A DNA stretch of 64,000 nucleotides from a virus (lineage: Duplodnaviria > Heunggongvirae > Uroviricota > Caudoviricetes). The DNA lies in IMG/VR virus record IMGVR_UViG_3300027851_000011. One strand, given 5' to 3'. Of the stretch, positions 1 to 64,000 are shown one piece after another. The notes beneath the pieces were generated by a model. The model worked only from the letters and a program-made list of their open reading frames with translations. It was not told the DNA's origin and made no database searches. Numbering within the stretch: the stretch's first letter is position 1; each line of letters starts with the position of its first letter. The position numbers and the translations under genes were made by a program.

Positions 1-9
1 GCTCGGGAG

Positions 10-1692
10 TTGGCTGTTCGTATCGCACTACTCCGAGCAATGGCCGAGCGAAAACTTCGACGCATGATAACATTTCATTCGTCGACGGCACGGGCAGCAT
101 CACATGCTGACTTTGTCCCGCACCTTCACGCGTGGTTGCCAGATAAGCACAAAAACAGTATTGTACTCTGGGCTAAGACTGTGAACTACCGCATGTCGAT
201 GGACGAACGTCGTCTTACCCTAAAAGAGTTCGTGGAGAGTTCTAGTCCTGGGATTCTGACAAATGCAAAATGTTTGGGTGAAGGCGTAGATGTTCCGACA
301 GTTGATGGGATTGCATTCATGGATGCAAAATCATCAAAGATCGAAATCGTTCAGGCTGTTGGCCGGGCGATACGTAAAGCAGACGGCAAGTCGAAGGCAA
401 CGATCGTGATCCCGGTCATATACTCGGAGACAGCGGGTTCGCAACAGTTTAATGATCGTAAGTTCCGTCCGATTCTCGACATACTTTCAGCGATACGAGC
501 GCACGACTCAACGGTTCTCGATCGACTTGAGCGGTGGCATCCGACCGCAACGACAGAACGGCTGCATACTAGCTCCGTATCTGCCGGACAGTCTGGCCGG
601 TCTTCCATGTTTTCAGTCTCGTCTAGTTGTGATAAAAAGATAGCTGACTGGTTTGTGGCGCGTGTTATCCAGCACGCCGGCGACTGCGTTCGAGATAAGT
701 GGCAGAAGTCGTACGAGGACGTGCGTAAGACACTAGCTGCCGGCCTTCCACTGTCTAGGACACAGAAACTATGGATCGCACGTCAACGGTACGCTTTTGA
801 TTCGCGTACTAACAGACGTAAAGAACTAATCGCGCCACTGCTTGTTCATGTTCCAGAACACCAGCCGATGTTAAAAAGGCAGCTCGAAGAGATCCTAGCA
901 GTCACGACGAAAAACGGATACGTGTCCTCTGTTAAGTGGACTAAGAATATGTACGGCATTCTTGACGATGCCAAGAACTGTCGTGCTGGAGGCGCAGCAC
1001 ACATAGCTGCTGTTAAGGCGTTGAACTCCGCGATACGCGCCTTCCCGACAAAGTCCAGGTACGACAGTGTTCGTATCGCGAGTCGATACGCTGATGAAAT
1101 AGACGCGGTAATCGAGCGAACAGGGCAGCGTCCAAAGTGGAAGCAAGGATCTGATAAATATGCAGCTATCCAGTGGGTGTACCGTTGCAGCAAAAACAGC
1201 AAACTGCTGTACGGTGTTCGTCCGACTTCGTGGGTGACGGCGTACTTTAAGCTCCCGAAGAGTACGAACACCGGATTCAACCGTCAGTCAGCACTGACTG
1301 GCTTCAACAGCTGTCTGGCTGGCGTGAAAGCGTTCTATGCCAAGCATGGCGTGCTTCCACGTACTATACACAAACGGTCACCAGAAGCACGGCTCGCTGA
1401 CCGCATGAATCACTACACTAAATCATCACAGGCCGACGTTAAGAAGGCCATGTGTGACTTCATTGCCGCGCTTCCGGTAGAAGCTAGGAACCACTCGTTC
1501 TTTTCGTGGATGCAGAAGGTTGTTGCGTACGTCAAGCGAACAAAGAAGTACATAACAGATTGTTCGATATGCTCAGCAACTCGCACTTCGCTCATCGCTG
1601 AGCGCCGCCACTGGTTAAGACACAAAGATAAAGACGTACGCGATCGTACTGTTTCATTCGAAACGAACATGCTACGAAAGACTAAGAAATAA
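10..1692 (+). CDS. SF2 (DEAD/DEAH-like) helicase, C-terminal part with long basic tail; probably begins upstream of the window
   Basis: Helicase motifs V/VI: ILTNAKCLGEGVDVPTVDGIAFMD and IVQAVGRAIRK; motifs I/II not in the window. Confidence 0.85.
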   Translation: MAVRIALLRAMAERKLRRMITFHSSTARAASHADFVPHLHAWLPDKHKNSIVLWAKTVNYRMSMDERRLTLKEFVESSSPGILTNAKCLGEGVDVPTVDGIAFMDAKSSKIEIVQAVGRAIRKADGKSKATIVIPVIYSETAGSQQFNDRKFRPILDILSAIRAHDSTVLDRLERWHPTATTERLHTSSVSAGQSGRSSMFSVSSSCDKKIADWFVARVIQHAGDCVRDKWQKSYEDVRKTLAAGLPLSRTQKLWIARQRYAFDSRTNRRKELIAPLLVHVPEHQPMLKRQLEEILAVTTKNGYVSSVKWTKNMYGILDDAKNCRAGGAAHIAAVKALNSAIRAFPTKSRYDSVRIASRYADEIDAVIERTGQRPKWKQGSDKYAAIQWVYRCSKNSKLLYGVRPTSWVTAYFKLPKSTNTGFNRQSALTGFNSCLAGVKAFYAKHGVLPRTIHKRSPEARLADRMNHYTKSSQADVKKAMCDFIAALPVEARNHSFFSWMQKVVAYVKRTKKYITDCSICSATRTSLIAERRHWLRHKDKDVRDRTVSFETNMLRKTKK

Positions 1693-1961
1693 TGCTGAGC
1701 ATCCTCCTGTTCCTGTTCCCACGCCTGCGCACCAAGCTGGTGTGGGCACAGGGCCTCACCTACGTCAAGATCATCCGCACGACCCTCGCGGGCTCCGTGC
1801 GGATGGCCGACCAGTTCCCGAACGCGGACGGTCCCGTTCGTGGAATGGCGGTCTACAGCCATAGCATGGCTGGATCATGCCGAACGACACGTCTGATCGT
1901 CATCACACGCGTCATCAATCGAAAGGCACCCGATGGGAATCGAAAACCCAACACTGGATGA
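1692..1961 (+). CDS. hypothetical protein
   Basis: 89-aa ORF coupled to the helicase stop. Confidence 0.4.
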   Translation: MLSILLFLFPRLRTKLVWAQGLTYVKIIRTTLAGSVRMADQFPNADGPVRGMAVYSHSMAGSCRTTRLIVITRVINRKAPDGNRKPNTG

Positions 1962-2121
1962 GGCAATCGCGCACTGCCGCGAACGACTCACCCGTTACCA
2001 CTGCGATAACCACCCGACGGCGCCGATCCCGGTGTACCAGCAGCACCTGACGGTGCTGTTGGCAGCCGTTGATTCCAAGCCGGCTGCGAAAGGACAACGT
2101 GTCGATACCAAAGAACAGTAA
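1933..2121 (+). CDS. hypothetical protein
   Basis: 62-aa ORF in a tightly packed + strand run. Confidence 0.5.
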   Translation: MGIENPTLDEAIAHCRERLTRYHCDNHPTAPIPVYQQHLTVLLAAVDSKPAAKGQRVDTKEQ

Positions 2122-2512
2122 GCTCCTGCGCTTCCTCCCGCTCGGGACGGACCCGAAGGAAGTGAAGTCGTGCTTCGGTGAACTTCCACAGGGCAACGAG
2201 AGCGCGCATGCCAAAGGCTGCCCGTACTGCGAGCACTTCAATGGCGGTTCGTCAGACCAGTGCTCGAAGGCGACGCGCTACCGCTACGCGAAGCCGTCGG
2301 AGAAGAAGAAGCTCCTGCCGCCAGAGATGGTCGAGTGGTACTACGGCGTGTACTACGACTGCGCCACGAAGAGCTGGAAGCCGTTCGCCGGCACGAAGCT
2401 GACGACAGACTACAAGGAGGTCCAGCTCATGGGCCAGATCTACCGCATCAAGCGCATCCTGTCGATGGTCGTCCCGAAACACCACGAGGATCTGCTCAAG
2501 GAGGCCAAGTGA
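2099..2512 (+). CDS. hypothetical protein with CPYC motif
   Basis: GTG start after AAGGA; CPYCEH...C suggests metal binding. Confidence 0.6.
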   Translation: MSIPKNSKLLRFLPLGTDPKEVKSCFGELPQGNESAHAKGCPYCEHFNGGSSDQCSKATRYRYAKPSEKKKLLPPEMVEWYYGVYYDCATKSWKPFAGTKLTTDYKEVQLMGQIYRIKRILSMVVPKHHEDLLKEAK

Positions 2513-2880
2513 GCGACGGCATCAGCGACAACATCGGCTTCTGTGCCTGTGGTCCCAGCGACAGCGACATCTTCCCGGTGTCGAAGGAGCTGGCTGGGGC
2601 ATACAAGAACGGCCAGATCACGGAAGAGGTCGGCGCGACGATTGGCAACCCGAACTGCGTTGCTGGCGTGTCGATCAACACGGAGCCGAGTATCCGCGAT
2701 AAGCTCGCCAAGACGGGCCTCTACTCGGCTGAAGACATCGAGATTCTCGTCGAGCGCATTGGAGTGGTTGACGTGAAGCAAGAAGTCAACACGTTGACGC
2801 TCAAGATCCAACCCAAGCACCGGGCTGAAACCATCGTCATCAGCTCGACACTGCTCGATGGCCCACCGAAACCCTCGTAA
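2509..2880 (+). CDS. hypothetical protein
   Basis: GTG overlapping the upstream TGA, preceded by AAGGAGG. Confidence 0.6.
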   Translation: MSDGISDNIGFCACGPSDSDIFPVSKELAGAYKNGQITEEVGATIGNPNCVAGVSINTEPSIRDKLAKTGLYSAEDIEILVERIGVVDVKQEVNTLTLKIQPKHRAETIVISSTLLDGPPKPS

Positions 2881-3823
2881 AAGGAAACGCATGCAGCAGG
2901 CCCAGTGGTTCGAATCGAAGAAGGGGTACACCGTCAACTTCGACAAGGGCCGCTTCACTGTCTTCTGGACAGGTGATACTGGCGCCCCTTGGCGTACGGT
3001 GCACAACGGCCATTTCAGCGACGGCTTCAAAACGGTGTTCGACGCAGTCGACGCCGTTGAAGCCGCCGCTGGTGAGAATGGCCGTCGCGGCAACATGGTC
3101 GATCTCGATCCGAGTGTTCGCCAACGCGCAGCTGAGGAAGCACGCGCAAAGCGCGAGGCCGAAGAGGCAGCGAAGCAGAACGCACGGAAAGACAGCGGCT
3201 GGAACCGATTCAGGCAGGCCGAGGCAGAGGATCTCAAGAAGGCATTCAACCAGCACTTTACTGATGAGTCGAGTGACTTCACGGCTGAACACTTCGAGAA
3301 GATGTTCAGGTCCTCTGGCTTCACCAACGCCAACAAGACTGCTGGGACCGGGCCGTCAGGTAACCCACAACAGGATGAGTGGATCAAGAGGACGTTCGGG
3401 TTCGATCCGGCTGCTGAGTTCGCCAAGGCTGCACAAGCCCGGCGAGACGAGCAGGCCCGCATGAATGCGGAGTGGATGCGACGTCAGCGCGAGAAACAAC
3501 AGCAACAGCACAACCAGCAACGGGGTGACCCCGATGCTGCGCAGCGCTGGTTCGAGGAACTGCTTCGCCGTACGCGTGGTCCGTTCCACCAACAGCAGCA
3601 ACAGGAGCGCGCGGCGCCGCCGCGTCCGACGACATCAAAGCGAGAATGGCGGGCAGTGCTTGAGCTTCCACTGTCTGGTCCACTCGATCCTGCTGCGGTG
3701 AAAGCCCAGTTCAGGAAGCTGGCCATGAAGCATCACCCAGACCGCGAGGGCGGTTCAACCGAGAAGATGGCAGAGCTGAACACGGCCTGGGATCAGGCGT
3801 GTGCAGCTTTGAACATCCGCTAG
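2858..3823 (+). CDS. J-domain (DnaJ-like) protein with C-terminal J domain
   Basis: EWRAVLEL...VKAQFRKLAMKHHPDREGGSTEKMAELNTAW contains the HPD motif. Confidence 0.85.
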   Translation: MAHRNPRKRKRMQQAQWFESKKGYTVNFDKGRFTVFWTGDTGAPWRTVHNGHFSDGFKTVFDAVDAVEAAAGENGRRGNMVDLDPSVRQRAAEEARAKREAEEAAKQNARKDSGWNRFRQAEAEDLKKAFNQHFTDESSDFTAEHFEKMFRSSGFTNANKTAGTGPSGNPQQDEWIKRTFGFDPAAEFAKAAQARRDEQARMNAEWMRRQREKQQQQHNQQRGDPDAAQRWFEELLRRTRGPFHQQQQQERAAPPRPTTSKREWRAVLELPLSGPLDPAAVKAQFRKLAMKHHPDREGGSTEKMAELNTAWDQACAALNIR

Positions 3824-3834
3824 AAAGGCATCCC

Positions 3835-4383
3835 ATGGCGAAAGCCAAACTCAACTCCACCTCTTCCACTGTGAGCGACCCGCCGCCGAGCGATGGCGAT
3901 TCGCTCGGATATGCCAAAACGTGGCTGAACAATCGCCTCAGCGATGGTGCCACGTGCCCCTGCTGCAAGCAGTTCGCCAAGCTCTACCACCGCCCGTTCA
4001 ACAGCGGCATGGCCCACAGCCTGATCTGGCTCGTGCGTGCCTTCACCGAGACCAAGCACGACGGATACATCCACGTGCCGTCGATGTGCACGCGTGCCGT
4101 GATGCGCAACCGCGAGTTCGACAAGCTGGCGCTGCATGGCGTCGCCGAGACCATCCAGTCTGAAGATCCGACGGTGCGCTCCAGCGGCTACTGGCGCCCG
4201 ACGGCGCTCGGCATCGCTGTCGTCAAGGCTGGTGGGACCATCCACAAGAGCCTGGACGTCTACAACGGCAAGATCGTGTCGCGGTCTGCGGCCATGATCG
4301 GCATCCGTGAGGCTCTCGGCCAGAAGTTCGACTACGAAGAGCTGATGCACAAGAGCGTCGCTGACGTTCTGGCGTCGGCATAA
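3835..4383 (+). CDS. hypothetical protein (CPCC motif)
   Basis: ATG after AAAGG; strong GC3 codon bias. Confidence 0.7.
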   Translation: MAKAKLNSTSSTVSDPPPSDGDSLGYAKTWLNNRLSDGATCPCCKQFAKLYHRPFNSGMAHSLIWLVRAFTETKHDGYIHVPSMCTRAVMRNREFDKLALHGVAETIQSEDPTVRSSGYWRPTALGIAVVKAGGTIHKSLDVYNGKIVSRSAAMIGIREALGQKFDYEELMHKSVADVLASA

Positions 4384-4384
4384 C

Positions 4385-4732
4385 GTGGCATCAGCACGTG
4401 ATGCTGAGGTTGCGCGTCTTGAAGGTCTGCTCGTACATGAAGAATCAAAGCTGTGCGAAGACATCGAAGCCCACCGGCGCACGCGCAGTGAGTCTGACCT
4501 CGCTGCGTGTGTTACGCGAACCAGCAAGATCTTCGAACTACGTTGCCAGATTCGCGCCCTACGCCCAATCGACACCTACGAGGTTCGACTCTCGATAATC
4601 ATCAATCGCCTACGCGACTGGAAAGAGCTGAACTACCAACGGTTAGGTCGAGACTATGTTCATCCGATGAGTGTGCGGCTGTGGAATGATGAGATTTCAA
4701 AGATAAACGAAATCCTGGAGGCTATTGCATGA
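4385..4732 (+). CDS. hypothetical protein
   Basis: 115-aa ORF abutting its neighbours. Confidence 0.55.
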   Translation: MASARDAEVARLEGLLVHEESKLCEDIEAHRRTRSESDLAACVTRTSKIFELRCQIRALRPIDTYEVRLSIIINRLRDWKELNYQRLGRDYVHPMSVRLWNDEISKINEILEAIA

Positions 4733-5067
4733 CGGACTACTACATCGTCTTCTATGTCCATGACGACTACAATGGCGACGTCACCATCTATCGCTGCCTG
4801 AAGAGTTTCGACAGCTACAACGACGCCAGTGCATGGGCATACAAGATGCGCCGCAAGGTGCACGATCGTACGATCGAGCACTTCGATCCGCTGCCTCCAG
4901 GCTTCGAGGTTGAAGACCTCGACAGCCTGGAGATCACAATCCACCCACAAGAGAAGTGGATCGAGCAGCTCAAGAAGGCTGCTGATGACATCGAGAAGTA
5001 CACGCCCGAAGACAACCAGGAGGATGACGATGACGTTCAAGACGACGAGAATCCTGATCCGGGTTGA
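4729..5067 (+). CDS. hypothetical acidic protein
   Basis: ATGA overlap; GGAGG RBS. Confidence 0.65.
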   Translation: MTDYYIVFYVHDDYNGDVTIYRCLKSFDSYNDASAWAYKMRRKVHDRTIEHFDPLPPGFEVEDLDSLEITIHPQEKWIEQLKKAADDIEKYTPEDNQEDDDDVQDDENPDPG

Positions 5068-5290
5068 GCCTGATGGCACGCACGTCTACCGGAAGAACAA
5101 CAAAGAGTACCGGGTGACGAAGAGCACCGAGCCGACGGGGTTCTATGCCCCGTTCCGGTCTCGGCGCGAGATGTACAAAGGACGAACGGACCCGCGCACG
5201 ACGCGCTGGTTCGCTGAAGCGGTGCGTGAGCGCCGCCAAACAACTGGCTGCATGTTCAGAGCCGTCAAACCAGGAAGGCAGCATCTATGA
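5030..5290 (+). CDS. hypothetical protein
   Basis: ATG after AGGAGG; MTFKTTRILIRVEPDG. Confidence 0.55.
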   Translation: MTFKTTRILIRVEPDGTHVYRKNNKEYRVTKSTEPTGFYAPFRSRREMYKGRTDPRTTRWFAEAVRERRQTTGCMFRAVKPGRQHL

Positions 5291-5682
5291 TCGTCGCATA
5301 TCTCGAAACGGATCACACCAAACAGGGCGTCCCGTTCGTTCGGATACAGCACTATGCCACAAGTGATCCGCCGTATATGTACAATGGTCACGTCCACGCG
5401 CGTCGTCAGAACATCCCTGGCAAGACGAACATCCGCGATGTCGGTATATCGTCAGCTACGTTCAAAATGGAGGACGTGGCAGCCGGCGTGCTGCATCTGA
5501 AGCGCGACCCTGGTGGACGACCGAAGGTCTGGGCGTTCTGCTATCTTGAAGACCTCGTCCGTGTGCGTTCTGTCTTGCTGTCGACCTATGTGGCAGAGGT
5601 TAAAAAGATCGCTGACGACTGGCTTAATCGCGGAGCCGTCGCTGAGCGCCTGATCCTAGAACCCGACGAGTATCAATACTGA
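5287..5682 (+). CDS. hypothetical protein
   Basis: ATGA overlap; 131 aa. Confidence 0.6.
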   Translation: MIVAYLETDHTKQGVPFVRIQHYATSDPPYMYNGHVHARRQNIPGKTNIRDVGISSATFKMEDVAAGVLHLKRDPGGRPKVWAFCYLEDLVRVRSVLLSTYVAEVKKIADDWLNRGAVAERLILEPDEYQY

Positions 5683-5688
5683 GGCACC

Positions 5689-5934
5689 ATGACCATCGAC
5701 TCAACGAGCAGGCATCCGTTCATGCACGAGAAGCAGCCGACGCGTGCCTATCTGGTCACGTCGGCGAACGCACATGCGCGTGATCACCAGAAGATCGACG
5801 TCGGCACGGCACTCGGGAAGTTCCTCAAGAGCTGCCCGAGCATGCCGAAGGACGAACTCGATTGGCTCAGCGACCACTACAAGCGCGTCCACGCCATCCA
5901 CAACACTGAGACCACGGAGCTACCACCTGTATGA
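5689..5934 (+). CDS. hypothetical protein
   Basis: GAGG RBS; 81 aa. Confidence 0.6.
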   Translation: MTIDSTSRHPFMHEKQPTRAYLVTSANAHARDHQKIDVGTALGKFLKSCPSMPKDELDWLSDHYKRVHAIHNTETTELPPV

Positions 5935-6098
5935 TTGACGTCATCCATGTCACGGTTCCCGATGCGCTCACCACAGCACGGGTCATCGTCCAGACGCTCG
6001 GCGTTGACCACGAGCTGTCGATCAAGTGGCTCAATGCGCTCAGGAAGTTCGGATATCACTGGCGTCCTGATCGCAACGGCTTCATGAGGGGCGTATGA
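5931..6098 (+). CDS. small hypothetical protein (55 aa, not in the ORF track)
   Basis: MIDVIHVTVPDALTTARV...; ATGA overlaps at both ends. Confidence 0.55.
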   Translation: MIDVIHVTVPDALTTARVIVQTLGVDHELSIKWLNALRKFGYHWRPDRNGFMRGV

Positions 6099-6358
6099 AG
6101 CTCATCGGCCACAACACCAAGTACAAAGGCTGGACGATCTACCTGAATGAGCGCCTCGGTGACATCACGGGCCAAGGCTCGCGATTCAACACGGCTACCA
6201 AGCAGGTCGAGCGCACACGCTACTACGAATACGACAGCGTCGCTCTGAACATCTCGATCGCAGCGGCAGCCAAGCTGGCTGTCGATGCAATCAAGAAAGA
6301 GATCGACGAGCAGATTCAGGCCGCGCTCGACGCGCTGAAGCCGAAGAAGAAGAAATGA
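6095..6358 (+). CDS. hypothetical protein
   Basis: ATGA overlap; 87 aa. Confidence 0.6.
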   Translation: MKLIGHNTKYKGWTIYLNERLGDITGQGSRFNTATKQVERTRYYEYDSVALNISIAAAAKLAVDAIKKEIDEQIQAALDALKPKKKK

Positions 6359-6594
6359 GCCTGAAGCTCACAGTCTTCTGCAACAACTGCGTTGCTGACG
6401 TCATCGACGTTGGCGATGACCGCCAGGAGGGTGAACGGTTGGCGCGAGCCTACGCGATCTACCCGAACTGGAAAGCCACTCTCTGGAATGACCACGATGG
6501 TCGTGAACTGACGGGCTATGAAGATGACACTGTGCTCTTCCGAGCATGGTTCGATGAAGAGACACAACAAACCAAAACCGAAACGAAAGACTGA
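6355..6594 (+). CDS. hypothetical protein
   Basis: ATGA overlap; 79 aa. Confidence 0.6.
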   Translation: MSLKLTVFCNNCVADVIDVGDDRQEGERLARAYAIYPNWKATLWNDHDGRELTGYEDDTVLFRAWFDEETQQTKTETKD

Positions 6595-7028
6595 TGCGCT
6601 ACCATTCAAACTCTGACAAGAACCTCATGGGCTGCATCGCGCTCGTCGCGATCATCGTGATCGCCGTGATCCTCCTGATCGTCCGTGCCTGCGGCGGGCT
6701 CTTCCCCAACTACTCGATCGGCGACCGCACTGGCGTGGCCACCAAGGTGAGCAAGAAGGGCTTCATCTGGAAGAGCTACGAGGGCAGCATGAACGTGGGC
6801 GGCGTCGCCGCTGACAGCAACGGCCAGATGGTGCCGGTGGCCTGGGCCTTCAGCATCCAGGACCCCAAGGTGGCTGAGGCCGTGAACGCGGCTGCCGAGA
6901 AGGCCGTCCGGGTCACGCTGCACTACCACCAATATGGCCTGAAGCCCATCAGCCAAGATTCAAGCTATGTCGTCGACGGCGTGCGCGTCGGCGAGCAGTG
7001 GCTCGTGAAGCCGCCTGACGTCGAATAG
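6594..7028 (+). CDS. membrane-anchored protein
   Basis: N-terminal hydrophobic helix followed by YSIGDRTGVATKVSKKGFIWKSYEG. Confidence 0.75.
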   Translation: MRYHSNSDKNLMGCIALVAIIVIAVILLIVRACGGLFPNYSIGDRTGVATKVSKKGFIWKSYEGSMNVGGVAADSNGQMVPVAWAFSIQDPKVAEAVNAAAEKAVRVTLHYHQYGLKPISQDSSYVVDGVRVGEQWLVKPPDVE

Positions 7029-7062
7029 CGCCGTCTGGCGTCGTTGAGCGCTGTTCGCTGTC

Positions 7063-7390
7063 TACCCACCTCCGGTGGGCTGAGGTGGTGGGCAGCGTCT
7101 CAACATCTTGTCACTCCTGCTGTTTACAGCCGAAGTTACCCACCTCCCCACCAGACCTCTGCTATTTAGGGTGTCGATCTGTGCATGCAGATTTGTAGAT
7201 CTACTCGAACAAAGTGGCATCTAAATCGAGCAGATTTACATTTCTGCATGTTCCGATCGACACCCTCTCCCTGAGATTTCTCTTTTGAGGTGGGGAGGTG
7301 GGTAAAGAGAGTTGTAAGAGACTATAGAGGAAGAAGTTAGGGTGGTCTACCCACCTCCTTACCCACCTCACCCACCGTCGAGGTGGGTAA
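7063..7390. repeat. Non-coding locus with six exact TACCCACCTC copies in both orientations and nested inverted repeats; origin-like
   Basis: Forward copies at 7063, 7137, 7348, 7360; reverse copies at 7295, 7380; 17-bp perfect IR 7136-7152/7289-7305; 41-bp imperfect IR 7168-7208/7226-7266. Confidence 0.85.
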
Positions 7391-7417
7391 CTGTTCTTTG
7401 AAACTTGACGCCTTCCC

Positions 7418-7444
7418 TTGACAGCGGCCAGAGCGCCCTATGCT
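7418..7444 (+). promoter_or_regulatory. putative promoter TTGACA-N15-TATGCT
   Basis: Perfect -35 hexamer; spacer shorter than the canonical 17; same geometry at 46645. Confidence 0.35.
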
Positions 7445-7594
7445 CTGGACCAACCCGAAGCCTTACCGCTGTACTAACCGTGCTCTCTGTACGGTCTTGC
7501 TCGTAAAACCTACCTGTACTCGCTGCCCTTCGAAGGCTTCAGCAGTTGATTGCAGGGTCCTCCTACCCCGGCCACACGCCGGAAGGAACCCACG

Positions 7595-8827
7595 ATGTCC
7601 ACTCCCCTCGAACGTCTCCTGGCTGCTCAGAAGAAGGCCGCTGCGCCCGCCGCCGCGACCAACGCCCAGCCCGAGACCACCCAGGCCGCCGCGACCAGCG
7701 CGCCGGCTGCCCAGGCTGCTGCCGCGCCTGCGGCGCAGACTGCCCCCGCCGCCGCTGCGCCCGTGACGCAGGCAGCCCCTGCTCCCGCCGCCGTGCAGGC
7801 CCAGGCCACGCCGGCACCCGCAGCCCAGGCTGTGCCGGCCGCTGGCCCTGAAGACCTGACCGCTGCTGCCATGCAGGTCCAGGCGGCCCAGGCGCCGCAG
7901 ACCACTGCCGTCGCCACGGCCACCGCCACTGGCGCCGACAACCTGCCGGTCCACGTCCGCACCCAGGAAGAGGCCGCGAACGCGATGGTCGCGCTCTTCG
8001 GCAAGGACGCGCTCTCCACGGGCCGCTCGCTCGCTGACGTCGCCGACGTCGATGGCACCGGCATGCGCCTCGCCCTGCCGTTCGCGCAGGTGCGCAAGGG
8101 CAACTGGTCGGTGCACAAGTCGTGCCCCGATGCCATCAAGGAGTTCATGCCCGTCGGCGGCGTCGGCATGCCCTTCTACGCCGTCTACATCGCGCACCGC
8201 GTCGGTGTGACCATCTGGCAGGGCGACCCCTCCGATGGCAACCCGCCCGTCGGCGCCTACGTCGTCCCCAGCCCGCGCACCACCCAGCCGCCCGAGCTGG
8301 CTGAGACCATCCTGCGCGAGACCATGAAGGTCGGCTCGAAGATCCAGTTCACCAAGAGCGCCGACCGCGATCGCTACTTCCCCGAAGGTAAGCTCACCCC
8401 CGAGACGCACGTGCTGGTCTGGTCGCCTGACACCGGCTACATCCTGCTCGTCGTGCCGGGCTACAACGGCACCCAGGACACGCTCTCGAACTTCAAGGGC
8501 GATGTCGAGTCCAAGTACCCGCTGTGGCCGCTCTGCTTCTCGCTGAAGGAGCACGAGGTCATCAACAAGAACGCGCAGCCGGGTGACAAGAACTACAAGT
8601 GGGTCCACCAGAGCCTCGAAGCCAAGCTGGTGGCGAACCCGAAGGTGCAGCGCGTCGCTGACGCGTGGGCGACCTTCAAGTCGCAGAACATGGCTGACGT
8701 CATGAACAAGGCGATGGTCTTCCTCAAGGGTGAGGACCACAGCGGCATGAGCATCGACGAGATCGTCGATCTGCTGGCGAAGTACAACACCCGCATCGCT
8801 GCGCTCCCGCAGCGCAAGCGCGGCTAG
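7595..8827 (+). CDS. Ala/Pro/Gln-rich N-terminus plus globular domain; possible ssDNA-binding or annealing protein
   Basis: Very strong codon bias; AAGGA RBS; function inferred only from its position before the nuclease genes. Confidence 0.5.
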   Translation: MSTPLERLLAAQKKAAAPAAATNAQPETTQAAATSAPAAQAAAAPAAQTAPAAAAPVTQAAPAPAAVQAQATPAPAAQAVPAAGPEDLTAAAMQVQAAQAPQTTAVATATATGADNLPVHVRTQEEAANAMVALFGKDALSTGRSLADVADVDGTGMRLALPFAQVRKGNWSVHKSCPDAIKEFMPVGGVGMPFYAVYIAHRVGVTIWQGDPSDGNPPVGAYVVPSPRTTQPPELAETILRETMKVGSKIQFTKSADRDRYFPEGKLTPETHVLVWSPDTGYILLVVPGYNGTQDTLSNFKGDVESKYPLWPLCFSLKEHEVINKNAQPGDKNYKWVHQSLEAKLVANPKVQRVADAWATFKSQNMADVMNKAMVFLKGEDHSGMSIDEIVDLLAKYNTRIAALPQRKRG

Positions 8828-8846
8828 TCACTGCTGAGGCCAATGG

Positions 8847-8884
8847 CCCCGGCAGTCATTCGAGACTGCTGGGGTTTGGTTTTC
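8847..8884 (+). terminator. intrinsic terminator
   Basis: CCCCGGCAGTC / GACTGCTGGGG stem followed by TTTGGTTTT. Confidence 0.65.
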
Positions 8885-8909
8885 ACCATCCTCAGCAACC
8901 GAAGCCACC

Positions 8910-9860
8910 ATGATCAACCTTTCTCTCATCTCCCCCTCTTCGGTGGGTCAATACGCCGCGTGCACGCAGCGTCTCGTGTGGGATTCACAGTTCGGAAAGC
9001 CACGGCGCAGCAGCTCTGCTGCTGACTTCGGCACCGTCTGTCATTACACCGCGATGACGATGCTTGGATGCGGACCTCTCGACCCGCCTTCCGCCGCTTG
9101 CATCGAAAGTGCAGCGACTCGCTTTTCCTCTGCTGATGAAATGGCAGAGCAAGCCGAGATCTGCGCTACGTTTGCCAACAAGAAGCTCCCTACTCTCAAC
9201 CCGGACGCACGCTGGATCGCAGAACTGAACGTTCATGATCCGTCGCTCCTTCCCGAGCGCGTGAATCGCCGTGGCGAAAAGAAGGGCTTCGGTGGCAACA
9301 TCGACCTGCTCATGAGCGACAACACCCATGTTGTCGACTACAAGTTCACGGGTGAACTGCCTGACCACGTGAAGGTTGAATACGTGTGGCAGATGGGCTG
9401 CTATTCGTTCCTCAAGAACGTACCGCTCACCACCATCGTGTTCACTGAGAACCGTGGCAAGGCACCGAACACAACGCGCATCACCATCGACTGGCGCATC
9501 CCGAAGTTCGCAGAGTACCGGAACGCCATGCGGACGTTCATCCATCGCACGGGTCTGACCGACTTCGAGCGCTATGCGATGCCGACCTCAGGCTACCACT
9601 GCGACTGGTGCGACCACAAGGCGCGCTGCGGCGCGCACAGCAACAGCATGCCTGTCTTCGAGTTCGACATCGGCGTCACTGCGCCGAAGCCGAACCTCGG
9701 TGCAATCGACGAGATGCGCAAGCAGCTCGCGCTGCACAAGGGCATGATTCAGCCGACTGCGGAGCAGGCCATTGCTGGCGGCTCTGAGAAGGTTGAAGCT
9801 GTGGGTGTCATGCGCTCCGTCACCCTCGACACCAACCCGTCGAGCCCGGCGCTGTTCTAA
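8910..9860 (+). CDS. PD-(D/E)XK exonuclease (Cas4/RecB/AddB-like)
   Basis: GNIDLL...VVDYKF...WQMGCY nuclease motifs; C-terminal HCDWCDHKARC cysteine cluster. Confidence 0.8.
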   Translation: MINLSLISPSSVGQYAACTQRLVWDSQFGKPRRSSSAADFGTVCHYTAMTMLGCGPLDPPSAACIESAATRFSSADEMAEQAEICATFANKKLPTLNPDARWIAELNVHDPSLLPERVNRRGEKKGFGGNIDLLMSDNTHVVDYKFTGELPDHVKVEYVWQMGCYSFLKNVPLTTIVFTENRGKAPNTTRITIDWRIPKFAEYRNAMRTFIHRTGLTDFERYAMPTSGYHCDWCDHKARCGAHSNSMPVFEFDIGVTAPKPNLGAIDEMRKQLALHKGMIQPTAEQAIAGGSEKVEAVGVMRSVTLDTNPSSPALF

Positions 9861-10345
9861 TGTCCGTCATCGCGTTCGACGTCGACTACAAACGCATTCA
9901 CGCGTGGTCGACCAAGATCGGTCGGGTGTGCTACAACGCACCCGACTGGCGACCGTACGCTGACACCATCGCGTCGCACGATGCGATCCTGATGGAAGTG
10001 TTCTCACCGACCTTCTATCAGGAGTCGACGGGCAGCAGATCGAAAGACAAAGCGATCATCACCAACAAGATGAAGATGGCGCTGTTCAATGCGCGTATCT
10101 GCGGCGAGCTGTACTCGTACTTCATTCAAAGGTACGGTCATGCATTCGCTGATCGCATGCTCGTCGCGCCGTCGTCTGGTTGGACGCTGGGCTACCCAGA
10201 AGATCTCCGTCACGAGATGGCTGGCGTCACAGGACAAGACAACCACGACCTTCGCGAATGTCGTGCGATGCTCTTCTTCCACAGCCGAAACCCCAAGAAG
10301 TGGCAGCGCGTCGCTGACTACTACGAAACCTACTCTGTCCCATGA
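9860..10345 (+). CDS. putative RuvC-like Holliday junction resolvase
   Basis: N-terminal VIAFDVD and downstream ILME, an RNase H-fold pattern; size and context fit. Confidence 0.5.
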   Translation: MSVIAFDVDYKRIHAWSTKIGRVCYNAPDWRPYADTIASHDAILMEVFSPTFYQESTGSRSKDKAIITNKMKMALFNARICGELYSYFIQRYGHAFADRMLVAPSSGWTLGYPEDLRHEMAGVTGQDNHDLRECRAMLFFHSRNPKKWQRVADYYETYSVP

Positions 10346-11010
10346 AAGTGAAAACCATGTCTGATGATCCCCAGACGCAGCTGGCTCCGCCGGTCTTCGT
10401 CATCATCCGCGAAGGCGCTCGCATCGGCAAGCGCACGGACCTCAACCTCTTCCAGTTCGGCGGCCTCTCGGCCGTCGAAGTCTTCAATCCGCGCCGCTCG
10501 CCGACGCTGATGGCGAAGAAGGACATCGAGCTGCGCGCTGGTGGTGTCTACCGCGTGCACACGGGCCTCGCCACCAAGGACATCGGCCTGTTCGCTGGTC
10601 ACTACCAGACGACCAAGGAGGCGCTGCTGGCCGCTGGCATCCAGGTCGTGCGTGTCGATGTCGACCAGACTGGCGAGCTGGTGCTCTTCGCCATCGCCCA
10701 GGCCAACTGGACGTTCGACAGCGCTGTGCCGCTGATCGAGGTCTTCCTGCCCTGTGACCCCACGGTTCTCACGGCCGAACAGCAGCGCATCGACTCCGTG
10801 GCCGGCGCTGCCGTGTCGACCTCCGTCGAGCCTTCGGCGGCGCGTGAAACCAGCGTCGGCAAGGCCGTCGCCAACGAGGTCAGCGACGAGCAGTTCAAGA
10901 ACTGGCTCGACAACGACGACAAGGCCAGCAAGCAGACCGGCCAGCCGGCCCCGCCGGTGAGCTTCCCGCCGGTGAGCGCGCTCCCGGCGCAGGTCAAGCC
11001 CCTGCGCTGA
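10342..11010 (+). CDS. degenerate dUTPase-fold protein
   Basis: IELRAGGVYRVHTGLA...GIQVVRVDVDQTGELVLFA follows the trimeric dUTPase pattern, but the catalytic motifs look altered. Confidence 0.45.
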   Translation: MKVKTMSDDPQTQLAPPVFVIIREGARIGKRTDLNLFQFGGLSAVEVFNPRRSPTLMAKKDIELRAGGVYRVHTGLATKDIGLFAGHYQTTKEALLAAGIQVVRVDVDQTGELVLFAIAQANWTFDSAVPLIEVFLPCDPTVLTAEQQRIDSVAGAAVSTSVEPSAARETSVGKAVANEVSDEQFKNWLDNDDKASKQTGQPAPPVSFPPVSALPAQVKPLR

Positions 11011-11139
11011 GACACGCGGGTTTTGAGGGTGATGGGTTCCCTTGACTTTGGGCTTGTCAAGCCCATAGTCCAGGGCTGTGAGAGCCGTGCCCGACGGGCT
11101 ACGGCGCCACCCCTTCGCCCTCGACGCCAGGAGCACGCC

Positions 11140-11670
11140 ATGCCGGTACAGCCGACCGCAGGCCACCCTTCCACTTCAGCGTTCACGATGAAGGGCCAGC
11201 CACCCTACATCCGAGATCTGAGCACCGCACCGCACCCGTATGGCCTCATCGCCTACGGGTTGCTTCGTGAAGAGGGACTGCTGCGGACGATGTGCTTCCT
11301 CGACAATGAATATGGACAGCATTCGGTCAGTGAAGTGCACATCCTTTCCGCTCGTGTCGTCGGCAGTGTGAATGCAATGTTCTCGAAATGGAATCGGAAG
11401 CTGCGCGTGTTCGGTGTTGCTCCCTTCCGCGCCCGTCACCACCACATCGAAGTCCACTGGTGCTACGTCGATGAGGCATGCGTCTGCCTCGAAAACATCG
11501 CGTACCAGAAGATGATCCTGAATCTCTATCCGCTCAGCAAGCGCGCTCCCACTGACGAGACCGAACGTTCGGAGCCCATGCGCGGCTCGAAGCGGACCAA
11601 GGCGATCGCAACTGGCAAAGCCTCCGCCTACGAGCCTGAAGACGCTGAAGAGTTCGCACTCGCCGAGTGA
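11140..11670 (+). CDS. hypothetical protein
   Basis: AGGAG RBS before the ATG at 11140. Confidence 0.6.
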   Translation: MPVQPTAGHPSTSAFTMKGQPPYIRDLSTAPHPYGLIAYGLLREEGLLRTMCFLDNEYGQHSVSEVHILSARVVGSVNAMFSKWNRKLRVFGVAPFRARHHHIEVHWCYVDEACVCLENIAYQKMILNLYPLSKRAPTDETERSEPMRGSKRTKAIATGKASAYEPEDAEEFALAE

Positions 11671-11702
11671 CGAACAGCCAACGAAAACCGAAAAGGAAAA
11701 CC

Positions 11703-12533
11703 GTGACAGACCCCATCGTGAAGTGCAAGCACTTCAAGATGCCCATGCGCGCGAGCCACTGCATCACCAAGTGCGGCTACGTGATCATGGGCAACAAGCC
11801 GTGCCAGGACATCGCCACGGCCATCGACGAGCAGGAGGCCGTGCTGATCCCCACGATCGCATCGCTGCCGTGCTCAGCACCGTTCGTTCGCGCGTTCCCT
11901 GTGGACGTCGAGCGAGCGCGCTCCTATGCGACCACCAACATCATCCCGGCCAAGACCAAAGCCAAACCGGAGAAGGCGCCCGAGCCACCGCCGGCCCCGG
12001 CACCTGAACCGGCGATCGAGAAGGACAACAAGATGAGCGATGCTCCCCAGCCCGCGCAGCCTGAAGCTCCTGAAGCTCCTGCTGCTCCGGCTGTTCCTGC
12101 GGCTCCGGCCGCGACCACCGAGCCGCCGGCCGATCCGCCCGCTGCTCCCGCTGCCGAGGCACCGCGTCGCGGTCGCCGCAAGGCCGCTGAACCGAAACCC
12201 GAAAAGGACGACCCTATGCCCCGTGGCATCCCCAACGACACCACCAAGCCCCGCCGCAAGAAGGCCGCCGCGCTCCCCGCGAGCGGGCTGCTCATCTTCG
12301 TCGAGACGCGCGCCGGGTCCGGCAAGTTCTCACAGGCTGACGGCGACCTCGGCAAGATGCTCGCGCTGAAGGCTGCCGGCAAGCGCGTCATCGTCGTCTC
12401 CGAGTTCGAGGAAGCCCAGGCCGACGACAAGGCCATGATCTTCACCGAGACCCGCAAGGACTCCGGCAAGTTCGTGCTGGGCAGCGAGAAGCGCCCGCGC
12501 GCCATCAAGGTCGTGCAGCACCACGAGCTGTAA
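11703..12533 (+). CDS. hypothetical protein with Cys-rich N-terminus and Pro/Ala linker
   Basis: GTG after AAGGA; strong codon bias. Confidence 0.65.
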   Translation: MTDPIVKCKHFKMPMRASHCITKCGYVIMGNKPCQDIATAIDEQEAVLIPTIASLPCSAPFVRAFPVDVERARSYATTNIIPAKTKAKPEKAPEPPPAPAPEPAIEKDNKMSDAPQPAQPEAPEAPAAPAVPAAPAATTEPPADPPAAPAAEAPRRGRRKAAEPKPEKDDPMPRGIPNDTTKPRRKKAAALPASGLLIFVETRAGSGKFSQADGDLGKMLALKAAGKRVIVVSEFEEAQADDKAMIFTETRKDSGKFVLGSEKRPRAIKVVQHHEL

Positions 12534-12553
12534 CCTGTTCGACCATGAACTAC

Positions 12554-12594
12554 AGACGCCCGCCATCGTTCACACATGGCGGGCGTCTTCTTTA
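12554..12594 (+). terminator. intrinsic terminator
   Basis: 13-bp stem AGACGCCCGCCAT/ATGGCGGGCGTCT followed by TCTTT. Confidence 0.75.
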
Positions 12595-12624
12595 CCTGAA
12601 GCGTCCATTACAAGAACACGAGCT

Positions 12625-12882
12625 GTGACCACTAAAAAGCCCGACAACCTGCGCGTTGCCCTGGTGTCTCTGAACCCAGAGCATCTATCGCGCGAGACAC
12701 GTGAAGCCTATCGACAAGGGTTGCGTGTTCTCATCGCGACGAACCGCGTCGATCGACCAACATTACCACTCGCAGTAGCGATGATCGAGAAGCTGAGCAC
12801 AGTACGAACGTCCTTCATCCCAAACCCCAGTACTGATTCCGACATCTTCGGATTTCTCAAAATAAAAGAGCCCGCGCAGTAA
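12625..12882 (+). CDS. hypothetical protein
   Basis: 85-aa ORF; last gene of the + block. Confidence 0.5.
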   Translation: MTTKKPDNLRVALVSLNPEHLSRETREAYRQGLRVLIATNRVDRPTLPLAVAMIEKLSTVRTSFIPNPSTDSDIFGFLKIKEPAQ

Positions 12883-12902
12883 GCGCGGGCTCTTCCTTTT
12901 TC
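12860..12902. terminator. likely bidirectional terminator at the +/- convergence
   Basis: AAGAGCCCGCGC-AGTAA-GCGCGGGCTCTT with an A-rich tract before and a T tract after. Confidence 0.8.
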
Positions 12903-12915
12903 CATACCTGGAGCG

Positions 12916-13899
12916 TCAGCCGAAACGCGTCATCGGCAGCATGGGCGTCTTGGTCAGCGCACGCTGACCAGCGATGCCAGCCAGGGCTCCAGCACCAGCA
13001 CCGAGCGCGGCTCCAATGCCGCCAGCGAGCCGGCTCTTCGGCTTGCCATTCTCATCCTTCTCTGCGAGCGCGTTGCCGAGCGCATAGCCGCCGAGTGCAC
13101 CAGCAGCGCCGCCGACGAGCGGGGCGCCCTTGGCGAGGTCATTGACCATGAACTGCCGCTTGGCACCAGCGTGCTGCTCGGGCGTCATGAGCTGCTCGGC
13201 GACCTTGAAGTATTCAGCGGCCCAGAACTCGGACTGTTTCATTTGCTCGGGGTCCTCACCGGCGATGAAGCGCCAGTACGGGTGGTTCTGGTCGCCGCCG
13301 GCCATGTCGTTCGAGACATGCTCGACGGGACCGATGGCGTCGATCACATCAGCCTTGGGGTGCACGCGGAACTCTTCGCCAGTCGCGAGGCTCTGCATGA
13401 CATGCGAGCCATCGGCTTCAGTGCGCAGGATGTGCGCGATGTCGTTGCCGTTGCGGTGGGTCACGGCGTAGGCGAGGTTGTCACCGGCAGCCGGGCCCGT
13501 CGGAGCAGCAGGAGCCAGGGGCGCCGCAGGAGCCGGCGCGACGGTCACAGGAGCCGAAGCGGCCGGAACCACAGGGGCAGGCGCCACGGCCTTCGGCTCT
13601 TCAGCCTTAGGGCTCGGCCCAGTCGGCTTCGGCTTCGACGACTTCAGCTTCTCGAACGGGTTGATGCCAGACCAGTCCGCAGCAACAGCGCCGGCACCCA
13701 TGCCGGCGATACCGCCAAGGCCAGCGCCGATGCCTGCACGGTTCCAGCGGCTCTCGCCGTTCTCAGTGTCAGCGGTCAGCGCGCCGACGCCGGCACCAAG
13801 TCCCGCACCAAGCAGCGCGCCGCCGCCCATCGACACAGCGGGATTCCGCCAGGACGGGAGTGCGAGCGCAGTCTTGGTGAGGTCCAGCGACGGCAGCAC
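12916..13899 (-). CDS. Gly-rich putative virion protein (EFWAAEYFKVA motif)
   Basis: GxxxG zipper segments; lies in the structural operon. Confidence 0.7.
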   Translation of the reverse strand: MLPSLDLTKTALALPSWRNPAVSMGGGALLGAGLGAGVGALTADTENGESRWNRAGIGAGLGGIAGMGAGAVAADWSGINPFEKLKSSKPKPTGPSPKAEEPKAVAPAPVVPAASAPVTVAPAPAAPLAPAAPTGPAAGDNLAYAVTHRNGNDIAHILRTEADGSHVMQSLATGEEFRVHPKADVIDAIGPVEHVSNDMAGGDQNHPYWRFIAGEDPEQMKQSEFWAAEYFKVAEQLMTPEQHAGAKRQFMVNDLAKGAPLVGGAAGALGGYALGNALAEKDENGKPKSRLAGGIGAALGAGAGALAGIAGQRALTKTPMLPMTRFG

Positions 13900-13901
13900 G
13901 G

Positions 13902-14369
13902 TCAGACCCGGCTGATAGCCTGTTCAGCAGCGAGACGGCCTGAATGGCGACTCGCCATGTAGTCGCCGAGGCCCGCGCCGGCCGCACCGCCCAGGTAGCC
14001 GCCGAGTCCACCGCCGATCAGTGCGCCACGGCCAGCGCCGCCCGGCTTCCCGCTCAGGGCACCGAGGCCAGCGCCGATGCCAGCGCCAGCGAGGCCGCCG
14101 CCAGCCAGACCAGCAATGCCGCCGGCAAGGCTTCCGCCGATGCCATAGAGACCGCTGATGGCACCGTCACCAACGCCCGTGTCGGCTTCAGCCTTCGCAC
14201 GCTCTTCTGGCGACAGGTCCGCATCGTCGAGGGTCTGGTTGAAGCCCCTGTGAGCACCGATCGCACCGATCGGGTCGAAGCCCGTGACGAGTCCACGTCC
14301 GATGATGCGACCGCCGACATCGGCAGTCTTGGTGGCATGGTACTCAGTGGCCCAGAACTCGTGGGTCAT
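13902..14369 (-). CDS. Gly-zipper putative virion protein (EFWATEYHATKTA)
   Basis: Start after AAGGA; long Gly-zipper. Confidence 0.7.
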   Translation of the reverse strand: MTHEFWATEYHATKTADVGGRIIGRGLVTGFDPIGAIGAHRGFNQTLDDADLSPEERAKAEADTGVGDGAISGLYGIGGSLAGGIAGLAGGGLAGAGIGAGLGALSGKPGGAGRGALIGGGLGGYLGGAAGAGLGDYMASRHSGRLAAEQAISRV

Positions 14370-14392
14370 GGCGTGATCCTTGTGCGCTTGGC

Positions 14393-15208
14393 TTAGACAG
14401 CGTCGCCGACGCTGGCGATGGTGGAGCCGCTGCTGGTGCTGAACTCCAGCGGCACGGCGGCGTCGCACTGGAAGTTCACGGCCTCGGTGACCAGCGTCGA
14501 CGACGAGCTGATGCCGAAGCTGTGGCTGGTGATGAAGCAGTCCTCGCAGTAGAACGCGCCGTAGTTGCGGTTCCGGTTGTCGCGCAGGACGACGCCCAGG
14601 CCGAAGGGGTGCGAGAACAGCTCCGACATCAGGTTGATGAAGAAGCTGTGTCCAGCGCCGCCCAGCTCGGGGTCAGGATCGGCGAGCGAGCCCGGCTCGA
14701 AGTAGATCGGCGGGAAGGTCTCGTTCAGCCCGTTGCCGCCCTGAAGGACAGCCTTGCCGACGCTGTCCTTGCCGCCCTGGAGCTGCTTGCCGTTCGCCAT
14801 CTGGATGGTGTTCGGGTAGTAGGCGTAGAGGACGCGCATCAGCGAGGGGCCGTAGAACATCACGCGGCCGATGCTGCCGACGACCTGCACGCGCCCGCCG
14901 GCCTGATAGCTGCGGCGCGAGCCGATCTCGAACATCTTCTGCACGGTCTGGGCCTGCTGGAGGGAGAACTGTTCCAGCAGACCGACCGGGTAGAGGGCGT
15001 CACGCCCGCTGCCGCCGTTGGTCAGCCCAGCGTTCTGGGCGGCCAGGGTGACGTTGGCGTTGAGACCGCCGATGTCGGTGATGCGCGGCGGGCCGACGTA
15101 CACCAGCGCGGTCTCCGCGTTGATGTAGCGGCCCGAGCGCACTGCCGATTCCACGTGCTTCGTGGCGCGGTTCCAGCTGGCGATCGAGGTGGTCGCATTC
15201 AGAGGCAT
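14393..15208 (-). CDS. tail tube protein
   Basis: Directly follows the sheath gene; beta-rich, with FEIGS...Y and CFITSHSFGISSSSTLVTEAVNF segments typical of tube proteins. Confidence 0.7.
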   Translation of the reverse strand: MPLNATTSIASWNRATKHVESAVRSGRYINAETALVYVGPPRITDIGGLNANVTLAAQNAGLTNGGSGRDALYPVGLLEQFSLQQAQTVQKMFEIGSRRSYQAGGRVQVVGSIGRVMFYGPSLMRVLYAYYPNTIQMANGKQLQGGKDSVGKAVLQGGNGLNETFPPIYFEPGSLADPDPELGGAGHSFFINLMSELFSHPFGLGVVLRDNRNRNYGAFYCEDCFITSHSFGISSSSTLVTEAVNFQCDAAVPLEFSTSSGSTIASVGDAV

Positions 15209-15220
15209 GGCAGCGTCCTA

Positions 15221-17833
15221 TCAGATGAAGAGGGTGACGTAGATCTTGTTGGCCGGGTACGGCACCTTCAGCCCGATCTCGATGATCACGGTGTCCGGCT
15301 CGTCCGGGTTCTGGTAGAGCTTCTCCAGCGTGGTGCCCTGGAGCATGCTCTCCGCAGCGACGAGGCCACGGATCAGCGACTCAGCGATGCCGCGCAGCTG
15401 GGTCAGGTACTCTTCCGTGATGTTCTTGTTGCCGATGAACGGCTTCAGCGAACGGCGGATGTACTTCGAGGCGAAGTCCACGTTCTTGATGATCGAGAAC
15501 TCGCGAGTCAGCAGCGACTCCATGTCGGTCGTCAGCTGGTGGCGGCTGTACGGCGCGGCATTGATGTTGTCCTGCACCAGCATGCAGTTGCCGCCCTCGG
15601 CGATCGTGTTCAGCTGGTCAGGGGTGAAGTAGGTGTTGCTGTGGTAGATGCGGTTGATGCCGGGGATCGGCACGTTCGTCATCGGCTGCTGCGGAGCGTT
15701 GGCGCAGCAGAGGCCAGCGAACACGGCGGCAGCGAAGTAGCCGGGGACGATGACGTCCTTGTCGGTCTGGGTCGCGGCGATGGTGTCGGTGTAGGTGATC
15801 TCGACGAGATCCGGGCGGATCAGCAGCACGCGAGCGTCGTCGAGCGACTTCGCGTAGTCGCGCCACTCTTCAGCCTGCTCCTGCTTGGTGAAGGGGTAGC
15901 TGTCGATCTTGAACACCTGCGCGTTGCCAGCGTAGTCGGACGCGAAGGTGCCGATGACGGTGGCGCGCTTGTTCGGGATGTCGACCGAGAAGATGCGCTT
16001 GGTCTCGATGACCGTGGCGAGCGCCGTGGCGTCCGACATGATCTTGATCACGTCGCCGGGGTTCACGAGGCTCCAGTCGATGCCCTGGCTCTCGAAGAGC
16101 GCGAGGTTCGCACCGGGGCCGACGATGCCGTCGGTGGGCAGCGGGTCACCGGCGATAGCCGGCACGACGTTCAGGGTCGAGACGATGCCGGTGCTGGCGA
16201 TCAGCACACGCTCGTGCTTGTTCGCCGGCTGGCTCTGCGCATCGACGTGCGCCTTGAAGAGCGAGATGATCGCCTTGTCCTGGGTCGCGGGGACGACGTA
16301 GTAGACGTCCTCGGTCTCCAGCACGTCCATCGCGGCCTGATAGTCGCTCAGGGTCGGGCCATCAGTCACCAGCGCGTAGAAGATGCGGGTGCCATCGGTC
16401 AGGCCGCTGCGGGTGACCATGTCGGCCATCAGCGCGATCGGGTTCTGCGGGCAGATGGGGCCGAGCACGTCGAGGATCTCGCGCTGGCTCGCCAGCGGGA
16501 TCAGGCCCTCGACGCCCAGGTCGTTGCGATCGGCCTCGTAGCTCACCAGCACGCTGCCGGTGTAGCCGCTGGTCACGCGCTTCACGAGGTCGTAGCTGGC
16601 GACGCTGTTGCGGAACGGGATGCCGCGCCGCACGGTGACGGCAGTGGCAGCCGACAGGGTCATGGCGCTGACGAGCACGATGCGGGTCGGGGTGGCCGAC
16701 TCGACTTCGAACTCGGCGGTCACGCCGCCAATCACGGCCTCGATGATGTCGCCGGCAGCGTTGTTCTGGTCGGCGCGGCCACGCAGCACGCGCAGCAGCT
16801 TCATGTTGGCCGAGGCGCCGCCGCCGGCAGTCACGGTGCCGGTGCCAGTCTGGCCGACGCGGATGATGGTCGCGGTGTTGCTGTTCTTGTTCAGCGCGAC
16901 GATCTTGAAGTCGCCGTTCGCGTTGGCGATCGAGTCCTGGTCGATGCGCAGGAAGTCGCCGACCTGGGCAGCCGCGATGAGCGCGTTCCAGGCGTTGACG
17001 ACGTTGGACGCCTGACCGCTCATCGACAGGATGACCTGATCCGCGCTGGTCGGCGCAGGCACCATGAAGAAGGGCGCGGCCGGGTAGTCGGCGTTGGCGA
17101 TCGAGAACGGGTTGCCACCGGGGCTGACGAGGCCGACATCAGCGACGTCGGTGTCCGAGCCGTTGATCACGGCAGTGCCGCTGACGTTGGCGAAGCCAGT
17201 GATGTTGAAGCTCTTGCTCACGACCTTCACGCCGGTCGCGACGCTGGCGAGCTTCTCCACCTTCACCGCGTTCGAGCCGGTGCCGGCACCGACCAGACGG
17301 TAGATGCGGTAGGAGCCGGCCATCGAGGCGGGAGCGTTGATCACCACGTCGGTGTCGTTCGCAGTCGCCTGGAGCGAGAGGAAGTCGACGGTGTCGTCGG
17401 TGAAGGTCACGGTGTCGGGCTTGCCGGCGCCGTAGTCGTCGTCCGAGGTCGAGTTCGGCTGGTTGTTGTTGCGCGAGCTGAGCAGGCTGTAGCTCAGCGC
17501 GAAGGTCTGGGCCAGCTCGATCAGATCGCCCTCGGGCGAGAGCTGCGCGTCGGGCGACGCGATCTCGAAGAGGCCGAGCTGCTTGCCGCCGAAGCTCTTC
17601 GCGTCGAGCAGCACCTTGAAGGTGCTCGGGTCGATCACGGCGCCGGGCTTCAGGTTCGGGACAGCCGCCTGGAAGGCGTCACCCGAGGTGTAGTCGCCGG
17701 CCTTCGCGCGGTACTCGATCTGGCGAGCCGGGCCGACCACCACGACGGGCAGCTGGGGCAGATCGCGGTTGGCCAGCGTGGTGCGCCGCTTCTGCGTGAC
17801 GATGACATCGGGCGGGCTGTAGGGAGAAGGCAT
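15221..17833 (-). CDS. contractile tail sheath protein
   Basis: 870 aa; sheath-like C-terminus (HQLTT...PDTVIIEIGLKVPYPANKIYVTL). Confidence 0.85.
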   Translation of the reverse strand: MPSPYSPPDVIVTQKRRTTLANRDLPQLPVVVVGPARQIEYRAKAGDYTSGDAFQAAVPNLKPGAVIDPSTFKVLLDAKSFGGKQLGLFEIASPDAQLSPEGDLIELAQTFALSYSLLSSRNNNQPNSTSDDDYGAGKPDTVTFTDDTVDFLSLQATANDTDVVINAPASMAGSYRIYRLVGAGTGSNAVKVEKLASVATGVKVVSKSFNITGFANVSGTAVINGSDTDVADVGLVSPGGNPFSIANADYPAAPFFMVPAPTSADQVILSMSGQASNVVNAWNALIAAAQVGDFLRIDQDSIANANGDFKIVALNKNSNTATIIRVGQTGTGTVTAGGGASANMKLLRVLRGRADQNNAAGDIIEAVIGGVTAEFEVESATPTRIVLVSAMTLSAATAVTVRRGIPFRNSVASYDLVKRVTSGYTGSVLVSYEADRNDLGVEGLIPLASQREILDVLGPICPQNPIALMADMVTRSGLTDGTRIFYALVTDGPTLSDYQAAMDVLETEDVYYVVPATQDKAIISLFKAHVDAQSQPANKHERVLIASTGIVSTLNVVPAIAGDPLPTDGIVGPGANLALFESQGIDWSLVNPGDVIKIMSDATALATVIETKRIFSVDIPNKRATVIGTFASDYAGNAQVFKIDSYPFTKQEQAEEWRDYAKSLDDARVLLIRPDLVEITYTDTIAATQTDKDVIVPGYFAAAVFAGLCCANAPQQPMTNVPIPGINRIYHSNTYFTPDQLNTIAEGGNCMLVQDNINAAPYSRHQLTTDMESLLTREFSIIKNVDFASKYIRRSLKPFIGNKNITEEYLTQLRGIAESLIRGLVAAESMLQGTTLEKLYQNPDEPDTVIIEIGLKVPYPANKIYVTLFI

Positions 17834-17942
17834 GGTCCGGTCCTATCGGTGATCGTGTGGGCTCAGATCCTGGTACGCAGGATACGCTTGGGCGCGTTGC
17901 CAGCAACAGGATGAGGGAAAGGTGACGACATTACTTGTGTTT

Positions 17943-18581
17943 TCAGCCACCCTGAGGGGTGGCATCGAGAGACGCGAGCTTGAGCGAGTTGGCCTTGTAT
18001 CGCTGCACGATCTGCACGTGGTTCATGTGGTTCGCCAGCTCAGTGATCTGGTATGATTCCTGAGTCTGAACACGAACAGAGACCGTCGTCGACCACGGCT
18101 CGCCCTTGATGTTGGCGAGCTGCTGTGGCGCGCTGACGCTGAGTGGCGCGATGTCGTAGATGTCGAACTCGCGCATCATGTCGCCACGATACATCTTCAG
18201 GATCTGGTAGGCGATCGACGCGAGCACCTCGCTCTGCGTCTTGTTGCCAGCCTCGCACTGGATGTAGACGTTGGTCGTGCACAGGTCGCTGTACTGGCGT
18301 TCGTCAGTCGCGCCGCCAACATGGTTCAGCAGGTGCAGGCCCTGTGGTTGGAAATCGCTGCGGTAGACGCAGATCAGCAGACGGTTGCCGCTGCGATCGA
18401 AGCCGGTGCGGCCTTCGGGATCACAGATCCACAGCTTCGAGTTCTTCGGGTCGCTCTGCACGAACCGGAACGGATTCTTCCCGTCGATCAGTCGCTCTTC
18501 GGCGAACGCCGCCTGGAGCGCCGCCAGGATGACGTCGACCGCCTTGAGCGCGTGCAGCCGGATGTCGAGTGCGTCAGACAT
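17943..18581 (-). CDS. putative tail terminator/completion protein
   Basis: Position just upstream of the sheath; 212 aa. Confidence 0.45.
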   Translation of the reverse strand: MSDALDIRLHALKAVDVILAALQAAFAEERLIDGKNPFRFVQSDPKNSKLWICDPEGRTGFDRSGNRLLICVYRSDFQPQGLHLLNHVGGATDERQYSDLCTTNVYIQCEAGNKTQSEVLASIAYQILKMYRGDMMREFDIYDIAPLSVSAPQQLANIKGEPWSTTVSVRVQTQESYQITELANHMNHVQIVQRYKANSLKLASLDATPQGG

Positions 18582-18964
18582 CAGACGAGTGCGCTCAGCG
18601 GCGCATCAGGGCGGGGCTGCGGCGTGCCAGCGGTGGAGAGTAGGTTCGAGGTGTGCGGATCAGACGCAGCCAGATGGCTGGTCGCCGACGCAGCGAGCGC
18701 GCCGATGAGTGCATCACGCGGGATGCCAGCGGCCACGAGGTTGTTCAGGCCGGGAACGGTGTTGATGACGCGACCGAACAGCACGCCCATCAATGCACCA
18801 AGAGCAGCGTCCTGCGCTGCCGCTGCGGTCTTGGTCGGGAAGTGCAGCATGGCGTCGACGGACGCCGTCGCCTTCTTGAAGCCCTTGAACTGTATTGCAC
18901 CGGGGATTGCACCCGGTTTGTCGGGAGCAGCACGCTGCGGCATGGAGAACGGAGTGCGCGGCAT
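18581..18964 (-). CDS. hypothetical virion-module protein
   Basis: Coupled ORF containing KKATA and KTAAAA. Confidence 0.55.
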   Translation of the reverse strand: MPRTPFSMPQRAAPDKPGAIPGAIQFKGFKKATASVDAMLHFPTKTAAAAQDAALGALMGVLFGRVINTVPGLNNLVAAGIPRDALIGALAASATSHLAASDPHTSNLLSTAGTPQPRPDAPLSALV

Positions 18965-18965
18965 G

Positions 18966-19787
18966 TCAGACCTTCACCAGATCCCAGCTCTTCCCGCCGA
19001 TCGACGCAGAGGTCTCCGGCACGGGGATGCTGTAGGCGACGTGATTATCATCGAGCTTCGTCGCAGTGCAAAGCTGCGAAACAGGGTATCCACGGTGCGT
19101 GTACTGGACGACACGGTTCACGTGGTATCGAGTTCCGACCACACGGTCGACGATCAGATCGTCGACACCGACCCACGGGTTGTTCGACAGCTCGATCAGC
19201 TCTTCGCTCGGTTCGACACGGCCGATCATCTGCATCGCAGCCACGGTGCGCGGAGCAGGAACGATGCCAGTCATGAGCAGCGGCTTGCAGTAGCCGTCGT
19301 TGTATCCGGTGCCGAAGCAGATGGGGCAGTCGGCATCGGCAGGAAGCTGACGTTCGGGGTGCCAGCAGCGCGAGCACTTCGAGCCCCACTGCTTGCGAAC
19401 GAGCGCAGCCAGCGCGACGCCATTCTTCACGACCATCGAAACGTTCTTCTTCCTGATCATCTCCAGCGCGATGTTGTCAGGGTCGTGCACGAGATAGACG
19501 GGCTCGGAGTCCGTGTAGCCGTCACCGACAGTCGACGCGACGCGAACGCGGTAGTACCACGTGCGCATGCTCGTTGGGCCTTCGACGTCGAAGTCGTAGT
19601 AGTGGAAGCTGCCGGTCTCGATCTCGCTGACGAGATCCCACGGACCATCCTGGCCCTGGCTGCGGAACACCTCGAATGCGATCTTGTCGAGCGGATACGC
19701 CGTGGGCGTCAGAGCCCACCGAACCAGCAGACTGTCGGCGCGCGTGCAGCGAACGTGGACGAACTTGAAGGTCGGGAGGTCAGGCAT
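18966..19787 (-). CDS. putative neck/head-closure protein
   Basis: FN3-like N-terminus (VRW...FEVFRS...WYYRVRV) and CSRC...CPICFGTGY zinc motif; context. Confidence 0.5.
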   Translation of the reverse strand: MPDLPTFKFVHVRCTRADSLLVRWALTPTAYPLDKIAFEVFRSQGQDGPWDLVSEIETGSFHYYDFDVEGPTSMRTWYYRVRVASTVGDGYTDSEPVYLVHDPDNIALEMIRKKNVSMVVKNGVALAALVRKQWGSKCSRCWHPERQLPADADCPICFGTGYNDGYCKPLLMTGIVPAPRTVAAMQMIGRVEPSEELIELSNNPWVGVDDLIVDRVVGTRYHVNRVVQYTHRGYPVSQLCTATKLDDNHVAYSIPVPETSASIGGKSWDLVKV

Positions 19788-20979
19788 TGCTCACCGCCGG
19801 CTGCATGCGCTTCGTCGCCAGCCAGCGGTGGTATCCAGCACGCGTGCGGATGCCCTTGTCGTCGATGGCAGCGTTGCTGAGGGCAGCGAGCTTCTTCAGG
19901 AATGAGAAAGCGTCAGCGACTTTCGGCTGCGGCGTCCCGTTGATGTGGCTGCCGACTGCGTTGCCAAGCACGCGCCCGCCGAGCCCACCAGCAACAGCGC
20001 CGCCGGCCGTGCCAGCTGCGCCGCCGAGGACAGCACCGACGTCGCCGCCGACGGCGTCTCCGCCGAGAGCACCCAGCGTTGCACCGCCAACAGCGCCAAG
20101 CGCAGCGCCCAGTCCGGTGCCCAGAGCACGACCCTTCATGTGGTAGTCGGGGTGCCGTGCTTCCGGCGTGTTCATGTTCTCAGTCGTGCGCTCGATGAAC
20201 GGCGTCTTCAGGCCCTCGCTCAGCGCGAGACCAGGGACCAGCGACTTGCTGTAGCCGAGCGCCATGCCTCCGAGGCTTGCATGCTTGGCGAGGTACGCGT
20301 CGAGTTCCTCGGGCGACATCTCGTAGATGGACTTCTCACGTGGGCGATTGGCGTTCTGCACTTCAGAGCCGATGACGGCACCAGCCGGGATGCCGAGCGC
20401 CGTGCCCATCACCATGCCGCGCGTGCGATCGGGACCCTCGTTGTACATCGCGCTGCCTGCACCGCCGCCGAGGATGCCACCGATCGCGCCGCCAGTCAGC
20501 GCACCAGACAGACCAGCAACCTTCGCGTGTTCCGTCGCCCAGAAGGCGAGCTTCGGGTTGCGACGGATGGCACGGTCTTCCACGGCCTCACGCTTCTCAC
20601 GGATCGGCTCAGCCAGCTCGTCAGCCTTGTTCTTCAGCGCACGGTGCCCCGCGATCAGACCGTAGGCCGTCGGCAGCGTCATGCCGCCGACGAGCGCACC
20701 AGTGCCGGCACCACCAACACCGTGCCAGATGGTGCGGCCGAGCGATTCACCGTCCTCGCTGCCGAGCGTCGCACCAAGCGTGGCGCCCAGCGTGCCGCCG
20801 GCCAGCTGGCCGATGGTGTTCCAGTTGCTGCCCTGGTCGAGAAGGTGCTTGCGCTGCTTCTTGTCGAGATCGCTGACGCTGGCACCGGGCGACAGCAGAT
20901 GTGCTGCCCCGAGCCCGACACCGTAGCCGGGACCGCCAGGGCCAATGGCCTCCTGAACGATGGGCGGGAGGTCAGGCAT
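19780..20979 (-). CDS. Gly-zipper putative virion protein (AFWATEHAKVA)
   Basis: Several GxxxG segments. Confidence 0.7.
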   Translation of the reverse strand: MPDLPPIVQEAIGPGGPGYGVGLGAAHLLSPGASVSDLDKKQRKHLLDQGSNWNTIGQLAGGTLGATLGATLGSEDGESLGRTIWHGVGGAGTGALVGGMTLPTAYGLIAGHRALKNKADELAEPIREKREAVEDRAIRRNPKLAFWATEHAKVAGLSGALTGGAIGGILGGGAGSAMYNEGPDRTRGMVMGTALGIPAGAVIGSEVQNANRPREKSIYEMSPEELDAYLAKHASLGGMALGYSKSLVPGLALSEGLKTPFIERTTENMNTPEARHPDYHMKGRALGTGLGAALGAVGGATLGALGGDAVGGDVGAVLGGAAGTAGGAVAGGLGGRVLGNAVGSHINGTPQPKVADAFSFLKKLAALSNAAIDDKGIRTRAGYHRWLATKRMQPAVSNA

Positions 20980-20985
20980 GGCTCT

Positions 20986-22884
20986 TCAGGCCGATGCAGT
21001 CTGCGGACGCGGAGCGCCGGCCAGCGCCATGCGCGCACGGTGCGCGTTGACGTCGTTCTTCGCGCCCTCGCGCCCGACGAGGTCCGCAGCGCCCAGGCCG
21101 CCGGCAGCGGCGCCGAGGCCCGCGCCGAGGGTGTGCGCCGAGACGTCACCGACCAGCGGGATCGGGGTGCTGCTCGGAGCGATGCCGGACTCGGTCAGCG
21201 CGTCGGCGCCCATGCCGCCCAGCTCGCTGCCGGCCAGTGCGCCCATGCCGCCGAGCCCGACGGCCATCAGGCCACGGCCCAGGCCGCCGCTGCCCGCAGC
21301 CACGGCCTTCTCGCGGTCAGTCAGCTCGGGGTGGCCAGCGATGAAGCCCTGCCGGCCGATGTGCGAGCCAGCCACGCCAGCAGCCAGTGGCGCTGCGATG
21401 GGCGTGCCGAGCGCAGCGCCGCCGGCCAGCGCGCCAGCGCCGCCGCCGATGATGTCAGAGCCCATGCCGGCGAGCTTGAACAGCTCGGTGGCCCAGGCTT
21501 CGTCATCGGTGCCGATCAGGTCCTCGAACTCAGCGGTCTTGGGCGTGGTCGAGGTGACCGGGTTGCTGTAGCCAGCGTAGCCGCCGAGCGCCGCACCGGC
21601 GAGCGCGCCGGGCAGAGCGAACGAGTGGATGTTCTGATGCTGCGGGCCGATGAAGCCGTCCGGGTTCTTCGTGGCGAAGTCCTTCTTGAACTTCGAGCCC
21701 GTGTAGCCGCCAGCGAGCGCACCGAGGCCCGCGCCGACCAGTGCACGGCCCCAGTGCGGGTTGTCGTGGTGTGCCTCGAACTGCGGATCAGCACGCGACG
21801 GATCGTCGCTGATGATGTCGCCGACCTGCTGCTCGACGTGCTCCTGGCCCGCATTGCGCGCACCGAGGTAGCCGCCCAGTGCAGCGCCGCCGACGCCGCC
21901 GGCCAGCGCGCCGCCGAGGCCGCGCGCCAGCGGGCCACCGACGTTGTCGATGGCGTGCGAGGCCGCGAGGCCAGCATTCTGCACCGGGGTCTGGCCCAGC
22001 GGAGCCATGGTCGACGTGTCGCGGCCCTTGGCCGTCATCACGCCAGCGAGGCCACCGAGCGCAGCGCCGCCAAGGCCGCCGAGCAGCGCACCGCCGATGC
22101 CCTTGCCGCGACCAGCGACAGCAGCGCCCACATGGCCGCGCATCGCATCGGCTTCGTCCTTCGAGATGAGGCCCTTGTTCAGCGCATCCTGGATCTTCTG
22201 CTCGACACCCTGCGCGTAGGCACCGCCGCCGACTGCCGCATCGGTGACCGAGTAGTCGTCGCCGAGCATGGCCTGCGTGCCGTGCGAGCTGAGGTTGCCA
22301 CCGACGTAGCCACCAGCGAGGCCGCCGCCGAGAGCACCGATGCCCGAACCAGCGAGGCGACCGATGGTGCTGCCGACCGGGTTGGGCGAGAGCTTGGCAC
22401 CCAGCTGGCCACCGTAGTAGCCGCCAGCGAGGCCGCCGCCGGCCATACCCGCGACGGCACCGCCGCTGCCGTCCATGACGTTGCGCAGCGAGAAGGCGAT
22501 CTTGACGTCTTCATCGTTGTCTTCGTCGTCACGGCAGCCGAAGACATCGAGCGGGAGCAGAGTGGTGGTCATGGAAGATGCCTTTGCTTGATCTTGTGGG
22601 AATAGCGTACTCGCGAGACGGCCGAGTCCAAGGCCCTGGAGAGCCTGAGCGAACCCTTCGCGCCACGGGGTCGATGCGCCGGACCAGCTCTGCCAGTCCT
22701 GTGGCTGCGCAGTGTTGATGCCTTCGGTGCCTTTCGAGAGGCAGTAGGTGTAGCCGTTCTCGTACTCCGCAGCACGCTGTGGATCGAGCTTGCCGTACGG
22801 GTTGGCAGTGAGCGTAGGCGACGGCGAATCACCACGCGGATGATCCTCGCCGCCCGACGCGCGCTCAGTTGCCTGGACCGGCAT
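20986..22884 (-). CDS. large Gly-zipper putative virion protein (AWATELFKLA)
   Basis: 632 aa with at least five Gly-zipper stretches; start could be the ATG near 22572. Confidence 0.7.
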   Translation of the reverse strand: MPVQATERASGGEDHPRGDSPSPTLTANPYGKLDPQRAAEYENGYTYCLSKGTEGINTAQPQDWQSWSGASTPWREGFAQALQGLGLGRLASTLFPQDQAKASSMTTTLLPLDVFGCRDDEDNDEDVKIAFSLRNVMDGSGGAVAGMAGGGLAGGYYGGQLGAKLSPNPVGSTIGRLAGSGIGALGGGLAGGYVGGNLSSHGTQAMLGDDYSVTDAAVGGGAYAQGVEQKIQDALNKGLISKDEADAMRGHVGAAVAGRGKGIGGALLGGLGGAALGGLAGVMTAKGRDTSTMAPLGQTPVQNAGLAASHAIDNVGGPLARGLGGALAGGVGGAALGGYLGARNAGQEHVEQQVGDIISDDPSRADPQFEAHHDNPHWGRALVGAGLGALAGGYTGSKFKKDFATKNPDGFIGPQHQNIHSFALPGALAGAALGGYAGYSNPVTSTTPKTAEFEDLIGTDDEAWATELFKLAGMGSDIIGGGAGALAGGAALGTPIAAPLAAGVAGSHIGRQGFIAGHPELTDREKAVAAGSGGLGRGLMAVGLGGMGALAGSELGGMGADALTESGIAPSSTPIPLVGDVSAHTLGAGLGAAAGGLGAADLVGREGAKNDVNAHRARMALAGAPRPQTASA

Positions 22885-23372
22885 TACCAGTGCTCTCCAC
22901 CGTACGTGAAGAGGATGCCGTACTCGCTCGCCATGCCCTGGCCATTGAGCGCAGCCATGACGTTCATCGACACCTTCTGGTTCACCTTCTTCTGCTCGTA
23001 GTCCTGGTAGAAGGTGTTGACCCAGCCGCTGTATTCGCCGGCCTTCGCGTGGTCATCAGCGCTGGTGCCGCCGTCCTGCGAAGGCATGTGCTCACGGCTG
23101 TGCCAGATGCCAGCGCTCGTGAGCGCCATGCACGCCGCGCACTGAAGAAGCAGGTACTTGTTCGGGTGCGTGGCGAGGTTGATCGGCGGCAGCGGCGGAG
23201 GCGTCATGTTCCAGTCCATCACCGCTTGGATGATGCACTGCTTCAGCTCTTCGTCGTTGCTCTCGTAGCGCCCGAGCAGCAGACGATTCAGCTCCTTCTT
23301 GTCGCGGATCATGTGCCGCAACGAGCGAGCTGCGCGTGCGAGGCGCTCATCGTCTGACAGTTCGAGCGGCAT
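22884..23372 (-). CDS. putative head-tail adaptor
   Basis: 162 aa, predicted helical, downstream of the capsid gene. Confidence 0.5.
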   Translation of the reverse strand: MPLELSDDERLARAARSLRHMIRDKKELNRLLLGRYESNDEELKQCIIQAVMDWNMTPPPLPPINLATHPNKYLLLQCAACMALTSAGIWHSREHMPSQDGGTSADDHAKAGEYSGWVNTFYQDYEQKKVNQKVSMNVMAALNGQGMASEYGILFTYGGEHW

Positions 23373-23375
23373 GAC

Positions 23376-23870
23376 TTACTTCTTGTTCTTCTTGAACTTG
23401 GCCAGCGGATCGACGGCCGGGACTTCGGCTTTCGGCTCCGGCTGAGCAGTGGCAGCGGGCGCTTCGGGAGCGGCGGGTTCAGCCGGCTTCTCGGCCTCCG
23501 GCGCGACCGGCTTTTCGGCAGCCGGAGCTTCGGGCGCCGGGGCCTCAGGAGCCTGAGCCTCAGGAGCCTTCGGGGCCTCGGGCTCGACGGGCGGCTTCTC
23601 GTCCTTCGGCTCGACGGGCGGCTTCTCGTCCTTCGGCTTGCTCTGCGGCGGCACGCCGCGCATGTTGACGATCGTCAGCTCGATGACGCTGCCGGCGGCA
23701 GCGTTCTTCGCCGAGTCCCAGAGCCGGTTCGCGGCGCGCTCGGTCAGCTCGTCGAAGTTCACTTCGAGCGTCTTGCCGGCGTCGATCGTCACGATCTCGG
23801 CGAGGTTGACAGCCGTTTTGGTGAGGTTCTTGAGGGAGGCGACGAGGGGGATGTCGCGGCGGAGGGGCAT
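23376..23870 (-). CDS. hypothetical protein with Pro/Ala/Glu-rich tail
   Basis: AGGA RBS; internal duplication. Confidence 0.65.
   Translation of the reverse strand: MPLRRDIPLVASLKNLTKTAVNLAEIVTIDAGKTLEVNFDELTERAANRLWDSAKNAAAGSVIELTIVNMRGVPPQSKPKDEKPPVEPKDEKPPVEPEAPKAPEAQAPEAPAPEAPAAEKPVAPEAEKPAEPAAPEAPAATAQPEPKAEVPAVDPLAKFKKNKK
23581..23634. repeat. 27-bp in-frame tandem duplication (PKDEKPPVE x2)
   Basis: GGCTCGACGGGCGGCTTCTCGTCCTTC occurs twice in tandem. Confidence 0.9.
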
Positions 23871-23943
23871 GTCGTTTTTCCTTTCGGTGACAGGAGCTGA
23901 GTTTAGACGAGGCCAGCGAACGCGCCAGCGGGAACGAGGGCCT

Positions 23944-23980
23944 AGAAACGAGCAACCCCTGGCTTGCGCCAGGGGTTGCT
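23944..23980 (-). terminator. hairpin/terminator after the major capsid gene
   Basis: 12-bp AGCAACCCCTGG/CCAGGGGTTGCT stem; short T run on the - strand. Confidence 0.55.
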
Positions 23981-24004
23981 ACTCCATTCAGATCGACAGA
24001 CGAC

Positions 24005-24928
24005 TCAGGCAGCCAGCGAGACGCGGGCGATGCCGTTGTTGTTGCCGAGGCCCATGCCGATGTACTCCCAGGCCATGAACTCGATGGTGTTGAACACCTT
24101 GCGCACGCCGAACTTGGTGCTGTCGAGCACCAGGAAGCGGCCGAGGGCCTTCTCGTCGGCGAACCCGTAGATGGTCGGGTTGCCGTTGGCGTCCTTCAGC
24201 ATGTCGGCCTTGATGGTCACGATCAGCTTGCGGCCCGCCCAGTTGTAGTACTTGTAGCCCTCGACGGTGACTTCCTTCAGCAGGTCGCTGCCGAGATCCT
24301 GGTAGTCGAAGTCCAGGATGTCGTTGAAGGTGGTCACGCTCATCAGGATGGTCGAGCAGCGCAGGCGCTTGCTCTCGATCTTGTTGATGAGGCGCTTCAC
24401 CGCGTTCTTGGTCAGCTTCTGGCCGGTGCCGGCGACGGCCTCGGTGTTGCCCGCAGCGGTGGCGGCGGCCTCCGCGTACTTCAGGAAGAACGAGTCCTCG
24501 GTCTCTTCGATCTCGCGGACGACGTTTTCCTCGATCACCTTGGTGACCGGCTGAGTCGAGGCCAGCAGCTCGATCTCCTTCTTGGCGTACATGTCGCTGG
24601 AGATCTCGAAGATCGGGATCTCGTAGCGCGGGGTGCTGATGTACTGGCTGTCCGGCTCGGCCTTGAAGTTGATGGCCTTGGCCGGGCCGACGTGCACTTC
24701 CTTCTCGTCGATGAAGACGAGCTGGTCGTGGTCGACGCTGTTCTTCAGGTCGTACCGGGTGACGGTACGCGGGGTGAGAATCTGACGAGCGAACGAACGC
24801 TCGCGCAGCTTCTCGGCGATGAAGAGGCCCGCAGCTTCGGCCAGCTTCGCGTTGTTGGGACCGTTCAGCTCGCGCACGAAAGTCGTGGCGTCATTCTTGA
24901 ACAGGTCGAGGTACTGTGCTCCGCTCAT
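24005..24928 (-). CDS. major capsid protein (HK97-like, inferred)
   Basis: 307 aa; extreme codon bias; SFARQILTP...EIPIFEI...FMAWEYIGMGLGN pattern; follows the protease and scaffold-like genes. Confidence 0.8.
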   Translation of the reverse strand: MSGAQYLDLFKNDATTFVRELNGPNNAKLAEAAGLFIAEKLRERSFARQILTPRTVTRYDLKNSVDHDQLVFIDEKEVHVGPAKAINFKAEPDSQYISTPRYEIPIFEISSDMYAKKEIELLASTQPVTKVIEENVVREIEETEDSFFLKYAEAAATAAGNTEAVAGTGQKLTKNAVKRLINKIESKRLRCSTILMSVTTFNDILDFDYQDLGSDLLKEVTVEGYKYYNWAGRKLIVTIKADMLKDANGNPTIYGFADEKALGRFLVLDSTKFGVRKVFNTIEFMAWEYIGMGLGNNNGIARVSLAA

Positions 24929-24948
24929 GGTGTAGTTCCTTTTCCTGT

Positions 24949-25437
24949 TCAGTTGCCGAGGGTACGGGCGACGAGGCGAGCGGCCGAGACCGACTCGACG
25001 ATCGCGATCTTGGCACCCTCAGGGTCGGTGCCGTCGACCCACTTGACCAGACGGCCACCGGCGTCGACCGCCAGTGCATCGCCGACGGCGAGGCCGGTGG
25101 CGACGAAGCCGACCGGGGTCACGCTGAAGACGAAGATGCCGTAGGCCAGAGCGACCTGATTCGCCGCGACCGCCGAAGGCAGCGAGACGAGGTTGGTCGG
25201 ATCGGTCGGCAGGAACGGCGCGGCGCCAGCGAAGTCGCCGGCAGCGAGGCCCTGCTTCACGGTCTGGAGACCCTCGACGACCAGATAGGCGCCGGGAGCG
25301 CCGGCAGCGGGGAGGACCGCTTCGCCGGACGAGTTGAGGGCGACCCAGCGGCCTTCGAGCACCTTGATGCCCGAGGCGACCGGCTTCGACCGGATGTTCA
25401 CGTCAGTGAACGGGGTGAGAAGGTTGAGTTCCTTCAT
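24949..25437 (-). CDS. putative capsid decoration/cement protein
   Basis: 162 aa directly upstream of the capsid gene; GDALAVDAGGRL segment. Confidence 0.55.
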   Translation of the reverse strand: MKELNLLTPFTDVNIRSKPVASGIKVLEGRWVALNSSGEAVLPAAGAPGAYLVVEGLQTVKQGLAAGDFAGAAPFLPTDPTNLVSLPSAVAANQVALAYGIFVFSVTPVGFVATGLAVGDALAVDAGGRLVKWVDGTDPEGAKIAIVESVSAARLVARTLGN

Positions 25438-25462
25438 GGTGTTGATCCTTGATGGCGAAAGC

Positions 25463-25843
25463 TCAAGCGAGCTGTCGCAGGGTGGTGGTCAGGGGGTCCA
25501 GCTTCTCTCCACCGTTGCTGACGGCACTCGTCTTTGCAGACCCCTGGAGTTCACCAGGAGAGAGGTCGAACAGGTCGTCGACTGACGCGAGCCGGACAGA
25601 TCCGGTCTTGATCAACTGTCGGGCGGTGTCGAGAACGTCGGAGACGTCCACAGCACCGTCCTGCGCGAGCTTCACCGCCTGGACCAACGCTGCCGCATAC
25701 TTAGCACTCTCAAGGTGCGCCGTATGCAGTTCGCCAATCAAGCGACTCTGCTTCTCGATGAGATGGGCAGCCGCTGCGATCTTGCGCGCGTCGACCGTAT
25801 CGCTCGGAGCGTCGATCGTCAAGTTGTTCTGCGCATGTGGCAT
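25463..25843 (-). CDS. hypothetical head-module protein
   Basis: Operon-packed ORF containing KLAQ and KTSA. Confidence 0.6.
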   Translation of the reverse strand: MPHAQNNLTIDAPSDTVDARKIAAAAHLIEKQSRLIGELHTAHLESAKYAAALVQAVKLAQDGAVDVSDVLDTARQLIKTGSVRLASVDDLFDLSPGELQGSAKTSAVSNGGEKLDPLTTTLRQLA

Positions 25844-25858
25844 GGCTGTGAGAGGATC

Positions 25859-26137
25859 CTACGCGACCAGCAGGTTGAGCGCAACGCGGACGATGTGGCG
25901 GGCCTCCGCCACCTTCTGCGCACGTGCGGCGGTCTTCTTCGCGACGAGCTGCTTCAGCTCGCTCTGCTTCGCTGCGGCTTCGACCTGGAGATCGCCGACA
26001 CGGGCAGCGAGCGACGCGCTCTTGTCGCTGGGCTTCGCACTCGCAGCCTTCACGGCCTTCGTGCGAGCTGCGGTTTTGGCGAGCAGCCTGTCGACGTTGT
26101 CGAGCAGCTTCTCATGTTCAGCGCGTGCATCGAACAT
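25859..26137 (-). CDS. hypothetical helical protein
   Basis: Ala/Lys-rich; KTAA occurs twice. Confidence 0.6.
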   Translation of the reverse strand: MFDARAEHEKLLDNVDRLLAKTAARTKAVKAASAKPSDKSASLAARVGDLQVEAAAKQSELKQLVAKKTAARAQKVAEARHIVRVALNLLVA

Positions 26138-26148
26138 AGGTCAGTTCC

Positions 26149-27171
26149 TTACTGGACGGAGGCAGGCGCCGACGCCTGCTGGGGGAGGCCGCCCTGCGGC
26201 GTGAGGCCAGCGCGCTGACGAGCGGCGGCGATGTAGCGCTCGCGCTCCTGGCGCTGCTTGCGCTTGTGGAGGAAGTACATGGCGCCCAGGCCGAGCGCAG
26301 CGCCACCGCCGACGATCAGGCCCTTGTTCTTCTGCGCGAAGCCCAGGAACTTGTTGTCGGAGACGCCGTTCACCTTGTCGCGAGCGTGCGAGAAGATCTG
26401 GTCCATCGTCAGCTGCTTCGGGCCAGTCGGGTTGTTCTGCGCGGCCGAGGCGATCTCGCCGGCATGATGGTAGAACTCGCGCGCCTGCTCCTTCGGAACG
26501 TAGCGATCGACGATGCCTTCGCCGTGGCTCTTGTGCGCGCTCGGGTCCAGGGCCGGCGAGACCGCAGCGCCGAGCGCCGCGTGCATCGTGTCCGGGTGGT
26601 AGCCCAGTGGGCCGGCGTCGCCGTTGTTCTTGTGCGCTTCGGCGAGGATCGCCTGCACGCGCTCGTGCGCGTTGGCGCCCATGGCCTTGGCGTTCTGCAT
26701 CGCATCGGCGGTCGAGGGGGCAGTAGGCTGTGCCGGGCCAGAGCCAGCCGCAGCGTCCTTCTCCATGTCGAGCGCGGGCAGGTGCGAGAACGCGGCGATC
26801 TTGATGGCATCGTCGACCTCGACATCGAGGTCGAACTCGTCGATCAGCTCCATCACCGCCTTCTCGGTGGCGACGCGGAGAGCGGTGGCGATCTTCGTGG
26901 CCGTGGCCTCGACAGTCGCGCGGTGCTCGATCCACGATGAAGCGATCTTGAAAGCGTCGGTGAGGCGTTCGGCCTCGGTTGCATACTCGATCCCGTCGAG
27001 GATCGACTGGTCACGAACCTGCTTGGCGAGCGCCGCGAGCTGCGGATCGACGCCGTTGGCTTCGGCCATCTTCACCATGTCCGGCTGCTGCGACACGTCG
27101 AAGCCAGCCTGCTTCAGCGTCTCGGCGTAGAACTCGGAGAGGGAGAGGTCCATGTCGATCTGGGTGTCCAC
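26149..27171 (-). CDS. hypothetical head-module protein with C-terminal hydrophobic segment
   Basis: AGGAG RBS; GLIVGGGAALGLGAMYFL. Confidence 0.65.
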   Translation of the reverse strand: MDTQIDMDLSLSEFYAETLKQAGFDVSQQPDMVKMAEANGVDPQLAALAKQVRDQSILDGIEYATEAERLTDAFKIASSWIEHRATVEATATKIATALRVATEKAVMELIDEFDLDVEVDDAIKIAAFSHLPALDMEKDAAAGSGPAQPTAPSTADAMQNAKAMGANAHERVQAILAEAHKNNGDAGPLGYHPDTMHAALGAAVSPALDPSAHKSHGEGIVDRYVPKEQAREFYHHAGEIASAAQNNPTGPKQLTMDQIFSHARDKVNGVSDNKFLGFAQKNKGLIVGGGAALGLGAMYFLHKRKQRQERERYIAAARQRAGLTPQGGLPQQASAPASVQ

Positions 27172-27212
27172 GGTGTGCTCCTGCGGTTCGTTTTCGTTTT
27201 CGGAGAAGGCTC

Positions 27213-27243
27213 GGGGCGCGACAGAACGAATCTGTCGCGCCCC
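27213..27243. terminator. intergenic 13-bp hairpin
   Basis: GGGGCGCGACAGA/TCTGTCGCGCCCC. Confidence 0.5.
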
Positions 27244-27263
27244 GTTCCAATCACTTCTTCAGC

Positions 27264-28106
27264 TCAGGCGCCGGGGCCCTTGCCCTGGTCCACGGCCTGA
27301 CCGTGGTTCAGGCCGGGGTTGTTCGGCAGGGTCCAGACGTCGACGAAGCGCAGCACCTTCTCGTCGATGCCGGAGGTGCCCTTGCGGGTGCCCTCGATGG
27401 CCTCGATGTCGCGGGTGGTGCTGGTGTTCGCGTTCTGGTCCGCGACCTGGGTGACAGCCGAGACGTCGGTCTTGGCAGCGGTGCCGAGCAGGCCACCGAT
27501 CAGGGCGGGCGAGGACACGGCAGCCTGGAGCTGCTCGGCGCGCTTCACGATGACCGAGACGTCGCAGCCGGTGGTGGGCGCCACGGCGGCGGCCTCCTGG
27601 AGCGACATCTCACCGGAGGCGAGCTTGTAGGCGCACGACTCGCGCACCATGCCCTGGTAGAAGAGGGCGCCGCGCAGGCGCTCTTCCTCGGCGCGCTTCT
27701 CCAGGTACGCGACCTTGTTGGCCTCAGCGGTCTTGGCCGCGCCCTGCACCATGGCCTCGGCGACCTTGGGATCGGCGACGGTGATGCCGCGCTCTTCGAG
27801 CCACTTCTGGGCGGCAGTCTTCTCGGCGCTCTTGCCAGTGTCCTGGGCGGGAGCGTCGGTGCTCTTCTTGGGCAGCTCGTGGCCGCCAGCAGGCTCGGTG
27901 GTCGCCTGGGCGCTGGAGCCGGCGGTGGCGGTGGCGTCCTCGGCCTTCTTCACCGGGGCAGCGGCCGGGGCGGCAGCGACCTTGGCGGGGGTGGTCTTGG
28001 ACGGCGCGGCAGCGGCGGCCTTGGCGGGCGCGGCGGCAGCGGCGGGAGCAGCGGCGGTCTTGAGACCGTTCGCGGCGAGGAAGTCGGAGAGGGTGCGAGT
28101 ACCCAT
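27264..28106 (-). CDS. putative scaffold/head-assembly protein
   Basis: Ala-rich, strong codon bias, many KTA motifs; next to the protease. Confidence 0.5.
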   Translation of the reverse strand: MGTRTLSDFLAANGLKTAAAPAAAAAPAKAAAAAPSKTTPAKVAAAPAAAPVKKAEDATATAGSSAQATTEPAGGHELPKKSTDAPAQDTGKSAEKTAAQKWLEERGITVADPKVAEAMVQGAAKTAEANKVAYLEKRAEEERLRGALFYQGMVRESCAYKLASGEMSLQEAAAVAPTTGCDVSVIVKRAEQLQAAVSSPALIGGLLGTAAKTDVSAVTQVADQNANTSTTRDIEAIEGTRKGTSGIDEKVLRFVDVWTLPNNPGLNHGQAVDQGKGPGA

Positions 28107-28195
28107 GGCTGTAGATCCTTGGTGGACTGGTTGGTGGTCAGGGAGACGCCCGATGCGTTTCGCCTTCTGTCCCTCTGGAGACCGAGAAGCAACCG

Positions 28196-29593
28196 TTAGT
28201 CGGTCGCGATCCCGGCAAAAGCCAGATAGTACATCGCAGCTTGCACGCGGTTCGGATCAGGGCTTCCTTCGGGGGCGATCAGGGTCCGCAGGGCGGGGTT
28301 AAGATGCGCCGACTTCTGGAAGCCGTCGAGAGAGAAAGAGCTGATCAGGCGGCGGTAGTAGGAGTAGAGGTCGACGACCTCTTCGGGTGCTCCTTGGCTC
28401 GCCATCTTCTGTGGTTCCCAGCCCGAGAGCGGGGATGAAGTGACGAAGCCTGACCGCGCGCTGATCTTTGTCAGGTGGGCATGGTACAGGGCGTTGGAGA
28501 AGTTGTCCAGCGACACGCGAACCGGCGCAACCAGTTCAGCATCCTTCTGGAGAGCGTCTTCATCGCCGTGTTCGGTGGCATGAATGGTCAGCTGCGACAG
28601 TTCGGCAGGCGACAGAACGACGCCAGATGCAGCCAGCGTCGAGATGACTTCGTTGATGTCGCCGCCGCACTGCTCGATCATCTGCTTCAGCTCGTCGGAG
28701 CTGAACGGTTCAGGCTCGGTATCAGCCTGCATCGCCGGCCGGTTCTCGGGCCGCAGATCGTTGACCGTCGTGCCACCGACTTCCTTGTCGATCTCGGACC
28801 ACTTGATGCGCCATGCTGCCGTCTTGGTCCGGTCGAGGATGTCGTAGGCCGTGTTCTTCGAGAGCGACATGCTGACGAATCCGCGCGACGCGACCTTGCC
28901 CTGCGACAGAGCGATCGGGTCAGCCGGGATCGTCACCTTGCTGATGTCGAAGAAGCGCGGCTTGAAGTTGTCCGCAGCGATCAGCCGGCCGTCCGGCATG
29001 ATCTCGTTCATCAGATCACGAAGGTGCGAGCACCGCTGCGACGTGAACTCGTTCTCGTGGCCACAGTAGATGCACCGCTCGTGGTGGATGCGGCAGCCCA
29101 TCGACACGGGGATGATGCCGCCATCGTCGATGATGCTGGCCGAACGCGGATCACGATCGCGGTGGATGCGAATGATCAGCTCGACGCGCCGCATCGGGAT
29201 GTTCCACGCTGCGAGCGGAACGTCACCGAACCAGGGGTCGTAGTCGCTGTTGGCGTGGTGGTGGAAGAACTTCGCGGTCTCGAAGGTCTTGTAGCGCGGC
29301 ACGCTCAGCCCGCGCAGCTGGTCGACGTTCTTCTCGACTTCGTCTGGCTCCTGCATGCCCAGCAGCTCGTCGGCGCGGAAGATGTCGCCGTTGAGGTTGC
29401 TGCCATACGTCGGTCCATCGCTCATCGCGATGGTGTGCATGTAGCAGTAGCGCGGATCAGGACGAACGGTGTTGATGAAGTCCTGGATCTCAGGCGGGAC
29501 GTAGGCTTCGGGCTCGAAGCTGGCGAACTTCGAACGCTGGTCGATCGAGGACGCGACCTTGAAGTTGGCGTGGATGCGCTTCTCGATGCTCAT
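28196..29593 (-). CDS. putative prohead protease with zinc-finger insertion
   Basis: VSMG followed by CIYC...C and FFDISKVTIPAD, resembling the S and EiSxVxxPA motifs of HK97-type prohead proteases. Confidence 0.65.
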   Translation of the reverse strand: MSIEKRIHANFKVASSIDQRSKFASFEPEAYVPPEIQDFINTVRPDPRYCYMHTIAMSDGPTYGSNLNGDIFRADELLGMQEPDEVEKNVDQLRGLSVPRYKTFETAKFFHHHANSDYDPWFGDVPLAAWNIPMRRVELIIRIHRDRDPRSASIIDDGGIIPVSMGCRIHHERCIYCGHENEFTSQRCSHLRDLMNEIMPDGRLIAADNFKPRFFDISKVTIPADPIALSQGKVASRGFVSMSLSKNTAYDILDRTKTAAWRIKWSEIDKEVGGTTVNDLRPENRPAMQADTEPEPFSSDELKQMIEQCGGDINEVISTLAASGVVLSPAELSQLTIHATEHGDEDALQKDAELVAPVRVSLDNFSNALYHAHLTKISARSGFVTSSPLSGWEPQKMASQGAPEEVVDLYSYYRRLISSFSLDGFQKSAHLNPALRTLIAPEGSPDPNRVQAAMYYLAFAGIATD

Positions 29594-30240
29594 ACGTTCT
29601 CGCGCGCATGGTAGGCCAGCATCGTGGTCTTACCTTCGTGTCCGTCCGTGTTGAGAACCTCGTGGTCCTCGGGGAGGTTCGGGCGCCGTCCAGCGATGTA
29701 GTCGACGAACGGGTCGCCGAGGACATGTGGCGTGGAGTGGTAGATGGACATCGGGATCGGCTGAACCTTCTGCTTGTCGAGAGGCCCAGACACGAGAGCA
29801 GCGTCCCACTTTTCGCGGTTGCCGTTCGGGTCTGTTCCGAAGCGGGTCGCCAGCGGGTGCCGAGCGAACGCATCGTCAGCTTGTGGGATGCGGCTCATGA
29901 TTCCGCTCAGGCCGTCATCGAATCGACGACCATCACCGATCCGCGAGAGACCGTTGCCGATCGCAGCGCCGCCCAGCATTCCGGCAAAGCCACCTCCCAG
30001 TGCAGCACCAGCAGAGTCACCGAGCACTCCGCCAGCGAGAGCACCAAGCGGCGTTCCGATCAGAAGACCAGTAGCCGTTCCAAGGGAGTGCCGTCGCTCT
30101 TCGCGTTCGCCGAGATCATTGACACCGTGAACGAGGCCAGCCCGTGCATTATCGTCAGCGGCGTCGAGCCGAGCGCGCATAGCGAGCTGGTCCGTGACGG
30201 CGCTGGCGATCTTCGCATGCTCGGTAGCCCAGAACTCCAT
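29590..30240 (-). CDS. Gly-zipper putative virion protein (MEFWATEHAKIA)
   Basis: Motif at the extreme N-terminus. Confidence 0.7.
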   Translation of the reverse strand: MEFWATEHAKIASAVTDQLAMRARLDAADDNARAGLVHGVNDLGEREERRHSLGTATGLLIGTPLGALAGGVLGDSAGAALGGGFAGMLGGAAIGNGLSRIGDGRRFDDGLSGIMSRIPQADDAFARHPLATRFGTDPNGNREKWDAALVSGPLDKQKVQPIPMSIYHSTPHVLGDPFVDYIAGRRPNLPEDHEVLNTDGHEGKTTMLAYHARENV

Positions 30241-30243
30241 GAC

Positions 30244-30615
30244 TCACGCCTCGTAGTGAATGACGTCGGGCTGGTTGAGCAGCGGCTTGGTCTTGAGCGC
30301 AGTGATCTCGGTCGTGATGCGGTTCTTCATCTCGACGCTCCAGCCCTTCACCTTGTTCACGGCCTCGCTGTCGACATTCGAGTCGAGCGAGAACTCGATC
30401 GGCATGCCGCTGCGGATATAGGCCAGAGCTGGCCCGCCGCTGAGGGTGAACGAGCTGACGGTGAGGTCAGCCTTGGTGTAGGGGATGGTGCCGAGCGTGT
30501 CGATGCGCGGCTCTCCGTAGGCGGTCATCAGCGCAACCTCAATCGAGGACGCTTCGGTCACGATCGAGGACTTGTAGATGCCGTTGGTCAGCGTGGTTAC
30601 GACGGTGATGATCAT
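30244..30615 (-). CDS. hypothetical protein
   Basis: AAGG RBS; 123 aa. Confidence 0.65.
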   Translation of the reverse strand: MIITVVTTLTNGIYKSSIVTEASSIEVALMTAYGEPRIDTLGTIPYTKADLTVSSFTLSGGPALAYIRSGMPIEFSLDSNVDSEAVNKVKGWSVEMKNRITTEITALKTKPLLNQPDVIHYEA

Positions 30616-30624
30616 GGCTGTGCC

Positions 30625-32796
30625 TTATCCGCGACCGGGGGTGAACAGGTTCTTCATGGCTGACTCATACGCGCTGTATGCCTTGGCGCGCTCGCCGACC
30701 TTGATCGAGATGCGCAGCGGCAGCACGATCTCATGGCCGCCAGCCGTCGGGCCAGACGAAGCCATGGCCGGCGCTTCGGGCGCAGGAGCTGGTGCAGCCT
30801 CAGGCTGCGTCGCCTCGTGGCCGCCAGCGTTCAGGACGGACGCCAGTTCCTGATCCGCGATGTTGTCCTCGGGCGTGCCCTCGCCTTCGATCTTGTTGGC
30901 CGCGTCGTGGGCCTCGTCTTCGGGCGTGCCGTCCACGCTCTCGGCCGTGTTCGGACCAGCGGCCTCGCCCTCGTTGATGGCCGACATGTCGTGCTCGCCG
31001 CTCTCGTTGCCGGGAACAGCCGTGTCCTCGGCAGGCGGCTCGTCGCCGCCCTCGGCCTTGGGCTCGCTCTCGCCAGCGGCCTCAGCACCTTCGCCTTCGC
31101 CGACGGGCGGCTCACCTTCGGCAGCAGCATCACCACCGGCAGCAGCTTCGCCCTCGCCTTCAGCAGCCGGAGCTTCGCCCTCAGCAGCCGGGGCTTCGCC
31201 ATCGGCGGCCGGTGCAGCACCGTCATCATCCGCCGGCATCTCGGTCGGCACACTCATCTCACCGCCGCCCGAGCCGTCGTTGTTGGCCTGGAACTGCGGG
31301 GGCGCCGCGTCCTCGCCGCTGCTCTCGCCCTCGGCCTTGTCCTCGCCCTTGTCGGCATCGCTGCCTTCAGCTGGCTCGCCCTGCTCGCCCTTGTCCTCTG
31401 ACTCGGGCTTCTCGCCATCGCCCTTGTCCTCTGACTCGGGCTTCTCGCCCTCGCCCTCAGCTACAGGGGCTTCCGATTCATCGCCGCTTCCGCTGTCGTC
31501 TCCAGCAGCCACCGGAGCTTCAGCGTCACCAGCACCCTCCGCACCGGCATCGGCAGCGGGAGCACCAGCGCCAGCGTCAGGTTCAGCAGCATACACAGAG
31601 TCTTCTCCAGCAGCTTCACCACTGGCAGCAGGATCAGCACTGGCAGCAGGATCAGCAGCAGGATCGCCAGCACTGGGATCGTCAACAGGGCCTGCACCAG
31701 CATCGGGCTCTTCGCCACCGCTGGTCGGATCTTCCTGTCCAGCCGATCCGTCCATGGCTCCTTCCTCGCCGGGCATGCCTTCGGGTCCTGCGTCACCTTC
31801 GCCTCCTTCGGGGATGACGTCGCCCGTGTTCGGGTCGACGCCGGTGTTCTGCTGGTACGCGTCGCCCGCGCCCTGCATCTCTTTCATGGCCTCCTGAAGC
31901 TGCTGCTCCTGCTGCGCGAGCACCTGCTCGCGCTGCGCCAGCTCCTGCTCCTTCTGGAGCAGCTCGACGACGATCGAGTCGAGCGGCATGAAGCTGCCGC
32001 TCTGCTGCTGATCATTCATCTGCGTGGCCTGATTCGACTGCTGCATCACTGAGCCGGAGCCAGTGAAGGCGTCGGTCAGCCCGGCCTTCTTGATTGCGGT
32101 GGCCCAGTCGAGCACGCAGGACTTGCCGGCGAACTTGTACTGTGCCTTCAGCCCGCTGGTCTTCTCGTCGCCGCTGGGCTTGCCATTGGCAATCAGCATC
32201 TTGCTGATGTCCTTGCCAGCGCCGAGCACCGACTCGCCCATCTGTGCGGCAAACGGGCTGCCATCGCCCTTGTTCTTAGCCATGTCGACGAGCTTCGAGA
32301 TCGTGCCGAGATCGAGCATCGGCATGCTCATCATCTGGCGCATCAGATCACCCATCAGCACCGTGTTGCCAGCGATGCTCGGCGCGACGCTGAACACGGC
32401 CTTGTAGATGGCCTCAGCGCGCATCGGATCGTGCTGGAAATACTCGGGGTGCAGTGCCTTCAGATGCTGGAGACCGACGCTGTAGGCGTTCTGGCTCATC
32501 AGCGACTTGACGCCGAGCATGATCGGAGCGGCAGCAGCAGAGACGAGCCCGAGACCGAGCCCGGCGCGCTGGAAGGCCGTCATGTCTGATGCGGTCTTCG
32601 ACTGCGCGTCCAGCTCTTCGAGAACGCCAGCAGAGATGGCCTCGAAGTCGTCCTGATCCTCGATCAGGGCCGCGAACTTCTTGTACACCTCGGCGTGGAG
32701 GTGAGCGGTGCCAGCAGCGCGTGCGCTGATCAGGTCGGCTTCGATAGAAGCAAACTTCTGGGCGGTCTCGACGTTGGTGCCGAACATATGGTTCAC
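30625..32796 (-). CDS. 723-aa protein with long acidic disordered region
   Basis: About 350 aa dominated by E/D/G/A/P. Confidence 0.7.
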   Translation of the reverse strand: MNHMFGTNVETAQKFASIEADLISARAAGTAHLHAEVYKKFAALIEDQDDFEAISAGVLEELDAQSKTASDMTAFQRAGLGLGLVSAAAAPIMLGVKSLMSQNAYSVGLQHLKALHPEYFQHDPMRAEAIYKAVFSVAPSIAGNTVLMGDLMRQMMSMPMLDLGTISKLVDMAKNKGDGSPFAAQMGESVLGAGKDISKMLIANGKPSGDEKTSGLKAQYKFAGKSCVLDWATAIKKAGLTDAFTGSGSVMQQSNQATQMNDQQQSGSFMPLDSIVVELLQKEQELAQREQVLAQQEQQLQEAMKEMQGAGDAYQQNTGVDPNTGDVIPEGGEGDAGPEGMPGEEGAMDGSAGQEDPTSGGEEPDAGAGPVDDPSAGDPAADPAASADPAASGEAAGEDSVYAAEPDAGAGAPAADAGAEGAGDAEAPVAAGDDSGSGDESEAPVAEGEGEKPESEDKGDGEKPESEDKGEQGEPAEGSDADKGEDKAEGESSGEDAAPPQFQANNDGSGGGEMSVPTEMPADDDGAAPAADGEAPAAEGEAPAAEGEGEAAAGGDAAAEGEPPVGEGEGAEAAGESEPKAEGGDEPPAEDTAVPGNESGEHDMSAINEGEAAGPNTAESVDGTPEDEAHDAANKIEGEGTPEDNIADQELASVLNAGGHEATQPEAAPAPAPEAPAMASSGPTAGGHEIVLPLRISIKVGERAKAYSAYESAMKNLFTPGRG
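31385..31449. repeat. 33-bp-period in-frame duplication (GEKPESEDKG x2)
   Basis: A 32-nt unit repeated at 31385 and 31418. Confidence 0.9.
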
Positions 32797-33573
32797 CTAG
32801 CGAAGCGGGGTGGAGTCGTCGACGGCGTGCATCGTGCGCGGATCGCGAGCAGTGGTCGGGGTGAGGAAGGTGTTGAGGCCAGCGGCCAGTTCGTTCCCAG
32901 CGCCGACGCCGAAATCATGCGCCTTCGCCTTCAGAACGCCACCGAAGCTGGCAGCCTTGGCGAGGCCCGACATGCCGGGCGACTTCGGCGGGGCAGCCTT
33001 GGCCGTGAACGCGTTGCTCGCACCAGGAGCCGGGAGATCCGGTTTCCGCTTGGGCCGTGCCGTCGGCTTGGGTGCCGCAGGCATCGTCGGGGCCTGCACG
33101 CTGCTCAGCTTGTTGCCACCTGAGCCGTTCTCAGAGCCGCCAGGGCCAGCGGTGCTCGGCGGCGGCTTCGGCTTCTTCATCATGCTGGCGACCTGCGCGC
33201 CGGTCCCGACGACGTTCGCCACCTGACTCGCAGTGCCGATCGCGTTCATAGCGCGTGCACCAAGGCTGAGAGCTGCCAGCGGATTCGCGACCTTGGACAG
33301 TGCAGCCATGCGCGTCATCTGCTGGTGCGGCGGCCGGGGACCGTTGCCCTGGTCGTCCTCGCCGTCACGACGCTGCTGAGGCTGCGGAGCCGGGCGCGGA
33401 GGCGGCATGGGCGGCGGCGGGGGAGCCTGCATCGAGCCGAGCAGCGCAGGCGCGACAGCGAGCACAGCCGGAGCGATGGCAGCAGTGCCTTGCACTGCTG
33501 GGTGGGTGATGAACTTGCCGAAGCGGTCCCCGAAGCCGGAGGCCGTGGCTCGGTTGTAGGGGCCAGCTGGCAT
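32797..33573 (-). CDS. Pro/Ala-rich hypothetical protein
   Basis: Coupled ORF containing SKVA and AKAA. Confidence 0.6.
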   Translation of the reverse strand: MPAGPYNRATASGFGDRFGKFITHPAVQGTAAIAPAVLAVAPALLGSMQAPPPPPMPPPRPAPQPQQRRDGEDDQGNGPRPPHQQMTRMAALSKVANPLAALSLGARAMNAIGTASQVANVVGTGAQVASMMKKPKPPPSTAGPGGSENGSGGNKLSSVQAPTMPAAPKPTARPKRKPDLPAPGASNAFTAKAAPPKSPGMSGLAKAASFGGVLKAKAHDFGVGAGNELAAGLNTFLTPTTARDPRTMHAVDDSTPLR

Positions 33574-34844
33574 TACTTCCTCGCCTCACGAACGCCAGCA
33601 AGCTGGTTCATCGCGTCAGCGATCTCCTTCAGCTTCAGCCCCATGTACTCCTTGGCGGCATGCAGGCGGGTCATGCGGCGCTGATCGCCGACCAGACCGC
33701 GCACTGCGATGACCAGTGAGTTGTTGCCGTTGACGACGCGCACGGGAAGCGTCTTGTTCGCGGCATTGCTGAGCCGGCTGGCATGGTTCTTCGGATCCTT
33801 CAGCGAGTCGCGGCTGCTGAGGATGTCCTCGGGCGAGCCCGGCTTGTCGTGCAGGTGCGCCGAGGTGAAGTCCTTGCCGTCTCCGACGTAGGCTTCGCTG
33901 TACTCGGCGGCGCTGGCCGTCTTGGTGTCGCACAGCGAGATGGTGTCAGCGTTGCACGGGGTGTAGCCGCTCTGCTCCTTCGCCCACTCCAGCAGCGCAT
34001 CGGTGTCGAGCGCTTCGAGCGCAGCGGGATCATGGTAGTCGCGGAAGCCCATCTTCGAGACGGTGACACCGCGCGCCTTGAGGCCGCTGATGACGAGGCC
34101 GAACAGCTGGTCAGCCTTCGCCTGCGCTTCCTCAGGCTTGGTGCTCTCTTCGGTGCAGGTTGCCACCATAGCGTCATAGAGGTCAGGCAGCGTCAGACCG
34201 GCTTCGATCAGCTCGATGGTCGACTGAACAGCCTGCTTCTCGTACTCGGTAGCCGTGGCAGCGACCTTCGCCATCTCGTGGTTGTTCTGGCGATCGAGGA
34301 TCTCCAGTTCGAGACGCGCCTTGTCGAGTTCGAACAGCGTGGTGCGATCCTCGACATCTGCGTTCGACGCGGCCAGCTTGTCGGCCTGCTCTTCGCTGAT
34401 GGCATGGTCGTAGAGGCTGAACGCCTTGGGCTCGCGGTACGGCGCTGCGAAGGGGTCGCCGCCGGCAGCGTCGATCTCGCTGGCGACCTTGTCGAAGGTG
34501 TCGCCGCCACGGTTCATGCCGTAGCCAGGGCCAGCACCGACAGCGACGGCTCCTGCATGCTTGCGGATCTTCGCGACAGCGACTTTGGCGTCGGCGACGT
34601 CGAACTTGAAGCGCTTGTCAGCAGCGGTCTTGTGGAGCGCGAGCTGCACTTCGCGGTTGGCGATCTCAGCGACTCGGCCGATCTCTTCAGCGCCGAGGTC
34701 TTCACGGACAGCCACCTTCTCCAGTGCCTCCTGCATAGAGCGGCCGGCGAGACCAGCAGCCTTCACTTCGTCGGCGAGCTGGGAGACGCGCATCTTGATC
34801 GAACTCATGGTGGGTGTCCTAGTGCCAGGATCGTGGTCTGGCAT
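33573..34844 (-). CDS. hypothetical head-module protein
   Basis: 423 aa with many KVA/KTA/KLA motifs; start may be 34808. Confidence 0.65.
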   Translation of the reverse strand: MPDHDPGTRTPTMSSIKMRVSQLADEVKAAGLAGRSMQEALEKVAVREDLGAEEIGRVAEIANREVQLALHKTAADKRFKFDVADAKVAVAKIRKHAGAVAVGAGPGYGMNRGGDTFDKVASEIDAAGGDPFAAPYREPKAFSLYDHAISEEQADKLAASNADVEDRTTLFELDKARLELEILDRQNNHEMAKVAATATEYEKQAVQSTIELIEAGLTLPDLYDAMVATCTEESTKPEEAQAKADQLFGLVISGLKARGVTVSKMGFRDYHDPAALEALDTDALLEWAKEQSGYTPCNADTISLCDTKTASAAEYSEAYVGDGKDFTSAHLHDKPGSPEDILSSRDSLKDPKNHASRLSNAANKTLPVRVVNGNNSLVIAVRGLVGDQRRMTRLHAAKEYMGLKLKEIADAMNQLAGVREARK

Positions 34845-34908
34845 GATTTATAGTCAGAAGCCGGGGCGCGTCATCTGGTTTCGCACGGCCAGAGCGCAAG
34901 GAAAGTCG

Positions 34909-36597
34909 TCATCGGTAGAAGCTGTGCGGGGTGTCCCAGCCATCTGACGTCATAGCATCTGTGATTTCAGTCTCGATGCTAGATGCCGAGATGTCGGCCT
35001 GCCCAGTGTGGCCGCCGAAGTCGCCACGGATCAGAAGCTCACCTCCGAGCATCGCGTAGGTGAGCGCATGACATCCGTCATCGGGGTTGATGTGCACGTA
35101 CGATGCTGAGTTCGTCTTCTCGTTGAACTCCATCGACACAGCGAGCATGTGATCGAAGAGAACGTCGCACTCTTCCTGACGCGGGAACGTGATCTGCTTC
35201 CGGCGAACGGTCTCGAAGGTGTCAGTCAGCACGTTGGTGCGCGCGAGATGCCACTTGCGCGTGCGCGGTTCCCACTTTGCACGCTGCGCCTTGCGAGCGG
35301 TCCCCTGACCCATGCCGGTGTGCCACATCTGGGCGACGCGATGTTCGCCCAACTTGTTGATGAGATGGAGGTTCTGGACGTGGCCAGCGCCCCAGTCGCA
35401 TGCCAGCAGTTGAACACGGCACTTCTCGGCGATGCGCGCGATCTCGTTCTCTTGGAACACCGAATCGGACTCGCTGCCCTTGAAGATCTTCCAGTAGTAG
35501 ACCTCGAACTTAGAAGGGAACGGATTCCAACCGCCGATGATGATGAACGTGTAGCTGTTCTCGCCGATGAAGGCCCAGTCGACGCCCATGACGAGCGGAG
35601 GTAGGCGCGGATCGTTCGGGTTCGGGAGTTCGTTCTTCCGGTCTGAGACGCAGCATGCGCACAGCTGCGCGAGCGTCACCGGCTGTGAACCGCTGTCGTA
35701 CGGGAGACCGAGAACCTCGTTGTAGAACTGCGCGGTGCTGTAGTCGCGCAGCTTCACAAGCAGCTCGCGCCACTTGTTCGGGTTGCTCATGATCGGTCGA
35801 ACGATGAGCTGCGGAATCCGGTAGGACTCCATCGTCACCATTGACTCGCGGCCCTTTTCGTGGTCCATCTGCCGTGCAGCAACCCACTGGCCCTTGTCAG
35901 TATTCAGCGGTTTCCCGCAGTGTTCGCAGATGACGCCGGTGTTGCCGATGTTCTTCTCAGTCCAGCTAAGGTTCCACTTCTTGCAGCCCGTGTGCTCGCA
36001 ACGAACGGCCCACTCGGCGCCCGTGCTGCGAGCACGGTACGCCTCCATGTGGTTGCCGAGGCTCTTCGGAGTGCCGCAGTACCAGTAGCTTGGGTTGAGA
36101 ACGCGGAACGCCAACTCCTTGATGATCGGAATGACGTCAGGCTGGATGTCCTGAATCTCGTCGAAGTAGATGTTGCCGGCCGAACGACCACGCAGGCGGT
36201 CTGCCGTGCGCTGTGCGTAGCCGCACGAGATCAGCGCACCGTTTGTCATCTGCTTGCGGAAGACTTGGTCGATCATCCCCTGACCGGAGAAGAAGCCCTG
36301 CTTGACGATCGGGCTCTCGACGAGGAAGTCCTTGAGGCGCTGCGTCGAGAACACCTCGGCCTGATCTTGCAGCGGCGAGACGTAGATCTGGCTGCTGTTC
36401 GGATTCTTGATGCCGTAGACGACTTGCTTTGCAGCGAGCGTCGTCGACTTCGCAATCTGACGGCCGGTGAACAGGCCAACCTCGGGGCACGAGGTGTTGA
36501 ACACGCGGCGCAGATAGGGGTATGAGTCGAGATCCAGCGGCTCTCCGCGCAGGCAGAGAACCTCCTGCGCAAAGCGGAATGGATCGACGACGCTCAC
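34909..36597 (-). CDS. terL: terminase large subunit
   Basis: Walker A-like TGRQIAKSTT, Walker B IYFDEIQD, nuclease motif MGVDWA, and C-terminal PDDGCHALTYA. Confidence 0.9.
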   Translation of the reverse strand: MSVVDPFRFAQEVLCLRGEPLDLDSYPYLRRVFNTSCPEVGLFTGRQIAKSTTLAAKQVVYGIKNPNSSQIYVSPLQDQAEVFSTQRLKDFLVESPIVKQGFFSGQGMIDQVFRKQMTNGALISCGYAQRTADRLRGRSAGNIYFDEIQDIQPDVIPIIKELAFRVLNPSYWYCGTPKSLGNHMEAYRARSTGAEWAVRCEHTGCKKWNLSWTEKNIGNTGVICEHCGKPLNTDKGQWVAARQMDHEKGRESMVTMESYRIPQLIVRPIMSNPNKWRELLVKLRDYSTAQFYNEVLGLPYDSGSQPVTLAQLCACCVSDRKNELPNPNDPRLPPLVMGVDWAFIGENSYTFIIIGGWNPFPSKFEVYYWKIFKGSESDSVFQENEIARIAEKCRVQLLACDWGAGHVQNLHLINKLGEHRVAQMWHTGMGQGTARKAQRAKWEPRTRKWHLARTNVLTDTFETVRRKQITFPRQEECDVLFDHMLAVSMEFNEKTNSASYVHINPDDGCHALTYAMLGGELLIRGDFGGHTGQADISASSIETEITDAMTSDGWDTPHSFYR

Positions 36598-37481
36598 GAC
36601 GGTTTCTCGTCGTTCTTCAGGTCACCCATCAGCGGCATGTCAGGTTCGTCGCCGTACTTCAGGATGATCTTGCCGATCAGTGCAGCAGCGGTCTCGCTGC
36701 CCTTCTCGCCACTGGCTGCCTTCACTTCCTTGATCTTCAGGCGGCGGTCCATTGCCTTGAAGATGGTCTCACGCTCCAGCTTGATGCGTGCCAGTTCATC
36801 GCGCGACGGATTGGGGATCTCGATCTTCATCTGCTGCGACGCGTAGTAGCTGTCGCTCATAAGACGGTCGAGAACCTGATCGCTGTCGAGCTGCACGCGA
36901 GCGCCGAGCTTCCAACGCGCATAGTCTTTCGGCGCGTTCATCAGGCGGAACTTGAACTGCGTCTCGTCCTGTCCGATGCACTGCGTGTACTCGATCCACG
37001 AGTCGCCTTCTGCGAAGTCCCGATCCATGAACAGATCAGCGAACTGCGCGATGTCGTCTTCCGTGATCGTCAGCTGATACATCGTGCGGATGTCATCGAC
37101 GATCGTGGAGAACGGGATCGCGCAGAGGATCATCGTCTCGATGCAGACGCGCAGCGTGTCGTGCTTGCGCAGCTTGACGAGGAACTCTGGAACGACGACG
37201 GTCAGTCCGGTCGGCGTCACAGAGAGCAGGTTGCTCAGCTCCAGTTCTGCTGCGGCCATCAGCTCGGGACCGTAGTCGAGCTTGCTCGGATCCTTCGTCG
37301 TCATCAGCGCCTCGACTTCGGGGCTGAGGTACGCGATCAGTTCGTCTCGGACGAACGCGATGGGATCACGAGGAAAACGAACACGGAAACGACCGCACAG
37401 CGTGTCCCGCACCGACTCAGGAGTGAGCGAAGCGTGGGCCGCGAGTGCGATGGCTCGGAGGATCTTCCGGTGCGGGACCAC
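36594..37481 (-). CDS. hypothetical protein, possibly terminase small subunit
   Basis: Overlaps the terL start; predicted helical; call is by position only. Confidence 0.35.
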   Translation of the reverse strand: MVPHRKILRAIALAAHASLTPESVRDTLCGRFRVRFPRDPIAFVRDELIAYLSPEVEALMTTKDPSKLDYGPELMAAAELELSNLLSVTPTGLTVVVPEFLVKLRKHDTLRVCIETMILCAIPFSTIVDDIRTMYQLTITEDDIAQFADLFMDRDFAEGDSWIEYTQCIGQDETQFKFRLMNAPKDYARWKLGARVQLDSDQVLDRLMSDSYYASQQMKIEIPNPSRDELARIKLERETIFKAMDRRLKIKEVKAASGEKGSETAAALIGKIILKYGDEPDMPLMGDLKNDEKPS

Positions 37482-37491
37482 TCGCGCCCTC

Positions 37492-39306
37492 CTACGCCGT
37501 GACCTCCGCCGAGGCGCTCTGGAGACGCTCAGCCACGCGGGCCAGCGCCTTCATCGCGACAGTCGTTGCGGTCTCGTCGCCGGGGAAGCCCATGCGGATG
37601 GCCAGCAGGAGACGCGCGAGCTTGCTCACGGTCTCGTTGAACTGGTCGGCGAGGCCGACGAACTCGGCGAGGTTGTCTTCGGTCAGGAAGCTGGCGCCGA
37701 GGATGGCGTCGACGCTCTCGGGGTCGCCAAGCGTCGCAGCGAGTTTGAGGCCCTTCTCCAGATCGAGGCGGATCTCGACGAGCGCTTCGGCTGCGAACTT
37801 GGGGGCGTCCTGGTGCGCCGCCACCTTGGTGGCCAGCTGTTCGAGCTGCGCAGGCAGCGTCGACGCGAAGCGGACGCTGCCGTCACGGCGCGCAGCGGCC
37901 ATCAGCTCGGTGGCGTTGTCGAGGTGGCTGTCGAGCAGCGTGGCGATCTTGGCCTCGCTGACCTGGGTGCTGAGGGGCTCGCCACGCAGGTTGAGCGTCC
38001 ACTGGTCGCCGTGGCAGATCAGCTGGTCCGGCAGCTTGCTGGCGAGCACGCTGGCGACCTTCTCGGCTGACAGCGCCGGCAGCTCCTGGTACTCGCCCAG
38101 CGCGAGCACCTGGGTGTTGGACGGGAACACCCACGCATTCGACTCGCTGTCGTGCATCGCGACCTTGGCACGGTTGTCGATGTAGACGGTGAACGGCGTG
38201 CCGAGATCGCTCTGCATGCGCAGCTCGACGCTGCGGGTCGCATCGTTCACGACCATCGACGCCAGCTTGGCCGGCGCAGTGAAGATGCCGTCGGTGTGGA
38301 AGACGAAGTGCTGGCCGACGCGCAGGCTGTTGGTGGCCGTCTTCTCCAGCACGGCTCCCGCGACCTTGGCCTCTGCTGCCTCATCCTTGCGGAAGCCGGT
38401 GACGGCCTCCGGCGCACGGGCGAAGGAGCTGTCGTCGAAGATGAACCAGCGCGCCACCTTCTCGGTCGGCTTGGCGAGGTTGATGGCGTCGAAGGCCACG
38501 GCGGTCTTGGCGCTCTCGTCGGCCACGAAGATGTCAGCGGCCAGGATCTCAGCCGACTTCATCTGCTCCAGATCCTCGGGCAGCGCGAGCAGCACGGCGT
38601 GCGAGCGCTCGATGCCGGCCGATGCCATCTTGGCCTGCACGCTGTTCTTCGGCTCCGGTGCCGCGAACCAGCTGTCGAGCACGGCGCCCGTCTCGTTCTG
38701 CGCGAAGCCAGCCACGATGCCGGCGTTCTTGCTGAGGATGGACGCTGCCTTCTCCTTCTGCTTCTCGCTGGCACCCAGGTAGGAGGCCAGGACCGTGCGG
38801 CCACGGAACGGGAGACGCAGGCTGGAGCCGTCCTCGCTGTAGCCGGTGTTCAGGTTGATGTGCTTCGGCACCGGGTCGCCCATGCTGCCAGCGTCGAGAG
38901 CCGAGGTGAAGCTGTCCTCGTTGAGCGGCACGACGGTGTCGTCGGTCATGTCGCCAGCGCCCTGCTGATCAGCCGCGTCATCGGCGGGGTTGTCCTGCCG
39001 GTTGATGAGGATGTCGAGCGGGGCCAGCTCCCAGTTCTTGATGATGACCGGGATGCTCAGGCGCGGTGCGCCGACGATGGAGACGAAGCCCATCGCGCAG
39101 CCGGCGGCATCATCCCGCTGGGTGAAGTTGACGATGGCACGGTCGAGCGGGATGTAGGGGTGCTCGCGCAGCAGCACCTGCGTGATCTCGTCGTCCCAGT
39201 AGGCAGGCGGCGACGTCAGGCGCGTGCCAGCCAGCTTGACGACCTCCTGTTCGGGGAGGTAGTCGGCCGGGTTGATCGTCTGCGGCTGCATGAAGAGGGG
39301 CGGCAT
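37492..39306 (-). CDS. 604-aa hypothetical virion-module protein
   Basis: Strong codon bias; repeated KLA/KVA/KTA motifs. Confidence 0.65.
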   Translation of the reverse strand: MPPLFMQPQTINPADYLPEQEVVKLAGTRLTSPPAYWDDEITQVLLREHPYIPLDRAIVNFTQRDDAAGCAMGFVSIVGAPRLSIPVIIKNWELAPLDILINRQDNPADDAADQQGAGDMTDDTVVPLNEDSFTSALDAGSMGDPVPKHINLNTGYSEDGSSLRLPFRGRTVLASYLGASEKQKEKAASILSKNAGIVAGFAQNETGAVLDSWFAAPEPKNSVQAKMASAGIERSHAVLLALPEDLEQMKSAEILAADIFVADESAKTAVAFDAINLAKPTEKVARWFIFDDSSFARAPEAVTGFRKDEAAEAKVAGAVLEKTATNSLRVGQHFVFHTDGIFTAPAKLASMVVNDATRSVELRMQSDLGTPFTVYIDNRAKVAMHDSESNAWVFPSNTQVLALGEYQELPALSAEKVASVLASKLPDQLICHGDQWTLNLRGEPLSTQVSEAKIATLLDSHLDNATELMAAARRDGSVRFASTLPAQLEQLATKVAAHQDAPKFAAEALVEIRLDLEKGLKLAATLGDPESVDAILGASFLTEDNLAEFVGLADQFNETVSKLARLLLAIRMGFPGDETATTVAMKALARVAERLQSASAEVTA

Positions 39307-39376
39307 GGCGAGAATCCTACGGTTGGCCTGATGTGGTACAAGCTAACGCACTGTGGCGACTTGGCGATAGCTATCG

Positions 39377-40939
39377 TCACGGGAGCGGCGGCGTCGAGAT
39401 GCCCGGATTGGGCGGCGTCGCTGCCGGGACAGCCGGCAGGACGTAGTTGTGCGTGTGCATCAGCAGCGAGATGGCACCGGCCGTCACGTCACCGGGAACC
39501 GCGATGGTTCCGCCGACCCAACTGCCGGAGCTGCCGCCATTTATGGCGAGCGAGCCAGCCGCGATGCTGAAGTTGCCGTCAGCGATCATCGAGATCGACG
39601 GCGCATGGAACGAGAGTGCCGCAGCAGCGACGAACTGCGTCGCGATCGGCAGGTTCACGATCGGTGCCTGGAGCGAGATAGCAGTAGTGGCGAGGACCGT
39701 CAGCGTGCCGACGTTGCCGTCCGCGATGACGTTGACGAGCGGTGCACCAGACACACCGAGACGCAGCTTCAGAATCTTCGTCAGCGCATCGAACTGGAGA
39801 TCGAGCGTGTTGTCAGTCGGGATGCCGTACTTCGAGACGCCCGGCGTCGGGACTGGAGCAGCCTTGCCGCTGCGGATGTGGAAGCTGCCGTCAGCGCGCA
39901 CCTGGAAGTCATAGACGACGCCGCTGGCGCTGTTCAGCTCAATGCTGTCCGCTACCGTGCCGGTCGGCGGTGCGATTGGCTGTACAACGGTCTCACGGAT
40001 CACCGAATGGATCTTCGCCTGCTGCTCAATCATCGTCGTCAGTGGTGACGGTTCGATCTCACCGGCGTAGCGTCCGCTGTTCAGGTTGTCAGAGCTGATG
40101 TGGCCGACTTGGCGAACCACGTAGGGGCGCAGGTTCGCTGGGTCCGTGTTGGTGTCGACGATCTCGGTGTGCAGCAGCGAGTTGTCGAGTGTGAAGCCGG
40201 GGATCTTGCCGAATCCGAAGAACGTCTTCTTGTAGCCAAGGTATCCGGGTCCGCGCTCTTCGACGTCGATGAACCGCGAGAACTTCTTCCGCCCGTCAGC
40301 GCGAAACAGATCACAGCTGAGTTCGCTTGCTCCGAGGAAGAGTCCTTCCTTGCTGAAACGAACCCGCATCTTGTCGCGACCGATCGCGATGTCGCCCTCC
40401 GACAGATCATAGAGGCGAGAGATGAAGGCTGGCGCGTACAGCGTGTTCGAGATCTCTTCGATGCCTGGGTTCTGCGTCGACTCGCCGAGTGCCGGCAGGC
40501 TGCCGAACGGGAAGCTGGGTCCGGTCAGGAAGCCCGTGATGATCCACCCGTGTGGATCCTCGCTGACGAGGACGAGTGAACCAGCCTCAGGTACGACGAT
40601 GATGCCCGTCGCCGTCGTGTTGCGGTTGAAGATGTTGCCGCAGTACGGCTGTGCGAGACGCACATGGCTGACGACCATAGCCTTCGCGCCCTTGGCACGC
40701 GAGATGGTCGGGTTGTCGTATGCCGCAGGACCGCCATTCAGTGGTTCGACATCGAAAAGGAACGCCATGCGTCCACTTTTGTCGGCTTCGCGCCACACAT
40801 GCGAGATGCGACCGATCCAGTTGTAGCTGCGCGCAGCGCTTCCACGCTGTTGCCGACTACGTGTGGAGAACGTCGATCGCAGTGCAGCGAACGGAGTTTG
40901 ACTCGTTACCCGATCGGAGACGTCGTCGTGGTGTCCCAT
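39377..40939 (-). CDS. baseplate central spike (gpV/gp5/VgrG-like)
   Basis: Beta-repeat C-terminus ending GDVTAGAISLLMHTH, the His-x-His apex motif of gpV-type spikes. Confidence 0.75.
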   Translation of the reverse strand: MGHHDDVSDRVTSQTPFAALRSTFSTRSRQQRGSAARSYNWIGRISHVWREADKSGRMAFLFDVEPLNGGPAAYDNPTISRAKGAKAMVVSHVRLAQPYCGNIFNRNTTATGIIVVPEAGSLVLVSEDPHGWIITGFLTGPSFPFGSLPALGESTQNPGIEEISNTLYAPAFISRLYDLSEGDIAIGRDKMRVRFSKEGLFLGASELSCDLFRADGRKKFSRFIDVEERGPGYLGYKKTFFGFGKIPGFTLDNSLLHTEIVDTNTDPANLRPYVVRQVGHISSDNLNSGRYAGEIEPSPLTTMIEQQAKIHSVIRETVVQPIAPPTGTVADSIELNSASGVVYDFQVRADGSFHIRSGKAAPVPTPGVSKYGIPTDNTLDLQFDALTKILKLRLGVSGAPLVNVIADGNVGTLTVLATTAISLQAPIVNLPIATQFVAAAALSFHAPSISMIADGNFSIAAGSLAINGGSSGSWVGGTIAVPGDVTAGAISLLMHTHNYVLPAVPAATPPNPGISTPPLP

Positions 40940-40951
40940 GCTCTCGTTTTC

Positions 40952-41209
40952 TCAGGTGCGCGTGAAGATCAAGATGACTGAGTTCGCGCTCATCACCTGA
41001 CGCTGCACGCGGTAGTCGCTGTACTTCTGCCGGTACTCTGCTTCCTGCGTCGCGCTGGATACGCTCACACGGAAGGTGTGGGCACGAGACGCCGAAGCGC
41101 CCTTTCCCGACCGGGAAGAGCTGCTGGCCGACTCACCAGGGCACAAGATGCACGCCATGGGCACTAGCCTACGCCCAGCCAACCCCAATCCAATCGGGGA
41201 TAGCCACAA
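40952..41209 (-). CDS. small hypothetical protein (CILC); start may be 41158
   Basis: First ORF of the - block. Confidence 0.4.
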   Translation of the reverse strand: MWLSPIGLGLAGRRLVPMACILCPGESASSSSRSGKGASASRAHTFRVSVSSATQEAEYRQKYSDYRVQRQVMSANSVILIFTRT

Positions 41210-41315
41210 GGTAAGTAGGCAGCTTGACAGCGTTTATGGGTCACGCTCCAGCTAAAATAAAGGGGCCTGCTGGGAGATAAGAATGATGAACGAAAAACAA
41301 TCCCTGGAGCCTGCC

Positions 41316-41708
41316 ATGAACGTCTTCACCTTCATCAAGTTCGGCATCGCCACGGCTGCCGTGTTCTTCACGGCAGTCGTCGTCGGCGCCGGCTATGCCG
41401 TCGACAGCCTTGCGTCGCACATCCCGGTCGTGCAGACGGCGTTCCGCATCGTGGTAGCGCTCGTCCTCTTCCACATCGCCTGCTGCTCACTGATCTACCT
41501 CGGCCGGATCAACCTACGCCTGTGGGCATGGGAGAAGATGACCGTGAAGTTCAGTCAGCTGTTCTGGGGCAAGACGATTGCCCGTCAGTTGAAGGATCAG
41601 GCTGACCGGAAGGCGATCGTTGACGCCGGGTACGGCGCCAGCACCCCGCTCCTGATCGGCAATATGTGCCTGTGGATCGACCGCCTGACTGGAAGCCAGA
41701 AACGCTAA
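41316..41708 (+). CDS. membrane protein
   Basis: Two hydrophobic helices; GGAG RBS before 41316. Confidence 0.65.
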   Translation: MNVFTFIKFGIATAAVFFTAVVVGAGYAVDSLASHIPVVQTAFRIVVALVLFHIACCSLIYLGRINLRLWAWEKMTVKFSQLFWGKTIARQLKDQADRKAIVDAGYGASTPLLIGNMCLWIDRLTGSQKR

Positions 41709-41729
41709 AAAGTACCCCTGTTTTCAGGC

Positions 41730-41752
41730 ATAAGTCTAATACACGAGAAAAC
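41730..41752 (+). promoter_or_regulatory. recurrent ATAAG-N5-TACA(C/A)G-NN-AAAAC element
   Basis: Also at 44324-44346 and 50163-50185; a variant at 41277-41298. Confidence 0.6.
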
Positions 41753-41817
41753 ATCATTCCAGCAACGTCGCTGGGTGGTGCATCTCACCAGCAACATCCA
41801 TCACCCTGGAGGTTCCC

Positions 41818-42066
41818 ATGTCCCTCGAAACCGCCGCCGACGCCGGCTCCGCCCTCAGCACCACCGCGACCGATGACAAGGCCGCCACGATCTTCACCAA
41901 GAAGAACGTGGCCATCGCCCTGGTCGCCGTCGTGGTGACCGCCGGCCTCGTCTACTGCATCATGAAGGTGATGCAGAGCTACAAGGCCAAGCGGCTGGCC
42001 CAGAAGGCGGCCGAGCCGACCGCCGCGAAGCCCGCCGAGAAGCCCGCCGAGCAGAAGGCGGCCTAA
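41818..42066 (+). CDS. small single-pass membrane protein (paralog of 44390-44623)
   Basis: MSLETAADAGS; GGAGG RBS. Confidence 0.75.
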   Translation: MSLETAADAGSALSTTATDDKAATIFTKKNVAIALVAVVVTAGLVYCIMKVMQSYKAKRLAQKAAEPTAAKPAEKPAEQKAA

Positions 42067-42288
42067 CAACTTTCGAGAAGGCGACCTTGAGCCACTGACG
42101 CCTCTGGCGTCAGTGGCCAGGGTCACGCGCCTTCTCTTTTGTCTGGAGCGTCAGATCTAAGTCACAGCAGACGTTGATGAAGCACGCGAGTGCCAAACAC
42201 AACGCAGGCGTTCCCGCGCGAAGCGTGGACTCCCGGCGGCTGAAGCCGCGCTTACTCACACCACATACGTTCCCGAAAGGAACATACC

Positions 42289-43281
42289 ATGAGCCGCATC
42301 ACTATTGTCTCGAACCATCGCGATGCCGATGTCATCACGCACGACGGCAGCTTCCACGCCGATGAAGTCATGGCGTGCGCCATGACGTTGATCAGCCTGC
42401 GCACCTTGAACGTTCACAGGACGCGTGATCCGTCGACGATCAAGGACGCCATCATCCACGGGAAGACGGTCGTCGACGTCGGCGGCGAGAACAAGCCGGA
42501 TCTCGATGTCTTCGACCACCACCAGAAGGGCGGCGCAGGATGCCGGAAGAACGGCGTTCCGTACAGCAGCTTCGGGTTGCTGTGGAAGAAGCGCGGCGTC
42601 GATACCGTCATCGCGGCGATTCCGAACACGACGACGCTCACCACGTCGCAGGCCATCGCTGTGGCAGCCGCGATCGACGAAGGACTCGTCACCACGGTCG
42701 ATGCCACTGACAACGGCGCCGTCTTCGGTTACCAGACGCTGCGGAACTCGCCCGATGTGCGCATTCCGCAGTACAGCGTGTCGCTGATGATCCACCACCT
42801 GAACCCGCCTGCGTTCGGTGTGGCGTCACCTGTCGAGTACGACGCGGCGTTCTGCGACGCCGTCGAGTTCGCAGCTGGTATCCTGCGGCGCGAGATCGAG
42901 CACACCATCGCTCGCGTCGTCAGCGAGACGCGTGTGCGAGACGCGATGCGTGAAGCCCTGGACGCCAAGGTTCTGATCCTCGATCAGTTCGAAGCTGCGA
43001 TGAGCGACATCGTGATGGAGTCGCCGTCGCTGCTCTACTGCATCTTCCCGGACCAACGCGGAACGTGGATGGTACAGCAGGTCGCGAAGACCAAGGGCAG
43101 CTTTGAAGGGCGTGCACCGCTCCCGGCTGCGTGGGCGGGGCTGCGTGACCAGCAGCTCGCTGCGATCACGGGCGTGAACGATGCGGTGTTCTGCCACAAC
43201 GGCAGGTTCATCGCCGGTGCGAAGTCGAAAGACGGTGCCATCGCGCTCGCAGCGCTGGCCGTGTCTGCATTCGAATCCTGA
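42289..43281 (+). CDS. MYG1 (UPF0160) family exonuclease
   Basis: THDGSFHADEV, DVGG, FDHHQ, SSFGLLWK and FCHNGRFIAG motifs. Confidence 0.9.
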   Translation: MSRITIVSNHRDADVITHDGSFHADEVMACAMTLISLRTLNVHRTRDPSTIKDAIIHGKTVVDVGGENKPDLDVFDHHQKGGAGCRKNGVPYSSFGLLWKKRGVDTVIAAIPNTTTLTTSQAIAVAAAIDEGLVTTVDATDNGAVFGYQTLRNSPDVRIPQYSVSLMIHHLNPPAFGVASPVEYDAAFCDAVEFAAGILRREIEHTIARVVSETRVRDAMREALDAKVLILDQFEAAMSDIVMESPSLLYCIFPDQRGTWMVQQVAKTKGSFEGRAPLPAAWAGLRDQQLAAITGVNDAVFCHNGRFIAGAKSKDGAIALAALAVSAFES

Positions 43282-43289
43282 ACGTCACC

Positions 43290-43322
43290 CCACGGCACCA
43301 CTCTGGTGCCGTGGGGCGTTCA
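43290..43322 (+). terminator. hairpin after MYG1
   Basis: CCACGGCACCA-CTC-TGGTGCCGTGG. Confidence 0.5.
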
Positions 43323-43352
43323 ACAACACATACCTTTTACACGGAGAGTGTC

Positions 43353-44297
43353 ATGAGATTCCTCGTTCCCGCGATGCTCTGCATCGCTGCCCTATCCTCA
43401 GCTGAAACAACCTACACGTACGACGCCACCTACGCGTCCTGGCTGTCCCAGTCGTGGACGACGGCGGGCGGCACGTCCCAGCACGGCACCATCGTGTCTG
43501 CTGAACAGGAGATCGAGCCTGGGTTGATCCACCGCATCAGCTACAGGCAGCCGAGCAGCGTCGGCGTGAAGCCATTCGCTTCGGTCGCCGGAGCAGGTGA
43601 CAGCAAATACGTGCAGGCTGTCCTGGGTCTCGACTGCCGATTCAACGAGACGTGGCGTCTCACGACGGAAGTCGAATACGGGACATTCAACGTGTCGACG
43701 AACATGCGTGACGAGGCTGGCAATCGCCGACACGACGAAGCCGAGAGCACCTACCAGTCTGCTCTCGTGACGCTCGGTGCCGAGTCCTTCGGCGGCTACT
43801 TCGTCATGCGCAAGCACGACGTTCCGAATGTCATCAGATTCGAACAGGACGATGGCCGAACGCTGGATATGTACTACGACAAGGACTACAGCTCGATGAC
43901 GGTGATGCTCGGCCTGTACACCCGACTGAGCACCGAGGTCGCTGGCGGTGATCTGACGCTCGACCTGAAGGCTGCTATGGGCCAGTGTGCCTGGAAAGCT
44001 GGATCGCAAGCCAAGGCACAGTTCGAGAGCGACTGGGGGTACGCATTCCCGGACTCGCACTTCAGAGGCTACGAGTTCGCCGCTGATCTCGGCTACGAGC
44101 GGCGCTTCTCAACATACGGCATGTGGGGCATCGGTGTTCGTGCTCTCGGGTTCGGCACGGCATCTGCCTTCGACAGCGGCGACGGCAACCACGATGGCGG
44201 GTCGCAGAATGTGAACCAGGGCATTTCAGGTAGCCCATCAGCGACGCGCATGGATGCCTTCTGGGGTCCCTACATCCGAATCGGTGCAACGTTCTGA
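43353..44297 (+). CDS. putative outer-membrane beta-barrel protein
   Basis: Signal peptide MRFLVPAMLCIAALSSA; amphipathic beta-strands; C-terminal YIRIGATF. Confidence 0.7.
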   Translation: MRFLVPAMLCIAALSSAETTYTYDATYASWLSQSWTTAGGTSQHGTIVSAEQEIEPGLIHRISYRQPSSVGVKPFASVAGAGDSKYVQAVLGLDCRFNETWRLTTEVEYGTFNVSTNMRDEAGNRRHDEAESTYQSALVTLGAESFGGYFVMRKHDVPNVIRFEQDDGRTLDMYYDKDYSSMTVMLGLYTRLSTEVAGGDLTLDLKAAMGQCAWKAGSQAKAQFESDWGYAFPDSHFRGYEFAADLGYERRFSTYGMWGIGVRALGFGTASAFDSGDGNHDGGSQNVNQGISGSPSATRMDAFWGPYIRIGATF

Positions 44298-44323
44298 ACT
44301 AAAAAGAAGATAGCGTTTCTGGT

Positions 44324-44346
44324 ATAAGGATTGTACACGGAAAAAC
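44324..44346 (+). promoter_or_regulatory. ATAAG-N5-TACACG-NN-AAAAC element
   Basis: ATAAGGATTGTACACGGAAAAAC upstream of 44390. Confidence 0.6.
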
Positions 44347-44389
44347 ATTCTTGGAACAAACTCCAAGACAACCCCGTTCGGAGGCTATC

Positions 44390-44623
44390 ATGTCCCTCGA
44401 ATCCGCTGCCGACGCCGGCTCGTTCATCTCGTCGCTCGCCAACAGCGACGTCGACGTTCTCCAGATCCAGGTGGTTCGCAAGCCGACCACTGCCGAACTG
44501 GTCACCGGCGCCGTCGTCTTCACGGTGATCCTCTCGGCCTTCGTCGGCTGCTGGATCTGGTTCATCCGCTCGGAGCGCAAGCACCAGCTCGCTCTGCGCG
44601 CTGCCTCGGCGAAGGCAGCCTGA
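44390..44623 (+). CDS. small single-pass membrane protein (paralog of 41818-42066)
   Basis: MSLESAADAGS; GGAGG RBS. Confidence 0.75.
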   Translation: MSLESAADAGSFISSLANSDVDVLQIQVVRKPTTAELVTGAVVFTVILSAFVGCWIWFIRSERKHQLALRAASAKAA

Positions 44624-44701
44624 TGTGATAACCCCGCTGCACCACGTTGGTGCAGCGGGGGCTCGTCACGTGCACATCTACTTTCCACGGAGCGTAGCAA
44701 C

Positions 44702-45124
44702 ATGATCCCAGCCCCGCCGTTTCAACTCGAATCACTGACGTACGAAGCCGGTCGCGACGTCGAGAACAAGCTGAACGCGTACTACGCGTCAGCGTCTCCG
44801 ACGCACGAGATGCTCGCTGATGCTATCGTCAGCACGGTGCGCAGCGGCTGGAAGCTGATCCAGTGCGGACGGCTCCAGAAGTTGGACGACGACCGCATCA
44901 AGTACCTGCTCGCCTTCCTCATCGGACGTTCGTTCGAGAAGGCCGTCAAGGCTAAGCGCGAAGTGACGAACGATGATCGCGTCGCTTGCCATGTCCTCAT
45001 CCATGCCTTCACCTCCTTGATGTTCGAGGAATGCAATCGGACCCTGATGCGCGAGGACATCCTCGCCAACATCAAGGAGTTCTACGGCATGAACCGACCG
45101 AACATCGAACCGTCCCTCAACTAA
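44702..45124 (+). CDS. hypothetical protein
   Basis: 140 aa, immediately upstream of Ro60. Confidence 0.65.
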   Translation: MIPAPPFQLESLTYEAGRDVENKLNAYYASASPTHEMLADAIVSTVRSGWKLIQCGRLQKLDDDRIKYLLAFLIGRSFEKAVKAKREVTNDDRVACHVLIHAFTSLMFEECNRTLMREDILANIKEFYGMNRPNIEPSLN

Positions 45125-45169
45125 CCCGCACACGCACTGCGTGGCAACCAAGAAAGCGAAACCGATCCC

Positions 45170-46627
45170 ATGTCCCGATTCAACGCTGCTGCCAAGAAGG
45201 CGAAGACCCCGATCGCCGACACCATCAACAAGGCCGGTGGCAGGGCCTACAGCATCACCCCGAAGACGGAGTTGGTGAACCTGCTCACCAGTTCGATGAT
45301 GGCAGGCAAGGGCCTGGAGAGCGACACCGAGCAGATCAACCGGCTCAAGGACCTGCTCACCAAGGTCGATCCGCTGTTCGCGGCCAAGACCGCGCTCTAT
45401 GTCCGCAAGGAGCACGGCCTGCGTTCGGTCACGCACGCCATGTCGGCGCTGCTCGCCCGCCACGCCAGTGGCCAGCCGTGGGCCACCAAGTTCTACGACA
45501 AGATCGTGCACCGAGTCGATGACGCCGGTGAGATCGTCGGCGCGCTCTGGGCGCTCACCGACACGAAGAAGGGTGTCATCCCTGGCGCCATGAAGCGCGG
45601 CTTCGGCAAGGCGCTGTCCCGCTTCAGCGAGTACCAGCTCGCCAAGTACAGCGGCGGCAAGCGCGCCGTGAAGCTGATCGACCTCGTCAACCTGACGCAC
45701 CCCAAGGGCAGCGTCGGCGTCGGCAAGCTCGTGAAGGGCAAGCTGGAGAGCGCGGACACCTGGGAGTCAGCCATCTCGGCTGCCGGCCCGGATGCCGAGA
45801 AGAAGTCCGACGAGTGGAAGCGCCTGCTCATGGACGGCAAGCTGGGCATCTTCGCCCTGCTCCGCAACGTGAACAACATCGTCGAGAGCCTCGGCGACGA
45901 CAAGAAGGCAATGGCCGCACTGGTCAGCCAGCTGACCGACGAGGCAGCCGTGAAGAAGAGCCTGATCCTCCCCTTCCAGTACGCCAAGGCGATCGAGGCC
46001 GTGGAAGAGAAGGGTGGGGCGAAGGGCTTCGTGCTGGATGCGCTGCGTGATGCCCTCGAACTGTCCCTGAACAACGTTCCCGATCTCGTCGGCGACACCG
46101 TTGTGGTGCTCGACGTCAGCGGGTCGATGTCCGGTGACCCGGTGAAGATCGGCGCTCTGTTCAGCGCCGTGCTGATCAAGGCCCTGAAGGAGCGCTGCAC
46201 GTTCGTGATGTTCGCGACCGACGCAAAGATCATCAACGTGTCGACCCGGCCGGGTACGTGGGAGATCCGCAACGAGATCATGAAGAAGTGCGGCGGCGGA
46301 GGCACCAACTTCCACGCCATCTTCCAGACGCTCAAGCAGCACAAGATCAGCGCTGAACGCGTGCTGATCCTGTCCGACATGATGGGGTGGATGGGCTTCG
46401 AGACGCCGCAGTCGCACGCCTCTGATTGGGCGCGCACCTGCTGCAAGGTGAAGCCGACCATCTACAACTGGAACCTGAACGCGGCTGGCACGAGCCAGTT
46501 CACGCAGAGCCAGTACCTCGACATCGTGGCGATCTCGGGGTGGTCAGACAAGGTCTTCGATCAGATCAACAACGCCGAAGAGGACCCTGAGCTGGTCCTC
46601 CAGGCGATCGAAGCCACCGAACTGTAG
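45170..46627 (+). CDS. rsr: Ro60/Rsr RNA-binding protein (TROVE + vWA domains)
   Basis: INKAGGRAY; LFAAKTALYVRKEHGLRSV; YQLAKY; LTHPK; TWES; LLRNVNNI; MIDAS LDVSGSM; GGGTNF; ILSD. Confidence 0.92.
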   Translation: MSRFNAAAKKAKTPIADTINKAGGRAYSITPKTELVNLLTSSMMAGKGLESDTEQINRLKDLLTKVDPLFAAKTALYVRKEHGLRSVTHAMSALLARHASGQPWATKFYDKIVHRVDDAGEIVGALWALTDTKKGVIPGAMKRGFGKALSRFSEYQLAKYSGGKRAVKLIDLVNLTHPKGSVGVGKLVKGKLESADTWESAISAAGPDAEKKSDEWKRLLMDGKLGIFALLRNVNNIVESLGDDKKAMAALVSQLTDEAAVKKSLILPFQYAKAIEAVEEKGGAKGFVLDALRDALELSLNNVPDLVGDTVVVLDVSGSMSGDPVKIGALFSAVLIKALKERCTFVMFATDAKIINVSTRPGTWEIRNEIMKKCGGGGTNFHAIFQTLKQHKISAERVLILSDMMGWMGFETPQSHASDWARTCCKVKPTIYNWNLNAAGTSQFTQSQYLDIVAISGWSDKVFDQINNAEEDPELVLQAIEATEL

Positions 46628-46644
46628 TAGTGCATATTTGTTGT

Positions 46645-46671
46645 TGACAGTTTCGCTGGCGTCATACGCTC
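46645..46671 (+). promoter_or_regulatory. putative promoter TTGACA-N15-TACGCT for the ncRNA array
   Basis: Lies between the Ro60 stop and the first element; same geometry as 7418; coordinates approximate. Confidence 0.35.
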
Positions 46672-46742
46672 ACGCGCATGACGCCAGCGAACAGTTTTGT
46701 CGTGGATTGGTTGACAACTCGTTCCTGATTTTCTGAATCCTC

Positions 46743-46833
46743 GCTGTGTGGCGAGCGAAGCCGTTCCTTCTAGCCCGGTGTGGTTCGCCACTCGGGGCTG
46801 CCAAAAACAAACGGCCCGCGATTTTCCCACAGC
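46743..46833 (+). ncRNA. Y-RNA-like element 1 (free-standing)
   Basis: GCTGTG/CACAGC basal stem, bulged U, GG/CC, CGA internal loop; 23-nt motif at 46748. Confidence 0.7.
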
Positions 46834-46840
46834 TTTTCAC

Positions 46841-46918
46841 TGCGGAGTGGAGAAGTCTGGCTATCTCGCTGCCCTCATAAGGCAGAGTTCACTGGTTCAA
46901 ATCCAGTCTCCGCAACCA
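46841..46918 (+). tRNA. tRNA-Met(CAT)
   Basis: Full cloverleaf: TGCGGAG/CTCCGCA, loop CTCATAA, TTCAAAT, encoded CCA. Confidence 0.9.
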
Positions 46919-46920
46919 CA

Positions 46921-46983
46921 GGCCGTGGCGACCTCGACGGTTACTTCTCTGGCAAGTTACCCCGTCATGGAACTATCCCGGCC
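46921..46983 (+). ncRNA. Y-RNA-like element 2 (free-standing)
   Basis: GGCCG/CGGCC and GACGG/CCGTC stems; motif at 46925. Confidence 0.75.
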
Positions 46984-47020
46984 CTTTCTCCCAACCACCA
47001 ACACCTCAAAGGAGGCTCTC

Positions 47021-47221
47021 ATGGACGACAACGAGAATGCCTACAAGCCCACCAAGGAACAGCGGCTGGAGATGGCGAAGAGCCATCTGCGCGCCGCGAA
47101 GGCCGGTGGCTGTCCCCTCGATCAGATCATGATGCTGACGGAGCAGATCCGCAGCATCGAGATGGAAGCGGCTCCCGCTGCTCCCGATCTCAAGCGCCGG
47201 CTGGAGCCGGTCGCCCTCTGA
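47021..47221 (+). CDS. 66-aa hypothetical protein embedded in the ncRNA array
   Basis: AAAGGAGG RBS. Confidence 0.7.
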   Translation: MDDNENAYKPTKEQRLEMAKSHLRAAKAGGCPLDQIMMLTEQIRSIEMEAAPAAPDLKRRLEPVAL

Positions 47222-47278
47222 TCTGATGCTGACGGTGTCTTGCGACGCCGTCCCTGTATAGAGTAAGCAGGAGTTCAT

Positions 47279-47413
47279 GGACGCCGTAGCTCAGCTGGTA
47301 GAGCAATAGTCCGAAAAGCCCGACTCATTTATGCCGGCGCAAGCCGTGCCGAGAGACCCGGTTACTTCAAACCAAACTATGGGTCAAAGGTTCGAATCCT
47401 TTCGGCGTCCCCA
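47279..47413 (+). ncRNA. tRNA-scaffold/Y-RNA chimera A (element 3)
   Basis: Acceptor GACGCCG/CGGCGTC + C + CCA; D arm; T arm; 65-nt insert in place of the anticodon loop, with the motif at 47346. Confidence 0.8.
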
Positions 47414-47415
47414 AA

Positions 47416-47482
47416 GACAAGTGGCGAGCCCGTCGGTTACTTCATTGCAAACGAAACACACCGTAGGCATTTTTCCCTTGTC
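47416..47482 (+). ncRNA. Y-RNA-like element 4 (free-standing)
   Basis: GACAAG/CTTGTC, GCC/GGC and CGGT/ACCG stems; motif at 47421. Confidence 0.75.
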
Positions 47483-47496
47483 GTTCTTTTCAAACA

Positions 47497-47559
47497 GGCC
47501 GTGGCGATCGACGCAGTTACTTCTTGGAACGAAACACACTGCCCGAAACTTTCCCGGCC
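47497..47559 (+). ncRNA. Y-RNA-like element 5 (free-standing)
   Basis: GGCCG/CGGCC, TCG/CGA and GCAGT/ACTGC stems; motif at 47501. Confidence 0.75.
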
Positions 47560-47566
47560 CTTGGAT

Positions 47567-47696
47567 GGTGCAGTAGCTCAGTGGTTAGAGCACGTAAATA
47601 CCCGTCAGCAATGATCCCGCCTAACGGTGTGGCGAGCACGGCGGTTACTTCTTGTTAAGAACGTGGTCGTTGGTTCGAATCCAACCTGCACCGCCA
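47567..47696 (+). ncRNA. tRNA-scaffold/Y-RNA chimera B (element 6)
   Basis: GGTGCAG/CTGCACC + G + CCA; D and T arms; insert with the motif at 47629. Confidence 0.8.
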
Positions 47697-47732
47697 CTAC
47701 ATCTCACGCGTCAGACCAACTGACGCAGGCTT

Positions 47733-47836
47733 GGGGAGGCCGCCCAACGGCTGGGCACTCCGTCCGCATCTTTCCCGCCTTCGGGTGTGGCGAGCATGAC
47801 GGTTCCTTCCAGGTTCGAATCCTGGCCTCCCCACCA
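47733..47836 (+). ncRNA. tRNA-scaffold/Y-RNA chimera C (element 7)
   Basis: GGGGAGG/CCTCCCC + A + CCA; anticodon arm replaced by a TTCG-capped hairpin with the motif at 47787. Confidence 0.8.
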
Positions 47837-47839
47837 CGC

Positions 47840-47904
47840 GCGTCGTAGCGAGCTACTCGGTTCCTTCACTCATCGCAAGACACCGACAGCGTTTTTCTCG
47901 GCGC
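47840..47904 (+). ncRNA. Y-RNA-like element 8 (free-standing)
   Basis: GCGTCG/CGGCGC, AG/CT, GCT/AGC and TCGGT/ACCGA stems; motif at 47845. Confidence 0.7.
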
Positions 47905-47978
47905 CTTTTCCTCGACACCCATGGCCCATCGCCGTGGGTGTTTTCGTTTTTACTCACCGTACCAACCCAGGAGCCCGC

Positions 47979-48497
47979 ATGGCAACGGCCATCACCCCGA
48001 CCAACAAGAAGCCAAGGCACCACGATCCGCTCCGCGACGTGGCCGAGAAGCGCTTCGCTGAACACAAAGCCGATGCCGCGCGCAAGGCTGTCGCTGACCG
48101 CCGTGCCAAGGCGAAGTCCAACTTCAACCACGTCCTGGAGAGCGCGAAGATCGCGCTCGATGAAAATAACGAGTTCATCCTCCCTGCCGACTACTGTTTG
48201 GTGGATGTGCTCGCAGCCGGCGTCATCGGCAAACCCGTTCGTCTGGACGAAGACCGCCTCACGGTCATGGTCAACGGCAAGCGCAGCTACACCTGTGGCC
48301 GGGTGATGTTCAGCGCCACTGGCGCGATCATCGGCGTCGAGATGAAGCACATCGTGAAGACCGGGCCGAAGGGCCGCGCGTATCAGCTGATCGCGTACGG
48401 CACCGGCGTCCAGGAAAGCCAGTGGGACAAGCTCGTCATCGACTGGCATCTGCTCAACAAGAACAACACGGCGGGGTTCCCTCGCCGCATCCTCTAA
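47979..48497 (+). CDS. hypothetical protein
   Basis: AGGAG RBS; strong codon bias. Confidence 0.7.
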   Translation: MATAITPTNKKPRHHDPLRDVAEKRFAEHKADAARKAVADRRAKAKSNFNHVLESAKIALDENNEFILPADYCLVDVLAAGVIGKPVRLDEDRLTVMVNGKRSYTCGRVMFSATGAIIGVEMKHIVKTGPKGRAYQLIAYGTGVQESQWDKLVIDWHLLNKNNTAGFPRRIL

Positions 48498-48505
48498 GGA
48501 ACCCG

Positions 48506-48628
48506 ATGGACAAGTTTGGACCTCTCGTCGGTGGCGTCGTCGTCTTCGTGCTGGTCATCGCCAGCTTTGTCGTGCTTCAGCGGAAGCTCGACAAGATCGA
48601 CGCCGACATCGACGGCAAGCTGCTCTAG
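48506..48628 (+). CDS. 40-aa membrane peptide
   Basis: AAGGA RBS; one hydrophobic helix. Confidence 0.6.
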   Translation: MDKFGPLVGGVVVFVLVIASFVVLQRKLDKIDADIDGKLL

Positions 48629-48691
48629 GGTCGACTCTCGCGGCATCCAGCCGCAGACGAGGTGGACGAATCCACCATATAGGAGTCCGTC

Positions 48692-48868
48692 ATGGACGCC
48701 TCAACGACCCGAGTCAGCCCCACAAACAACGATGAGAATCCCTTCGCGATTGCCGGTGAGATCATCACGGTCGCAACTGGCATTCTCGGGATCCTCGCAA
48801 TGGGCGTGGCCTCGCTTGGGCAGACCGCCGCACAGCAGGAGCAGAAGCTGAAGGACGCAACTCCTTAG
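48692..48868 (+). CDS. 58-aa membrane peptide (not in the ORF track)
   Basis: AGGAG RBS; IITVATGILGILAMGVASL. Confidence 0.55.
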   Translation: MDASTTRVSPTNNDENPFAIAGEIITVATGILGILAMGVASLGQTAAQQEQKLKDATP

Positions 48869-49028
48869 GCCGATGCAATCCGTCTTCTGTCGTGCGGTTC
48901 CGATCGTCGTCTGTTGCTTGACGGAGCAGCAGACGACCTTTTCACAAGGAGACATACGTGGGCAACGTGCGCGTCATCCTGTAACTGGTAGAAGGCTGGA
49001 GTTGAATGTAAACGCTGTGCACAGCTAG

Positions 49029-49481
49029 TTGTCGAATGAACCCGGACGGTTCCAGCCGTTCACTACCGCAGAGAGGATCAACGTGTCGACGACACTTGAT
49101 CATCCCCAGACATCCCGCAACCTCACTCAAAAGCGGTCCCGCCACCCGCCGGCGATCCTCGGGTCCTTCCCGGACAAGAGGCACGTCGAATACTACAAGG
49201 CCCAACGGCGCGCGGAAGAATCCGCGCGACTGTGCGCTCAGCCGAAACCGTCCAAGGCCGAGCCGACGTCTGTTCCCAACGATCGCGACGACTTCGTCAG
49301 CGCCGTGATCGAACTGTTGTCGAAGCTGAAGCCGTCCAGGCCGACGCAACGGCACCAACTGCAAGGGAGCCACAACTGGTACGAACAGTTACAACAGCTG
49401 CGTGATAAGCAGCGCCGCGACCATCTGGGTCGCACGATAGAGGATGTACAAACCATTCTCCGCTTGCGCTGCGCCCCCTGA
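49029..49481 (+). CDS. hypothetical protein
   Basis: 150-aa ORF with weak codon bias; start uncertain. Confidence 0.35.
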   Translation: MSNEPGRFQPFTTAERINVSTTLDHPQTSRNLTQKRSRHPPAILGSFPDKRHVEYYKAQRRAEESARLCAQPKPSKAEPTSVPNDRDDFVSAVIELLSKLKPSRPTQRHQLQGSHNWYEQLQQLRDKQRRDHLGRTIEDVQTILRLRCAP

Positions 49482-49545
49482 AACGGGGGCGCCGTAACTT
49501 CTCTCAAGCGTGATCAACCTGCACCACAAACGAACAGGAGCACTG

Positions 49546-50085
49546 ATGAACGACATCATTCTCGCATCTGAAGTCTCTGCGCCTGTCAAGGAGGTGCAGG
49601 TTGAGCGGCTGCGAAACGAGTTCGAGGATCGCGACCAGTGGGCATCTGGCCCGTGGGACAACGAACCAGACAAACTCGACTTCGTGTGCAACGGCTTCCC
49701 GTGCATGATCATCAGGAACCCGCTCGGAGTCCTCTGTGGCTACGTCGGCATTCCTCCTGGTCACCCCTGGTACGAGAAGCACTACAACGATCTGACCGTC
49801 AGCGCGCATGGGGGACTCACGTTCAGCGACTGGTCGACGATGAAACCCGCAGAGCTTGACGCTTCCGAAGCTGTCAGGCAGTGGTGGATCGGGTTCGACT
49901 GTGGTCACGCGTTCGACATCGTCCCTGCGATGACCAAGTTCGATGTTCTCTTCGGGAGCCTGTTCGGCGGCGAGCGTGTATACCGTGACATCGCCTTCGT
50001 GAAAGCCGGGTGCGCGAGCATCGCGGCTGAAGCTATGGCTGCGTTCACGGACGCGAAGCCCGTCGAGATCCTGAAGATCGAATGA
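49546..50085 (+). CDS. hypothetical protein with CGYVG/HGGLTF/GFDCGH motifs
   Basis: LCGYVGIP..HPWY, AHGGLTF and WWIGFDCGH, a motif set recalled from other phage proteins. Confidence 0.75.
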   Translation: MNDIILASEVSAPVKEVQVERLRNEFEDRDQWASGPWDNEPDKLDFVCNGFPCMIIRNPLGVLCGYVGIPPGHPWYEKHYNDLTVSAHGGLTFSDWSTMKPAELDASEAVRQWWIGFDCGHAFDIVPAMTKFDVLFGSLFGGERVYRDIAFVKAGCASIAAEAMAAFTDAKPVEILKIE

Positions 50086-50123
50086 AAAGCTCGGGCGCCG
50101 TGCGCGGCGCCCGGCAGCTTTTC
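50086..50123 (+). terminator. intrinsic terminator
   Basis: GC-rich stem GGGCGCCG/CGGCGCCC followed by GCTTTT. Confidence 0.6.
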
Positions 50124-50162
50124 GTTACCTGGAGCGGCTAAATGGTGGATCCAGATTATGAG

Positions 50163-50185
50163 ATAAGAGTAGTACAAGGAAAAAC
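50163..50185 (+). promoter_or_regulatory. ATAAG-N5-TACAAG-NN-AAAAC element
   Basis: ATAAGAGTAGTACAAGGAAAAAC. Confidence 0.6.
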
Positions 50186-50233
50186 CATGAACCAAACGAT
50201 TCATAACCGCGTCTGCGCGATGGACGAGGCTGT

Positions 50234-50584
50234 ATGAGAGTTCGTGCCCTCTCCCGCGACATCGTCCTCGGAACCAAGCCATACGACCGTCAGCTGATGG
50301 ACTATGGCGCGCAGCCGGAACTCGTCGCTGTCCGATTCACCATTGGTCGTCGTGGTCGCCCACCACAAGGCTATGAAGCTCGCGTGTTCGCCATGGACGA
50401 GGTCGGCCGTGCAAGCCTCGCTGCCTTCCTGCTCAGCGGGGAGTGGCGTAAAGTTCCGCACGTTGTCGTGCAGACCACGATGCAGATCCACGAAGGCCGC
50501 GTCGAACTGGTGAACGAGAAGACCATGATCATCGTCGAACGTGCCGACGTTTCCGTGTTCAGTGCTTCACCACCACCAATCTAG
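50234..50584 (+). CDS. hypothetical protein
   Basis: GAGG RBS. Confidence 0.6.
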   Translation: MRVRALSRDIVLGTKPYDRQLMDYGAQPELVAVRFTIGRRGRPPQGYEARVFAMDEVGRASLAAFLLSGEWRKVPHVVVQTTMQIHEGRVELVNEKTMIIVERADVSVFSASPPPI

Positions 50585-50592
50585 GAGGCCAC

Positions 50593-51018
50593 ATGATACA
50601 GAAAGCATCGGCCTACGAAGTGCTGATACGAACTGGCCGCTCAGCGGCCCGTCTCATCGTGTCAGTTCTCACCATCAACTTCGTCGTTCACGTCATCCTG
50701 CGTACACGTGGCTCCAAGGCGCCGCACATGCAGATGCGTGACCTTCCGCTATCCCGCTTCGGCTTCACGTACCGTGGAGACAATGGAAGCTGGGAGAAGC
50801 GCTACAGCGATATGCGTCGGCTGACGACCGAGCGTACTGACGTCATTCACGTCTTGAACGACTGGATGGAATACACGACTGGGCACAATGTCCCTGTCCA
50901 ACTCCAGATCTTCACGAAGAACCTGAAGGTAAATACGAACGTCCCCGTGATCACCAGTTATGCGACGAAACGTCTTGTCCCAACATCCATACCACAACGC
51001 GTTGAGAGGAACCCATGA
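50593..51018 (+). CDS. hypothetical protein
   Basis: AGGAGG RBS. Confidence 0.65.
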   Translation: MIQKASAYEVLIRTGRSAARLIVSVLTINFVVHVILRTRGSKAPHMQMRDLPLSRFGFTYRGDNGSWEKRYSDMRRLTTERTDVIHVLNDWMEYTTGHNVPVQLQIFTKNLKVNTNVPVITSYATKRLVPTSIPQRVERNP

Positions 51019-51356
51019 GACAGCTCGCGATCCTGGCGATCGTCATCTCTTGCGGCATCGCCGCAGGAGTCATCGCCTTCTGTTCGAACAACAAACCGCA
51101 GCAACCCGCTGTCGGCGCGCTGACCGTCACGGTCGTGCTGCCGCCGGAACAAGAGGCTGAACGCATCGAGATCCAAAAGATCCTCGATACCAGCTTCCCC
51201 GGCAGTGAAGTGACGGGTTGGTGGCCTCAAGAGAAAGTGACAACGATCAGCGGCATCAACAAAACCGGCGGCCAGTTCCACGCAACGTACGACCGCATGG
51301 CCGGCACGTTGTCGCTGGAATATGATCGTGATGCAGCTGGGAGGGTTCTCCCATGA
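51015..51356 (+). CDS. membrane-anchored or secreted protein
   Basis: N-terminal hydrophobic helix; ATGA overlap. Confidence 0.65.
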   Translation: MRQLAILAIVISCGIAAGVIAFCSNNKPQQPAVGALTVTVVLPPEQEAERIEIQKILDTSFPGSEVTGWWPQEKVTTISGINKTGGQFHATYDRMAGTLSLEYDRDAAGRVLP

Positions 51357-51892
51357 ACCGAACCCAGATCGAGAACGAACTGTCGTCAAACATGACGTAC
51401 CCAGATTACAAGGTCATACTCTACAAAGATGGAGACGAGAATGACTTCAAACTACCAGCGGCAGGCTGGTACGTCACTGGTGGCCGGATAAATAAAAGTG
51501 TAGACGGCGTCACGTATAGCACCCAGCAGGAAGCTGAACAGGCACTGAGTGTGCTGGACGCGTCGACTAACGACCGAGCTGACGCGGCAGTTCGTAAAAC
51601 TGCAAGGGTGCTCTCAGCACTAGCGGGCAAAGTCATCAGGGTCCGACAGCTAGACTATGATGGCTCCGAACACAATCTCGCGAAATACACCGAGGTTCGT
51701 GTGCCGCGAAAGATCACGTGCAGTGCAGTAGAGGACGGCGATGAATACGGGTTCCTGTTCATCTCGATAGAGGTCGAACCACTATTCCTGTCTCCGGTCG
51801 TAAAGCGCTTCGTAACGCGCCCGTTCTACTCCAGTGTTTTGTTCATGAGCGCTCATCCGTTTGAGCTGACTACGTTCTACAAGCTGCCTTGA
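51353..51892 (+). CDS. hypothetical protein
   Basis: ATGA overlap; visibly more AT-rich. Confidence 0.6.
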   Translation: MNRTQIENELSSNMTYPDYKVILYKDGDENDFKLPAAGWYVTGGRINKSVDGVTYSTQQEAEQALSVLDASTNDRADAAVRKTARVLSALAGKVIRVRQLDYDGSEHNLAKYTEVRVPRKITCSAVEDGDEYGFLFISIEVEPLFLSPVVKRFVTRPFYSSVLFMSAHPFELTTFYKLP

Positions 51893-51936
51893 GCAAAATC
51901 CGGCGGCCCACGTGGGCCGCCGGTTGCTTTTCTTTA
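51893..51936. terminator. terminator at the +/- convergence
   Basis: CCGGCGGCCCAC/GTGGGCCGCCGG palindrome followed by TTGCTTTTCTTT. Confidence 0.7.
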
Positions 51937-51945
51937 CCTGTAGCG

Positions 51946-52021
51946 TGGCTCCGAGACCAGGACTCGAACCTGGGACCTTGATGTTAACAGCATCTTGCTC
52001 TACCAACTGAGCTATCTCGGA
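51946..52021 (-). tRNA. tRNA-Asn(GTT)
   Basis: Cloverleaf TCCGAGA/TCTCGGA, loop CTGTTAA, G discriminator, CCA. Confidence 0.92.
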
Positions 52022-52026
52022 ATGCA

Positions 52027-52113
52027 TGGTGCGGGTGGAAGGAATCGAACCTACTTGGTACGAAGTACGACAGATTTACAGTCTGCCCCGCCTCCATATC
52101 GGTCTACACCCGC
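52027..52113 (-). tRNA. tRNA-Tyr(GTA), long variable arm
   Basis: GCGGGTG/CACCCGC, loop CTGTAAA, variable arm GTAC-TTC-GTAC, ACCA. Confidence 0.92.
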
Positions 52114-52122
52114 GTTAGATGT

Positions 52123-52161
52123 AAAGAAAAGAGAAACCCCGGTCCTGCGACCGGGGTTCTC
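52123..52161 (-). terminator. intrinsic terminator downstream of the RNAP block
   Basis: GAGAACCCCGGTC/GACCGGGGTTTCTC followed by TTTTCTTT on the - strand. Confidence 0.75.
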
Positions 52162-52277
52162 AAGGATGCGTTGAGGTCACCGCCTCGATACGCTATCGCT
52201 GAACCCCGGTGTTGGCCGTGGTATTGCGATTGCGATAGCGGCGGATCGTCGCGGACATGAGCGTGACTGTAGCGTGA

Positions 52278-52706
52278 TCAGCCAGCCGTCAAGGAGGCAA
52301 GTTCACAGGCCCAGAACTCAGCAACCTTCGGTGCAGCTGGCGCTGCTTCGTGGTGGCCGAACAGATGCGGAGCTTCGATCGCAGCCAGCAGTCCAAGGCC
52401 ACCGACTTCGCTCAGATCCTTCTCGCGCTCGCTGACCGCGTCCTCGCCGCTGACCCACTTGTGAATCGTTGGCTCAGCGAGGATGCCGAGGCCAGCGATG
52501 TCAGCAGCAGCACGAACGCGCGGATTCAGATCCCACGCGACCTTGGTGAGGTCTGGCAGGTCGATCGACGGGAACATGGCTTTCTTCTCCGGGAGGTTCT
52601 TGTAATCAGTCTCTGCGGACCACTCGTCGACATCGACGCCCTGCTTCTTCAGCTTCTTCTTGTTGGCGTACATGAAGCGCTGCTGGGCCTTGGACTTGAA
52701 CGGCAC
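52278..52706 (-). CDS. small protein with MPFKSKAQ N-terminus and EFWACEL motif
   Basis: MPFKSKAQQRFMYAN...LPEKK domain, then DLTKVA and a hydrophobic segment. Confidence 0.75.
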   Translation of the reverse strand: MPFKSKAQQRFMYANKKKLKKQGVDVDEWSAETDYKNLPEKKAMFPSIDLPDLTKVAWDLNPRVRAAADIAGLGILAEPTIHKWVSGEDAVSEREKDLSEVGGLGLLAAIEAPHLFGHHEAAPAAPKVAEFWACELASLTAG

Positions 52707-52707
52707 G

Positions 52708-55700
52708 TTAGGCTCCAGTCTCGGCTTCTGCCGTCTTGTGGAATGCGCTGTCGAACAGCGGCGCCGGACGGAACGTGGCTCCGTATGCCAGACCAGCGAT
52801 CGGCGACGCGCTGCCAGTCAGATCGCTGCTGCCAGCACTCGAAGACACATCACGGATGCTGTCGTCGAGACGCTGGAAGTTCAGGCGCGCGAGCAGATCC
52901 TTCGATTCGAGCGGCTTGTGGCTCAGGCCAAGCAGCACCGGCTTCGCTTCGATCTTGCTGTTCTTCGCGTGCAGCGCGTTGAACTCGTTCTCGTGCATGA
53001 CGTCACCGACCGAAATGCTCGGCTCTCCGCCATCGTCGGTGATCTCGACCGTGCGCATCAGACCAGCGGCGAGCACCTCGATCACCGGCTTGCGCACGGT
53101 AGCACCAGCGGCCTCGTAGCTCTTGCGGATGTCATTGACGACGTAGCGCTGAGCAGCGAGGCCGCCCTGGAGAGCTGCGATCTCCTGCGGACGGTAGTTG
53201 CCGTCGGTGATCGGCTGGCCCTTGGTCACGCGGTCACCGACGTTCACCTTCATGTTGCGGTTGGCCGGCACGTAGTGCTCGACAGTCGGGCCACTCGTCG
53301 GGCGCACGGTGACATAATAGCCGCCCTGCGGCGCGATGCGCTTGTCGCTGACCGTGCCAGCGACCTGTGCGAGCACGCCCTGGTCCTTCAGCTGCTCAGG
53401 CGTGCTGAGCAGATCCTTCAGACGTGCGAAGCCGTCAGTCAGACTGTCGCCAGATCCGATCGTACCACCGCTGTGGAACGCCTTCATGATCAGCTGCGTC
53501 GAACGCTCGCTGACCGACTGGCCGTAGTTGTAGCCGATGTTCGAGCCGATCGGGTGCAGCTTGCCCTGCGCGTCACGGCCAGCGCACATCTGGCACGGAA
53601 CATGAAGCGACTTGCAAGTCATGGGGCTGCGAACCATCACGTCCTTCAGGCCCTTGTCGCGAAGAACCGACAGGACGTGCGGCGTGATCGGATCGTTGCG
53701 CTTGAAGCCAGCGACGTCGTTGAGCAGATGCCGATCGAGCAGATCCACATCAGCTTCGTTCAGCGGCTCGTCGATGCCGACCTTCGTTCCGCAGTCCTTC
53801 TCCATCACGCGGATGTCACCGACGTTGCCAGCGACTTCCTTGGCAAGGAAGCCGGGCAGCGCAGTGGAACGGGAACGGGCCACGAGGCCCTTTCGCGCAC
53901 CAGGGGTGACCATGACGTAGTCGCTGGGCGACATGCCACCAGCGTAGCTCGACGTGATGACATTCGGCACGAGCTTGTCATTCACATCGGTCACAGCGAG
54001 CGGGGTCGCCAGCACCTGCTTCATCTGGTCGATCTTCTTGTTCGACTCGCTGACGACGAAGCTGTGGTAGCCCTCGTTGGTCTCTTCGAGGTGCTTCTTC
54101 ATGATGTCCGTCAGCTGGTCGCTCACGGCCTTCTGCTTCGACGAGAAGATCTTGCGGCGCTCTTCGATCGTCGAACCCTTGCGCACCTCATTGTCGAGCT
54201 GAGTCAGCAGTCGGTTGATCTTGGAGCGGTCCACGACCAGCTCCTTGATCGACGAGGTAATGCCGCCGGCTGCCGCTGCGAACTCGAAGCCGGCCTGTGA
54301 GATGCGGCGGCTGATGAGGTTGTAGTCAGCCGGCGAGTCAGTGGCGATGCGCTCCAGCAGCTTGTCGAGCTTCTTGCCGGTGATCGGCGCGCTGATGCCA
54401 GCGAGGAACCGCTTCGGGACAATCTCTTCGAACATCAGCCAACCGACAGCGATCGGATTCGGGTTGCCCTCGATCTTCACGAGGCTCCCCATCTGGAGGC
54501 TGTCTTTGTTGTTGCGGTAGGCGTCGATCGCATCGGCCGCCGTCTTGTAGCTCTTGCCACTCGGCGACCCCGGAGATGTCAGCGCGAAGATGCCGCTGAT
54601 GATGTCCTTGCTCACGCCGTAGGCGAGGCCCTTGTTCCGGTCATAGATCAGATTCTTCGACGGCAGCAGCTTGAAGGACTCGTTCTTCGCTGCGTCAGTG
54701 ATCGGCGTGAAGATCGACATCGTGTCGCCGTCGTAGTCGGCGTTGAACGGCCCGCACACCAGCGGGCTGATCTTCACTTCCTTGCCCTCGCTGATGCGCG
54801 GCATGGCCGCAGCGATGCCCCAGCGGTGCAGGGTGGGCGCGCGGTTGTAGAGGACTGGGCGCTCCTTCATCTCGGCGTCGAGTGCCTGCCGGGCGGCCAG
54901 CGTGCGCTTCTCGACCTGTTCCGCAGCTTCGGCCGGCTGCCAACCGCCCTGCGACATGCGGCGAACGATGCTGGGCTTGTAGATCTTCCAGGCCATGTCC
55001 TCCGGGATCGAGATCTCATCGACGCCGAGGTTGCTGTCGGGTTCGATGGTCGACCGGCCGCTGTAGTCGTTGCGGTGTGCGACGACGAGGCGCTGGAAGA
55101 GGCCCTCCTTGTTGCGCTTGCCCTTGATGATGTCGATGAACCCGCTGGCGTCCTCGCGGTCGTCGCGATGGGTGAGCGGGTTGTTCACGCCGATGAGTGC
55201 GCCGAACGCCTCGTAGGCGTGCTTGCGCGCTTCGGTCTGCATGCTCTTCGGCAGGCCAGCGGACTTCGCGTCGGCAAGCGACTTCGTGGTGAGCAGCAAA
55301 TCGCGGTACAGCAGGTTGCTGTCTGCCACGCGCAGTGCTCCACCAGACATCTCGATGATCGGACGGAACTTCGGCGGGATCACCGGCACCGTCTTGGTCA
55401 TGTAGGCTTCGAACGGATCGAGATCCGACGTCTTCAGGCCGCGCAGGTAGCGAACGGCGCGGTTGTACTTGTTGGCGTCAGAGCCAACAGCAGTGCGCAG
55501 CTTCTGGCGAAGATCGCGGATCTTGCTGTCGACGTTGAAGTCGAGCACGTGCTTGAAGGCAGCCTCGCCGGTGACGCGCCCCTCACCGGGTTCGTCGACG
55601 ATCTTGCCGGTCTTCGGGTCATACCAGCGTGAGTGCATGATCAGACCGTAGAACTCGGCCTGCTTCAGCCCGGTGATGTCGCGCAGGGTCTTCTCGTAGA

Positions 55701-58700
55701 GCGGATGCGGGACGCGCTCATCCAGCTCGATGTGCGCCCACTTCTCACCCTTCAGGCCACCCGTGGTCTCGACGTCGTAGAGGCCACCGGCCTCTTCAGC
55801 GAGATCCTTGGAGCGGATGATCGACGCGTTCTCGACCTTGCCGTTGGACAGCGCACGGACGCGCTTCTCGGTCATCGGCATGTAGTGGAGGGTGTTGCCC
55901 TTCTTCTGCGTGTCGACGCCGGCAGCGTTGAGGAACGTGCGGAACTTCTCGAAGGCGAACGGCACCTTCGGAGGCGGCGGCTGCTCGCCAGCCTGATAGG
56001 CGTGCCAGAACTCGTCGTTCTTCGTGCCACGAATACCAGCAGACTCACTGAGGATCGCGTGGGCGTCATGGCCGAGAAGCGCGTAGGTGGTCAGGTGGTC
56101 GAAGCTCTGGCCGCCCTTGCCAGCGCCACGCGTCGGCGTCTCGTCCATGGTGTAGCTGTCACGCTCGCGTGCAGAGAACTTCTTCCGCACCGGATGGTCC
56201 AGCTTGAACATGTAGTTGTAGCCGACGGCGACGGGGCGCTCGATCCACTTGCCAGTCTGCGGGTCGAACAGCTTCTCAGAATGGCTGAGGCCCTTCTTGT
56301 CCAGCGCGTCGGAGATCTCCTTGGCGTGGTCGCGACCATCGAAGTTCGCGAACGAGTAGGAGCCCTTGCCGTCGCGGACGAGCTTGCCAGCCGCTGACTC
56401 GATGGTCTGGCTGGGGTTCATGCGGTTGACGATGCCGTGCGGATTGAGGATGACCTCGATGTGCTTCTTGTCAGCCGTCTGCGGCATCTCGTGATCGGGA
56501 ATCACTGCCGAGATCGTGCCCTTGGCCGCGCTGCTCATCGACAGCTTGTCGCCGACACGTGCCGGCTCTTCGGTCTGGAGATGCACTTCGATGTGGTCGT
56601 CGCGCACCAGGACGCGCTTCACGACACCAGGGAAGTCCTCAGTCCACACCACCATGCGGTCCTTGTAGGGCCGCAGCAGTGCCTTGTGGATGTTGCCGAG
56701 GTTCTTCGCCGTGCGATCCTGCGAGTCGACCTCGGTCTTCTGCACCGCAGCGACGAGGACGTCGCCGGGCACGACGCTCGAACCGTTCTTGATGATTCCC
56801 TTGTCGTCGAGCTTGGCGAAGCTGTCCTTCGTGAACTTGGTTGGGAACTGCGCGTAGGCGAGCTTCTTGTCGACCTTGATGTCGGGCTCAAGGTCGATCG
56901 ACTCGCGGTGCACGTGCAGCGACGTGAACTTCTTCGCAGCGCTCTCGCTGATAGCGATGGCGTCCTCGAAGTTCAGCGCGTTCTTCCACGGCATGTAGGC
57001 GCTGCGCACGTTGACGCCGAGTGCCAGCTTGCCCTCGCGGCTGTAGTTGCTGTCAGCGAGCAGCTGCCCCTTCTTCACGACGTCGCCAACCTTGACGACT
57101 GGCACATGGTCGATCGCGACCTTGGCCTGCATCGGGTAGTTGTCGAACAGCTCGTGCTTCACACCGGCGACGACGATCTCTTTCTTGGTGACCTTCTCGA
57201 CCTTGCCAGCGACCTTCGAGCGGATGACGAAGTAGTCGCCGATGACCTCACCCATGGCCGTGCCGAAGCCATCGGTCATATTCACCAGCGGCAGCTCGCG
57301 ATTGATCAGGGGCAGCGCCTGCGTGATGTGCTTGCCGCTCATCATGCCACGGTTGGCGTGCGTGTGATCGAAGAACAGCGACGAGTTGCTGGCGTGGTCG
57401 AACATCGCACGCCCGGACGGGATGACGTACTCGACCTCGGAGGCTGGGACGACCGTGATCTCACCGTCGACGTTGGCACGCACCTTGGCAGCTTTCGGCT
57501 TCCCGTCCTCGCCCTTGCCGACGTTCCAGTACTCGGGATAGCCGACGATGTGGCTGTTGGCCTCGGTGGTGTCGAGCCACGTGAGCTTGCCGATCTTGCC
57601 GTTCTCGACCTTGTAGAACAGCGACTTCATCTTGTCGCCGTCCTTGATCGCGTTCACAGCGAGGTGCGTGGTTACGCCGATCTCGCTGCCTTCAGGCGTG
57701 TGCACGCTGTCGATGAAGCCGGCGCTGCCAGGGCGGAAGAGGCGGGCCTCGTTGGTGATGGCCGTGTCGTCCTTGATGCCGCCCTCGCCCTTCAGCGTGA
57801 CCTTGCTGTTCTCAGAGAGGATGGCGAGCGGGTTGGCTGCTTCGGCGGTGTTGGCGAGGCCGCCTTCGATGCCGGCACGACCACCATAGAAGCCGACGGT
57901 CGCGCCATTGAGCCAGCCAGTTCCGAACGCCTGGGCGAGCGTAGCCGTCGGCTTCAGCAGACGGTTCTGCACCCGGCGCTGGAGCATGCGCGTCATCTTG
58001 GTGATGCGCGCAGGGATCATGTCGTCGACATGGTGCAGCGTCTTGAACTCGACGTTGTCACGGTCGTCAGGCTCTTCAGCACCGCGCTGCACACCGAGGA
58101 TGCGCTTCGAAGCGAGCAGCAGGACATCGAGGCCAGCGTGCGAGAGTTCGTGGCCGAGCGTGCGCTTGGTGACGTACGGATCGAGTTCCTTGCTCGACAG
58201 CCACGTCTTGATCGCCGCTACCTGACCAGCGGCGTCGACGTTGTCGAACTCGGTATCCTTCTCGACGATGCCGGCGCGAATCAGTTCCTTGTTCTGCTTG
58301 TGCGACACGACTGACTTGAAGAACTTCTCGACGTCAGCTTCACGGGCCTTCGTCTGGTTTACAGCCAGCAGTTCGCGCGCTTTCTTGTCACCACCCCATG
58401 TGTCGACGATCTGGTCGTCTGTCGCACCGAGCGCACGAACGATCGCATACCAGCTGACCGTCGAGTCCCAGACGCCGATCTTGAAGATGCCGGTCTCAGG
58501 GTCCATGAACACCTTGAGCTGGCCGCCCTTCATCAGGATGAAGGTCTCGAACTCGCCGTTGGTCTTCTGCCGGGTGTACGCGCCGGGCTTCAGGCGCAGC
58601 TGCATCGGCGTGAAGTAGTCGTTGCCACCAACCATCATCGTGCCGAGCGCACCCATCAGCGGCAGCGAACCGAGGTTGAAGCTCTTCAGCGTCTGCACGA

Positions 58701-59016
58701 CCTTGCCGTCACGTGACAGGGTCAGGTCAGCCACGATCCGGCCGCCGAGGGTCTGCCGCCCCTGTCGGGCGTCCTGCCACGCGTTCAGGCCATCGGGGTC
58801 GAACTTGCTGTCGTCGATGCGGACGTTGGCCGCCTCGACCTTGACGTTCGAGCCCTCAATCGGGAAGAGGCCCTGCACGGCTTTTACCGTGCCGGCCTTC
58901 ATCGCCGGGTTGACGAGCGAGTCGCGCCTGGGGATCGTCGGCAGGGCCTGGGTCGCGACCTTGAGCGCGTATTCCAGGTGAATCAGGCGGTAGGGATCGA
59001 GCCGTTTCGGTTGCAC
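52708..59016 (-). CDS. DNA-directed RNA polymerase, fused beta-beta' single polypeptide
   Basis: Beta motifs FEDAIAIS, GDKL...KG, ILNPHG; beta' motifs YSGRSTI, YNRAPTLH, FNADYDGDTM, QLIMKAFHSGG; one continuous 2102-aa frame. Confidence 0.95.
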   Translation of the reverse strand: MQPKRLDPYRLIHLEYALKVATQALPTIPRRDSLVNPAMKAGTVKAVQGLFPIEGSNVKVEAANVRIDDSKFDPDGLNAWQDARQGRQTLGGRIVADLTLSRDGKVVQTLKSFNLGSLPLMGALGTMMVGGNDYFTPMQLRLKPGAYTRQKTNGEFETFILMKGGQLKVFMDPETGIFKIGVWDSTVSWYAIVRALGATDDQIVDTWGGDKKARELLAVNQTKAREADVEKFFKSVVSHKQNKELIRAGIVEKDTEFDNVDAAGQVAAIKTWLSSKELDPYVTKRTLGHELSHAGLDVLLLASKRILGVQRGAEEPDDRDNVEFKTLHHVDDMIPARITKMTRMLQRRVQNRLLKPTATLAQAFGTGWLNGATVGFYGGRAGIEGGLANTAEAANPLAILSENSKVTLKGEGGIKDDTAITNEARLFRPGSAGFIDSVHTPEGSEIGVTTHLAVNAIKDGDKMKSLFYKVENGKIGKLTWLDTTEANSHIVGYPEYWNVGKGEDGKPKAAKVRANVDGEITVVPASEVEYVIPSGRAMFDHASNSSLFFDHTHANRGMMSGKHITQALPLINRELPLVNMTDGFGTAMGEVIGDYFVIRSKVAGKVEKVTKKEIVVAGVKHELFDNYPMQAKVAIDHVPVVKVGDVVKKGQLLADSNYSREGKLALGVNVRSAYMPWKNALNFEDAIAISESAAKKFTSLHVHRESIDLEPDIKVDKKLAYAQFPTKFTKDSFAKLDDKGIIKNGSSVVPGDVLVAAVQKTEVDSQDRTAKNLGNIHKALLRPYKDRMVVWTEDFPGVVKRVLVRDDHIEVHLQTEEPARVGDKLSMSSAAKGTISAVIPDHEMPQTADKKHIEVILNPHGIVNRMNPSQTIESAAGKLVRDGKGSYSFANFDGRDHAKEISDALDKKGLSHSEKLFDPQTGKWIERPVAVGYNYMFKLDHPVRKKFSARERDSYTMDETPTRGAGKGGQSFDHLTTYALLGHDAHAILSESAGIRGTKNDEFWHAYQAGEQPPPPKVPFAFEKFRTFLNAAGVDTQKKGNTLHYMPMTEKRVRALSNGKVENASIIRSKDLAEEAGGLYDVETTGGLKGEKWAHIELDERVPHPLYEKTLRDITGLKQAEFYGLIMHSRWYDPKTGKIVDEPGEGRVTGEAAFKHVLDFNVDSKIRDLRQKLRTAVGSDANKYNRAVRYLRGLKTSDLDPFEAYMTKTVPVIPPKFRPIIEMSGGALRVADSNLLYRDLLLTTKSLADAKSAGLPKSMQTEARKHAYEAFGALIGVNNPLTHRDDREDASGFIDIIKGKRNKEGLFQRLVVAHRNDYSGRSTIEPDSNLGVDEISIPEDMAWKIYKPSIVRRMSQGGWQPAEAAEQVEKRTLAARQALDAEMKERPVLYNRAPTLHRWGIAAAMPRISEGKEVKISPLVCGPFNADYDGDTMSIFTPITDAAKNESFKLLPSKNLIYDRNKGLAYGVSKDIISGIFALTSPGSPSGKSYKTAADAIDAYRNNKDSLQMGSLVKIEGNPNPIAVGWLMFEEIVPKRFLAGISAPITGKKLDKLLERIATDSPADYNLISRRISQAGFEFAAAAGGITSSIKELVVDRSKINRLLTQLDNEVRKGSTIEERRKIFSSKQKAVSDQLTDIMKKHLEETNEGYHSFVVSESNKKIDQMKQVLATPLAVTDVNDKLVPNVITSSYAGGMSPSDYVMVTPGARKGLVARSRSTALPGFLAKEVAGNVGDIRVMEKDCGTKVGIDEPLNEADVDLLDRHLLNDVAGFKRNDPITPHVLSVLRDKGLKDVMVRSPMTCKSLHVPCQMCAGRDAQGKLHPIGSNIGYNYGQSVSERSTQLIMKAFHSGGTIGSGDSLTDGFARLKDLLSTPEQLKDQGVLAQVAGTVSDKRIAPQGGYYVTVRPTSGPTVEHYVPANRNMKVNVGDRVTKGQPITDGNYRPQEIAALQGGLAAQRYVVNDIRKSYEAAGATVRKPVIEVLAAGLMRTVEITDDGGEPSISVGDVMHENEFNALHAKNSKIEAKPVLLGLSHKPLESKDLLARLNFQRLDDSIRDVSSSAGSSDLTGSASPIAGLAYGATFRPAPLFDSAFHKTAEAETGA

Positions 59017-59025
59017 CGCAGAATC

Positions 59026-61428
59026 CTACGGGCTCTTAGAAACCGTGCTACTGAAGGCTTTCGCCTGATTCTGGCGGGCGTCGTACTGGTAGAACTGCTG
59101 GGACGAAGCATTGACTGGCGTGTTTGCTTCCGTCAGGTTTTCCTTCATCGACTGCTTCTTGGCCTTCTCATCGTCGGTGCACAGGTCGTTGAAGTTCATG
59201 TTCATGATGTCGTTGATCATGCCGATCAGCTTGATGATCTTGGCAATGCGCTGATTGTCCTCGATCTTGGCGGCCACACGGGGTGCGCCATCGAACGACT
59301 TCATGTTGGTGCTCTTAGACTCCTGGGTGGAGGCGTCTGGCTCAATGCGCTCCAGCACCTCCACCGAAAGGGTGTTGAGCACCGGGCTGTCACAGTTGGC
59401 GACGAGGCACTTGATACCCTTGATGATGAGGCCGATCGCCGAGCTGTCGCCGAGTAGGTCAGACAGACGCAGGTTCATCACCGCGTCCTTCAGGTTGGCG
59501 AAGGTGTTGAGGATCTGCTTCAGGTTCTGATAAAGCGCGACTGCATTGGAGATCGCCGAGAAGACAGCCATCAGCTGTTCGAGCCCAAAGAACATGTGCT
59601 GCTTCATGCACACGAGGAACTTCTGGCGGTCGCTGATGGCGAGACGCAGCTCCTTGATCGCGATGGCGATCTCCTGTTGGGCACCAGGAAGCCCTGCGAT
59701 GCGGTTCTGCGATGCACGCATCAGGTCATTGACCTGTGCGATGATCCGCTGACCGCCGCGCTTTGGATCAGTCGTGCCTGCGCACTGGCCGGCATCGAAC
59801 CGCTCGACGACGGCCATGATGACGCGCATCACGGCTCCCTGGCCAGCGAGGATGCGGTCGATGAAGTTGAACGTCCCAGGCAGCAGCTGCATCACGCGGC
59901 ACAGGATCGTGAGCCACATGTACGCGGCTGCTTGGCTCGACATGTACGACCAGACGTCGAAACGGTCGTCGGCCTTCTGGTAGTATTTCTGCACCTCAGC
60001 GTCGACACGCTTGCGCATCTCGGCTTCCGGCAGCTCGCCGTACTTGTCCGTGATGTAGTTCGCCATGAAGTCTTTGTACTTCGTGACGTCCGTGGTCTTG
60101 ACGCTGTTCGTTCCGATCTGATTGCCTGCGTCGTCGAACACAGGCTCGTTGTACGTGAACTCAGGCAGGCTCGTGGCGCCAGAGCCAGTCAGTTCGAGAT
60201 CGCGACGAACGCCGCTCACAGCGTTCTTCACCATTAGGATCAGCGGCCCGAGCAGCTTCCCGATGTGGACGTTCGTCATCGCCTTGATGTTGTCGACGGC
60301 CGAGACGATGTTGCTGTAGAGCATCACGATCTGGTCGTCTTGGTTCTTCACCTGCTGCGCCAGACGCATGATCGCGTCGATCTTCATCTTGTACGTAGCA
60401 GCCGGCAGCATGTGCGTCATGCCGACGTCACCTGCTTTGTACGAGAGTGACTGAATGCCGGTGAAGTTCGACAGATGGCCGAGCGCCGTCTTGCCGATGT
60501 CCATGTCGCCGTCGTAGATGATCTTCTGGGCCTCACAGATCTTGTCAGACGCGTACCCGAGCATTGAGCGATCGAGTACGTCATTCTTCGTGATCTTCTC
60601 ATAGGCGATGCGCAGCGCTTCTTCGGCTTCACAGAGATCGAGCACCGTCGCAGCGTTCGGAAGCGTGACGTCGATTTTGATCGGCGCCTTGCTCGCAGAC
60701 TCAGCTATGTCGATCGAGAGCTTCTTCAGGCGGCGTAGGGCATACAGTTCCGAGTCGATTGCAGGGATGCCGTACTCGAATGCGTAGATGAAGATGCCGA
60801 GCAGGTTGCCCTCGGCGTCTGGGCCGAGGAACAGCTTCTGGAGCGACTGGAGGACGTTGTTCTTGAAGTCGTTGAAGAACGAGCCTGACTGCCCAGCGTC
60901 CAGCTGGCTGGCCATCGCGTTCATCGTCTGGCTCAGCATCTGCCCCTGCGTCTTCAGGAAGAGCATGAACGGATTCATCAGCGAATCCTTCATCTCCGAG
61001 AAGAAGCTGTCGAGCTGGTCCAGCAGATCTGGTCCTTCACCGGGCAGAATGATGTCGCCGAGCAGGCTGAAGGCGTCCTTGAACGGCTTCATCATTGCGT
61101 CGCGCATCTTCTTCAGCATGTCGTTGTCTGCTGAGTTCTCCGGCAGCGCGAAGTACGCGGTGGCGCCGAGCGCCAAGTCGACGAAGCACGGAACAGTCCC
61201 GAGCCCCGGCGGCAGGAAGCCGTAGCCGATGTTCAGAAGATCACGACCGCTCTGGATGCTGCTGAGGGTCCCGACGATCTCGGTCGTCACGCCGACTGCG
61301 TCGGACATCGCATTCGACAGCTTCTCGGCTGGGCTGTCGCCTACTGCACCGTATTCGTCGGTGCTCAGCTCGTCGTTGACCGTCTCCTTGATCTGAGACG
61401 TCGTGTCCTTCAGGAGCGGGCTGGCCAT
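59026..61428 (-). CDS. 800-aa helical hypothetical protein
   Basis: Long ORF between the sigma and RNAP genes; no recognised motif. Confidence 0.7.
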   Translation of the reverse strand: MASPLLKDTTSQIKETVNDELSTDEYGAVGDSPAEKLSNAMSDAVGVTTEIVGTLSSIQSGRDLLNIGYGFLPPGLGTVPCFVDLALGATAYFALPENSADNDMLKKMRDAMMKPFKDAFSLLGDIILPGEGPDLLDQLDSFFSEMKDSLMNPFMLFLKTQGQMLSQTMNAMASQLDAGQSGSFFNDFKNNVLQSLQKLFLGPDAEGNLLGIFIYAFEYGIPAIDSELYALRRLKKLSIDIAESASKAPIKIDVTLPNAATVLDLCEAEEALRIAYEKITKNDVLDRSMLGYASDKICEAQKIIYDGDMDIGKTALGHLSNFTGIQSLSYKAGDVGMTHMLPAATYKMKIDAIMRLAQQVKNQDDQIVMLYSNIVSAVDNIKAMTNVHIGKLLGPLILMVKNAVSGVRRDLELTGSGATSLPEFTYNEPVFDDAGNQIGTNSVKTTDVTKYKDFMANYITDKYGELPEAEMRKRVDAEVQKYYQKADDRFDVWSYMSSQAAAYMWLTILCRVMQLLPGTFNFIDRILAGQGAVMRVIMAVVERFDAGQCAGTTDPKRGGQRIIAQVNDLMRASQNRIAGLPGAQQEIAIAIKELRLAISDRQKFLVCMKQHMFFGLEQLMAVFSAISNAVALYQNLKQILNTFANLKDAVMNLRLSDLLGDSSAIGLIIKGIKCLVANCDSPVLNTLSVEVLERIEPDASTQESKSTNMKSFDGAPRVAAKIEDNQRIAKIIKLIGMINDIMNMNFNDLCTDDEKAKKQSMKENLTEANTPVNASSQQFYQYDARQNQAKAFSSTVSKSP

Positions 61429-61429
61429 A

Positions 61430-62179
61430 TCAGACCCTGCTCATGTGCATGTTGAGCTTGTCGGCGATCGACGTGCGCAGCTGAGACACGCGTCCTGCGC
61501 TCATCTTCAGCTTCGAGGCAATCTCGTTGTTCGACAGCTTCTGCTTTCCGTGCGCGCCGAGGCTGTAGTCGAACACCTGCTGCTCGTCGGGCGTGAGGCT
61601 GTAGTAGGCCAGCATCGCGCGCTCGTAGTTCTCGTCGTGCTCGAACTGCGACAGCTCGTCGAAGCCACCAGGGCCTGACTGAAGCAGGTCGCGCCGCATC
61701 ATCTTCTCCAGCTTGGTCACGTGCTTCAGCGGAACGCCGAGGTGGTCCGCGATCTCAGCAGACGATGGGTCGCGGCCCATCTTCTGCGTCAGGTCGCTGA
61801 CAGCGGCTCGGTACGGAGCGATCTGCTGAATCTTGGCCTCGGGGATGCGCGCGACGTTCTGGTGCATCCCGTTGTAGCGGTAGAGCTTGTTCTTCACCGC
61901 CGTCAGCACGTAGGTGCTGAGGTTGGTGCTGCGGCTCGGGTCGTATTCCTGGAGTGCTTCGACAGCGTAGATCTTGCCCTGCGTCTCCAGAATCGGACGA
62001 GCGACGGGGCTGCCGCTCGTGTACATGTTCACTGCCGTCATGATCGGACCCATGAGGCTCTGCATGAGTGCTTCGAGCGCCTGCTCCTTCTTGTAGCCGA
62101 CGGCGTTCTTCCACTCCTTGAACATGCGCTGGTCACGGGCAGCAGGCGACTCGGCACCTGGGGTACTGAAAGAATCCAC
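61430..62179 (-). CDS. sigma-70 family factor (SigF/FliA-like architecture)
   Basis: Region 2 EALQEYDPSRSTNLSTYV; region 3 MGRDPSSAEIADHLG; region 4 LTPDEQQVF...SNNEIASKLKMSAGRVSQL. Confidence 0.88.
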   Translation of the reverse strand: MDSFSTPGAESPAARDQRMFKEWKNAVGYKKEQALEALMQSLMGPIMTAVNMYTSGSPVARPILETQGKIYAVEALQEYDPSRSTNLSTYVLTAVKNKLYRYNGMHQNVARIPEAKIQQIAPYRAAVSDLTQKMGRDPSSAEIADHLGVPLKHVTKLEKMMRRDLLQSGPGGFDELSQFEHDENYERAMLAYYSLTPDEQQVFDYSLGAHGKQKLSNNEIASKLKMSAGRVSQLRTSIADKLNMHMSRV

Positions 62180-62181
62180 GA

Positions 62182-63939
62182 TCAGCCCTCCGTGATGCCG
62201 GCGTTGATTGCTGCCTTGATCATCCGTGCCGCATTCTGGCGGATAGGCGAGAGGAAGCTAGTGCCCTTGCTGAGAACATAGGAGAAATCAGCAGAAGCCA
62301 GCTCGTACGGCCCGTACGCATTGGCACCAGAGGCCGACTTCATCAGCACCATGCGCTGCGGCGCAGCGAAGAGCTTGTGTGCACCAGTTCCCGAGCTGTC
62401 GAGGTCGTCGGGCTCGGCACGGCCGAACGCGAAGTCGGGATCTCCTGCGTCACCGGCCTTCGTCTTCTGCACGCCGGGCAGTGCATGGAACTCAGCGTAC
62501 TGGCTGAGCGAGACGCCTGGGCGGTACTGGTATTCGAGTGCAGCGCGGCCGGGGTCCGGCGAGCTGTGGATGTTGGCCGCGATGGTGCTGCCCACTGGCT
62601 GCGAAGCCATGCTGAAGTCTTTGGTGTACGACGGAACGTTCATCACCAGTCGAGCCAGCTCGTCCAGGTTGATCTGTTTCGTCGCGTACTCGCTCTTGTT
62701 CGACGCGCTCTCGGTGATGTTCTGCAATGACTTCATGATGAGGTCAGTCGGCAGCATAGCCGAGTGCCCACCAGCAGCTGCACCACCGGACGACGAGTTC
62801 ACATTCGACACCTTGGACACGTTGGTGCCGAAGACGACGTTGTACGCGTTCTTCTCGATGCGGTCGGGATAGAACTTGTCGCAGATCCACGACGCGAGCG
62901 GCACGTTGCGAAGCCGTTCGTCCACTGCATAGGCTTCGCGGACATGGCTGATCTGCAACGAGGTCGAAGGCGCACCAGTCGCGCTGATGATGTGCGTGAC
63001 CGCGCTGATGATCCCCCAGAACGGCCCAGTCTTGTCTTCGATCAGGCACGGGAAGCCGACGGCCACATACGGAAGGAACGTGCACGTCACGTTGGCTGAC
63101 CGGGCGCCTGCACGAACGGCCTCGAAGTGCGTGCGCGCAGCGGCCTGGACGTACTCGATGTAGTCGCGCTCTTTGATCGTGGCGCCCGTGCGTGTCTGAT
63201 CCGGCGGCAGCTTCAGCGGATCGGTGCTGACCGCCGGGCCGAAGTTCTCCATCGGCAGCGACACGAAATGCGGGATGACACCGCGATGGTATTCCTCGGT
63301 CGTCAGGAGGTCATGGGTAGCACAGATGCCAGCGCGCATGCCGGGCGCACTGTGATCGTTCCTGAACGAGATGCTCGACTGCTTGATGATCGAGTTCGTC
63401 ACGATCGCACGTTCGACGCTGTTCACGACGACGAAGGCCGGGACTTGGACGTTTCCAGCGACGGCGCCGGTCTCGATCTGCGCAATGACGCGCGTCGGCT
63501 CAGCCAGGAAGTTGCGCGTCGCGCTGATGTCCACGATCTGATCAGTGAAGATCACGTTGCAGGCAGGAGGAATGGCGCCGTACAGGTGGGGGATGAACAG
63601 CATCTCAGGGATGCGATAACCCGAACCGACGACGGCGTTGTTGTCAGCTGCCTTCGCTCCCGTCAGGTTGACCATGGGCGGCGCGAGCAGCGGAACGTGG
63701 TGGTAGAGGGCGACGTTCTCAAGCTCCCCGATGATGCGAGAGAGCGTCTTGCCCTGCGACTGCTCACGGCCGATACCAGTCATCATCATGTTCAGCAGCT
63801 CAACGTTCAGCCGCTGCGTGATCTGAACGTCAGCGAACGCGAAGGTCTTGTTCGCGACTGCTCGTGCAGAGTGGTAGAAGGTGTCGACGGGCGACTGCTT
63901 CACCATCGCGTCGATGAGCGACATCAGCATGATCGACAT
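62182..63939 (-). CDS. putative baseplate hub/tail protein; frame stays open to the window edge
   Basis: PPACNVIF...RSANVTCTFLPYVAVGFPCLI; call rests on resemblance and context. Confidence 0.5.
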   Translation of the reverse strand: MSIMLMSLIDAMVKQSPVDTFYHSARAVANKTFAFADVQITQRLNVELLNMMMTGIGREQSQGKTLSRIIGELENVALYHHVPLLAPPMVNLTGAKAADNNAVVGSGYRIPEMLFIPHLYGAIPPACNVIFTDQIVDISATRNFLAEPTRVIAQIETGAVAGNVQVPAFVVVNSVERAIVTNSIIKQSSISFRNDHSAPGMRAGICATHDLLTTEEYHRGVIPHFVSLPMENFGPAVSTDPLKLPPDQTRTGATIKERDYIEYVQAAARTHFEAVRAGARSANVTCTFLPYVAVGFPCLIEDKTGPFWGIISAVTHIISATGAPSTSLQISHVREAYAVDERLRNVPLASWICDKFYPDRIEKNAYNVVFGTNVSKVSNVNSSSGGAAAGGHSAMLPTDLIMKSLQNITESASNKSEYATKQINLDELARLVMNVPSYTKDFSMASQPVGSTIAANIHSSPDPGRAALEYQYRPGVSLSQYAEFHALPGVQKTKAGDAGDPDFAFGRAEPDDLDSSGTGAHKLFAAPQRMVLMKSASGANAYGPYELASADFSYVLSKGTSFLSPIRQNAARMIKAAINAGITEG

Positions 63940-64000
63940 CGGCGACTTGGTGTTCTTCTCGGTCGCGAGGAATGCCGCAAGGCTCGTTTGGAGTTTCGAC

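What the first reader, a model, noticed from the sequence alone, without database searches (positions are those of the whole stretch)
45170..47904. Phage Ro60 gene followed by an array of eight Y-RNA-like elements with a shared fold
Seen: a 23-nt motif, GT(G/A)(G/C)CGA-N7-NGTT(A/C)CTTC, occurs at 46748, 46925, 47346, 47421, 47501, 47629, 47787 and 47845, all within 1.3 kb downstream of the TROVE+vWA gene. Each copy folds the same way: a 4-6 bp basal stem, a bulged U, 2 bp, an internal loop of CGA opposite a U-rich strand, a short stem, a bulge, a 4-5 bp stem, then a loop starting U(A/C)CUUC. The stems covary between copies (GGCCG/CGGCC, GACAAG/CTTGTC, GCTGTG/CACAGC; GG/CC becomes AG/CT in element 8). 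Known: Ro60/Rsr binds a bulged helix containing GNCGA in Y RNAs such as YrlA and Yrn1, and Y RNA tethers Rsr to PNPase. Inference: this phage encodes a whole family of Ro60 ligands rather than the one or two usually described.
Basis: partly seen in the sequence, partly recalled or inferred. Interest (0 to 1): 0.92.

Follow-up and report, generated by a model that had tools for sequence, protein, structure and literature searches.

The report
Phage Ro60 gene with eight-Y-RNA operon
A roughly 200-kb freshwater phage carries a Ro60 gene followed by one terminator-bounded block of eight small RNAs that share the Ro60-docking helix: five are simple hairpins and three are tRNA-shaped RNAs wired in normal tRNA order, a layout I did not find in the Y-RNA papers I could read.

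Summary
The eight motif copies are real and lie exactly where stated (8 found, 0 expected by chance). The gene upstream is a genuine Ro60: it matches TROVE and aligns over its full length to Thermus phage phiLo Ro60.

Three (E3, E6, E7) do not. They hold the same helices in circularly permuted order: the basal stem is capped by a GCAA, UAAC or UUCG tetraloop, and the distal stem opens into a tRNA body with a 7-bp acceptor stem, D and T arms and an encoded CCA.

The hairpins start 2-3 nt after a CCA end or stop 7 nt before a tRNA 5' end, which suggests release by tRNA-processing enzymes.

A covariance model finds 66 such RNAs in 29 phage loci. All 65 that lie in a locus with a detected TROVE gene are on that gene's strand, and covariation is strong.

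This is a YrlA/YrlB-type Y-RNA family. The array size and the unpermuted tRNA-order form are a new variant of a known kind. Earlier agents of this scan reported both features on other DNA (unchecked notes). Expression and Ro60 binding are untested.

The parts
45170..46627 (+). Ro60 (TROVE + vWA) gene, 485 aa
   Evidence: PF05731 E 4.9e-20 and VWA_CoxE E 5e-4, below its cutoff. Residues 21-473 align to phiLo Ro60 (9KOP/9L5Y) at E 7e-21, and part aligns to D. radiodurans Rsr (2NVO) at E 2.5e-6. A DxSxS motif, DVSGS, is in the translation.
46652..46700 (+). Long hairpin plus short U run after the Ro60 stop codon; a likely terminator or processing site
   Evidence: RNAfold of 46630-46745 gives a 14-bp stem followed by UUUUGU. 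The terminator scan did not list it because the loop exceeds 8 nt.
46743..46833 (+). E1: hairpin-type Y RNA (91 nt) with an extra UUCG-capped hairpin in its apical loop
   Evidence: Motif at 46748. R1 hit at E 1.5e-5 although E1 was not in the seed. The module fold is -38.2 against a free minimum of -38.5 kcal/mol.
46841..46918 (+). tRNA-Met (CAU) with encoded CCA; starts 7 nt after E1 and ends 2 nt before E2
   Evidence: Rfam tRNA 61.3 bits; ARAGORN; spacers.
46921..46983 (+). E2: hairpin-type minimal Y RNA (63 nt)
   Evidence: Motif at 46925. The free minimum-energy fold equals the module fold. R1 53.2 bits, but E2 was in the seed.
47021..47221 (+). 66-aa ORF with a strong ribosome-binding site (AAAGGAGG) inside the RNA array; function unknown
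   Evidence: Sequence read; no Pfam match; no tblastn hit in the loci fetched.
47279..47413 (+). TL1 (holds E3): tRNA-shaped Y RNA. It has G-1, a 7-bp acceptor stem, D arm, a retained anticodon stem, the docking module capped by GCAA, T arm, C73 and CCA
   Evidence: Rfam tRNA 53.6 bits with a 62-nt insert. Closed basal stem CGGC/GCCG and second helix GC/GC. The minimum-energy fold has an 8-bp acceptor stem that includes G-1:C73. Helices 3 and 4 of the module are less certain because a competing GACCC/GGGUC pairing exists.
47416..47482 (+). E4: hairpin-type minimal Y RNA (67 nt); starts 2 nt after the CCA of TL1
47497..47559 (+). E5: hairpin-type minimal Y RNA (63 nt); ends 7 nt before TL2
47567..47696 (+). 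TL2 (holds E6): tRNA-shaped Y RNA with the docking module capped by UAAC, G73 and CCA
   Evidence: Rfam tRNA 50.8 bits with a 65-nt insert. The constrained module fold lies 1.9 kcal/mol above the free minimum. Its 50-nt block is 78% identical to that of TL3 (D3).
47708..47726 (+). 7-bp hairpin in the 36-nt spacer between TL2 and TL3
   Evidence: RNAfold -11.5 kcal/mol.
47733..47836 (+). TL3 (holds E7): tRNA-shaped Y RNA. The docking module, capped by UUCG, directly replaces the anticodon arm; A73 and CCA follow the acceptor stem
   Evidence: The free minimum-energy fold is a cloverleaf with the module as its anticodon arm; z -2.45, and 0 of 200 shuffles fold as well. The T arm, acceptor 3' strand and CCA form a repeat family with the other three tRNA-type genes (D6). 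Neither Rfam tRNA nor ARAGORN detects it.
47840..47904 (+). E8: hairpin-type minimal Y RNA (65 nt) with second helix AG/CU; starts 3 nt after the CCA of TL3
47914..47952 (+). Intrinsic terminator that closes the array
   Evidence: 12-bp GC-rich stem followed by a T run; -21.5 kcal/mol.

Best explanation
This is a phage Ro60-Y RNA locus. The Ro60 gene is followed by a non-coding RNA block that ends at an intrinsic terminator. The block encodes eight RNAs, each carrying one copy of the same Ro60-docking module.

The module reads: basal stem, bulged U, a 2-bp helix, CGA opposite a U-rich strand, and two short helices followed by UUMCUUC.

Five RNAs are minimal hairpins whose own 5' and 3' ends form the basal stem (YrlB-like). 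Three are tRNA-shaped RNAs in ordinary tRNA order. In these the acceptor stem is open and ends in an encoded CCA, D and T arms are present, and the docking module stands where the anticodon arm would be, capped by a stable tetraloop. This is the reverse cut of published YrlA, whose ends lie in the Ro stem and whose acceptor stem is a closed loop.

Inferred mechanism: the block is made as one or two precursors. RNase P and the tRNA 3'-end machinery cut at the tRNA-Met and the three tRNA-like bodies, which also sets one end of every hairpin RNA. Phage Ro60 then binds each RNA through the shared module. The variable part (a tRNA body, an extra hairpin or a small loop) selects different partners. 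By analogy with Rsr-Y RNA-PNPase and phiLo Ro60-Yrl-PNPase, the partners would be a host exoribonuclease such as PNPase or tRNA-binding factors.

Shown here: the sequences, the folds, covariation and linkage to the Ro60 gene. Inferred only: transcription, processing, binding and function.
For: The motif occurs 8 times against 0 expected.

The module fold is the free minimum-energy fold for E2, E4, E5, E8 and E7, and lies within 0.3-1.9 kcal/mol of it for E1, E3 and E6.

All helices covary among the eight copies. Basal stems are GCUGUG, GGCCG, GACAAG, GCGUCG, CGGC and CGCC with their partners. The 2-bp helix is GG/CC six times, GC/GC once and AG/CU once.

TL1 and TL2 score 53.6 and 50.8 bits against Rfam tRNA, with 62- and 65-nt inserts at the anticodon position. 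TL3 folds freely into a cloverleaf. All four tRNA-type genes encode CCA.

Spacers are 7 nt (E1 to tRNA-Met), 2 nt (tRNA-Met to E2), 2 nt (TL1 to E4), 7 nt (E5 to TL2) and 3 nt (TL3 to E8). A terminator lies at 47914-47942.

Family level: model R1 gives 66 hits at E<1e-3 in 29 of the 39 sources searched. All 65 that lie in a TROVE-bearing locus are on the TROVE strand, at a median distance of 231 nt. In that alignment 89.1% of cells are paired against 61.6% in shuffles, there are 262 double-sided changes, and the covariation score is 0.668 against 0.161. No shuffle of 500 reached these values and the slid controls score 0.07-0.14.

The tRNA-order form recurs in eight other phage contigs: L074, L077, L078, L093, L138, L153, L207 and L221. 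They have 7-bp acceptor stems, and their caps are GAAA, UUCG, GUAA or GCAA except in L093.

In single low-depth contigs of near-identical strains, the listed substitutions fall in unpaired positions or keep pairing: GCAA to GAAA in TL1 and U-G to U-A in E8.

The protein is a full-length Ro60.

Precedents in print: M. smegmatis YrlA is cut by RNase P and gains CCA, and YrlA and YrlB come from one precursor (PMC4201824). phiLo Ro60 binds two phage Yrl RNAs and forms a complex with host PNPase (PMC12135203).
Against: There is no expression, end-mapping or binding datum; no listed sequencing run is on record as RNA.

No sigma-70-type promoter was found upstream of the array.

The minimal hairpins are not unusually stable (z -0.7 to -1.6).

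None of the eight has the full published GNCGAA motif; they read GNCGAG, GNCGAC or GNCGAU.

The Rfam YrlA model gives no hit in the region even at E<=10.

In TL1 the inner helices of the module compete with another pairing (GACCC/GGGUC), and E1 has an alternative fold of equal energy that masks the motif.

E6 and E7 are recent duplicates (78% identical), so the eight copies are not eight independent witnesses.

The alignment used for the covariation counts was fitted to the model and leans towards it.
Confidence: 0.75

Rival explanations
1. The RNAs are real and structured, but their main partner is not the neighbouring Ro60. They would act on host tRNA-handling proteins or another phage protein, and the linkage to Ro60 would be indirect.
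For: Binding is untested. The tRNA-like bodies carry CCA ends and, in TL1, a G-1:C73 signature that could engage tRNA enzymes without Ro60. Unchecked notes of this scan report tRNA-mimic RNAs paired with non-Ro60 proteins elsewhere.
Against: All 65 model hits in TROVE-bearing loci lie on the TROVE strand, at a median of 231 nt from the gene. The shared part of all eight RNAs is exactly the module that Chen 2014 relates to the Ro60 contact site (GNCGA). phiLo Ro60 binds its own neighbouring Yrl RNAs (PMC12135203).
Confidence: 0.1
2. Only some copies work. The array is a set of recent duplicates, several of which are decaying, so the 'family of ligands' is smaller than eight.
For: E6 and E7 are 78% identical over 50 nt; E2 and E5 share the same basal stem; E4 and E5 share the loop sequence ACGAAACACAC. 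E1 and TL1 have competing folds.
Against: All eight keep every helix of the module through compensatory changes, and all keep the invariant single-stranded letters. The few variants seen in related strains are structure-neutral. Arrays of 3-6 recur in unrelated phage contigs.
Confidence: 0.1
3. TL1-TL3 are ordinary tRNA genes interrupted by an intron-like insert that is removed to give working tRNAs.
For: The insert sits at the anticodon position. Ordinary tRNAs of other organisms align to both halves of TL1 and TL2 and skip exactly 76 and 71 nt. TL1 keeps a 5-bp anticodon stem.
Against: No anticodon loop would remain after removal, and TL3 has no anticodon stem at all. The inserts are about 55-76 nt and are homologous to the free-standing Y hairpins, so they are not self-splicing introns. 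From general knowledge, known bacterial tRNA introns are group I introns of more than 200 nt, and no bulge-helix-bulge splicing enzyme is known in bacteria.
Confidence: 0.03
4. The repeats act as DNA, for example as protein-binding sites or recombination repeats, and are not RNA genes.
For: No transcript evidence is available.
Against: Compensatory changes keep base pairs rather than sequence. Orientation is strictly that of the TROVE gene. The repeats are built into cloverleaf tRNA bodies with T loops and CCA. Stable GNRA and UNCG tetraloops make sense only in RNA.
Confidence: 0.02

Closest known systems
YrlA (Rfam RF02553; Chen et al. 2014, PMC4201824; structure in Wang et al. 2018, bioRxiv 10.1101/312249)
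   Same: Encoded beside Ro60 on the same strand. It has the GNCGA docking motif, YUAY after the docking stem, and a tRNA-like domain with D arm, T arm and acceptor-type stem. Phage examples are known (22 phages in Chen 2014).
   Different: In YrlA the RNA ends lie in the Ro stem and the acceptor stem is a closed loop (a circularly permuted tRNA). Here the ends lie in a 7-bp acceptor stem with encoded CCA, and the Ro stem is capped by a tetraloop. The Rfam model gives no hit here at E<=10, whereas canonical copies in other phage loci score up to 45 bits. Both strands of the docking helix are conserved here; Chen 2014 state that only the 5' strand is recognisable in the Salmonella and M. smegmatis RNAs.
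[quoted passage not shown]
   Same: A tRNA-like Y RNA with an open 7-bp acceptor stem and a CCA end, handled by tRNA enzymes. Two Y RNAs are processed from one precursor.
   Different: That RNA becomes two pieces held together by pairing, and its CCA is added after cleavage. Here each tRNA-shaped RNA is one continuous chain with CCA in the gene, and the block holds eight Y RNAs plus a real tRNA.
Minimal second Y RNAs: Salmonella and M. smegmatis YrlB, D. radiodurans Yrn2, Thermus phage phiLo Yrl1 and Yrl2 (PMC4201824, PMC12135203)
   Same: Small stem-bulge-stem RNAs beside Ro60 that carry the CGA(A) motif. The phiLo RNAs are shown to bind phage Ro60 and to join host PNPase.
   Different: Two RNAs per species are described in Salmonella, M. 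smegmatis and phiLo (at least two in D. radiodurans); here there are five of this type plus three tRNA-shaped ones. I did not compare sequences with YrlB or Yrl1/2 because I had no reference sequences.
tRNA-punctuated precursor processing (MALAT1-mascRNA; mitochondrial tRNA punctuation; from general knowledge)
   Same: tRNA-like structures placed so that RNase P and 3'-end enzymes define the ends of neighbouring RNAs. TL1's 3' half even gives a weak mascRNA-like hit (18 bits, E 1.3), which I take as chance.
   Different: Here the punctuating tRNA-like units are themselves predicted Ro60 ligands.

Membership tests
Y RNA (Ro60 ligand) in the broad sense | Encoded close to a Ro60/TROVE gene on the same strand | tested here: met
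   All eight lie within 1.3 kb downstream on the + strand. Across the family, 65 of 65 model hits are on the TROVE strand.
Y RNA (Ro60 ligand) in the broad sense | Bulged helix carrying the conserved Ro contact motif (GNCGAA-N0-1-G in bacteria, GGUCCGA in vertebrates) | tested here: inconclusive
   GNCGA and the bulged helix are present in 8 of 8. The second A of CGAA is present in 0 of 8 (G, C or U instead). Relatives in other phages mostly have CGAA, with CGAU and CGUA also seen.
Y RNA (Ro60 ligand) in the broad sense | Docking helix formed by the RNA's own 5' and 3' ends | tested here: inconclusive
   Met for E1, E2, E4, E5 and E8. Not met for E3, E6 and E7, where a tetraloop caps the helix.
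Y RNA (Ro60 ligand) in the broad sense | Physical binding by Ro60 | not testable with these tools
   Needs pull-down or EMSA.
YrlA (Rfam RF02553) | Match to the Rfam covariance model at or above 69 bits | tested here: not met
   No hit in 46600-48000 at E<=10 and none in the window at gathering score. Other phage loci score 21-45 bits.
YrlA (Rfam RF02553) | tRNA-like domain with D arm, T arm and acceptor-type stem | tested here: met
   Present in 3 of 8. TL1 and TL2 score 53.6 and 50.8 bits on Rfam tRNA; TL3 is supported by its free fold.
YrlA (Rfam RF02553) | Circularly permuted order: ends in the Ro stem, acceptor stem closed by a loop | tested here: not met
   The order is the opposite: an open acceptor stem with CCA, and a Ro stem capped by GCAA, UAAC or UUCG.
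YrlA (Rfam RF02553) | Conserved YUAY after the docking stem | tested here: met
   UUAC in five copies and UUCC in three.
tRNA | Cloverleaf with a 7-bp acceptor stem, D arm, T arm and CCA | tested here: met
   TL1, TL2 and TL3. TL3 has CC in place of U8-A9 and is not detected by Rfam or ARAGORN.
tRNA | Anticodon stem with a 7-nt anticodon loop | tested here: not met
   A 51- to 76-nt docking module replaces it. ARAGORN calls none of the three.

The most novel reading that the evidence does not exclude
The three tRNA-order Y RNAs are working acceptor-end mimics. TL1, with G-1:C73 plus an encoded CCA (the main histidine identity mark, which from general knowledge works without an anticodon), would be charged by or would sequester HisRS. 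Phage Ro60 would then be tethered to an aminoacylated tRNA look-alike, or the RNAs would serve as anticodon-less decoys or sensors against host tRNA-targeting defences. The same G-1:C73 mark recurs in the tRNA-order Y RNAs of four other phage contigs (L074, L077, L207 and L221, the last two near-identical).
Probability: 0.12. Interest if true: 0.85.

Novelty: new variant of a known kind. Interest (0 to 1): 0.6.

Why it matters
Ro60 and Y RNAs are conserved from bacteria to humans, but what the variable half of a Y RNA recruits is still largely open.

A single phage operon offers one docking module on eight different bodies, so it is a natural panel for asking which partners each body selects. 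The bodies are three tRNA shapes with free CCA ends, one with an extra hairpin, and four small loops.

The tRNA-order form shows that the link between YrlA and tRNA exists in both cuts of the circle. This bears on the proposed origin of YrlA from tRNA precursors (Wang 2018). It also makes questions that Chen 2014 raised for M. smegmatis YrlA directly testable: RNase P cleavage, CCA ends and possible aminoacylation.

It is not a new kind of system. Phage Ro60 with Y-like RNAs is published, and notes from earlier agents of this scan report arrays and unpermuted forms on other DNA.

Tried and rejected
Close relatives of the locus. The Ro60 protein as a single query found no relative in viral contigs or metagenome contigs. 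The 73%-identical protein P0002 and the second contig of P0001 lie on contigs that stop 77-256 nt after the gene. No orthologous array could therefore be compared.

Sequencing runs. No listed holder is on record as RNA, and the two 'RNA?' wastewater runs are probably DNA and are contigs only. There is thus no expression evidence either way.

Genome-contig scan of the motif. Most hits are chance, so this gave no host clue.

Pattern scans for the closed form in viral contigs. Most hits were chance matches inside coding sequence, and only 8 true tRNA-order examples emerged.

RNAalifold on a MAFFT alignment of the closed modules. It failed to recover the capped stem because stem and loop lengths vary. 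It proposed an invariant GUGGC/GUUAC pairing with no covariation, which E1, E3 and E7 break, so I rejected it. I did not build a second covariance model for the closed form.

MYG1 exonuclease as a conserved partner. It was not found in any other TROVE locus fetched by then.

Sigma-70 promoter scan upstream of the array: nothing found.

Literature. The reviews PMC10870794 and PMC6047535, and the id I recalled for Burroughs and Aravind 2016, are not held. I therefore cannot exclude that tandem or unpermuted Y RNAs are mentioned there.

The first-stage idea that the small apical loops mimic anticodon loops. By eye, E2 and E5 have 7-nt loops with U at position 2 on 3-4 bp stems, while E4 and E8 do not fit. 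I did not pursue it.

Full report
**Observation**

The 23-nt pattern GTRSCGA-N8-GTTMCTTC has exactly eight matches in the window. All are on the + strand and at the stated coordinates. None of 100 dinucleotide-preserving shuffles gave a match.

The gene just upstream (45170-46627) matches TROVE at E 4.9e-20 and has a weak vWA match. Residues 21-473 align to the solved Ro60 of Thermus phage phiLo (9KOP/9L5Y, E 7e-21), and part aligns to D. radiodurans Rsr.

The window is phage DNA. It encodes a large terminase, a tail sheath, a helicase and an exonuclease, and the Ro60 protein is on record on a contig of about 200 kb.

**Anatomy: two topologies**

Rfam finds a normal tRNA-Met at 46841-46915. 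It also gives two further 'tRNA' hits of 131 and 127 nt (53.6 and 50.8 bits) that carry 62- and 65-nt inserts at the anticodon position. Those inserts hold motif copies 3 and 6. Copy 7 lies in a third such body, which folds freely into a cloverleaf.

In these three RNAs (TL1 47279-47413, TL2 47567-47696, TL3 47733-47836) the partner strand of the motif lies upstream of it. The basal stem is closed by GCAA, UAAC or UUCG. The distal stem opens into the tRNA body (repeat family D3).

- E1 46743-46833
- E2 46921-46983
- E4 47416-47482
- E5 47497-47559
- E8 47840-47904

That fold is the unconstrained minimum for E2, E4, E5 and E8, and lies 0.3 kcal/mol above it for E1.

All eight therefore share one module of four helices in two circular permutations. 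The helices covary between copies. Six different basal stems occur. The 2-bp helix is GG/CC six times, GC/GC in E3 and AG/CU in E8.

A covariance model of the hairpin form (R1) recovers E1, which was not in its seed, at E 1.5e-5. It does not recover the three embedded copies. This confirms that they do not fold 'the same way' as linear chains.

**Layout of the block**

The order is:
- Ro60 stop codon
- a long hairpin with a short U run
- E1
- 7 nt, then tRNA-Met with CCA
- 2 nt, then E2
- a 66-aa ORF with a strong ribosome-binding site
- TL1 with CCA
- 2 nt, then E4
- 14 nt, then E5
- 7 nt, then TL2 with CCA
- a 36-nt spacer holding a hairpin
- TL3 with CCA
- 3 nt, then E8
- an intrinsic terminator at 47914-47942 followed by a T run

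Every free-standing hairpin thus has one end next to a tRNA-type 5' or 3' processing site.

**Comparative evidence**

About 31 of them have a TROVE gene within the locus, usually a few hundred bases from the motif.

A relaxed motif search in those loci shows arrays of 2-6 copies. They include canonical YrlA-order copies (motif, variable arm, T arm, closed acceptor stem, D arm, 3' strand) and minimal hairpins.

RNAalifold on a plain MAFFT alignment of 18 minimal hairpins recovers the basal stem, the 2-bp helix and the distal stem. Ten of its 13 pairs show compensatory changes.

Model R1 gives 66 hits at E<1e-3 in 29 of the 39 sources searched. All 65 that lie in TROVE-bearing loci are on the TROVE strand, at a median of 231 nt from the gene; 56 are upstream and 9 downstream.

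On that alignment 89.1% of cells pair, against 61.6% in shuffles. There are 262 double-sided changes, and the covariation score is 0.668 against 0.161. No shuffle of 500 reached these values, and the slid controls score 0.07-0.14. The alignment is fitted to the model, which inflates these figures somewhat.

Rfam does hold YrlA (RF02553). Canonical copies in other phage loci reach 21-45 bits, below the 69-bit cutoff. The window gives no YrlA hit even at E<=10.

The tRNA-order form is not unique to this phage. L074, L077, L078, L093, L138, L153, L207 and L221 carry it, with 7-bp acceptor stems. Their caps are GAAA, UUCG, GUAA or GCAA, except in L093. TL1 and L207/L221 share the GC/GC helix, the GCAA cap and the CAUUUAU strand, so they form one lineage.

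**Variation in related strains**

Contigs from four other metagenome runs were laid on the array. Ordinary tRNAs of other organisms align to both halves of TL1 and TL2 and skip 76 and 71 nt.

In single low-depth contigs of near-identical strains, the listed substitutions in TL1 and E8 fall in unpaired positions or preserve structure. Examples are GCAA to GAAA in the TL1 cap and U-G to U-A in the E8 basal stem.

None of these runs is reliable RNA, so they say nothing about expression.

**Mechanism**

Shown: eight structured elements with a shared, covarying module beside a bona fide Ro60 gene, three of them inside tRNA bodies with CCA.

Inferred:
- They are transcribed as a precursor that ends at the terminator.
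- RNase P and the tRNA 3'-end enzymes release the units.
- Phage Ro60 binds each unit through the module.
- The variable bodies choose partners.

Precedents in print:
- Co-processing of YrlA and YrlB from one precursor.
- Rsr-Y RNA-PNPase (all three in PMC4201824).
- phiLo Ro60 binding two phage Yrl RNAs and joining host PNPase (PMC12135203).

A MYG1-family exonuclease gene (E 4.5e-65) lies three genes upstream of Ro60 and is a possible phage-encoded effector. It is not linked to TROVE in the other loci fetched by then.

**Rivals**

Intron-containing tRNAs are unlikely, because no anticodon loop would remain and the inserts are homologous to the free hairpins.

DNA-level repeats are unlikely, given the compensatory changes, the strict strand orientation and the tetraloop caps.

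A non-Ro60 partner, or partial decay of the array, cannot be excluded without experiments.

**Known versus new**

Known: phage and bacterial Ro60 genes with neighbouring YrlA/YrlB-type RNAs, including 22 phages in Chen 2014 and the two phiLo RNAs.

Wang 2018 describe YrlA as resembling a circularly permuted tRNA with a closed acceptor stem.

I found no paper in the held library that describes arrays of this size or a one-piece tRNA-order Y RNA with an encoded CCA. Two reviews and the Burroughs-Aravind paper were not available, so this is a limited search.

Notes left by earlier agents of this scan report both features on other DNA: arrays of up to nine RNAs beside Ro60-like phage genes, and unpermuted tRNA-shaped Y RNAs beside cyanobacterial and crAss-like phage Ro60 genes. 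I did not check those notes.

My verdict is a new variant of a known kind, and a clear example of it.

Noticed in passing
window 47279-47413; L074:8835-8963(-); L077:99-225(+); L207 around 1900-2010(-); L221: TL1 has an extra G at -1 facing a C73 discriminator, followed by CCA. This is the tRNA-His identity mark. The same G-1:C73 pair occurs in the tRNA-order Y RNAs of L074 (which also encodes CCA), L077 and L207/L221. A His-like lineage of these RNAs may exist.
   Followed up: partly
window 46743-46833 (E1): E1's apical insert contains UCGCCAC, the exact complement of its own GUGGCGA docking motif. A fold that masks the motif has the same energy as the module fold (-38.5 against -38.2 kcal/mol). 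This could be a switch or a coincidence.
   Followed up: no
window 42289-43281: A MYG1-family (UPF0160) predicted exonuclease gene, E 4.5e-65, lies three genes upstream of Ro60 on the same strand. It is a candidate nuclease partner, but it is not found beside TROVE in the other loci fetched by then.
   Followed up: partly
window 47021-47221: A 66-aa ORF with a strong ribosome-binding site sits inside the RNA array, between E2 and TL1. It has no Pfam match and no relative in the fetched loci.
   Followed up: partly
window 41274, 41727, 44321, 50160: A 24-nt direct repeat family (GRSATAAG...TACA.G.AAAA) lies in front of several + strand genes of this block. It may be a phage promoter or a ribosome-binding-site context. 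It is not present in front of the RNA array.
   Followed up: no
window 41808-41849 and 44380-44421: A 42-nt repeat, 88% identical, covers a ribosome-binding site, the start codon and the first 10 codons of two small genes. They look like paralogous gene starts.
   Followed up: no
L027 around 4121-4215 (-): In another phage contig a hairpin-type Y RNA carries a complete, normal-looking tRNA (Rfam 53 bits) inside its apical loop. This is a third way of joining a tRNA to the docking module.
   Followed up: no
window 51946-52113 (-): tRNA-Asn (GTT) and tRNA-Tyr (GTA) genes lie on the opposite strand, 4 kb downstream of the array.
   Followed up: no

What the first reader, a model, noticed from the sequence alone, without database searches (positions are those of the whole stretch)
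46941..47875. Loops of the Y-like elements resemble different anticodon loops (possible decoys)
Seen: right after TACTTC, several elements form a TTC/GAA mini-stem around a 7-nt loop with the YU-NNN-AN anticodon pattern. Examples are TT-GCA-AA (element 4, Cys-like, closed through an A-C mismatch), TT-GGA-AC (element 5, Ser-like) and TT-GTT-AA (chimera B, Asn-like, which also has the Asn G discriminator). Elements 2 (CTG or GGC) and 8 (CAT) are weaker cases. Known: hosts use anticodon nucleases (PrrC, RloC, PARIS AriB) against phages. Inference: the varying triplet on a constant Ro-bound scaffold could act as a decoy or sensor panel for tRNases.
Basis: inference. Interest (0 to 1): 0.72.

Follow-up and report, generated by a model that had tools for sequence, protein, structure and literature searches.

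The report
Anticodon-arm mimic in Ro60-partner Y RNAs
Only one of the eight small Ro60-partner RNAs encoded here carries a true tRNA-style anticodon arm, but many related Y RNAs of phages and bacteria keep the same arm, with a conserved loop frame around three freely drifting middle letters, so a deliberate "decoy panel" is possible but unproven.

Summary
A Ro60 (TROVE) gene at 45170-46627 is followed by eight modules sharing GUGGCGAsC-N5-GGUUMCUUC. Only chimera B (47567-47696) has a real anticodon arm. Removing its 54-nt Ro-type hairpin leaves a perfect tRNA-Asn(GUU) cloverleaf.

Elements 4 and 5 belong to a conserved family of short Y RNAs. In that family UUC/GAA clamps an apical loop of 0-18 nt, so their "Cys/Ser" loops are not an anticodon frame.

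In 144 phage and 135 bacterial modules, about 75% carry a 5-bp stem and 7-nt loop in exact tRNA register. U33 is 91-93%, R37 85-95% and A38 84-89%, with 35-40 different triplets, much as in real tRNAs from the same contigs.

Between close relatives the triplet diverges as fast as spacer DNA (36% against 35%). The stem (4%) and positions 32/33/38 (12%) are conserved. I read this as a shape-constrained tRNA mimic with an unconstrained triplet.

A nuclease-decoy role remains untested. The feature is also found in bacterial genome assemblies, not only phage contigs. This scan noted the same feature earlier on other DNA (e1-5430646, e1-3496498).

The parts
45170..46627 (+). Ro60/Rsr (TROVE + vWA) gene, 485 aa
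   Evidence: Pfam TROVE, E 4.9e-20. 2129 homologues found, the nearest at 73% identity.
46745..46800 (+). Element 1: divergent module (GUGGCGAGC-N5-CGUUCCUUC). No apical anticodon-like hairpin. Status as a Y RNA uncertain.
   Evidence: Not hit by the short-Y model R1.
46841..46918 (+). Ordinary tRNA-Met(CAU) inside the array
   Evidence: Rfam tRNA 61.3 bits; ARAGORN.
46921..46983 (+). Element 2: short Y-like module. Apical hairpin ACUU(46943-46)/AAGU(46954-57) with 7-nt loop CUCUGGC (46947-53).
47279..47413 (+). Chimera A: CCA-ending tRNA body. Its 5-bp anticodon stem AUAGU/ACUAU is capped by the Ro-type hairpin in place of an anticodon loop.
   Evidence: Rfam tRNA 53.6 bits with a 62-nt insert. 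L006 has the same design with the compensatory pair AUUGU/ACAAU.
47416..47482 (+). Element 4: member of the short Y RNA family. UUC(47441-43)/GAA(47453-55) around the 9-nt loop AUUGCAAAC, followed by the family motif GAAACACAC.
   Evidence: Model R1, built only from other phages: 44.8 bits, E 1.1e-7. Fold.
47497..47559 (+). Element 5: member of the short Y RNA family. UUC(47521-23)/GAA(47531-33) around the 7-nt loop UUGGAAC.
   Evidence: Model R1: 22.9 bits, E 0.012. Fold. The UUGGA(U) loop motif recurs in L007, L079 and L085.
47567..47696 (+). Chimera B: complete tRNA-Asn(GUU)-like cloverleaf with G73 and CCA. A 54-nt Ro-type hairpin (47595-47648) is inserted between nt 28 and 29 of the anticodon stem.
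   Evidence: Rfam tRNA 50.8 bits. With the insert removed, ARAGORN calls a 76-nt tRNA-Asn(gtt).
47649..47663 (+). Anticodon-arm part of chimera B: UUC, loop UUGUUAA (47652-58), GAACG. The only true anticodon loop in the array.
   Evidence: Its register relative to the T arm is as in tRNA.
47733..47836 (+). Chimera C: acceptor stem plus T arm plus Ro-type hairpin, ending ACCA. The T arm abuts GGUUCCUUC directly, with no anticodon arm.
47840..47904 (+). Element 8: short Y-like module (GUAGCGAGC-N5-GGUUCCUUC). Apical loop ACUCAUC does not fit the anticodon pattern.
47914..47942 (+). Intrinsic-terminator-like hairpin plus U-run that closes the array

Best explanation
The hairpin after the conserved UUAC(UUC) of Ro60-associated Y RNA modules is the anticodon arm of their tRNA-like domain.

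In tRNA-like modules the Ro-binding helix is inserted at the D-arm/anticodon-arm junction. This applies to chimera B here and to about two thirds of T-arm-bearing modules next to phage Ro60 genes. Modules found by sequence pattern in bacterial genome assemblies look the same, but I did not check those for Ro60 proximity. The anticodon arm survives as a separate hairpin with exact tRNA geometry: a 5-bp stem, a 7-nt loop and a 5-nt variable loop before the T arm.

Selection keeps the stem and the loop frame (positions 32, U33, R37, A38), that is, the U-turn shape. The three "anticodon" letters are unconstrained and drift. The RNA is therefore a fuller tRNA mimic, probably read by shape and not by anticodon by whatever tRNA-binding factor the Ro60-Y RNA particle engages. 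That last step is inferred.

The short modules (elements 4 and 5) keep only a 3-bp UUC/GAA clamp around a loop of free length. Their resemblance to Cys and Ser anticodon loops is incidental.
For: Context and homology:
- The Ro60 gene lies directly upstream.
- GGUUACUUC occurs 70 times on the Ro strand against 14 on the other strand in 80 phage Ro60 loci.
- Canonical homologues match Rfam YrlA at E 1e-6 to 1e-2, below the gathering score.
- 77 of 120 loci retrieved by DNA pattern alone carry Ro60 on the same strand, at a median distance of 316 nt.

Geometry:
- In the Ro-anchored set, 29 of 43 T-arm modules have tRNA spacing; the mode is the exact tRNA offset.
- Anchored on the T arm, pairing peaks only in the tRNA register: 81 of 144 modules have at least 4 bp, against 7-45 in other registers. 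The bacterial set behaves the same way.
- In an unselected set of 67 modules, the helix is 85% paired and its two inner pairs covary. The covariation score is 0.574, against 0.18 when shuffled and 0.055-0.133 when the partner is slid.

Loop signature:
- Phage modules (114): U33 93%, R37 95%, A38 89%, 35 triplets.
- Bacterial modules (96): U33 91%, R37 85%, A38 84%, 40 triplets.
- 507 real tRNAs of the same loci: 94%, 97%, 74%.
- Sets not filtered for pairing give the same picture.

Substitution rates in 37 related pairs: stem 4%, positions 32/33/38 12%, positions 34-36 36%, spacer 35%.

This window:
- Chimera B without its insert is a perfect tRNA-Asn(GUU).
- Elements 4 and 5 are the only hits in the window to a model of short Y RNAs built from other phages.
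- In that family the loop runs from 0 to 18 nt and is 7 nt in only 13 of 53 cases.
Against: - No expression, Ro60-binding or structure-probing data exist for these RNAs.
- The large module sets were retrieved with a pattern that fixes the UUAC-to-T-arm distance at 20-23 nt. This pre-selects tRNA-like spacing, although the Ro-anchored set gives 67% without that filter.
- I did not check the bacterial pattern hits for a nearby Ro60 gene.
- Spacer-like divergence of the triplet cannot separate neutral drift from diversifying selection.
- Positions 36 and 37 are strongly coupled: G36 goes with G37 in 38 of 45 cases (odds ratio 93). This shows some constraint inside the "free" part, though shared ancestry may inflate it.
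- Which helix stacks under the D stem in three dimensions is unknown.
Confidence: 0.55

Rival explanations
1. Decoy or sensor panel. The anticodon-like loops bait host anticodon nucleases such as PrrC, RloC or AriB. They either soak up the enzymes or report their activity through Ro60.
For: - The conserved loop frame with variable middle letters is what a bait library would look like.
- Common triplets include GUU, UUU/CUU and CAU. From my own knowledge, Asn, Lys and initiator-Met tRNAs are known anticodon-nuclease targets.
- Y modules sit in phage tRNA clusters.
- In some bacteria Ro60 and Y RNAs are encoded in the rtcBA RNA-repair operon, which cleaved tRNAs induce. A competitive-inhibitor role for YrlA has been suggested (PMC7790460).
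- Phage tRNAs are known to counter tRNA-targeting defences (PMC10264068, PMC11555353).
Against: - In this array only one of eight elements has a true anticodon loop.
- The two "Cys/Ser" examples belong to a family with free loop length.
- The triplet diverges no faster than spacer DNA, and no anticodon identity is maintained among close relatives.
- The triplets show no association with the tRNA anticodons of the same locus: 10 of 23 against 7.9 expected.
- The feature is equally present in bacterial genome assemblies.
- Salmonella YrlA was not cleaved by the DNA-damage-induced anticodon nuclease (PMC7790460), although that RNA lacks the loop.
Confidence: 0.12
2. Chargeable tRNA-shaped Y RNAs. 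The CCA-ending chimeras are aminoacylated, and chimera B keeps its anticodon loop because AsnRS needs GUU plus G73. Charging would protect the 3' end or link Ro60 to translation factors.
For: - Chimera B is a complete tRNA-Asn(GUU) with G73 and an encoded CCA.
- Chimera A has no anticodon but carries G-1 opposite C73. From my own knowledge that is the His identity set, and it hardly depends on the anticodon (sequence).
- M. smegmatis YrlA is cut by RNase P and receives CCA (PMC4201824).
Against: - Most homologous modules have a closed acceptor hairpin and still keep the arm.
- Triplets change freely among close relatives, for example GUU, CCG, CCU and GUC in Kitasatospora. That does not fit a fixed synthetase identity.
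- From general knowledge, a 54-nt side arm in the anticodon stem should hinder use on the ribosome.
Confidence: 0.15
3. Relic with no function. Chimera B is a tRNA-Asn gene recently disrupted by, or recombined with, a Y module. The other resemblances are chance.
For: - The in-window evidence is statistically weak.
- 47% of phage triplets lie within one change of GUU, as expected for drift from one ancestor (counts).
Against: - The stem covaries, and positions 32, 33, 37 and 38 are conserved across hundreds of diverged modules in phages and several bacterial phyla. That pattern requires purifying selection on the arm.
Confidence: 0.1

Closest known systems
YrlA, the tRNA-like Y RNA of bacteria and phages (Rfam RF02553; Chen et al. 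2014, PMC4201824; structure in Wang et al. 2018, bioRxiv 10.1101/312249)
   Same: - Encoded next to Ro60/Rsr.
- A 5' GNCGA-type motif is followed by a conserved YUAY, then T-arm and D-arm mimics.
- Arrays of several Y RNAs occur.
- The hairpin studied here is what Chen et al. call the less-conserved "V" stem-loop.
   Different: - The published description treats the hairpin as a variable arm, and the solved Salmonella YrlA "lacks the anticodon loop". Here the hairpin has anticodon-arm geometry and the anticodon-loop signature.
- The window's tRNA-like modules are circularly permuted, with an open acceptor ending in CCA and a closed Ro helix.
- The window's elements do not match RF02553 even at E<=10.
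Yrl1/Yrl2 of Thermus phage phiLo with phage Ro60 (PMC12135203)
   Same: Phage-encoded Ro60 with adjacent short Y-like RNAs that bind it. A particle with host PNPase has been proposed.
   Different: Those RNAs are described as stem-bulge-stem with a CGAA motif. No tRNA-like domain or anticodon arm is reported.
Phage tRNAs that evade or out-titrate tRNA-targeting defences (PMC10264068; PMC11555353)
   Same: Phage-encoded tRNA-shaped RNAs whose anticodon loops matter in conflicts with host nucleases.
   Different: Those are functional decoding tRNAs. The modules here carry a Ro60-type helix, mostly cannot be charged, and no link to any nuclease has been shown.

Membership tests
YrlA-type Y RNA | Encoded adjacent to a Ro60/Rsr (TROVE) gene | tested here: met
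   TROVE gene at 45170-46627. The array starts about 120 nt downstream on the same strand.
YrlA-type Y RNA | 5' Ro-binding motif GNCGAAN0-1G (PMC4201824) | tested here: inconclusive
   All eight modules have GGCGA or GCCGA followed by G or C instead of A. Homologues read GYGA. Binding itself was not tested.
YrlA-type Y RNA | Conserved YUAY after the 5' strand | tested here: met
   UUAC or UUCC in all eight modules. GUUAC is invariant in 144 phage modules.
YrlA-type Y RNA | tRNA-like domain with T arm 5' of D arm and a closed acceptor-like hairpin | tested here: not met
   Chimeras A and B have the D arm 5' of the T arm and an open acceptor ending in CCA, which is the permuted order. Elements 2, 4, 5 and 8 have no tRNA-like domain. 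Most homologues do have the canonical order.
YrlA-type Y RNA | Match to Rfam RF02553 | tested here: not met
   No hit at E<=10 in 46600-48000. Canonical homologues sharing the same signature score 30-44 bits, E 1e-6 to 1e-2, below the gathering score of 69.
tRNA anticodon arm | 5-bp stem, 7-nt loop, 4-5-nt variable loop before the T stem | tested here: met
   Chimera B. 114 of 144 phage and 96 of 135 bacterial modules. Not met by elements 4, 5 and 8, chimera A or chimera C.
tRNA anticodon arm | Y32, U33, R37 loop signature | tested here: met
   Chimera B: U32 U33 GUU A37 A38. Homologues: U33 91-93%, R37 85-95%, against 94% and 97% in 507 tRNAs of the same loci.
tRNA anticodon arm | Anticodon used in decoding or for synthetase identity | not testable with these tools
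   Spacer-rate divergence of positions 34-36 among relatives argues against a maintained identity.
Anticodon-nuclease decoy or counter-defence tRNA | Bound or cleaved by a host anticodon nuclease, with a protective effect | not testable with these tools
   No data. Pfam/PHROGs scans of about 20 selected ORFs between 37.5 and 52 kb found only MYG1 and TROVE; the PADLOC defence library was not searched.

The most novel reading that the evidence does not exclude
Ro60-associated Y RNAs of phages and bacteria are four-arm tRNA mimics. The hypervariable letters 34-37 of their anticodon-like loop sit on a conserved U-turn frame and are kept variable by an arms race. The loops would bait or titrate anticodon-loop-targeting nucleases, or other anticodon readers, and hand them or their products to the Ro60-exonuclease machinery.
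Probability: 0.12. Interest if true: 0.85.

Novelty: new variant of a known kind. Interest (0 to 1): 0.5.

Why it matters
Y RNAs are described as mimics of the tRNA elbow that lack an anticodon loop. If many of them display a complete anticodon arm, the unknown partner of the Ro60-Y RNA particle may be a protein that reads the anticodon stem-loop. Candidates are a modification enzyme, a synthetase or an anticodon nuclease. That narrows the search for the long-missing effector.

It also supports descent of Y RNAs from whole tRNAs. Finally, it gives a concrete, testable handle (U33/R37 against the triplet) for asking whether phage Ro60 systems take part in the tRNA-centred conflicts between phages and hosts.

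Tried and rejected
- my first collection-wide pattern had one N too many and returned only chance hits in a capsid gene (L001, L002).
- the corrected 23-nt pattern found only single matches, almost all inside coding sequence.
- the closest Ro60 relatives (100% and 73% identity) lie on contigs that end 77-256 nt after the gene, so no close homologue of this array could be read.
- a single-protein locus search in viral contigs found nothing. The alignment-based search worked.
- no similar phage record in GenBank beyond tRNA-Met.
- Pfam scans of about 20 selected ORFs in 37.5-52 kb, and PHROGs scans of ten of them, found only MYG1 and TROVE. No RNA-repair or defence-related genes turned up.
- module triplets are not enriched among the tRNA anticodons of the same locus (10 of 23 against 7.9 expected).
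- ARAGORN with introns allowed assigns arbitrary anticodons (Val, Arg) to chimeras A and B. I disregarded these calls.
- 10 of 144 modules are called ordinary tRNAs by ARAGORN. I considered reading the GUAG...UUAC segment as a D arm. I rejected this because GUGG pairs with the 3' CCC strand, and the N6 helix covaries with the strand after ACAC.
- single-sequence folding gives weak z-scores and for chimera B prefers a non-cloverleaf fold. I treated it as uninformative.

Full report
CONTEXT. The window belongs to an uncultured phage; its Ro60 protein is recorded on a contig of 200,781 bp. ORF 45170-46627 (+) is a Ro60/Rsr protein (Pfam TROVE, E 4.9e-20, with a vWA-like tail). A MYG1-family exonuclease gene lies 1.9 kb upstream.

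Directly downstream of Ro60, eight elements share a 23-nt block in perfect register, GUGGCGAsC-N5-sGUUMCUUC. The block ends at 46770, 46947, 47368, 47443, 47523, 47651, 47809 and 47867. GGCGA resembles the published Ro-contact motif GNCGAA, and UUAC is the conserved YUAY of YrlA RNAs (PMC4201824). A tRNA-Met (46841-46918), a 66-codon ORF with a strong ribosome-binding site (47023-47221) and a terminator-like hairpin (47914-47942) also lie in or at the end of the array.

THE ELEMENTS. Rfam's tRNA model matches 47280-47410 and 47567-47693, each with a 62-65-nt insertion in the anticodon arm.

Chimera B: removing 47595-47648 (54 nt, the Ro-type hairpin) leaves a flawless 76-nt cloverleaf that ARAGORN calls tRNA-Asn(GUU). 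It has G73 and an encoded CCA. The hairpin sits between nt 28 and 29.

Chimera A: a full 5-bp anticodon stem (AUAGU/ACUAU) is capped by the Ro-type hairpin, so it has no anticodon loop. L006 has the same design with a compensatory AUUGU/ACAAU.

Chimera C: an acceptor stem, a T arm and the Ro-type hairpin. Its T arm abuts GGUUCCUUC.

The short elements 2, 4, 5 and 8 fold as an outer bulged stem, an inner helix and a small apical hairpin. The apical loops are CUCUGGC (7 nt), AUUGCAAAC (9), UUGGAAC (7) and ACUCAUC (7). Fold z-scores for these short elements are only -0.4 to -1.2, so the window alone proves little.

HOMOLOGUES. The nearest Ro60 relatives sit on contigs that stop just after the gene. 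An alignment-based search gave 80 phage loci with Ro60 at 33-42% identity.

GGUUACUUC occurs 70 times on the Ro60 strand and 14 times on the other. It lies mostly within 600 nt upstream of Ro60 and is preceded by GUAGYGA-N6. Canonical members of this set match Rfam YrlA at 30-44 bits (E 1e-6 to 1e-2), below the gathering score. Most have the published order of T arm, closed acceptor-like hairpin, D arm. A few are permuted with a CCA end, like the window's chimeras.

A pattern scan (GUUACUUC-N20-23-GGUUCRANUCC) added 120 phage loci and 120 bacterial loci from Actinomycetota, Bacteroidota, Acidobacteriota, Bacillota and others. Of the 120 phage loci found by pattern alone, 77 carry Ro60 in the fetched stretch, always on the same strand, at a median distance of 316 nt. 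I did not run that check on the bacterial loci.

Spacing. In the Ro-anchored set, which has no spacing filter, 29 of 43 T-arm-bearing modules have tRNA-like spacing between UUC and the T arm. The mode is the exact tRNA value.

Register. I counted back from the T arm as in a tRNA: a 5-nt variable loop, a 5-bp stem, a 7-nt loop. Pairing peaks sharply in that register. 81 of 144 phage modules have at least 4 bp there, against 7-45 in registers shifted by 1-4 nt. The 135 bacterial modules behave the same way.

Covariation. In an unselected, ungapped set of 67 modules the helix is 85% paired. Its two inner pairs covary (GC 42/CG 11/UA 4/GU 3, and CG 26/AU 24/UA 6/GC 5). The covariation score is 0.574, against 0.18 when shuffled and 0.055-0.133 when the partner is slid.

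Loop composition in the 114 phage modules with at least 4 bp:
- position 32: C 67, A 25, U 22, G 0
- U33: 93%
- R37: 95%
- A38: 89%
- 35 different triplets, led by GCU 15, GUU 14, UGU 9, CUU 6, UUU 6 and UGG 5

In the 96 bacterial modules: U33 91%, R37 85%, A38 84%, and 40 triplets led by GUU 16 and CAU 12. Sets not filtered for pairing give U33 82-92%, R37 86-97% and A38 79-91%. The 507 distinct tRNAs that ARAGORN finds in the same phage loci give U33 94%, R37 97% and A38 74%.

The linker before the T arm reads RGGUC, which I know as a common tRNA variable-loop sequence.

So the hairpin that Chen et al. labelled a less-conserved "V" stem-loop has, in most of these RNAs, the geometry and signature of an anticodon arm. 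The solved Salmonella YrlA is said to lack an anticodon loop (10.1101/312249). That RNA corresponds to the chimera-A type of design.

IS THE TRIPLET SELECTED? I compared 37 pairs of related modules from different loci (structured flanks 80-99% identical). Per-site divergence was as follows:
- stem: 4%
- positions 32/33/38: 12%
- acceptor-like hairpin region: 20%
- upstream spacer: 35%
- positions 34-36: 36%
- positions 34-37: 38.5%

Kitasatospora species with 87-94% identical flanks carry CUGUUAA, CUCCGGA, CUCCUCA and CUGUCAA. The triplet therefore changes as fast as unconstrained DNA while its frame is under purifying selection. This fits neutral drift of the exposed letters. It cannot exclude diversifying selection, but it argues against maintained mimicry of a particular tRNA.

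Module triplets are not enriched among the tRNA anticodons of the same locus (10 of 23 against 7.9 expected). One residual constraint remains: G36 goes with G37 in 38 of 45 cases (odds ratio 93). Shared ancestry may inflate this figure.

SHORT MODULES. Across the loci, 53 non-redundant modules without a T arm share UUC-loop-GAAAACAC(U/A)C. The distance between UUC and GAA ranges from 0 to 18 nt. It is 7 nt in only 13 of the 53, and only 8 of those 13 show U at the second position and a purine at the sixth.

Their loops often contain UUGG or UUGC: UUUUGGU three times, UUGGAU in L079 and L085 (and UUUGGAU in L007), and AUUGCA. These are the same motifs as in elements 5 (UUGGAAC) and 4 (AUUGCAAAC).

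The consensus fold shows strong covariation in the inner N6 helix. It also pairs the GU of RGUUAC with the AC of ACAC.

I built a covariance model from 34 short modules of other phages. Run over the whole window on both strands without filters, it hits exactly elements 4 (44.8 bits, E 1.1e-7) and 5 (22.9 bits, E 0.012) and nothing else. The "Cys-like" and "Ser-like" loops are thus family motifs in a loop of free length, not anticodon mimics.

INTERPRETATION. Shown:
- The scaffold is a Ro60-linked Y RNA signature.
- Chimera B and most tRNA-like relatives display a bona fide anticodon-arm mimic.
- The frame of that loop is conserved and its triplet is not.

Inferred: the arm makes the RNA a fuller tRNA mimic for a partner that reads shape. 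This agrees with the published idea that YrlA arose from tRNA transcripts (cited in 10.1101/312249).

The decoy idea has a precedent, since YrlA has been suggested as a possible competitive inhibitor of an anticodon nuclease (PMC7790460). It also sits in a plausible setting, because phage tRNAs are known to counter tRNA-targeting defences (PMC10264068, PMC11555353). Nothing here tests it. The array offers one loop, not a panel.

An alternative for the CCA-ending chimeras is aminoacylation: Asn identity for B, which would need the anticodon, and G-1:C73 His identity for A, which would not. The free drift of triplets in relatives speaks against a general role for synthetase identity.

PRIOR NOTES. 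This scan had already noted anticodon-arm mimics in phage Y RNAs on other DNA (e1-5430646, e1-3496498). It had also noted tRNAs carrying a Ro60-docking arm (e1-5515193, e1-5529253). I reached the same reading independently before seeing those notes. My additions are the bacterial survey, the rate comparison and the separation of the short family.

VERDICT. This is a new variant of a known kind, of moderate interest.

Noticed in passing
window 47023-47221 (+): A 66-codon ORF with a strong AAGGAGG ribosome-binding site sits inside the Y RNA array, between element 2 and chimera A. It has no Pfam or PHROG match.
   Followed up: partly
window 46640-46700: A long, near-perfect inverted repeat followed by a short U-run lies right after the Ro60 stop codon, flanked by two TTGACA words. 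It may be a terminator or operator separating Ro60 from the array. The simple terminator scan did not list it.
   Followed up: no
window 47914-47942 (+): A strong intrinsic-terminator-like hairpin (12 pairs, then UUCGUUUUU) lies just after element 8. The array may be one transcription unit that is then processed.
   Followed up: partly
L006-L448, tRNA-like modules: Loop positions 36 and 37 are coupled: U36-A37 in 109 cases and G36-G37 in 38, with few mixed cases. This is stronger than in the real tRNAs of the same loci (G36: 49 G37 against 51 A37). It could reflect requirements of modification enzymes (m1G37, t6A37) or two old clades.
   Followed up: partly
L006-L085 short modules; window 47453-47461 and 47531-47539: Short Y RNAs carry a conserved A-rich motif GAAAACAC(U/A)C opposite RGUUACUUC. 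The GU of GUUAC pairs with the AC of ACAC, leaving a conserved asymmetric internal loop. This is a candidate protein-binding site and is not described in the papers I read.
   Followed up: partly
window 47360-47385 and L006:2614-2640: Chimera A's segment UUCAAACCAAACUAUGGGUC and the CCGAAAAGCC after its D arm recur almost unchanged in a canonical-order module of L006. The anticodon-stem pair there shows a compensatory change. This looks like a distinct "capped anticodon stem" subclass.
   Followed up: partly
L209-L328: Many Y modules lie inside large phage tRNA clusters, with up to 38 tRNA genes in the fetched stretch. ARAGORN of 144 modules as ordinary tRNAs, so automatic annotation may mislabel them.
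   Followed up: partly
window 46740-47905 compared with L209-L328: Here the array lies downstream of Ro60. In other phages, 70 of 78 modules with a Ro60 hit lie upstream of it on the same strand.
   Followed up: no
window 42289-43281 (+): An intact MYG1-family exonuclease gene (Pfam E 4.5e-65) lies on the same strand 1.9 kb upstream of Ro60. The same gene order is seen on a second contig (L005).
   Followed up: no

What the first reader, a model, noticed from the sequence alone, without database searches (positions are those of the whole stretch)
47279..47836. Three CCA-ending tRNA bodies whose anticodon arm is replaced by the Ro-binding hairpin (permuted YrlA topology)
Seen: 47279-47413, 47567-47696 and 47733-47836 each have a 7-bp acceptor stem, a D arm, a TTCGAAT T arm, a discriminator and an encoded CCA. 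In place of the anticodon loop sits the same bulged helix as in the free elements, here capped by a tetraloop (GCAA, TAAC, TTCG). Known: YrlA mimics tRNA, but its ends lie in the Ro-binding stem and its acceptor-like stem is closed by a loop. Inference: these are circular permutations with a real acceptor end, so they could be processed by RNase P and possibly aminoacylated while recruiting Ro60. I do not recognise this arrangement as described.
Basis: partly seen in the sequence, partly recalled or inferred. Interest (0 to 1): 0.9.

Follow-up and report, generated by a model that had tools for sequence, protein, structure and literature searches.

The report
tRNA-ended Y RNAs beside phage Ro60
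Three small RNA genes next to a phage Ro60 gene are built as normal-ended tRNAs that carry the Ro60-docking stem of Y RNAs as an extra arm, a wiring of this RNA family that I could not find described in print and that databases tend to label as intron-containing tRNAs.

Summary
The units at 47280-47413, 47567-47696 and 47733-47836 each have a 7-bp acceptor stem, D arm, UUCGAAU T arm, discriminator and encoded CCA. Each also carries a hairpin-closed copy of the bulged GNCGA helix found in five free Y-like elements nearby.

They lie just downstream of a TROVE/Ro60 gene on a freshwater phage contig.

At least 20 further distinct examples occur in other phage, metagenome and archaeal-virus DNA. 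About half of the fetched stretches also hold a Ro60 gene. Compensatory changes support the acceptor, D, T and Ro-arm helices.

Relatives with the usual wiring share the same motif and match Rfam YrlA weakly. The window's units match only the tRNA model.

One refinement: the Ro arm is usually an insertion into the 5' strand of the anticodon stem, and a 7-nt anticodon-like loop is often retained, as in unit 2. It replaces the loop in unit 1 and the whole arm in unit 3.

Best reading (about 0.7): one-piece, tRNA-processed YrlA-type Y RNAs. Splicing to ordinary tRNAs is not excluded for unit 2. RNase P processing, charging and Ro60 binding are untested.

I found no published description. Halovirus HGTV-1's copy is annotated as a tRNA with an intron. 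Earlier notes of this scan reached the same reading on other phage DNA.

The parts
45170..46627 (+). Ro60 (TROVE + vWA) gene
   Evidence: Pfam TROVE E 4.9e-20. PHROG 850 'RNA-binding protein' over the full length, E 1.2e-46. Matches Thermus phage phiLo Ro60 (9L5Y/9KOP) at E 7e-21 and D. radiodurans Rsr (2NVO) at E 2.5e-6.
46743..46833 (+). Free Y-like element A: ends in the bulged helix, long apical hairpin
   Evidence: Motif at 46750-46770. Fold (z -2.75).
46841..46918 (+). Ordinary tRNA-Met (CAU) with encoded CCA, inside the RNA cluster
   Evidence: ARAGORN. Rfam tRNA 61.3 bits.
46921..46983 (+). Free Y-like element B (GGCCG...CGGCC terminal stem)
   Evidence: Motif at 46927-46947. Fold.
47280..47413 (+). 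Unit 1: tRNA body with the Ro arm in place of the anticodon loop. Stem 47306-47310/47376-47380, GCAA loop 47339-47342, GUGCCGA 47346-47352, GUUACUUC 47361-47368. Discriminator C, CCA encoded.
   Evidence: Rfam tRNA 53.6 bits with a 62-nt insert. ARAGORN -i places the 'intron' at 35/36. Constrained folds. Compensatory G:C to C:G change in the bulged helix.
47417..47481 (+). Free Y-like element C
   Evidence: Motif at 47423-47443. ACAAG/CUUGU terminal stem read.
47497..47559 (+). Free Y-like element D
   Evidence: Motif at 47503-47523. Fold z -2.03.
47567..47696 (+). Unit 2: complete cloverleaf with the Ro arm inserted in the 5' strand of the anticodon stem. Outer pairs 47593-47594/47662-47663, UAAC loop 47622-47625, GUGGCGA 47629-47635, GUUACUUC 47644-47651. 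It keeps the 7-nt loop UUGUUAA at 47652-47658. Discriminator G, CCA encoded.
   Evidence: Rfam tRNA 50.8 bits with a 65-nt insert. Split-stem analysis gives 5/5 pairs only at the true offset. Without the arm, ARAGORN calls it tRNA-Asn(GUU).
47733..47836 (+). Unit 3: acceptor, D and T arms with the Ro arm replacing the whole anticodon arm and variable loop. UUCG loop 47780-47783. Positions 8-9 are CC. Discriminator A, CCA encoded.
   Evidence: Sequence. Motif at 47789-47809. The constrained fold at -46.9 is close to the MFE at -48.4 kcal/mol and has the proposed architecture. No Rfam tRNA hit.
47840..47904 (+). Free Y-like element E (variant motif GUAGCGAGC-N-GGUUCCUUC)
   Evidence: Sequence. 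Fold.
47914..47950 (+). Terminator-like hairpin and U tract closing the RNA cluster
   Evidence: 12-bp stem, 7 GC pairs, then TTCGTTTTT.

Best explanation
The three units are YrlA-type Y RNAs in unpermuted (tRNA) order. Each is a tRNA body with a genuine 5' end and a 3' CCA end, and it displays the Ro60-docking bulged helix as an arm growing out of the anticodon stem or loop.

They are probably transcribed with tRNA-Met and the five free Y-like elements as one cluster downstream of the phage Ro60 gene. That cluster would then be cut up by the host's tRNA-end machinery (RNase P and 3' trimming). The products would carry stable tRNA-type ends, and the adjacent free Y-like RNAs would be released by the same cuts.

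Ro60 would bind the arm, and the tRNA body would act as the effector or tether module, as proposed for the tRNA-like domain of YrlA. In effect this is a one-piece version of what M. smegmatis makes in two pieces by cutting YrlA with RNase P and adding CCA.

Shown here: the anatomy, the conservation, the covariation and the linkage to Ro60. Inferred: transcription as one unit, processing, Ro60 binding and the role of the tRNA body.
For: - **Ro60 next door.** The gene ends 650 nt upstream on the same strand.
- **Motif clustering.** GGCGA-N8-GUUMCUUC occurs 6 times against 0 expected, all within this cluster. The first part fits the published YrlA motif GNCGAA (PMC4201824).
- **Shared with known YrlA.** The same motif and 3' strand (UUGUUCCC) occur in usual-topology RNAs in L007, L092, L209, L245, L106 and L109. 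These match Rfam YrlA at E 1e-8 to 2e-3.
- **Recurrence.** The open-acceptor form recurs in at least 20 distinct sequences from viral, metagenome and genome contigs.
- **Covariation.** On 20 sequences, acceptor, D and T stems are 100% paired, with 7/7, 3/4 and 3/5 pairs changed on both sides. Ro-arm helix 2 is 87% paired with 4/5 pairs compensatory. The covariation score is 0.657 against 0.208 in shuffles (0 of 500 reach it) and at most 0.18 when the partners are slid.
- **Bulged-helix register.** It is supported by G:C to C:G in unit 1 and G:C to A:U in L151 and L123a.
- **Ro60 in the fetched stretch.** Found in 9 of 25 such loci: L122, L135, L151, L158, L205, L225, L227, L256, L266. It lies elsewhere on the L123/L054 contig.
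- **CCA follows the genome's real tRNAs.** Window: 3/3 tRNAs and 3/3 units. L151: 13/13 and 2/2. L123: 1/14 and 0/2. L054: 2/12 and 0/1. L135: 2/11 and 0/1. L158: 1/21 and 0/1.
- **Not ordinary tRNAs.** Units 1 and 3 have no usable anticodon loop. Several relatives pair Leu or Ser anticodons with short variable loops.
Against: - No RNA data. No usable RNA run was found, and the contigs laid cannot show ends.
- Ro60 binding rests on motif resemblance and gene linkage only.
- Thermodynamic folding alone does not favour the comparative model of unit 2 (-29.7 against an MFE of -44.5 kcal/mol). That is expected for protein-bound internal loops, but it gives no support.
- Removing the arm in silico gives a well-formed tRNA in all 20 cases, so a precursor role is possible.
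- 14 of 25 fetched stretches hold no Ro60. One complete 33-kb phage (L026) has a chimera but no TROVE gene.
- The sequences used for covariation were partly selected for a pairing acceptor stem.
Confidence: 0.7

Rival explanations
1. Intron-bearing pre-tRNAs. The Ro arm is cut out and the halves are rejoined, for example by an RtcB-type ligase. This would yield an ordinary tRNA (unit 2 would become tRNA-Asn GUU with G73) plus a hairpin Y RNA.
For: Deleting the arm gives ARAGORN-recognised 73-77-nt tRNAs in 20 of 20 cases, mostly with 7-nt loops carrying U33 and a purine at 37. The insertion point slides along the anticodon-stem 5' strand (after 0, 1, 2, 3 or 5 pairs), as non-canonical archaeal introns do (established knowledge). 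The HGTV-1 copy is annotated 'tRNA-Asp + intron' and lies beside an RtcB gene.
Against: Units 1 and 3 and L205 give no normal anticodon loop or arm. L123c, L266, L135 and L224 would be Leu or Ser tRNAs with short variable loops. The insert is not at 37/38, and I saw no bulge-helix-bulge. It is far too short for a group I intron, and there is no Rfam intron hit. No splicing endonuclease of this kind is known in bacteria (Wang et al. 2018). No ligase or endonuclease was found among the ORFs scanned. Closed-acceptor relatives keep the same anticodon-like hairpin although they cannot be tRNAs.
Confidence: 0.12
2. Working tRNAs with an extra arm. At least unit 2 would be charged and used in translation, or by EF-Tu or other tRNA users, while Ro60 rides on it.
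For: Full set of tRNA core nucleotides (U8, A14, G18G19, C48, T loop), an encoded CCA, a 7-nt loop UUGUUAA and a G73 that fits Asn identity. Chen et al. raised aminoacylation as a possibility for RNase P-cut M. smegmatis YrlA.
Against: A ~55-nt arm, with a 60-kDa ring bound, at the anticodon stem is hard to fit in the ribosome (inference). Units 1 and 3 lack an anticodon. The phage already has a normal tRNA-Asn at 51946-52021.
Confidence: 0.08
3. Dead tRNA genes disrupted by copies of a repeated Y-like element: pseudogenes with no function of their own.
For: Eight copies of the element lie within 1.2 kb. Units 2 and 3 have near-identical arms, which suggests recent duplication.
Against: The same architecture is kept in distant phages of 35-60% GC, with compensatory changes in all helices. 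Acceptor stems are intact. The CCA convention follows each genome's real tRNAs.
Confidence: 0.05

Closest known systems
YrlA (Y RNA-like A; Rfam RF02553; Chen et al. 2014 PMC4201824; Wang et al. 2018 bioRxiv 10.1101/312249)
   Same: Encoded next to Ro60. Has a bulged helix with GNCGA(A) in the 5' strand. Has a tRNA-like module with conserved D arm (UAGCUCA..GGUAGAGC) and T arm (GGUUCGAAUCC). Often has an extra hairpin before the T arm ('V' in Chen et al.).
   Different: In YrlA the RNA ends lie in the Ro stem and the acceptor stem is closed by a loop. Here the ends are a real acceptor stem with discriminator and CCA, and the Ro stem is closed by a tetraloop. RF02553 does not detect the window's units.
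[quoted passage not shown] 2014)
   Same: Ends up with an open 7-bp acceptor stem and a CCA tail on a Ro60-bound tRNA mimic.
   Different: It is made post-transcriptionally and consists of two base-paired halves. Here the open acceptor is encoded in the gene order and the RNA is one piece.
Thermus phage phiLo Ro60 with Yrl1/Yrl2 (PMC12135203)
   Same: A phage Ro60 (E 7e-21 to this one) with adjacent small RNAs carrying a CGAA-type bulge. It resembles the window's five free elements.
   Different: No tRNA module or acceptor end is described for Yrl1 or Yrl2.
Circularly permuted tRNA genes and two-piece tmRNA genes (established knowledge; permuted tRNAs cited in Wang et al. 2018)
   Same: The same RNA fold is encoded in two gene orders related by circular permutation.
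   Different: Those are permuted forms of normal RNAs that are processed back. Here the 'normal' order is the newly seen one for a Y RNA.
Halovirus HGTV-1 'tRNA-Asp (gtc) + intron' (KC292026, 70440-70571)
   Same: The same chimera: 7-bp acceptor, Ro arm (GGAGCGA-N8-GUUACUUC) inserted after 2 bp of the anticodon stem, TROVE gene 3 kb away. R1 scores it at 66.7 bits.
   Different: It is annotated and discussed only as an intron-containing tRNA (PMC13532342). The host is an archaeon with a splicing endonuclease, and the 3' CCA is not encoded.

Membership tests
YrlA-type Y RNA (RF02553) | Bulged helix with the conserved 5'-strand motif GNCGA(A) | tested here: met
   GUGGCGAG, GUGCCGAG and GUGGCGAG in units 2, 1 and 3. 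The motif is 6 times against 0 expected. The bulge register is supported by compensatory changes.
YrlA-type Y RNA (RF02553) | tRNA-like module with D and T arms | tested here: met
   Rfam tRNA hits for units 1 and 2. Arms of unit 3 read from the sequence.
YrlA-type Y RNA (RF02553) | 5' and 3' ends in the Ro-binding stem; acceptor-like stem closed by a loop | tested here: not met
   The order is acceptor 5' strand, D arm, Ro 3' strand, tetraloop, Ro 5' strand, T arm, acceptor 3' strand, CCA.
YrlA-type Y RNA (RF02553) | Match to the Rfam covariance model | tested here: not met
   No RF02553 hit in 46000-49000 at E up to 10. Usual-topology relatives with the same motif score 32-51 bits, E 1e-8 to 2e-3, below the gathering score of 69.
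YrlA-type Y RNA (RF02553) | Encoded beside a Ro60/TROVE gene | tested here: met
   The gene at 45170-46627 is on the same strand. 9 of 25 related fetched stretches also hold Ro60.
YrlA-type Y RNA (RF02553) | Bound by Ro60 in vivo | not testable with these tools
   Needs co-immunoprecipitation or a gel-shift assay.
tRNA (RF00005) | Cloverleaf scoring above the Rfam gathering score | tested here: inconclusive
   Units 1 and 2 pass (53.6 and 50.8 bits), but only with 62-65-nt insertions. Unit 3 gives no hit.
tRNA (RF00005) | Uninterrupted 5-bp anticodon stem with a 7-nt loop (U33, purine 37) | tested here: not met
   Unit 1 has a stem but no loop. Unit 2 has its stem interrupted after 2-3 bp. Unit 3 has no arm.
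tRNA (RF00005) | Aminoacylation and decoding | not testable with these tools
   Needs acid-gel Northern blots or charging assays.
Intron-containing tRNA genes | Intron at 37/38, or a bulge-helix-bulge junction, or a group I core | tested here: not met
   ARAGORN forces the inserts to 35/36 and 31/32. My analysis puts them after nt 28, 31 and 26. Inserts are 50-73 nt with no Rfam intron hit. Bulge-helix-bulge was checked by eye only.

The most novel reading that the evidence does not exclude
The Ro-binding arm is a separable, perhaps mobile, module that has entered many different tRNA genes. Under this reading the chimeras have a double life. Either they are charged or engage the translation and tRNA-repair machinery while carrying Ro60, or they are cut and religated to give both a working tRNA and a Y RNA. 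This would be a protein-dependent tRNA 'intron' class in phages. It would also make the tRNA-order form the ancestor from which usual YrlA arose by tandem duplication.
Probability: 0.12. Interest if true: 0.85.

Novelty: new variant of a known kind. Interest (0 to 1): 0.62.

Why it matters
- **A changed picture of YrlA.** Bacterial and phage Y RNAs of this type are described as circularly permuted tRNA mimics without a free CCA end. A widespread one-piece form with real tRNA ends changes that picture.
- **A testable prediction.** It predicts that RNase P, the CCA enzyme and possibly synthetases act on Ro60 partner RNAs.
- **A simple route between the two wirings.** Tandem arrays of tRNA-order units read from one Ro strand to the next would give the usual topology.
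- **An annotation fix.** It explains a class of 'over-long' or 'intron-containing' tRNA genes in phage and archaeal-virus annotations.
- **An experimental system.** HGTV-1 is cultured and could be used to test the idea.

Tried and rejected
- **Rfam at gathering and at E up to 10.** No YrlA hit on the window's units.
- **Closest phage record.** LR745206 (Ro60 39% identical) showed no tRNA or YrlA hit near its Ro60.
- **Single-protein locus search in viral contigs.** Found nothing. The loose 14.5-base motif scan gave mostly chance hits.
- **Sequencing runs.** No RNA holder listed. The two 'RNA?' wastewater runs are probably DNA. The contigs laid were 151-nt pieces identical or near-identical to the window, containing the inserts unspliced, plus ordinary tRNAs of other organisms that produce false 'skips' across the inserts. 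Neither counts for or against expression or splicing.
- **Thermodynamic folds alone.** They do not settle the arm's structure in units 1 and 2.
- **Model R1.** It also scores ordinary tRNAs (up to 51 bits) and tandem arrays of usual-topology YrlAs (30-46 bits). Its hits had to be checked by hand and most long hits were not open-acceptor forms. I therefore give no prevalence figure beyond a lower bound.
- **ARAGORN -i call in crAss-like phages.** The 176-nt call (L166-L194, csAssE-Sib) is a composite with two D arms, not a clean example.
- **Automatic search for the terminal helix.** It mis-registered several sequences. Only the informative variants are used.
- **Reviews not held.** PMC10870794 and PMC6047535 were unavailable, so a description there cannot be excluded.

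Full report
**Setting**

The window is phage DNA. It holds a large terminase (PHROG 675, E 3e-52), a sigma factor and three tRNAs. Its Ro60 protein is on record on a 200.8-kb contig. The only run holding nearly all of the stretch is a freshwater metagenome. No whole genome is held.

The ORF at 45170-46627 is a full-length Ro60:
- Pfam TROVE, E 4.9e-20.
- PHROG 850, E 1.2e-46.
- Thermus phage phiLo Ro60 (9L5Y), E 7e-21, and Deinococcus Rsr (2NVO), E 2.5e-6.

Between its stop codon and a terminator-like hairpin at 47914-47942 lie one ordinary tRNA-Met, a 65-codon ORF, five free Y-like hairpins and the three units in question.

**Checking the observation**

The Rfam tRNA model hits units 1 and 2 above its gathering score, with 62- and 65-nt insertions in the anticodon arm. 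Default ARAGORN misses them. With introns allowed it finds both, but places the 'introns' at 35/36 and 31/32, not at the canonical 37/38.

Unit 3 is missed by both tools. It has CC at positions 8-9 and goes straight from the Ro arm into the T stem. Its acceptor, D and T stems are clear, and the constrained fold is within 1.5 kcal/mol of the minimum.

The shared motif GGCGA-N8-GUUMCUUC occurs six times against none expected, all in this cluster. In the three units, the strand that is 3' in the free elements (..UCCC..) comes first. A tetraloop (GCAA, UAAC or UUCG) follows, and then the strand that is 5' in the free elements. The helix is therefore the same, but closed at the end that is open in the free elements.

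**Is it a YrlA-type Ro module?**

The motif fits the published YrlA signature GNCGAA (PMC4201824). The same motif, with GUUACUUC and the 3' strand UUGUUCCC, occurs in other phage contigs in RNAs of the usual order: Ro 5' strand, hairpin, T arm, acceptor hairpin, D arm, Ro 3' strand. Those relatives match Rfam YrlA RF02553 at E 1e-8 to 2e-3, below its gathering score.

The window's units give no RF02553 hit even at E up to 10. That is expected if they are circular permutations of that model.

The helix has a single bulged nucleotide after the first G of GUGG. That register is supported by G:C to C:G in unit 1 and G:C to A:U in L151 and L123a.

**Recurrence and covariation**

I gathered open-acceptor chimeras in three ways:
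- ARAGORN with introns on fetched loci.
- A specific pattern scan, which gave 7 viral, 53 metagenome and 8 genome stretches.
- Sorting those hits by whether the strand after the T arm pairs upstream or downstream.

This gave at least 20 distinct chimeras of 121-146 nt, from DNA of about 35-60% GC. A model built from them found two more with encoded CCA in L151, a 172-kb viral contig whose Ro60 is likewise followed by a tRNA cluster.

On 20 sequences:

| Helix | Cells paired | Pairs changed on both sides |
|---|---|---|
| Acceptor | 100% | 7 of 7 |
| D stem | 100% | 3 of 4 |
| T stem | 100% | 3 of 5 |
| Ro-arm helix 2 | 87% | 4 of 5 |

The covariation score is 0.657, against 0.208 in shuffles (0 of 500 reach it) and at most 0.18 with slid partners.

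A caveat applies to the acceptor figure, because sequences were partly chosen for a pairing acceptor. The D arm follows at tRNA spacing in each, and that was not selected for.

Ro60 lies within the fetched stretch in 9 of 25 such loci, usually directly next to the chimera. It lies elsewhere on the L123/L054 contig, and is absent from one complete 33-kb phage, L026.

**Where the arm sits**

In most chimeras a 5-bp stem closing a 7-nt loop can be built. Most of these loops have U33 and a purine at 37. The 5' strand of the stem is made from x nucleotides directly after nt 26 plus 5-x nucleotides directly before the loop. The commonest value is x = 2.

Several different outer pairs (CG:CG, CU:AG, GG:CC, ACG:CGU, AG:CU) give 5/5 pairs at the true offset, and rarely when the outer piece is slid. 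The Ro arm is therefore an insertion into the 5' strand of the anticodon stem.
- Unit 2 is of this kind: x = 2 or 3, loop UUGUUAA.
- Unit 1, like L205, has x = 5 and no normal loop.
- Unit 3 has no anticodon arm.

The hairpin I read as an anticodon arm is what Chen et al. call the 'V' stem-loop. Closed-acceptor relatives have it too, often with YU..RA loops.

**Spliced tRNAs?**

Deleting the arm in silico gives an ARAGORN-recognised tRNA in 20 of 20 cases. Unit 2 would be tRNA-Asn(GUU) with G73. This keeps the splicing rival alive.

Several points count against it as the general answer:
- Units 1 and 3 and L205 yield no usable anticodon.
- Four relatives combine Leu or Ser anticodons with short variable loops.
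- The insert is not at 37/38, and I saw no bulge-helix-bulge.
- It is too short for a group I intron.
- Closed-acceptor relatives keep the same hairpin.
- No such endonuclease is known in bacteria.

**tRNA-type ends**

The units encode CCA exactly where the genome's real tRNAs do:

| Locus | tRNAs with encoded CCA | Chimeras with encoded CCA |
|---|---|---|
| Window | 3 of 3 | 3 of 3 |
| L151 | 13 of 13 | 2 of 2 |
| L123 | 1 of 14 | 0 of 2 |
| L054 | 2 of 12 | 0 of 1 |
| L135 | 2 of 11 | 0 of 1 |
| L158 | 1 of 21 | 0 of 1 |

. This suggests their 3' ends are under the same constraint as tRNA 3' ends.

The free elements abut the tRNA-type units: 46918/46921, 47413/47417, 47559/47567 and 47836/47840. 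tRNA-end processing would therefore release them as well. This step is inferred.

**Comparison with what is known**

The papers held describe YrlA as resembling circularly permuted tRNAs with closed acceptor stems and no free CCA end. The one exception is M. smegmatis YrlA, which RNase P cuts in the acceptor loop and which then gains CCA, giving two paired halves.

The phage Ro60 structure paper describes only stem-bulge-stem Yrl RNAs. One preprint speculates that some annotated phage tRNA genes may be Y RNAs, without detail.

Halovirus HGTV-1 carries the same chimera. It is annotated 'tRNA-Asp + intron', lies beside RtcB and sits 3 kb from a TROVE gene. A 2026 paper mentions it only as an intron-bearing tRNA.

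Two reviews could not be read.

Earlier notes of this scan reached the same reading on other phage DNA. They are not independent evidence, and I tested the claim here on this window and on my own set of loci.

**Verdict**

- The topological interpretation is supported.
- The placement of the arm is refined.
- Function (Ro60 binding, RNase P processing, charging) is inferred only.
- It is a new variant of a known kind, of real interest to the Ro60/Y RNA and tRNA-mimicry fields, and directly testable.

Noticed in passing
window 47023-47221 (+): A 65-codon ORF with a strong AAGGAGG ribosome-binding site sits inside the RNA cluster, between free element B and unit 1. It has no Pfam hit.
   Followed up: partly
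window 42289-43281 (+): An intact MYG1-family exonuclease gene (Pfam E 4.5e-65) lies 1.9 kb upstream of Ro60 on the same strand. It is a possible nuclease partner.
   Followed up: no
L271 2971-3102 (KC292026 70440-70571): The 'tRNA-Asp + intron' of halovirus HGTV-1 is a Ro-arm chimera (GGAGCGA-N8-GUUACUUC, arm after 2 bp of the anticodon stem, loop AUCUGGA). It lies next to RtcB and near a TROVE gene. It offers a cultured system.
   Followed up: partly
L204 3067-3242 (OR575929 csAssE-Sib) and L166-L194: In crAss-like gut phages, Ro60 is preceded by a composite: an acceptor-5'/D-arm piece, a closed Ro module (GGUGA variant), then a complete tRNA-like unit annotated tRNA-Tyr. It therefore has two D arms.
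   Followed up: partly
L135 4493-4770: The acceptor 3' strand of a chimera (CAUCGGG) can pair either with its own 5' strand or with the 5' strand of the next unit (CCCGGUG, 4 nt downstream). A tandem array is thus readable in both topologies. It looks like an intermediate for circular permutation by duplication.
   Followed up: partly
L026 (IMGVR_UViG_3300037454_000552): A complete 33-kb phage with terminal repeats carries an open-acceptor chimera but no TROVE gene. It may rely on a host Ro60.
   Followed up: partly
L275 4978-5340 (Caulobacter phage CcrPW): Usual-topology units whose long acceptor 'loop' begins with ACCA right after the 3' strand, as if set up for RNase P cutting and a CCA end, like M. 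smegmatis YrlA.
   Followed up: no
L007, L092, L209, L245, L124, L137, L154 and the chimeras: The hairpin before the T arm ('V' of Chen et al.) very often has a 5-bp stem and a 7-nt loop of anticodon-loop form (YU-NNN-AA), in both topologies. The trinucleotides differ from copy to copy.
   Followed up: partly
window 47279: A G precedes unit 1 and could pair with its discriminator C, as in tRNA-His (G-1:C73). A sibling note also records this.
   Followed up: no
L266 (JAGGZZ010000025.1, Methanophagales MAG): An open-acceptor chimera with encoded CCA lies directly upstream of a Ro60 gene on a 2.6-kb contig binned with an ANME-1 archaeon. It may be an archaeal virus fragment or a binning error.
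   Followed up: no
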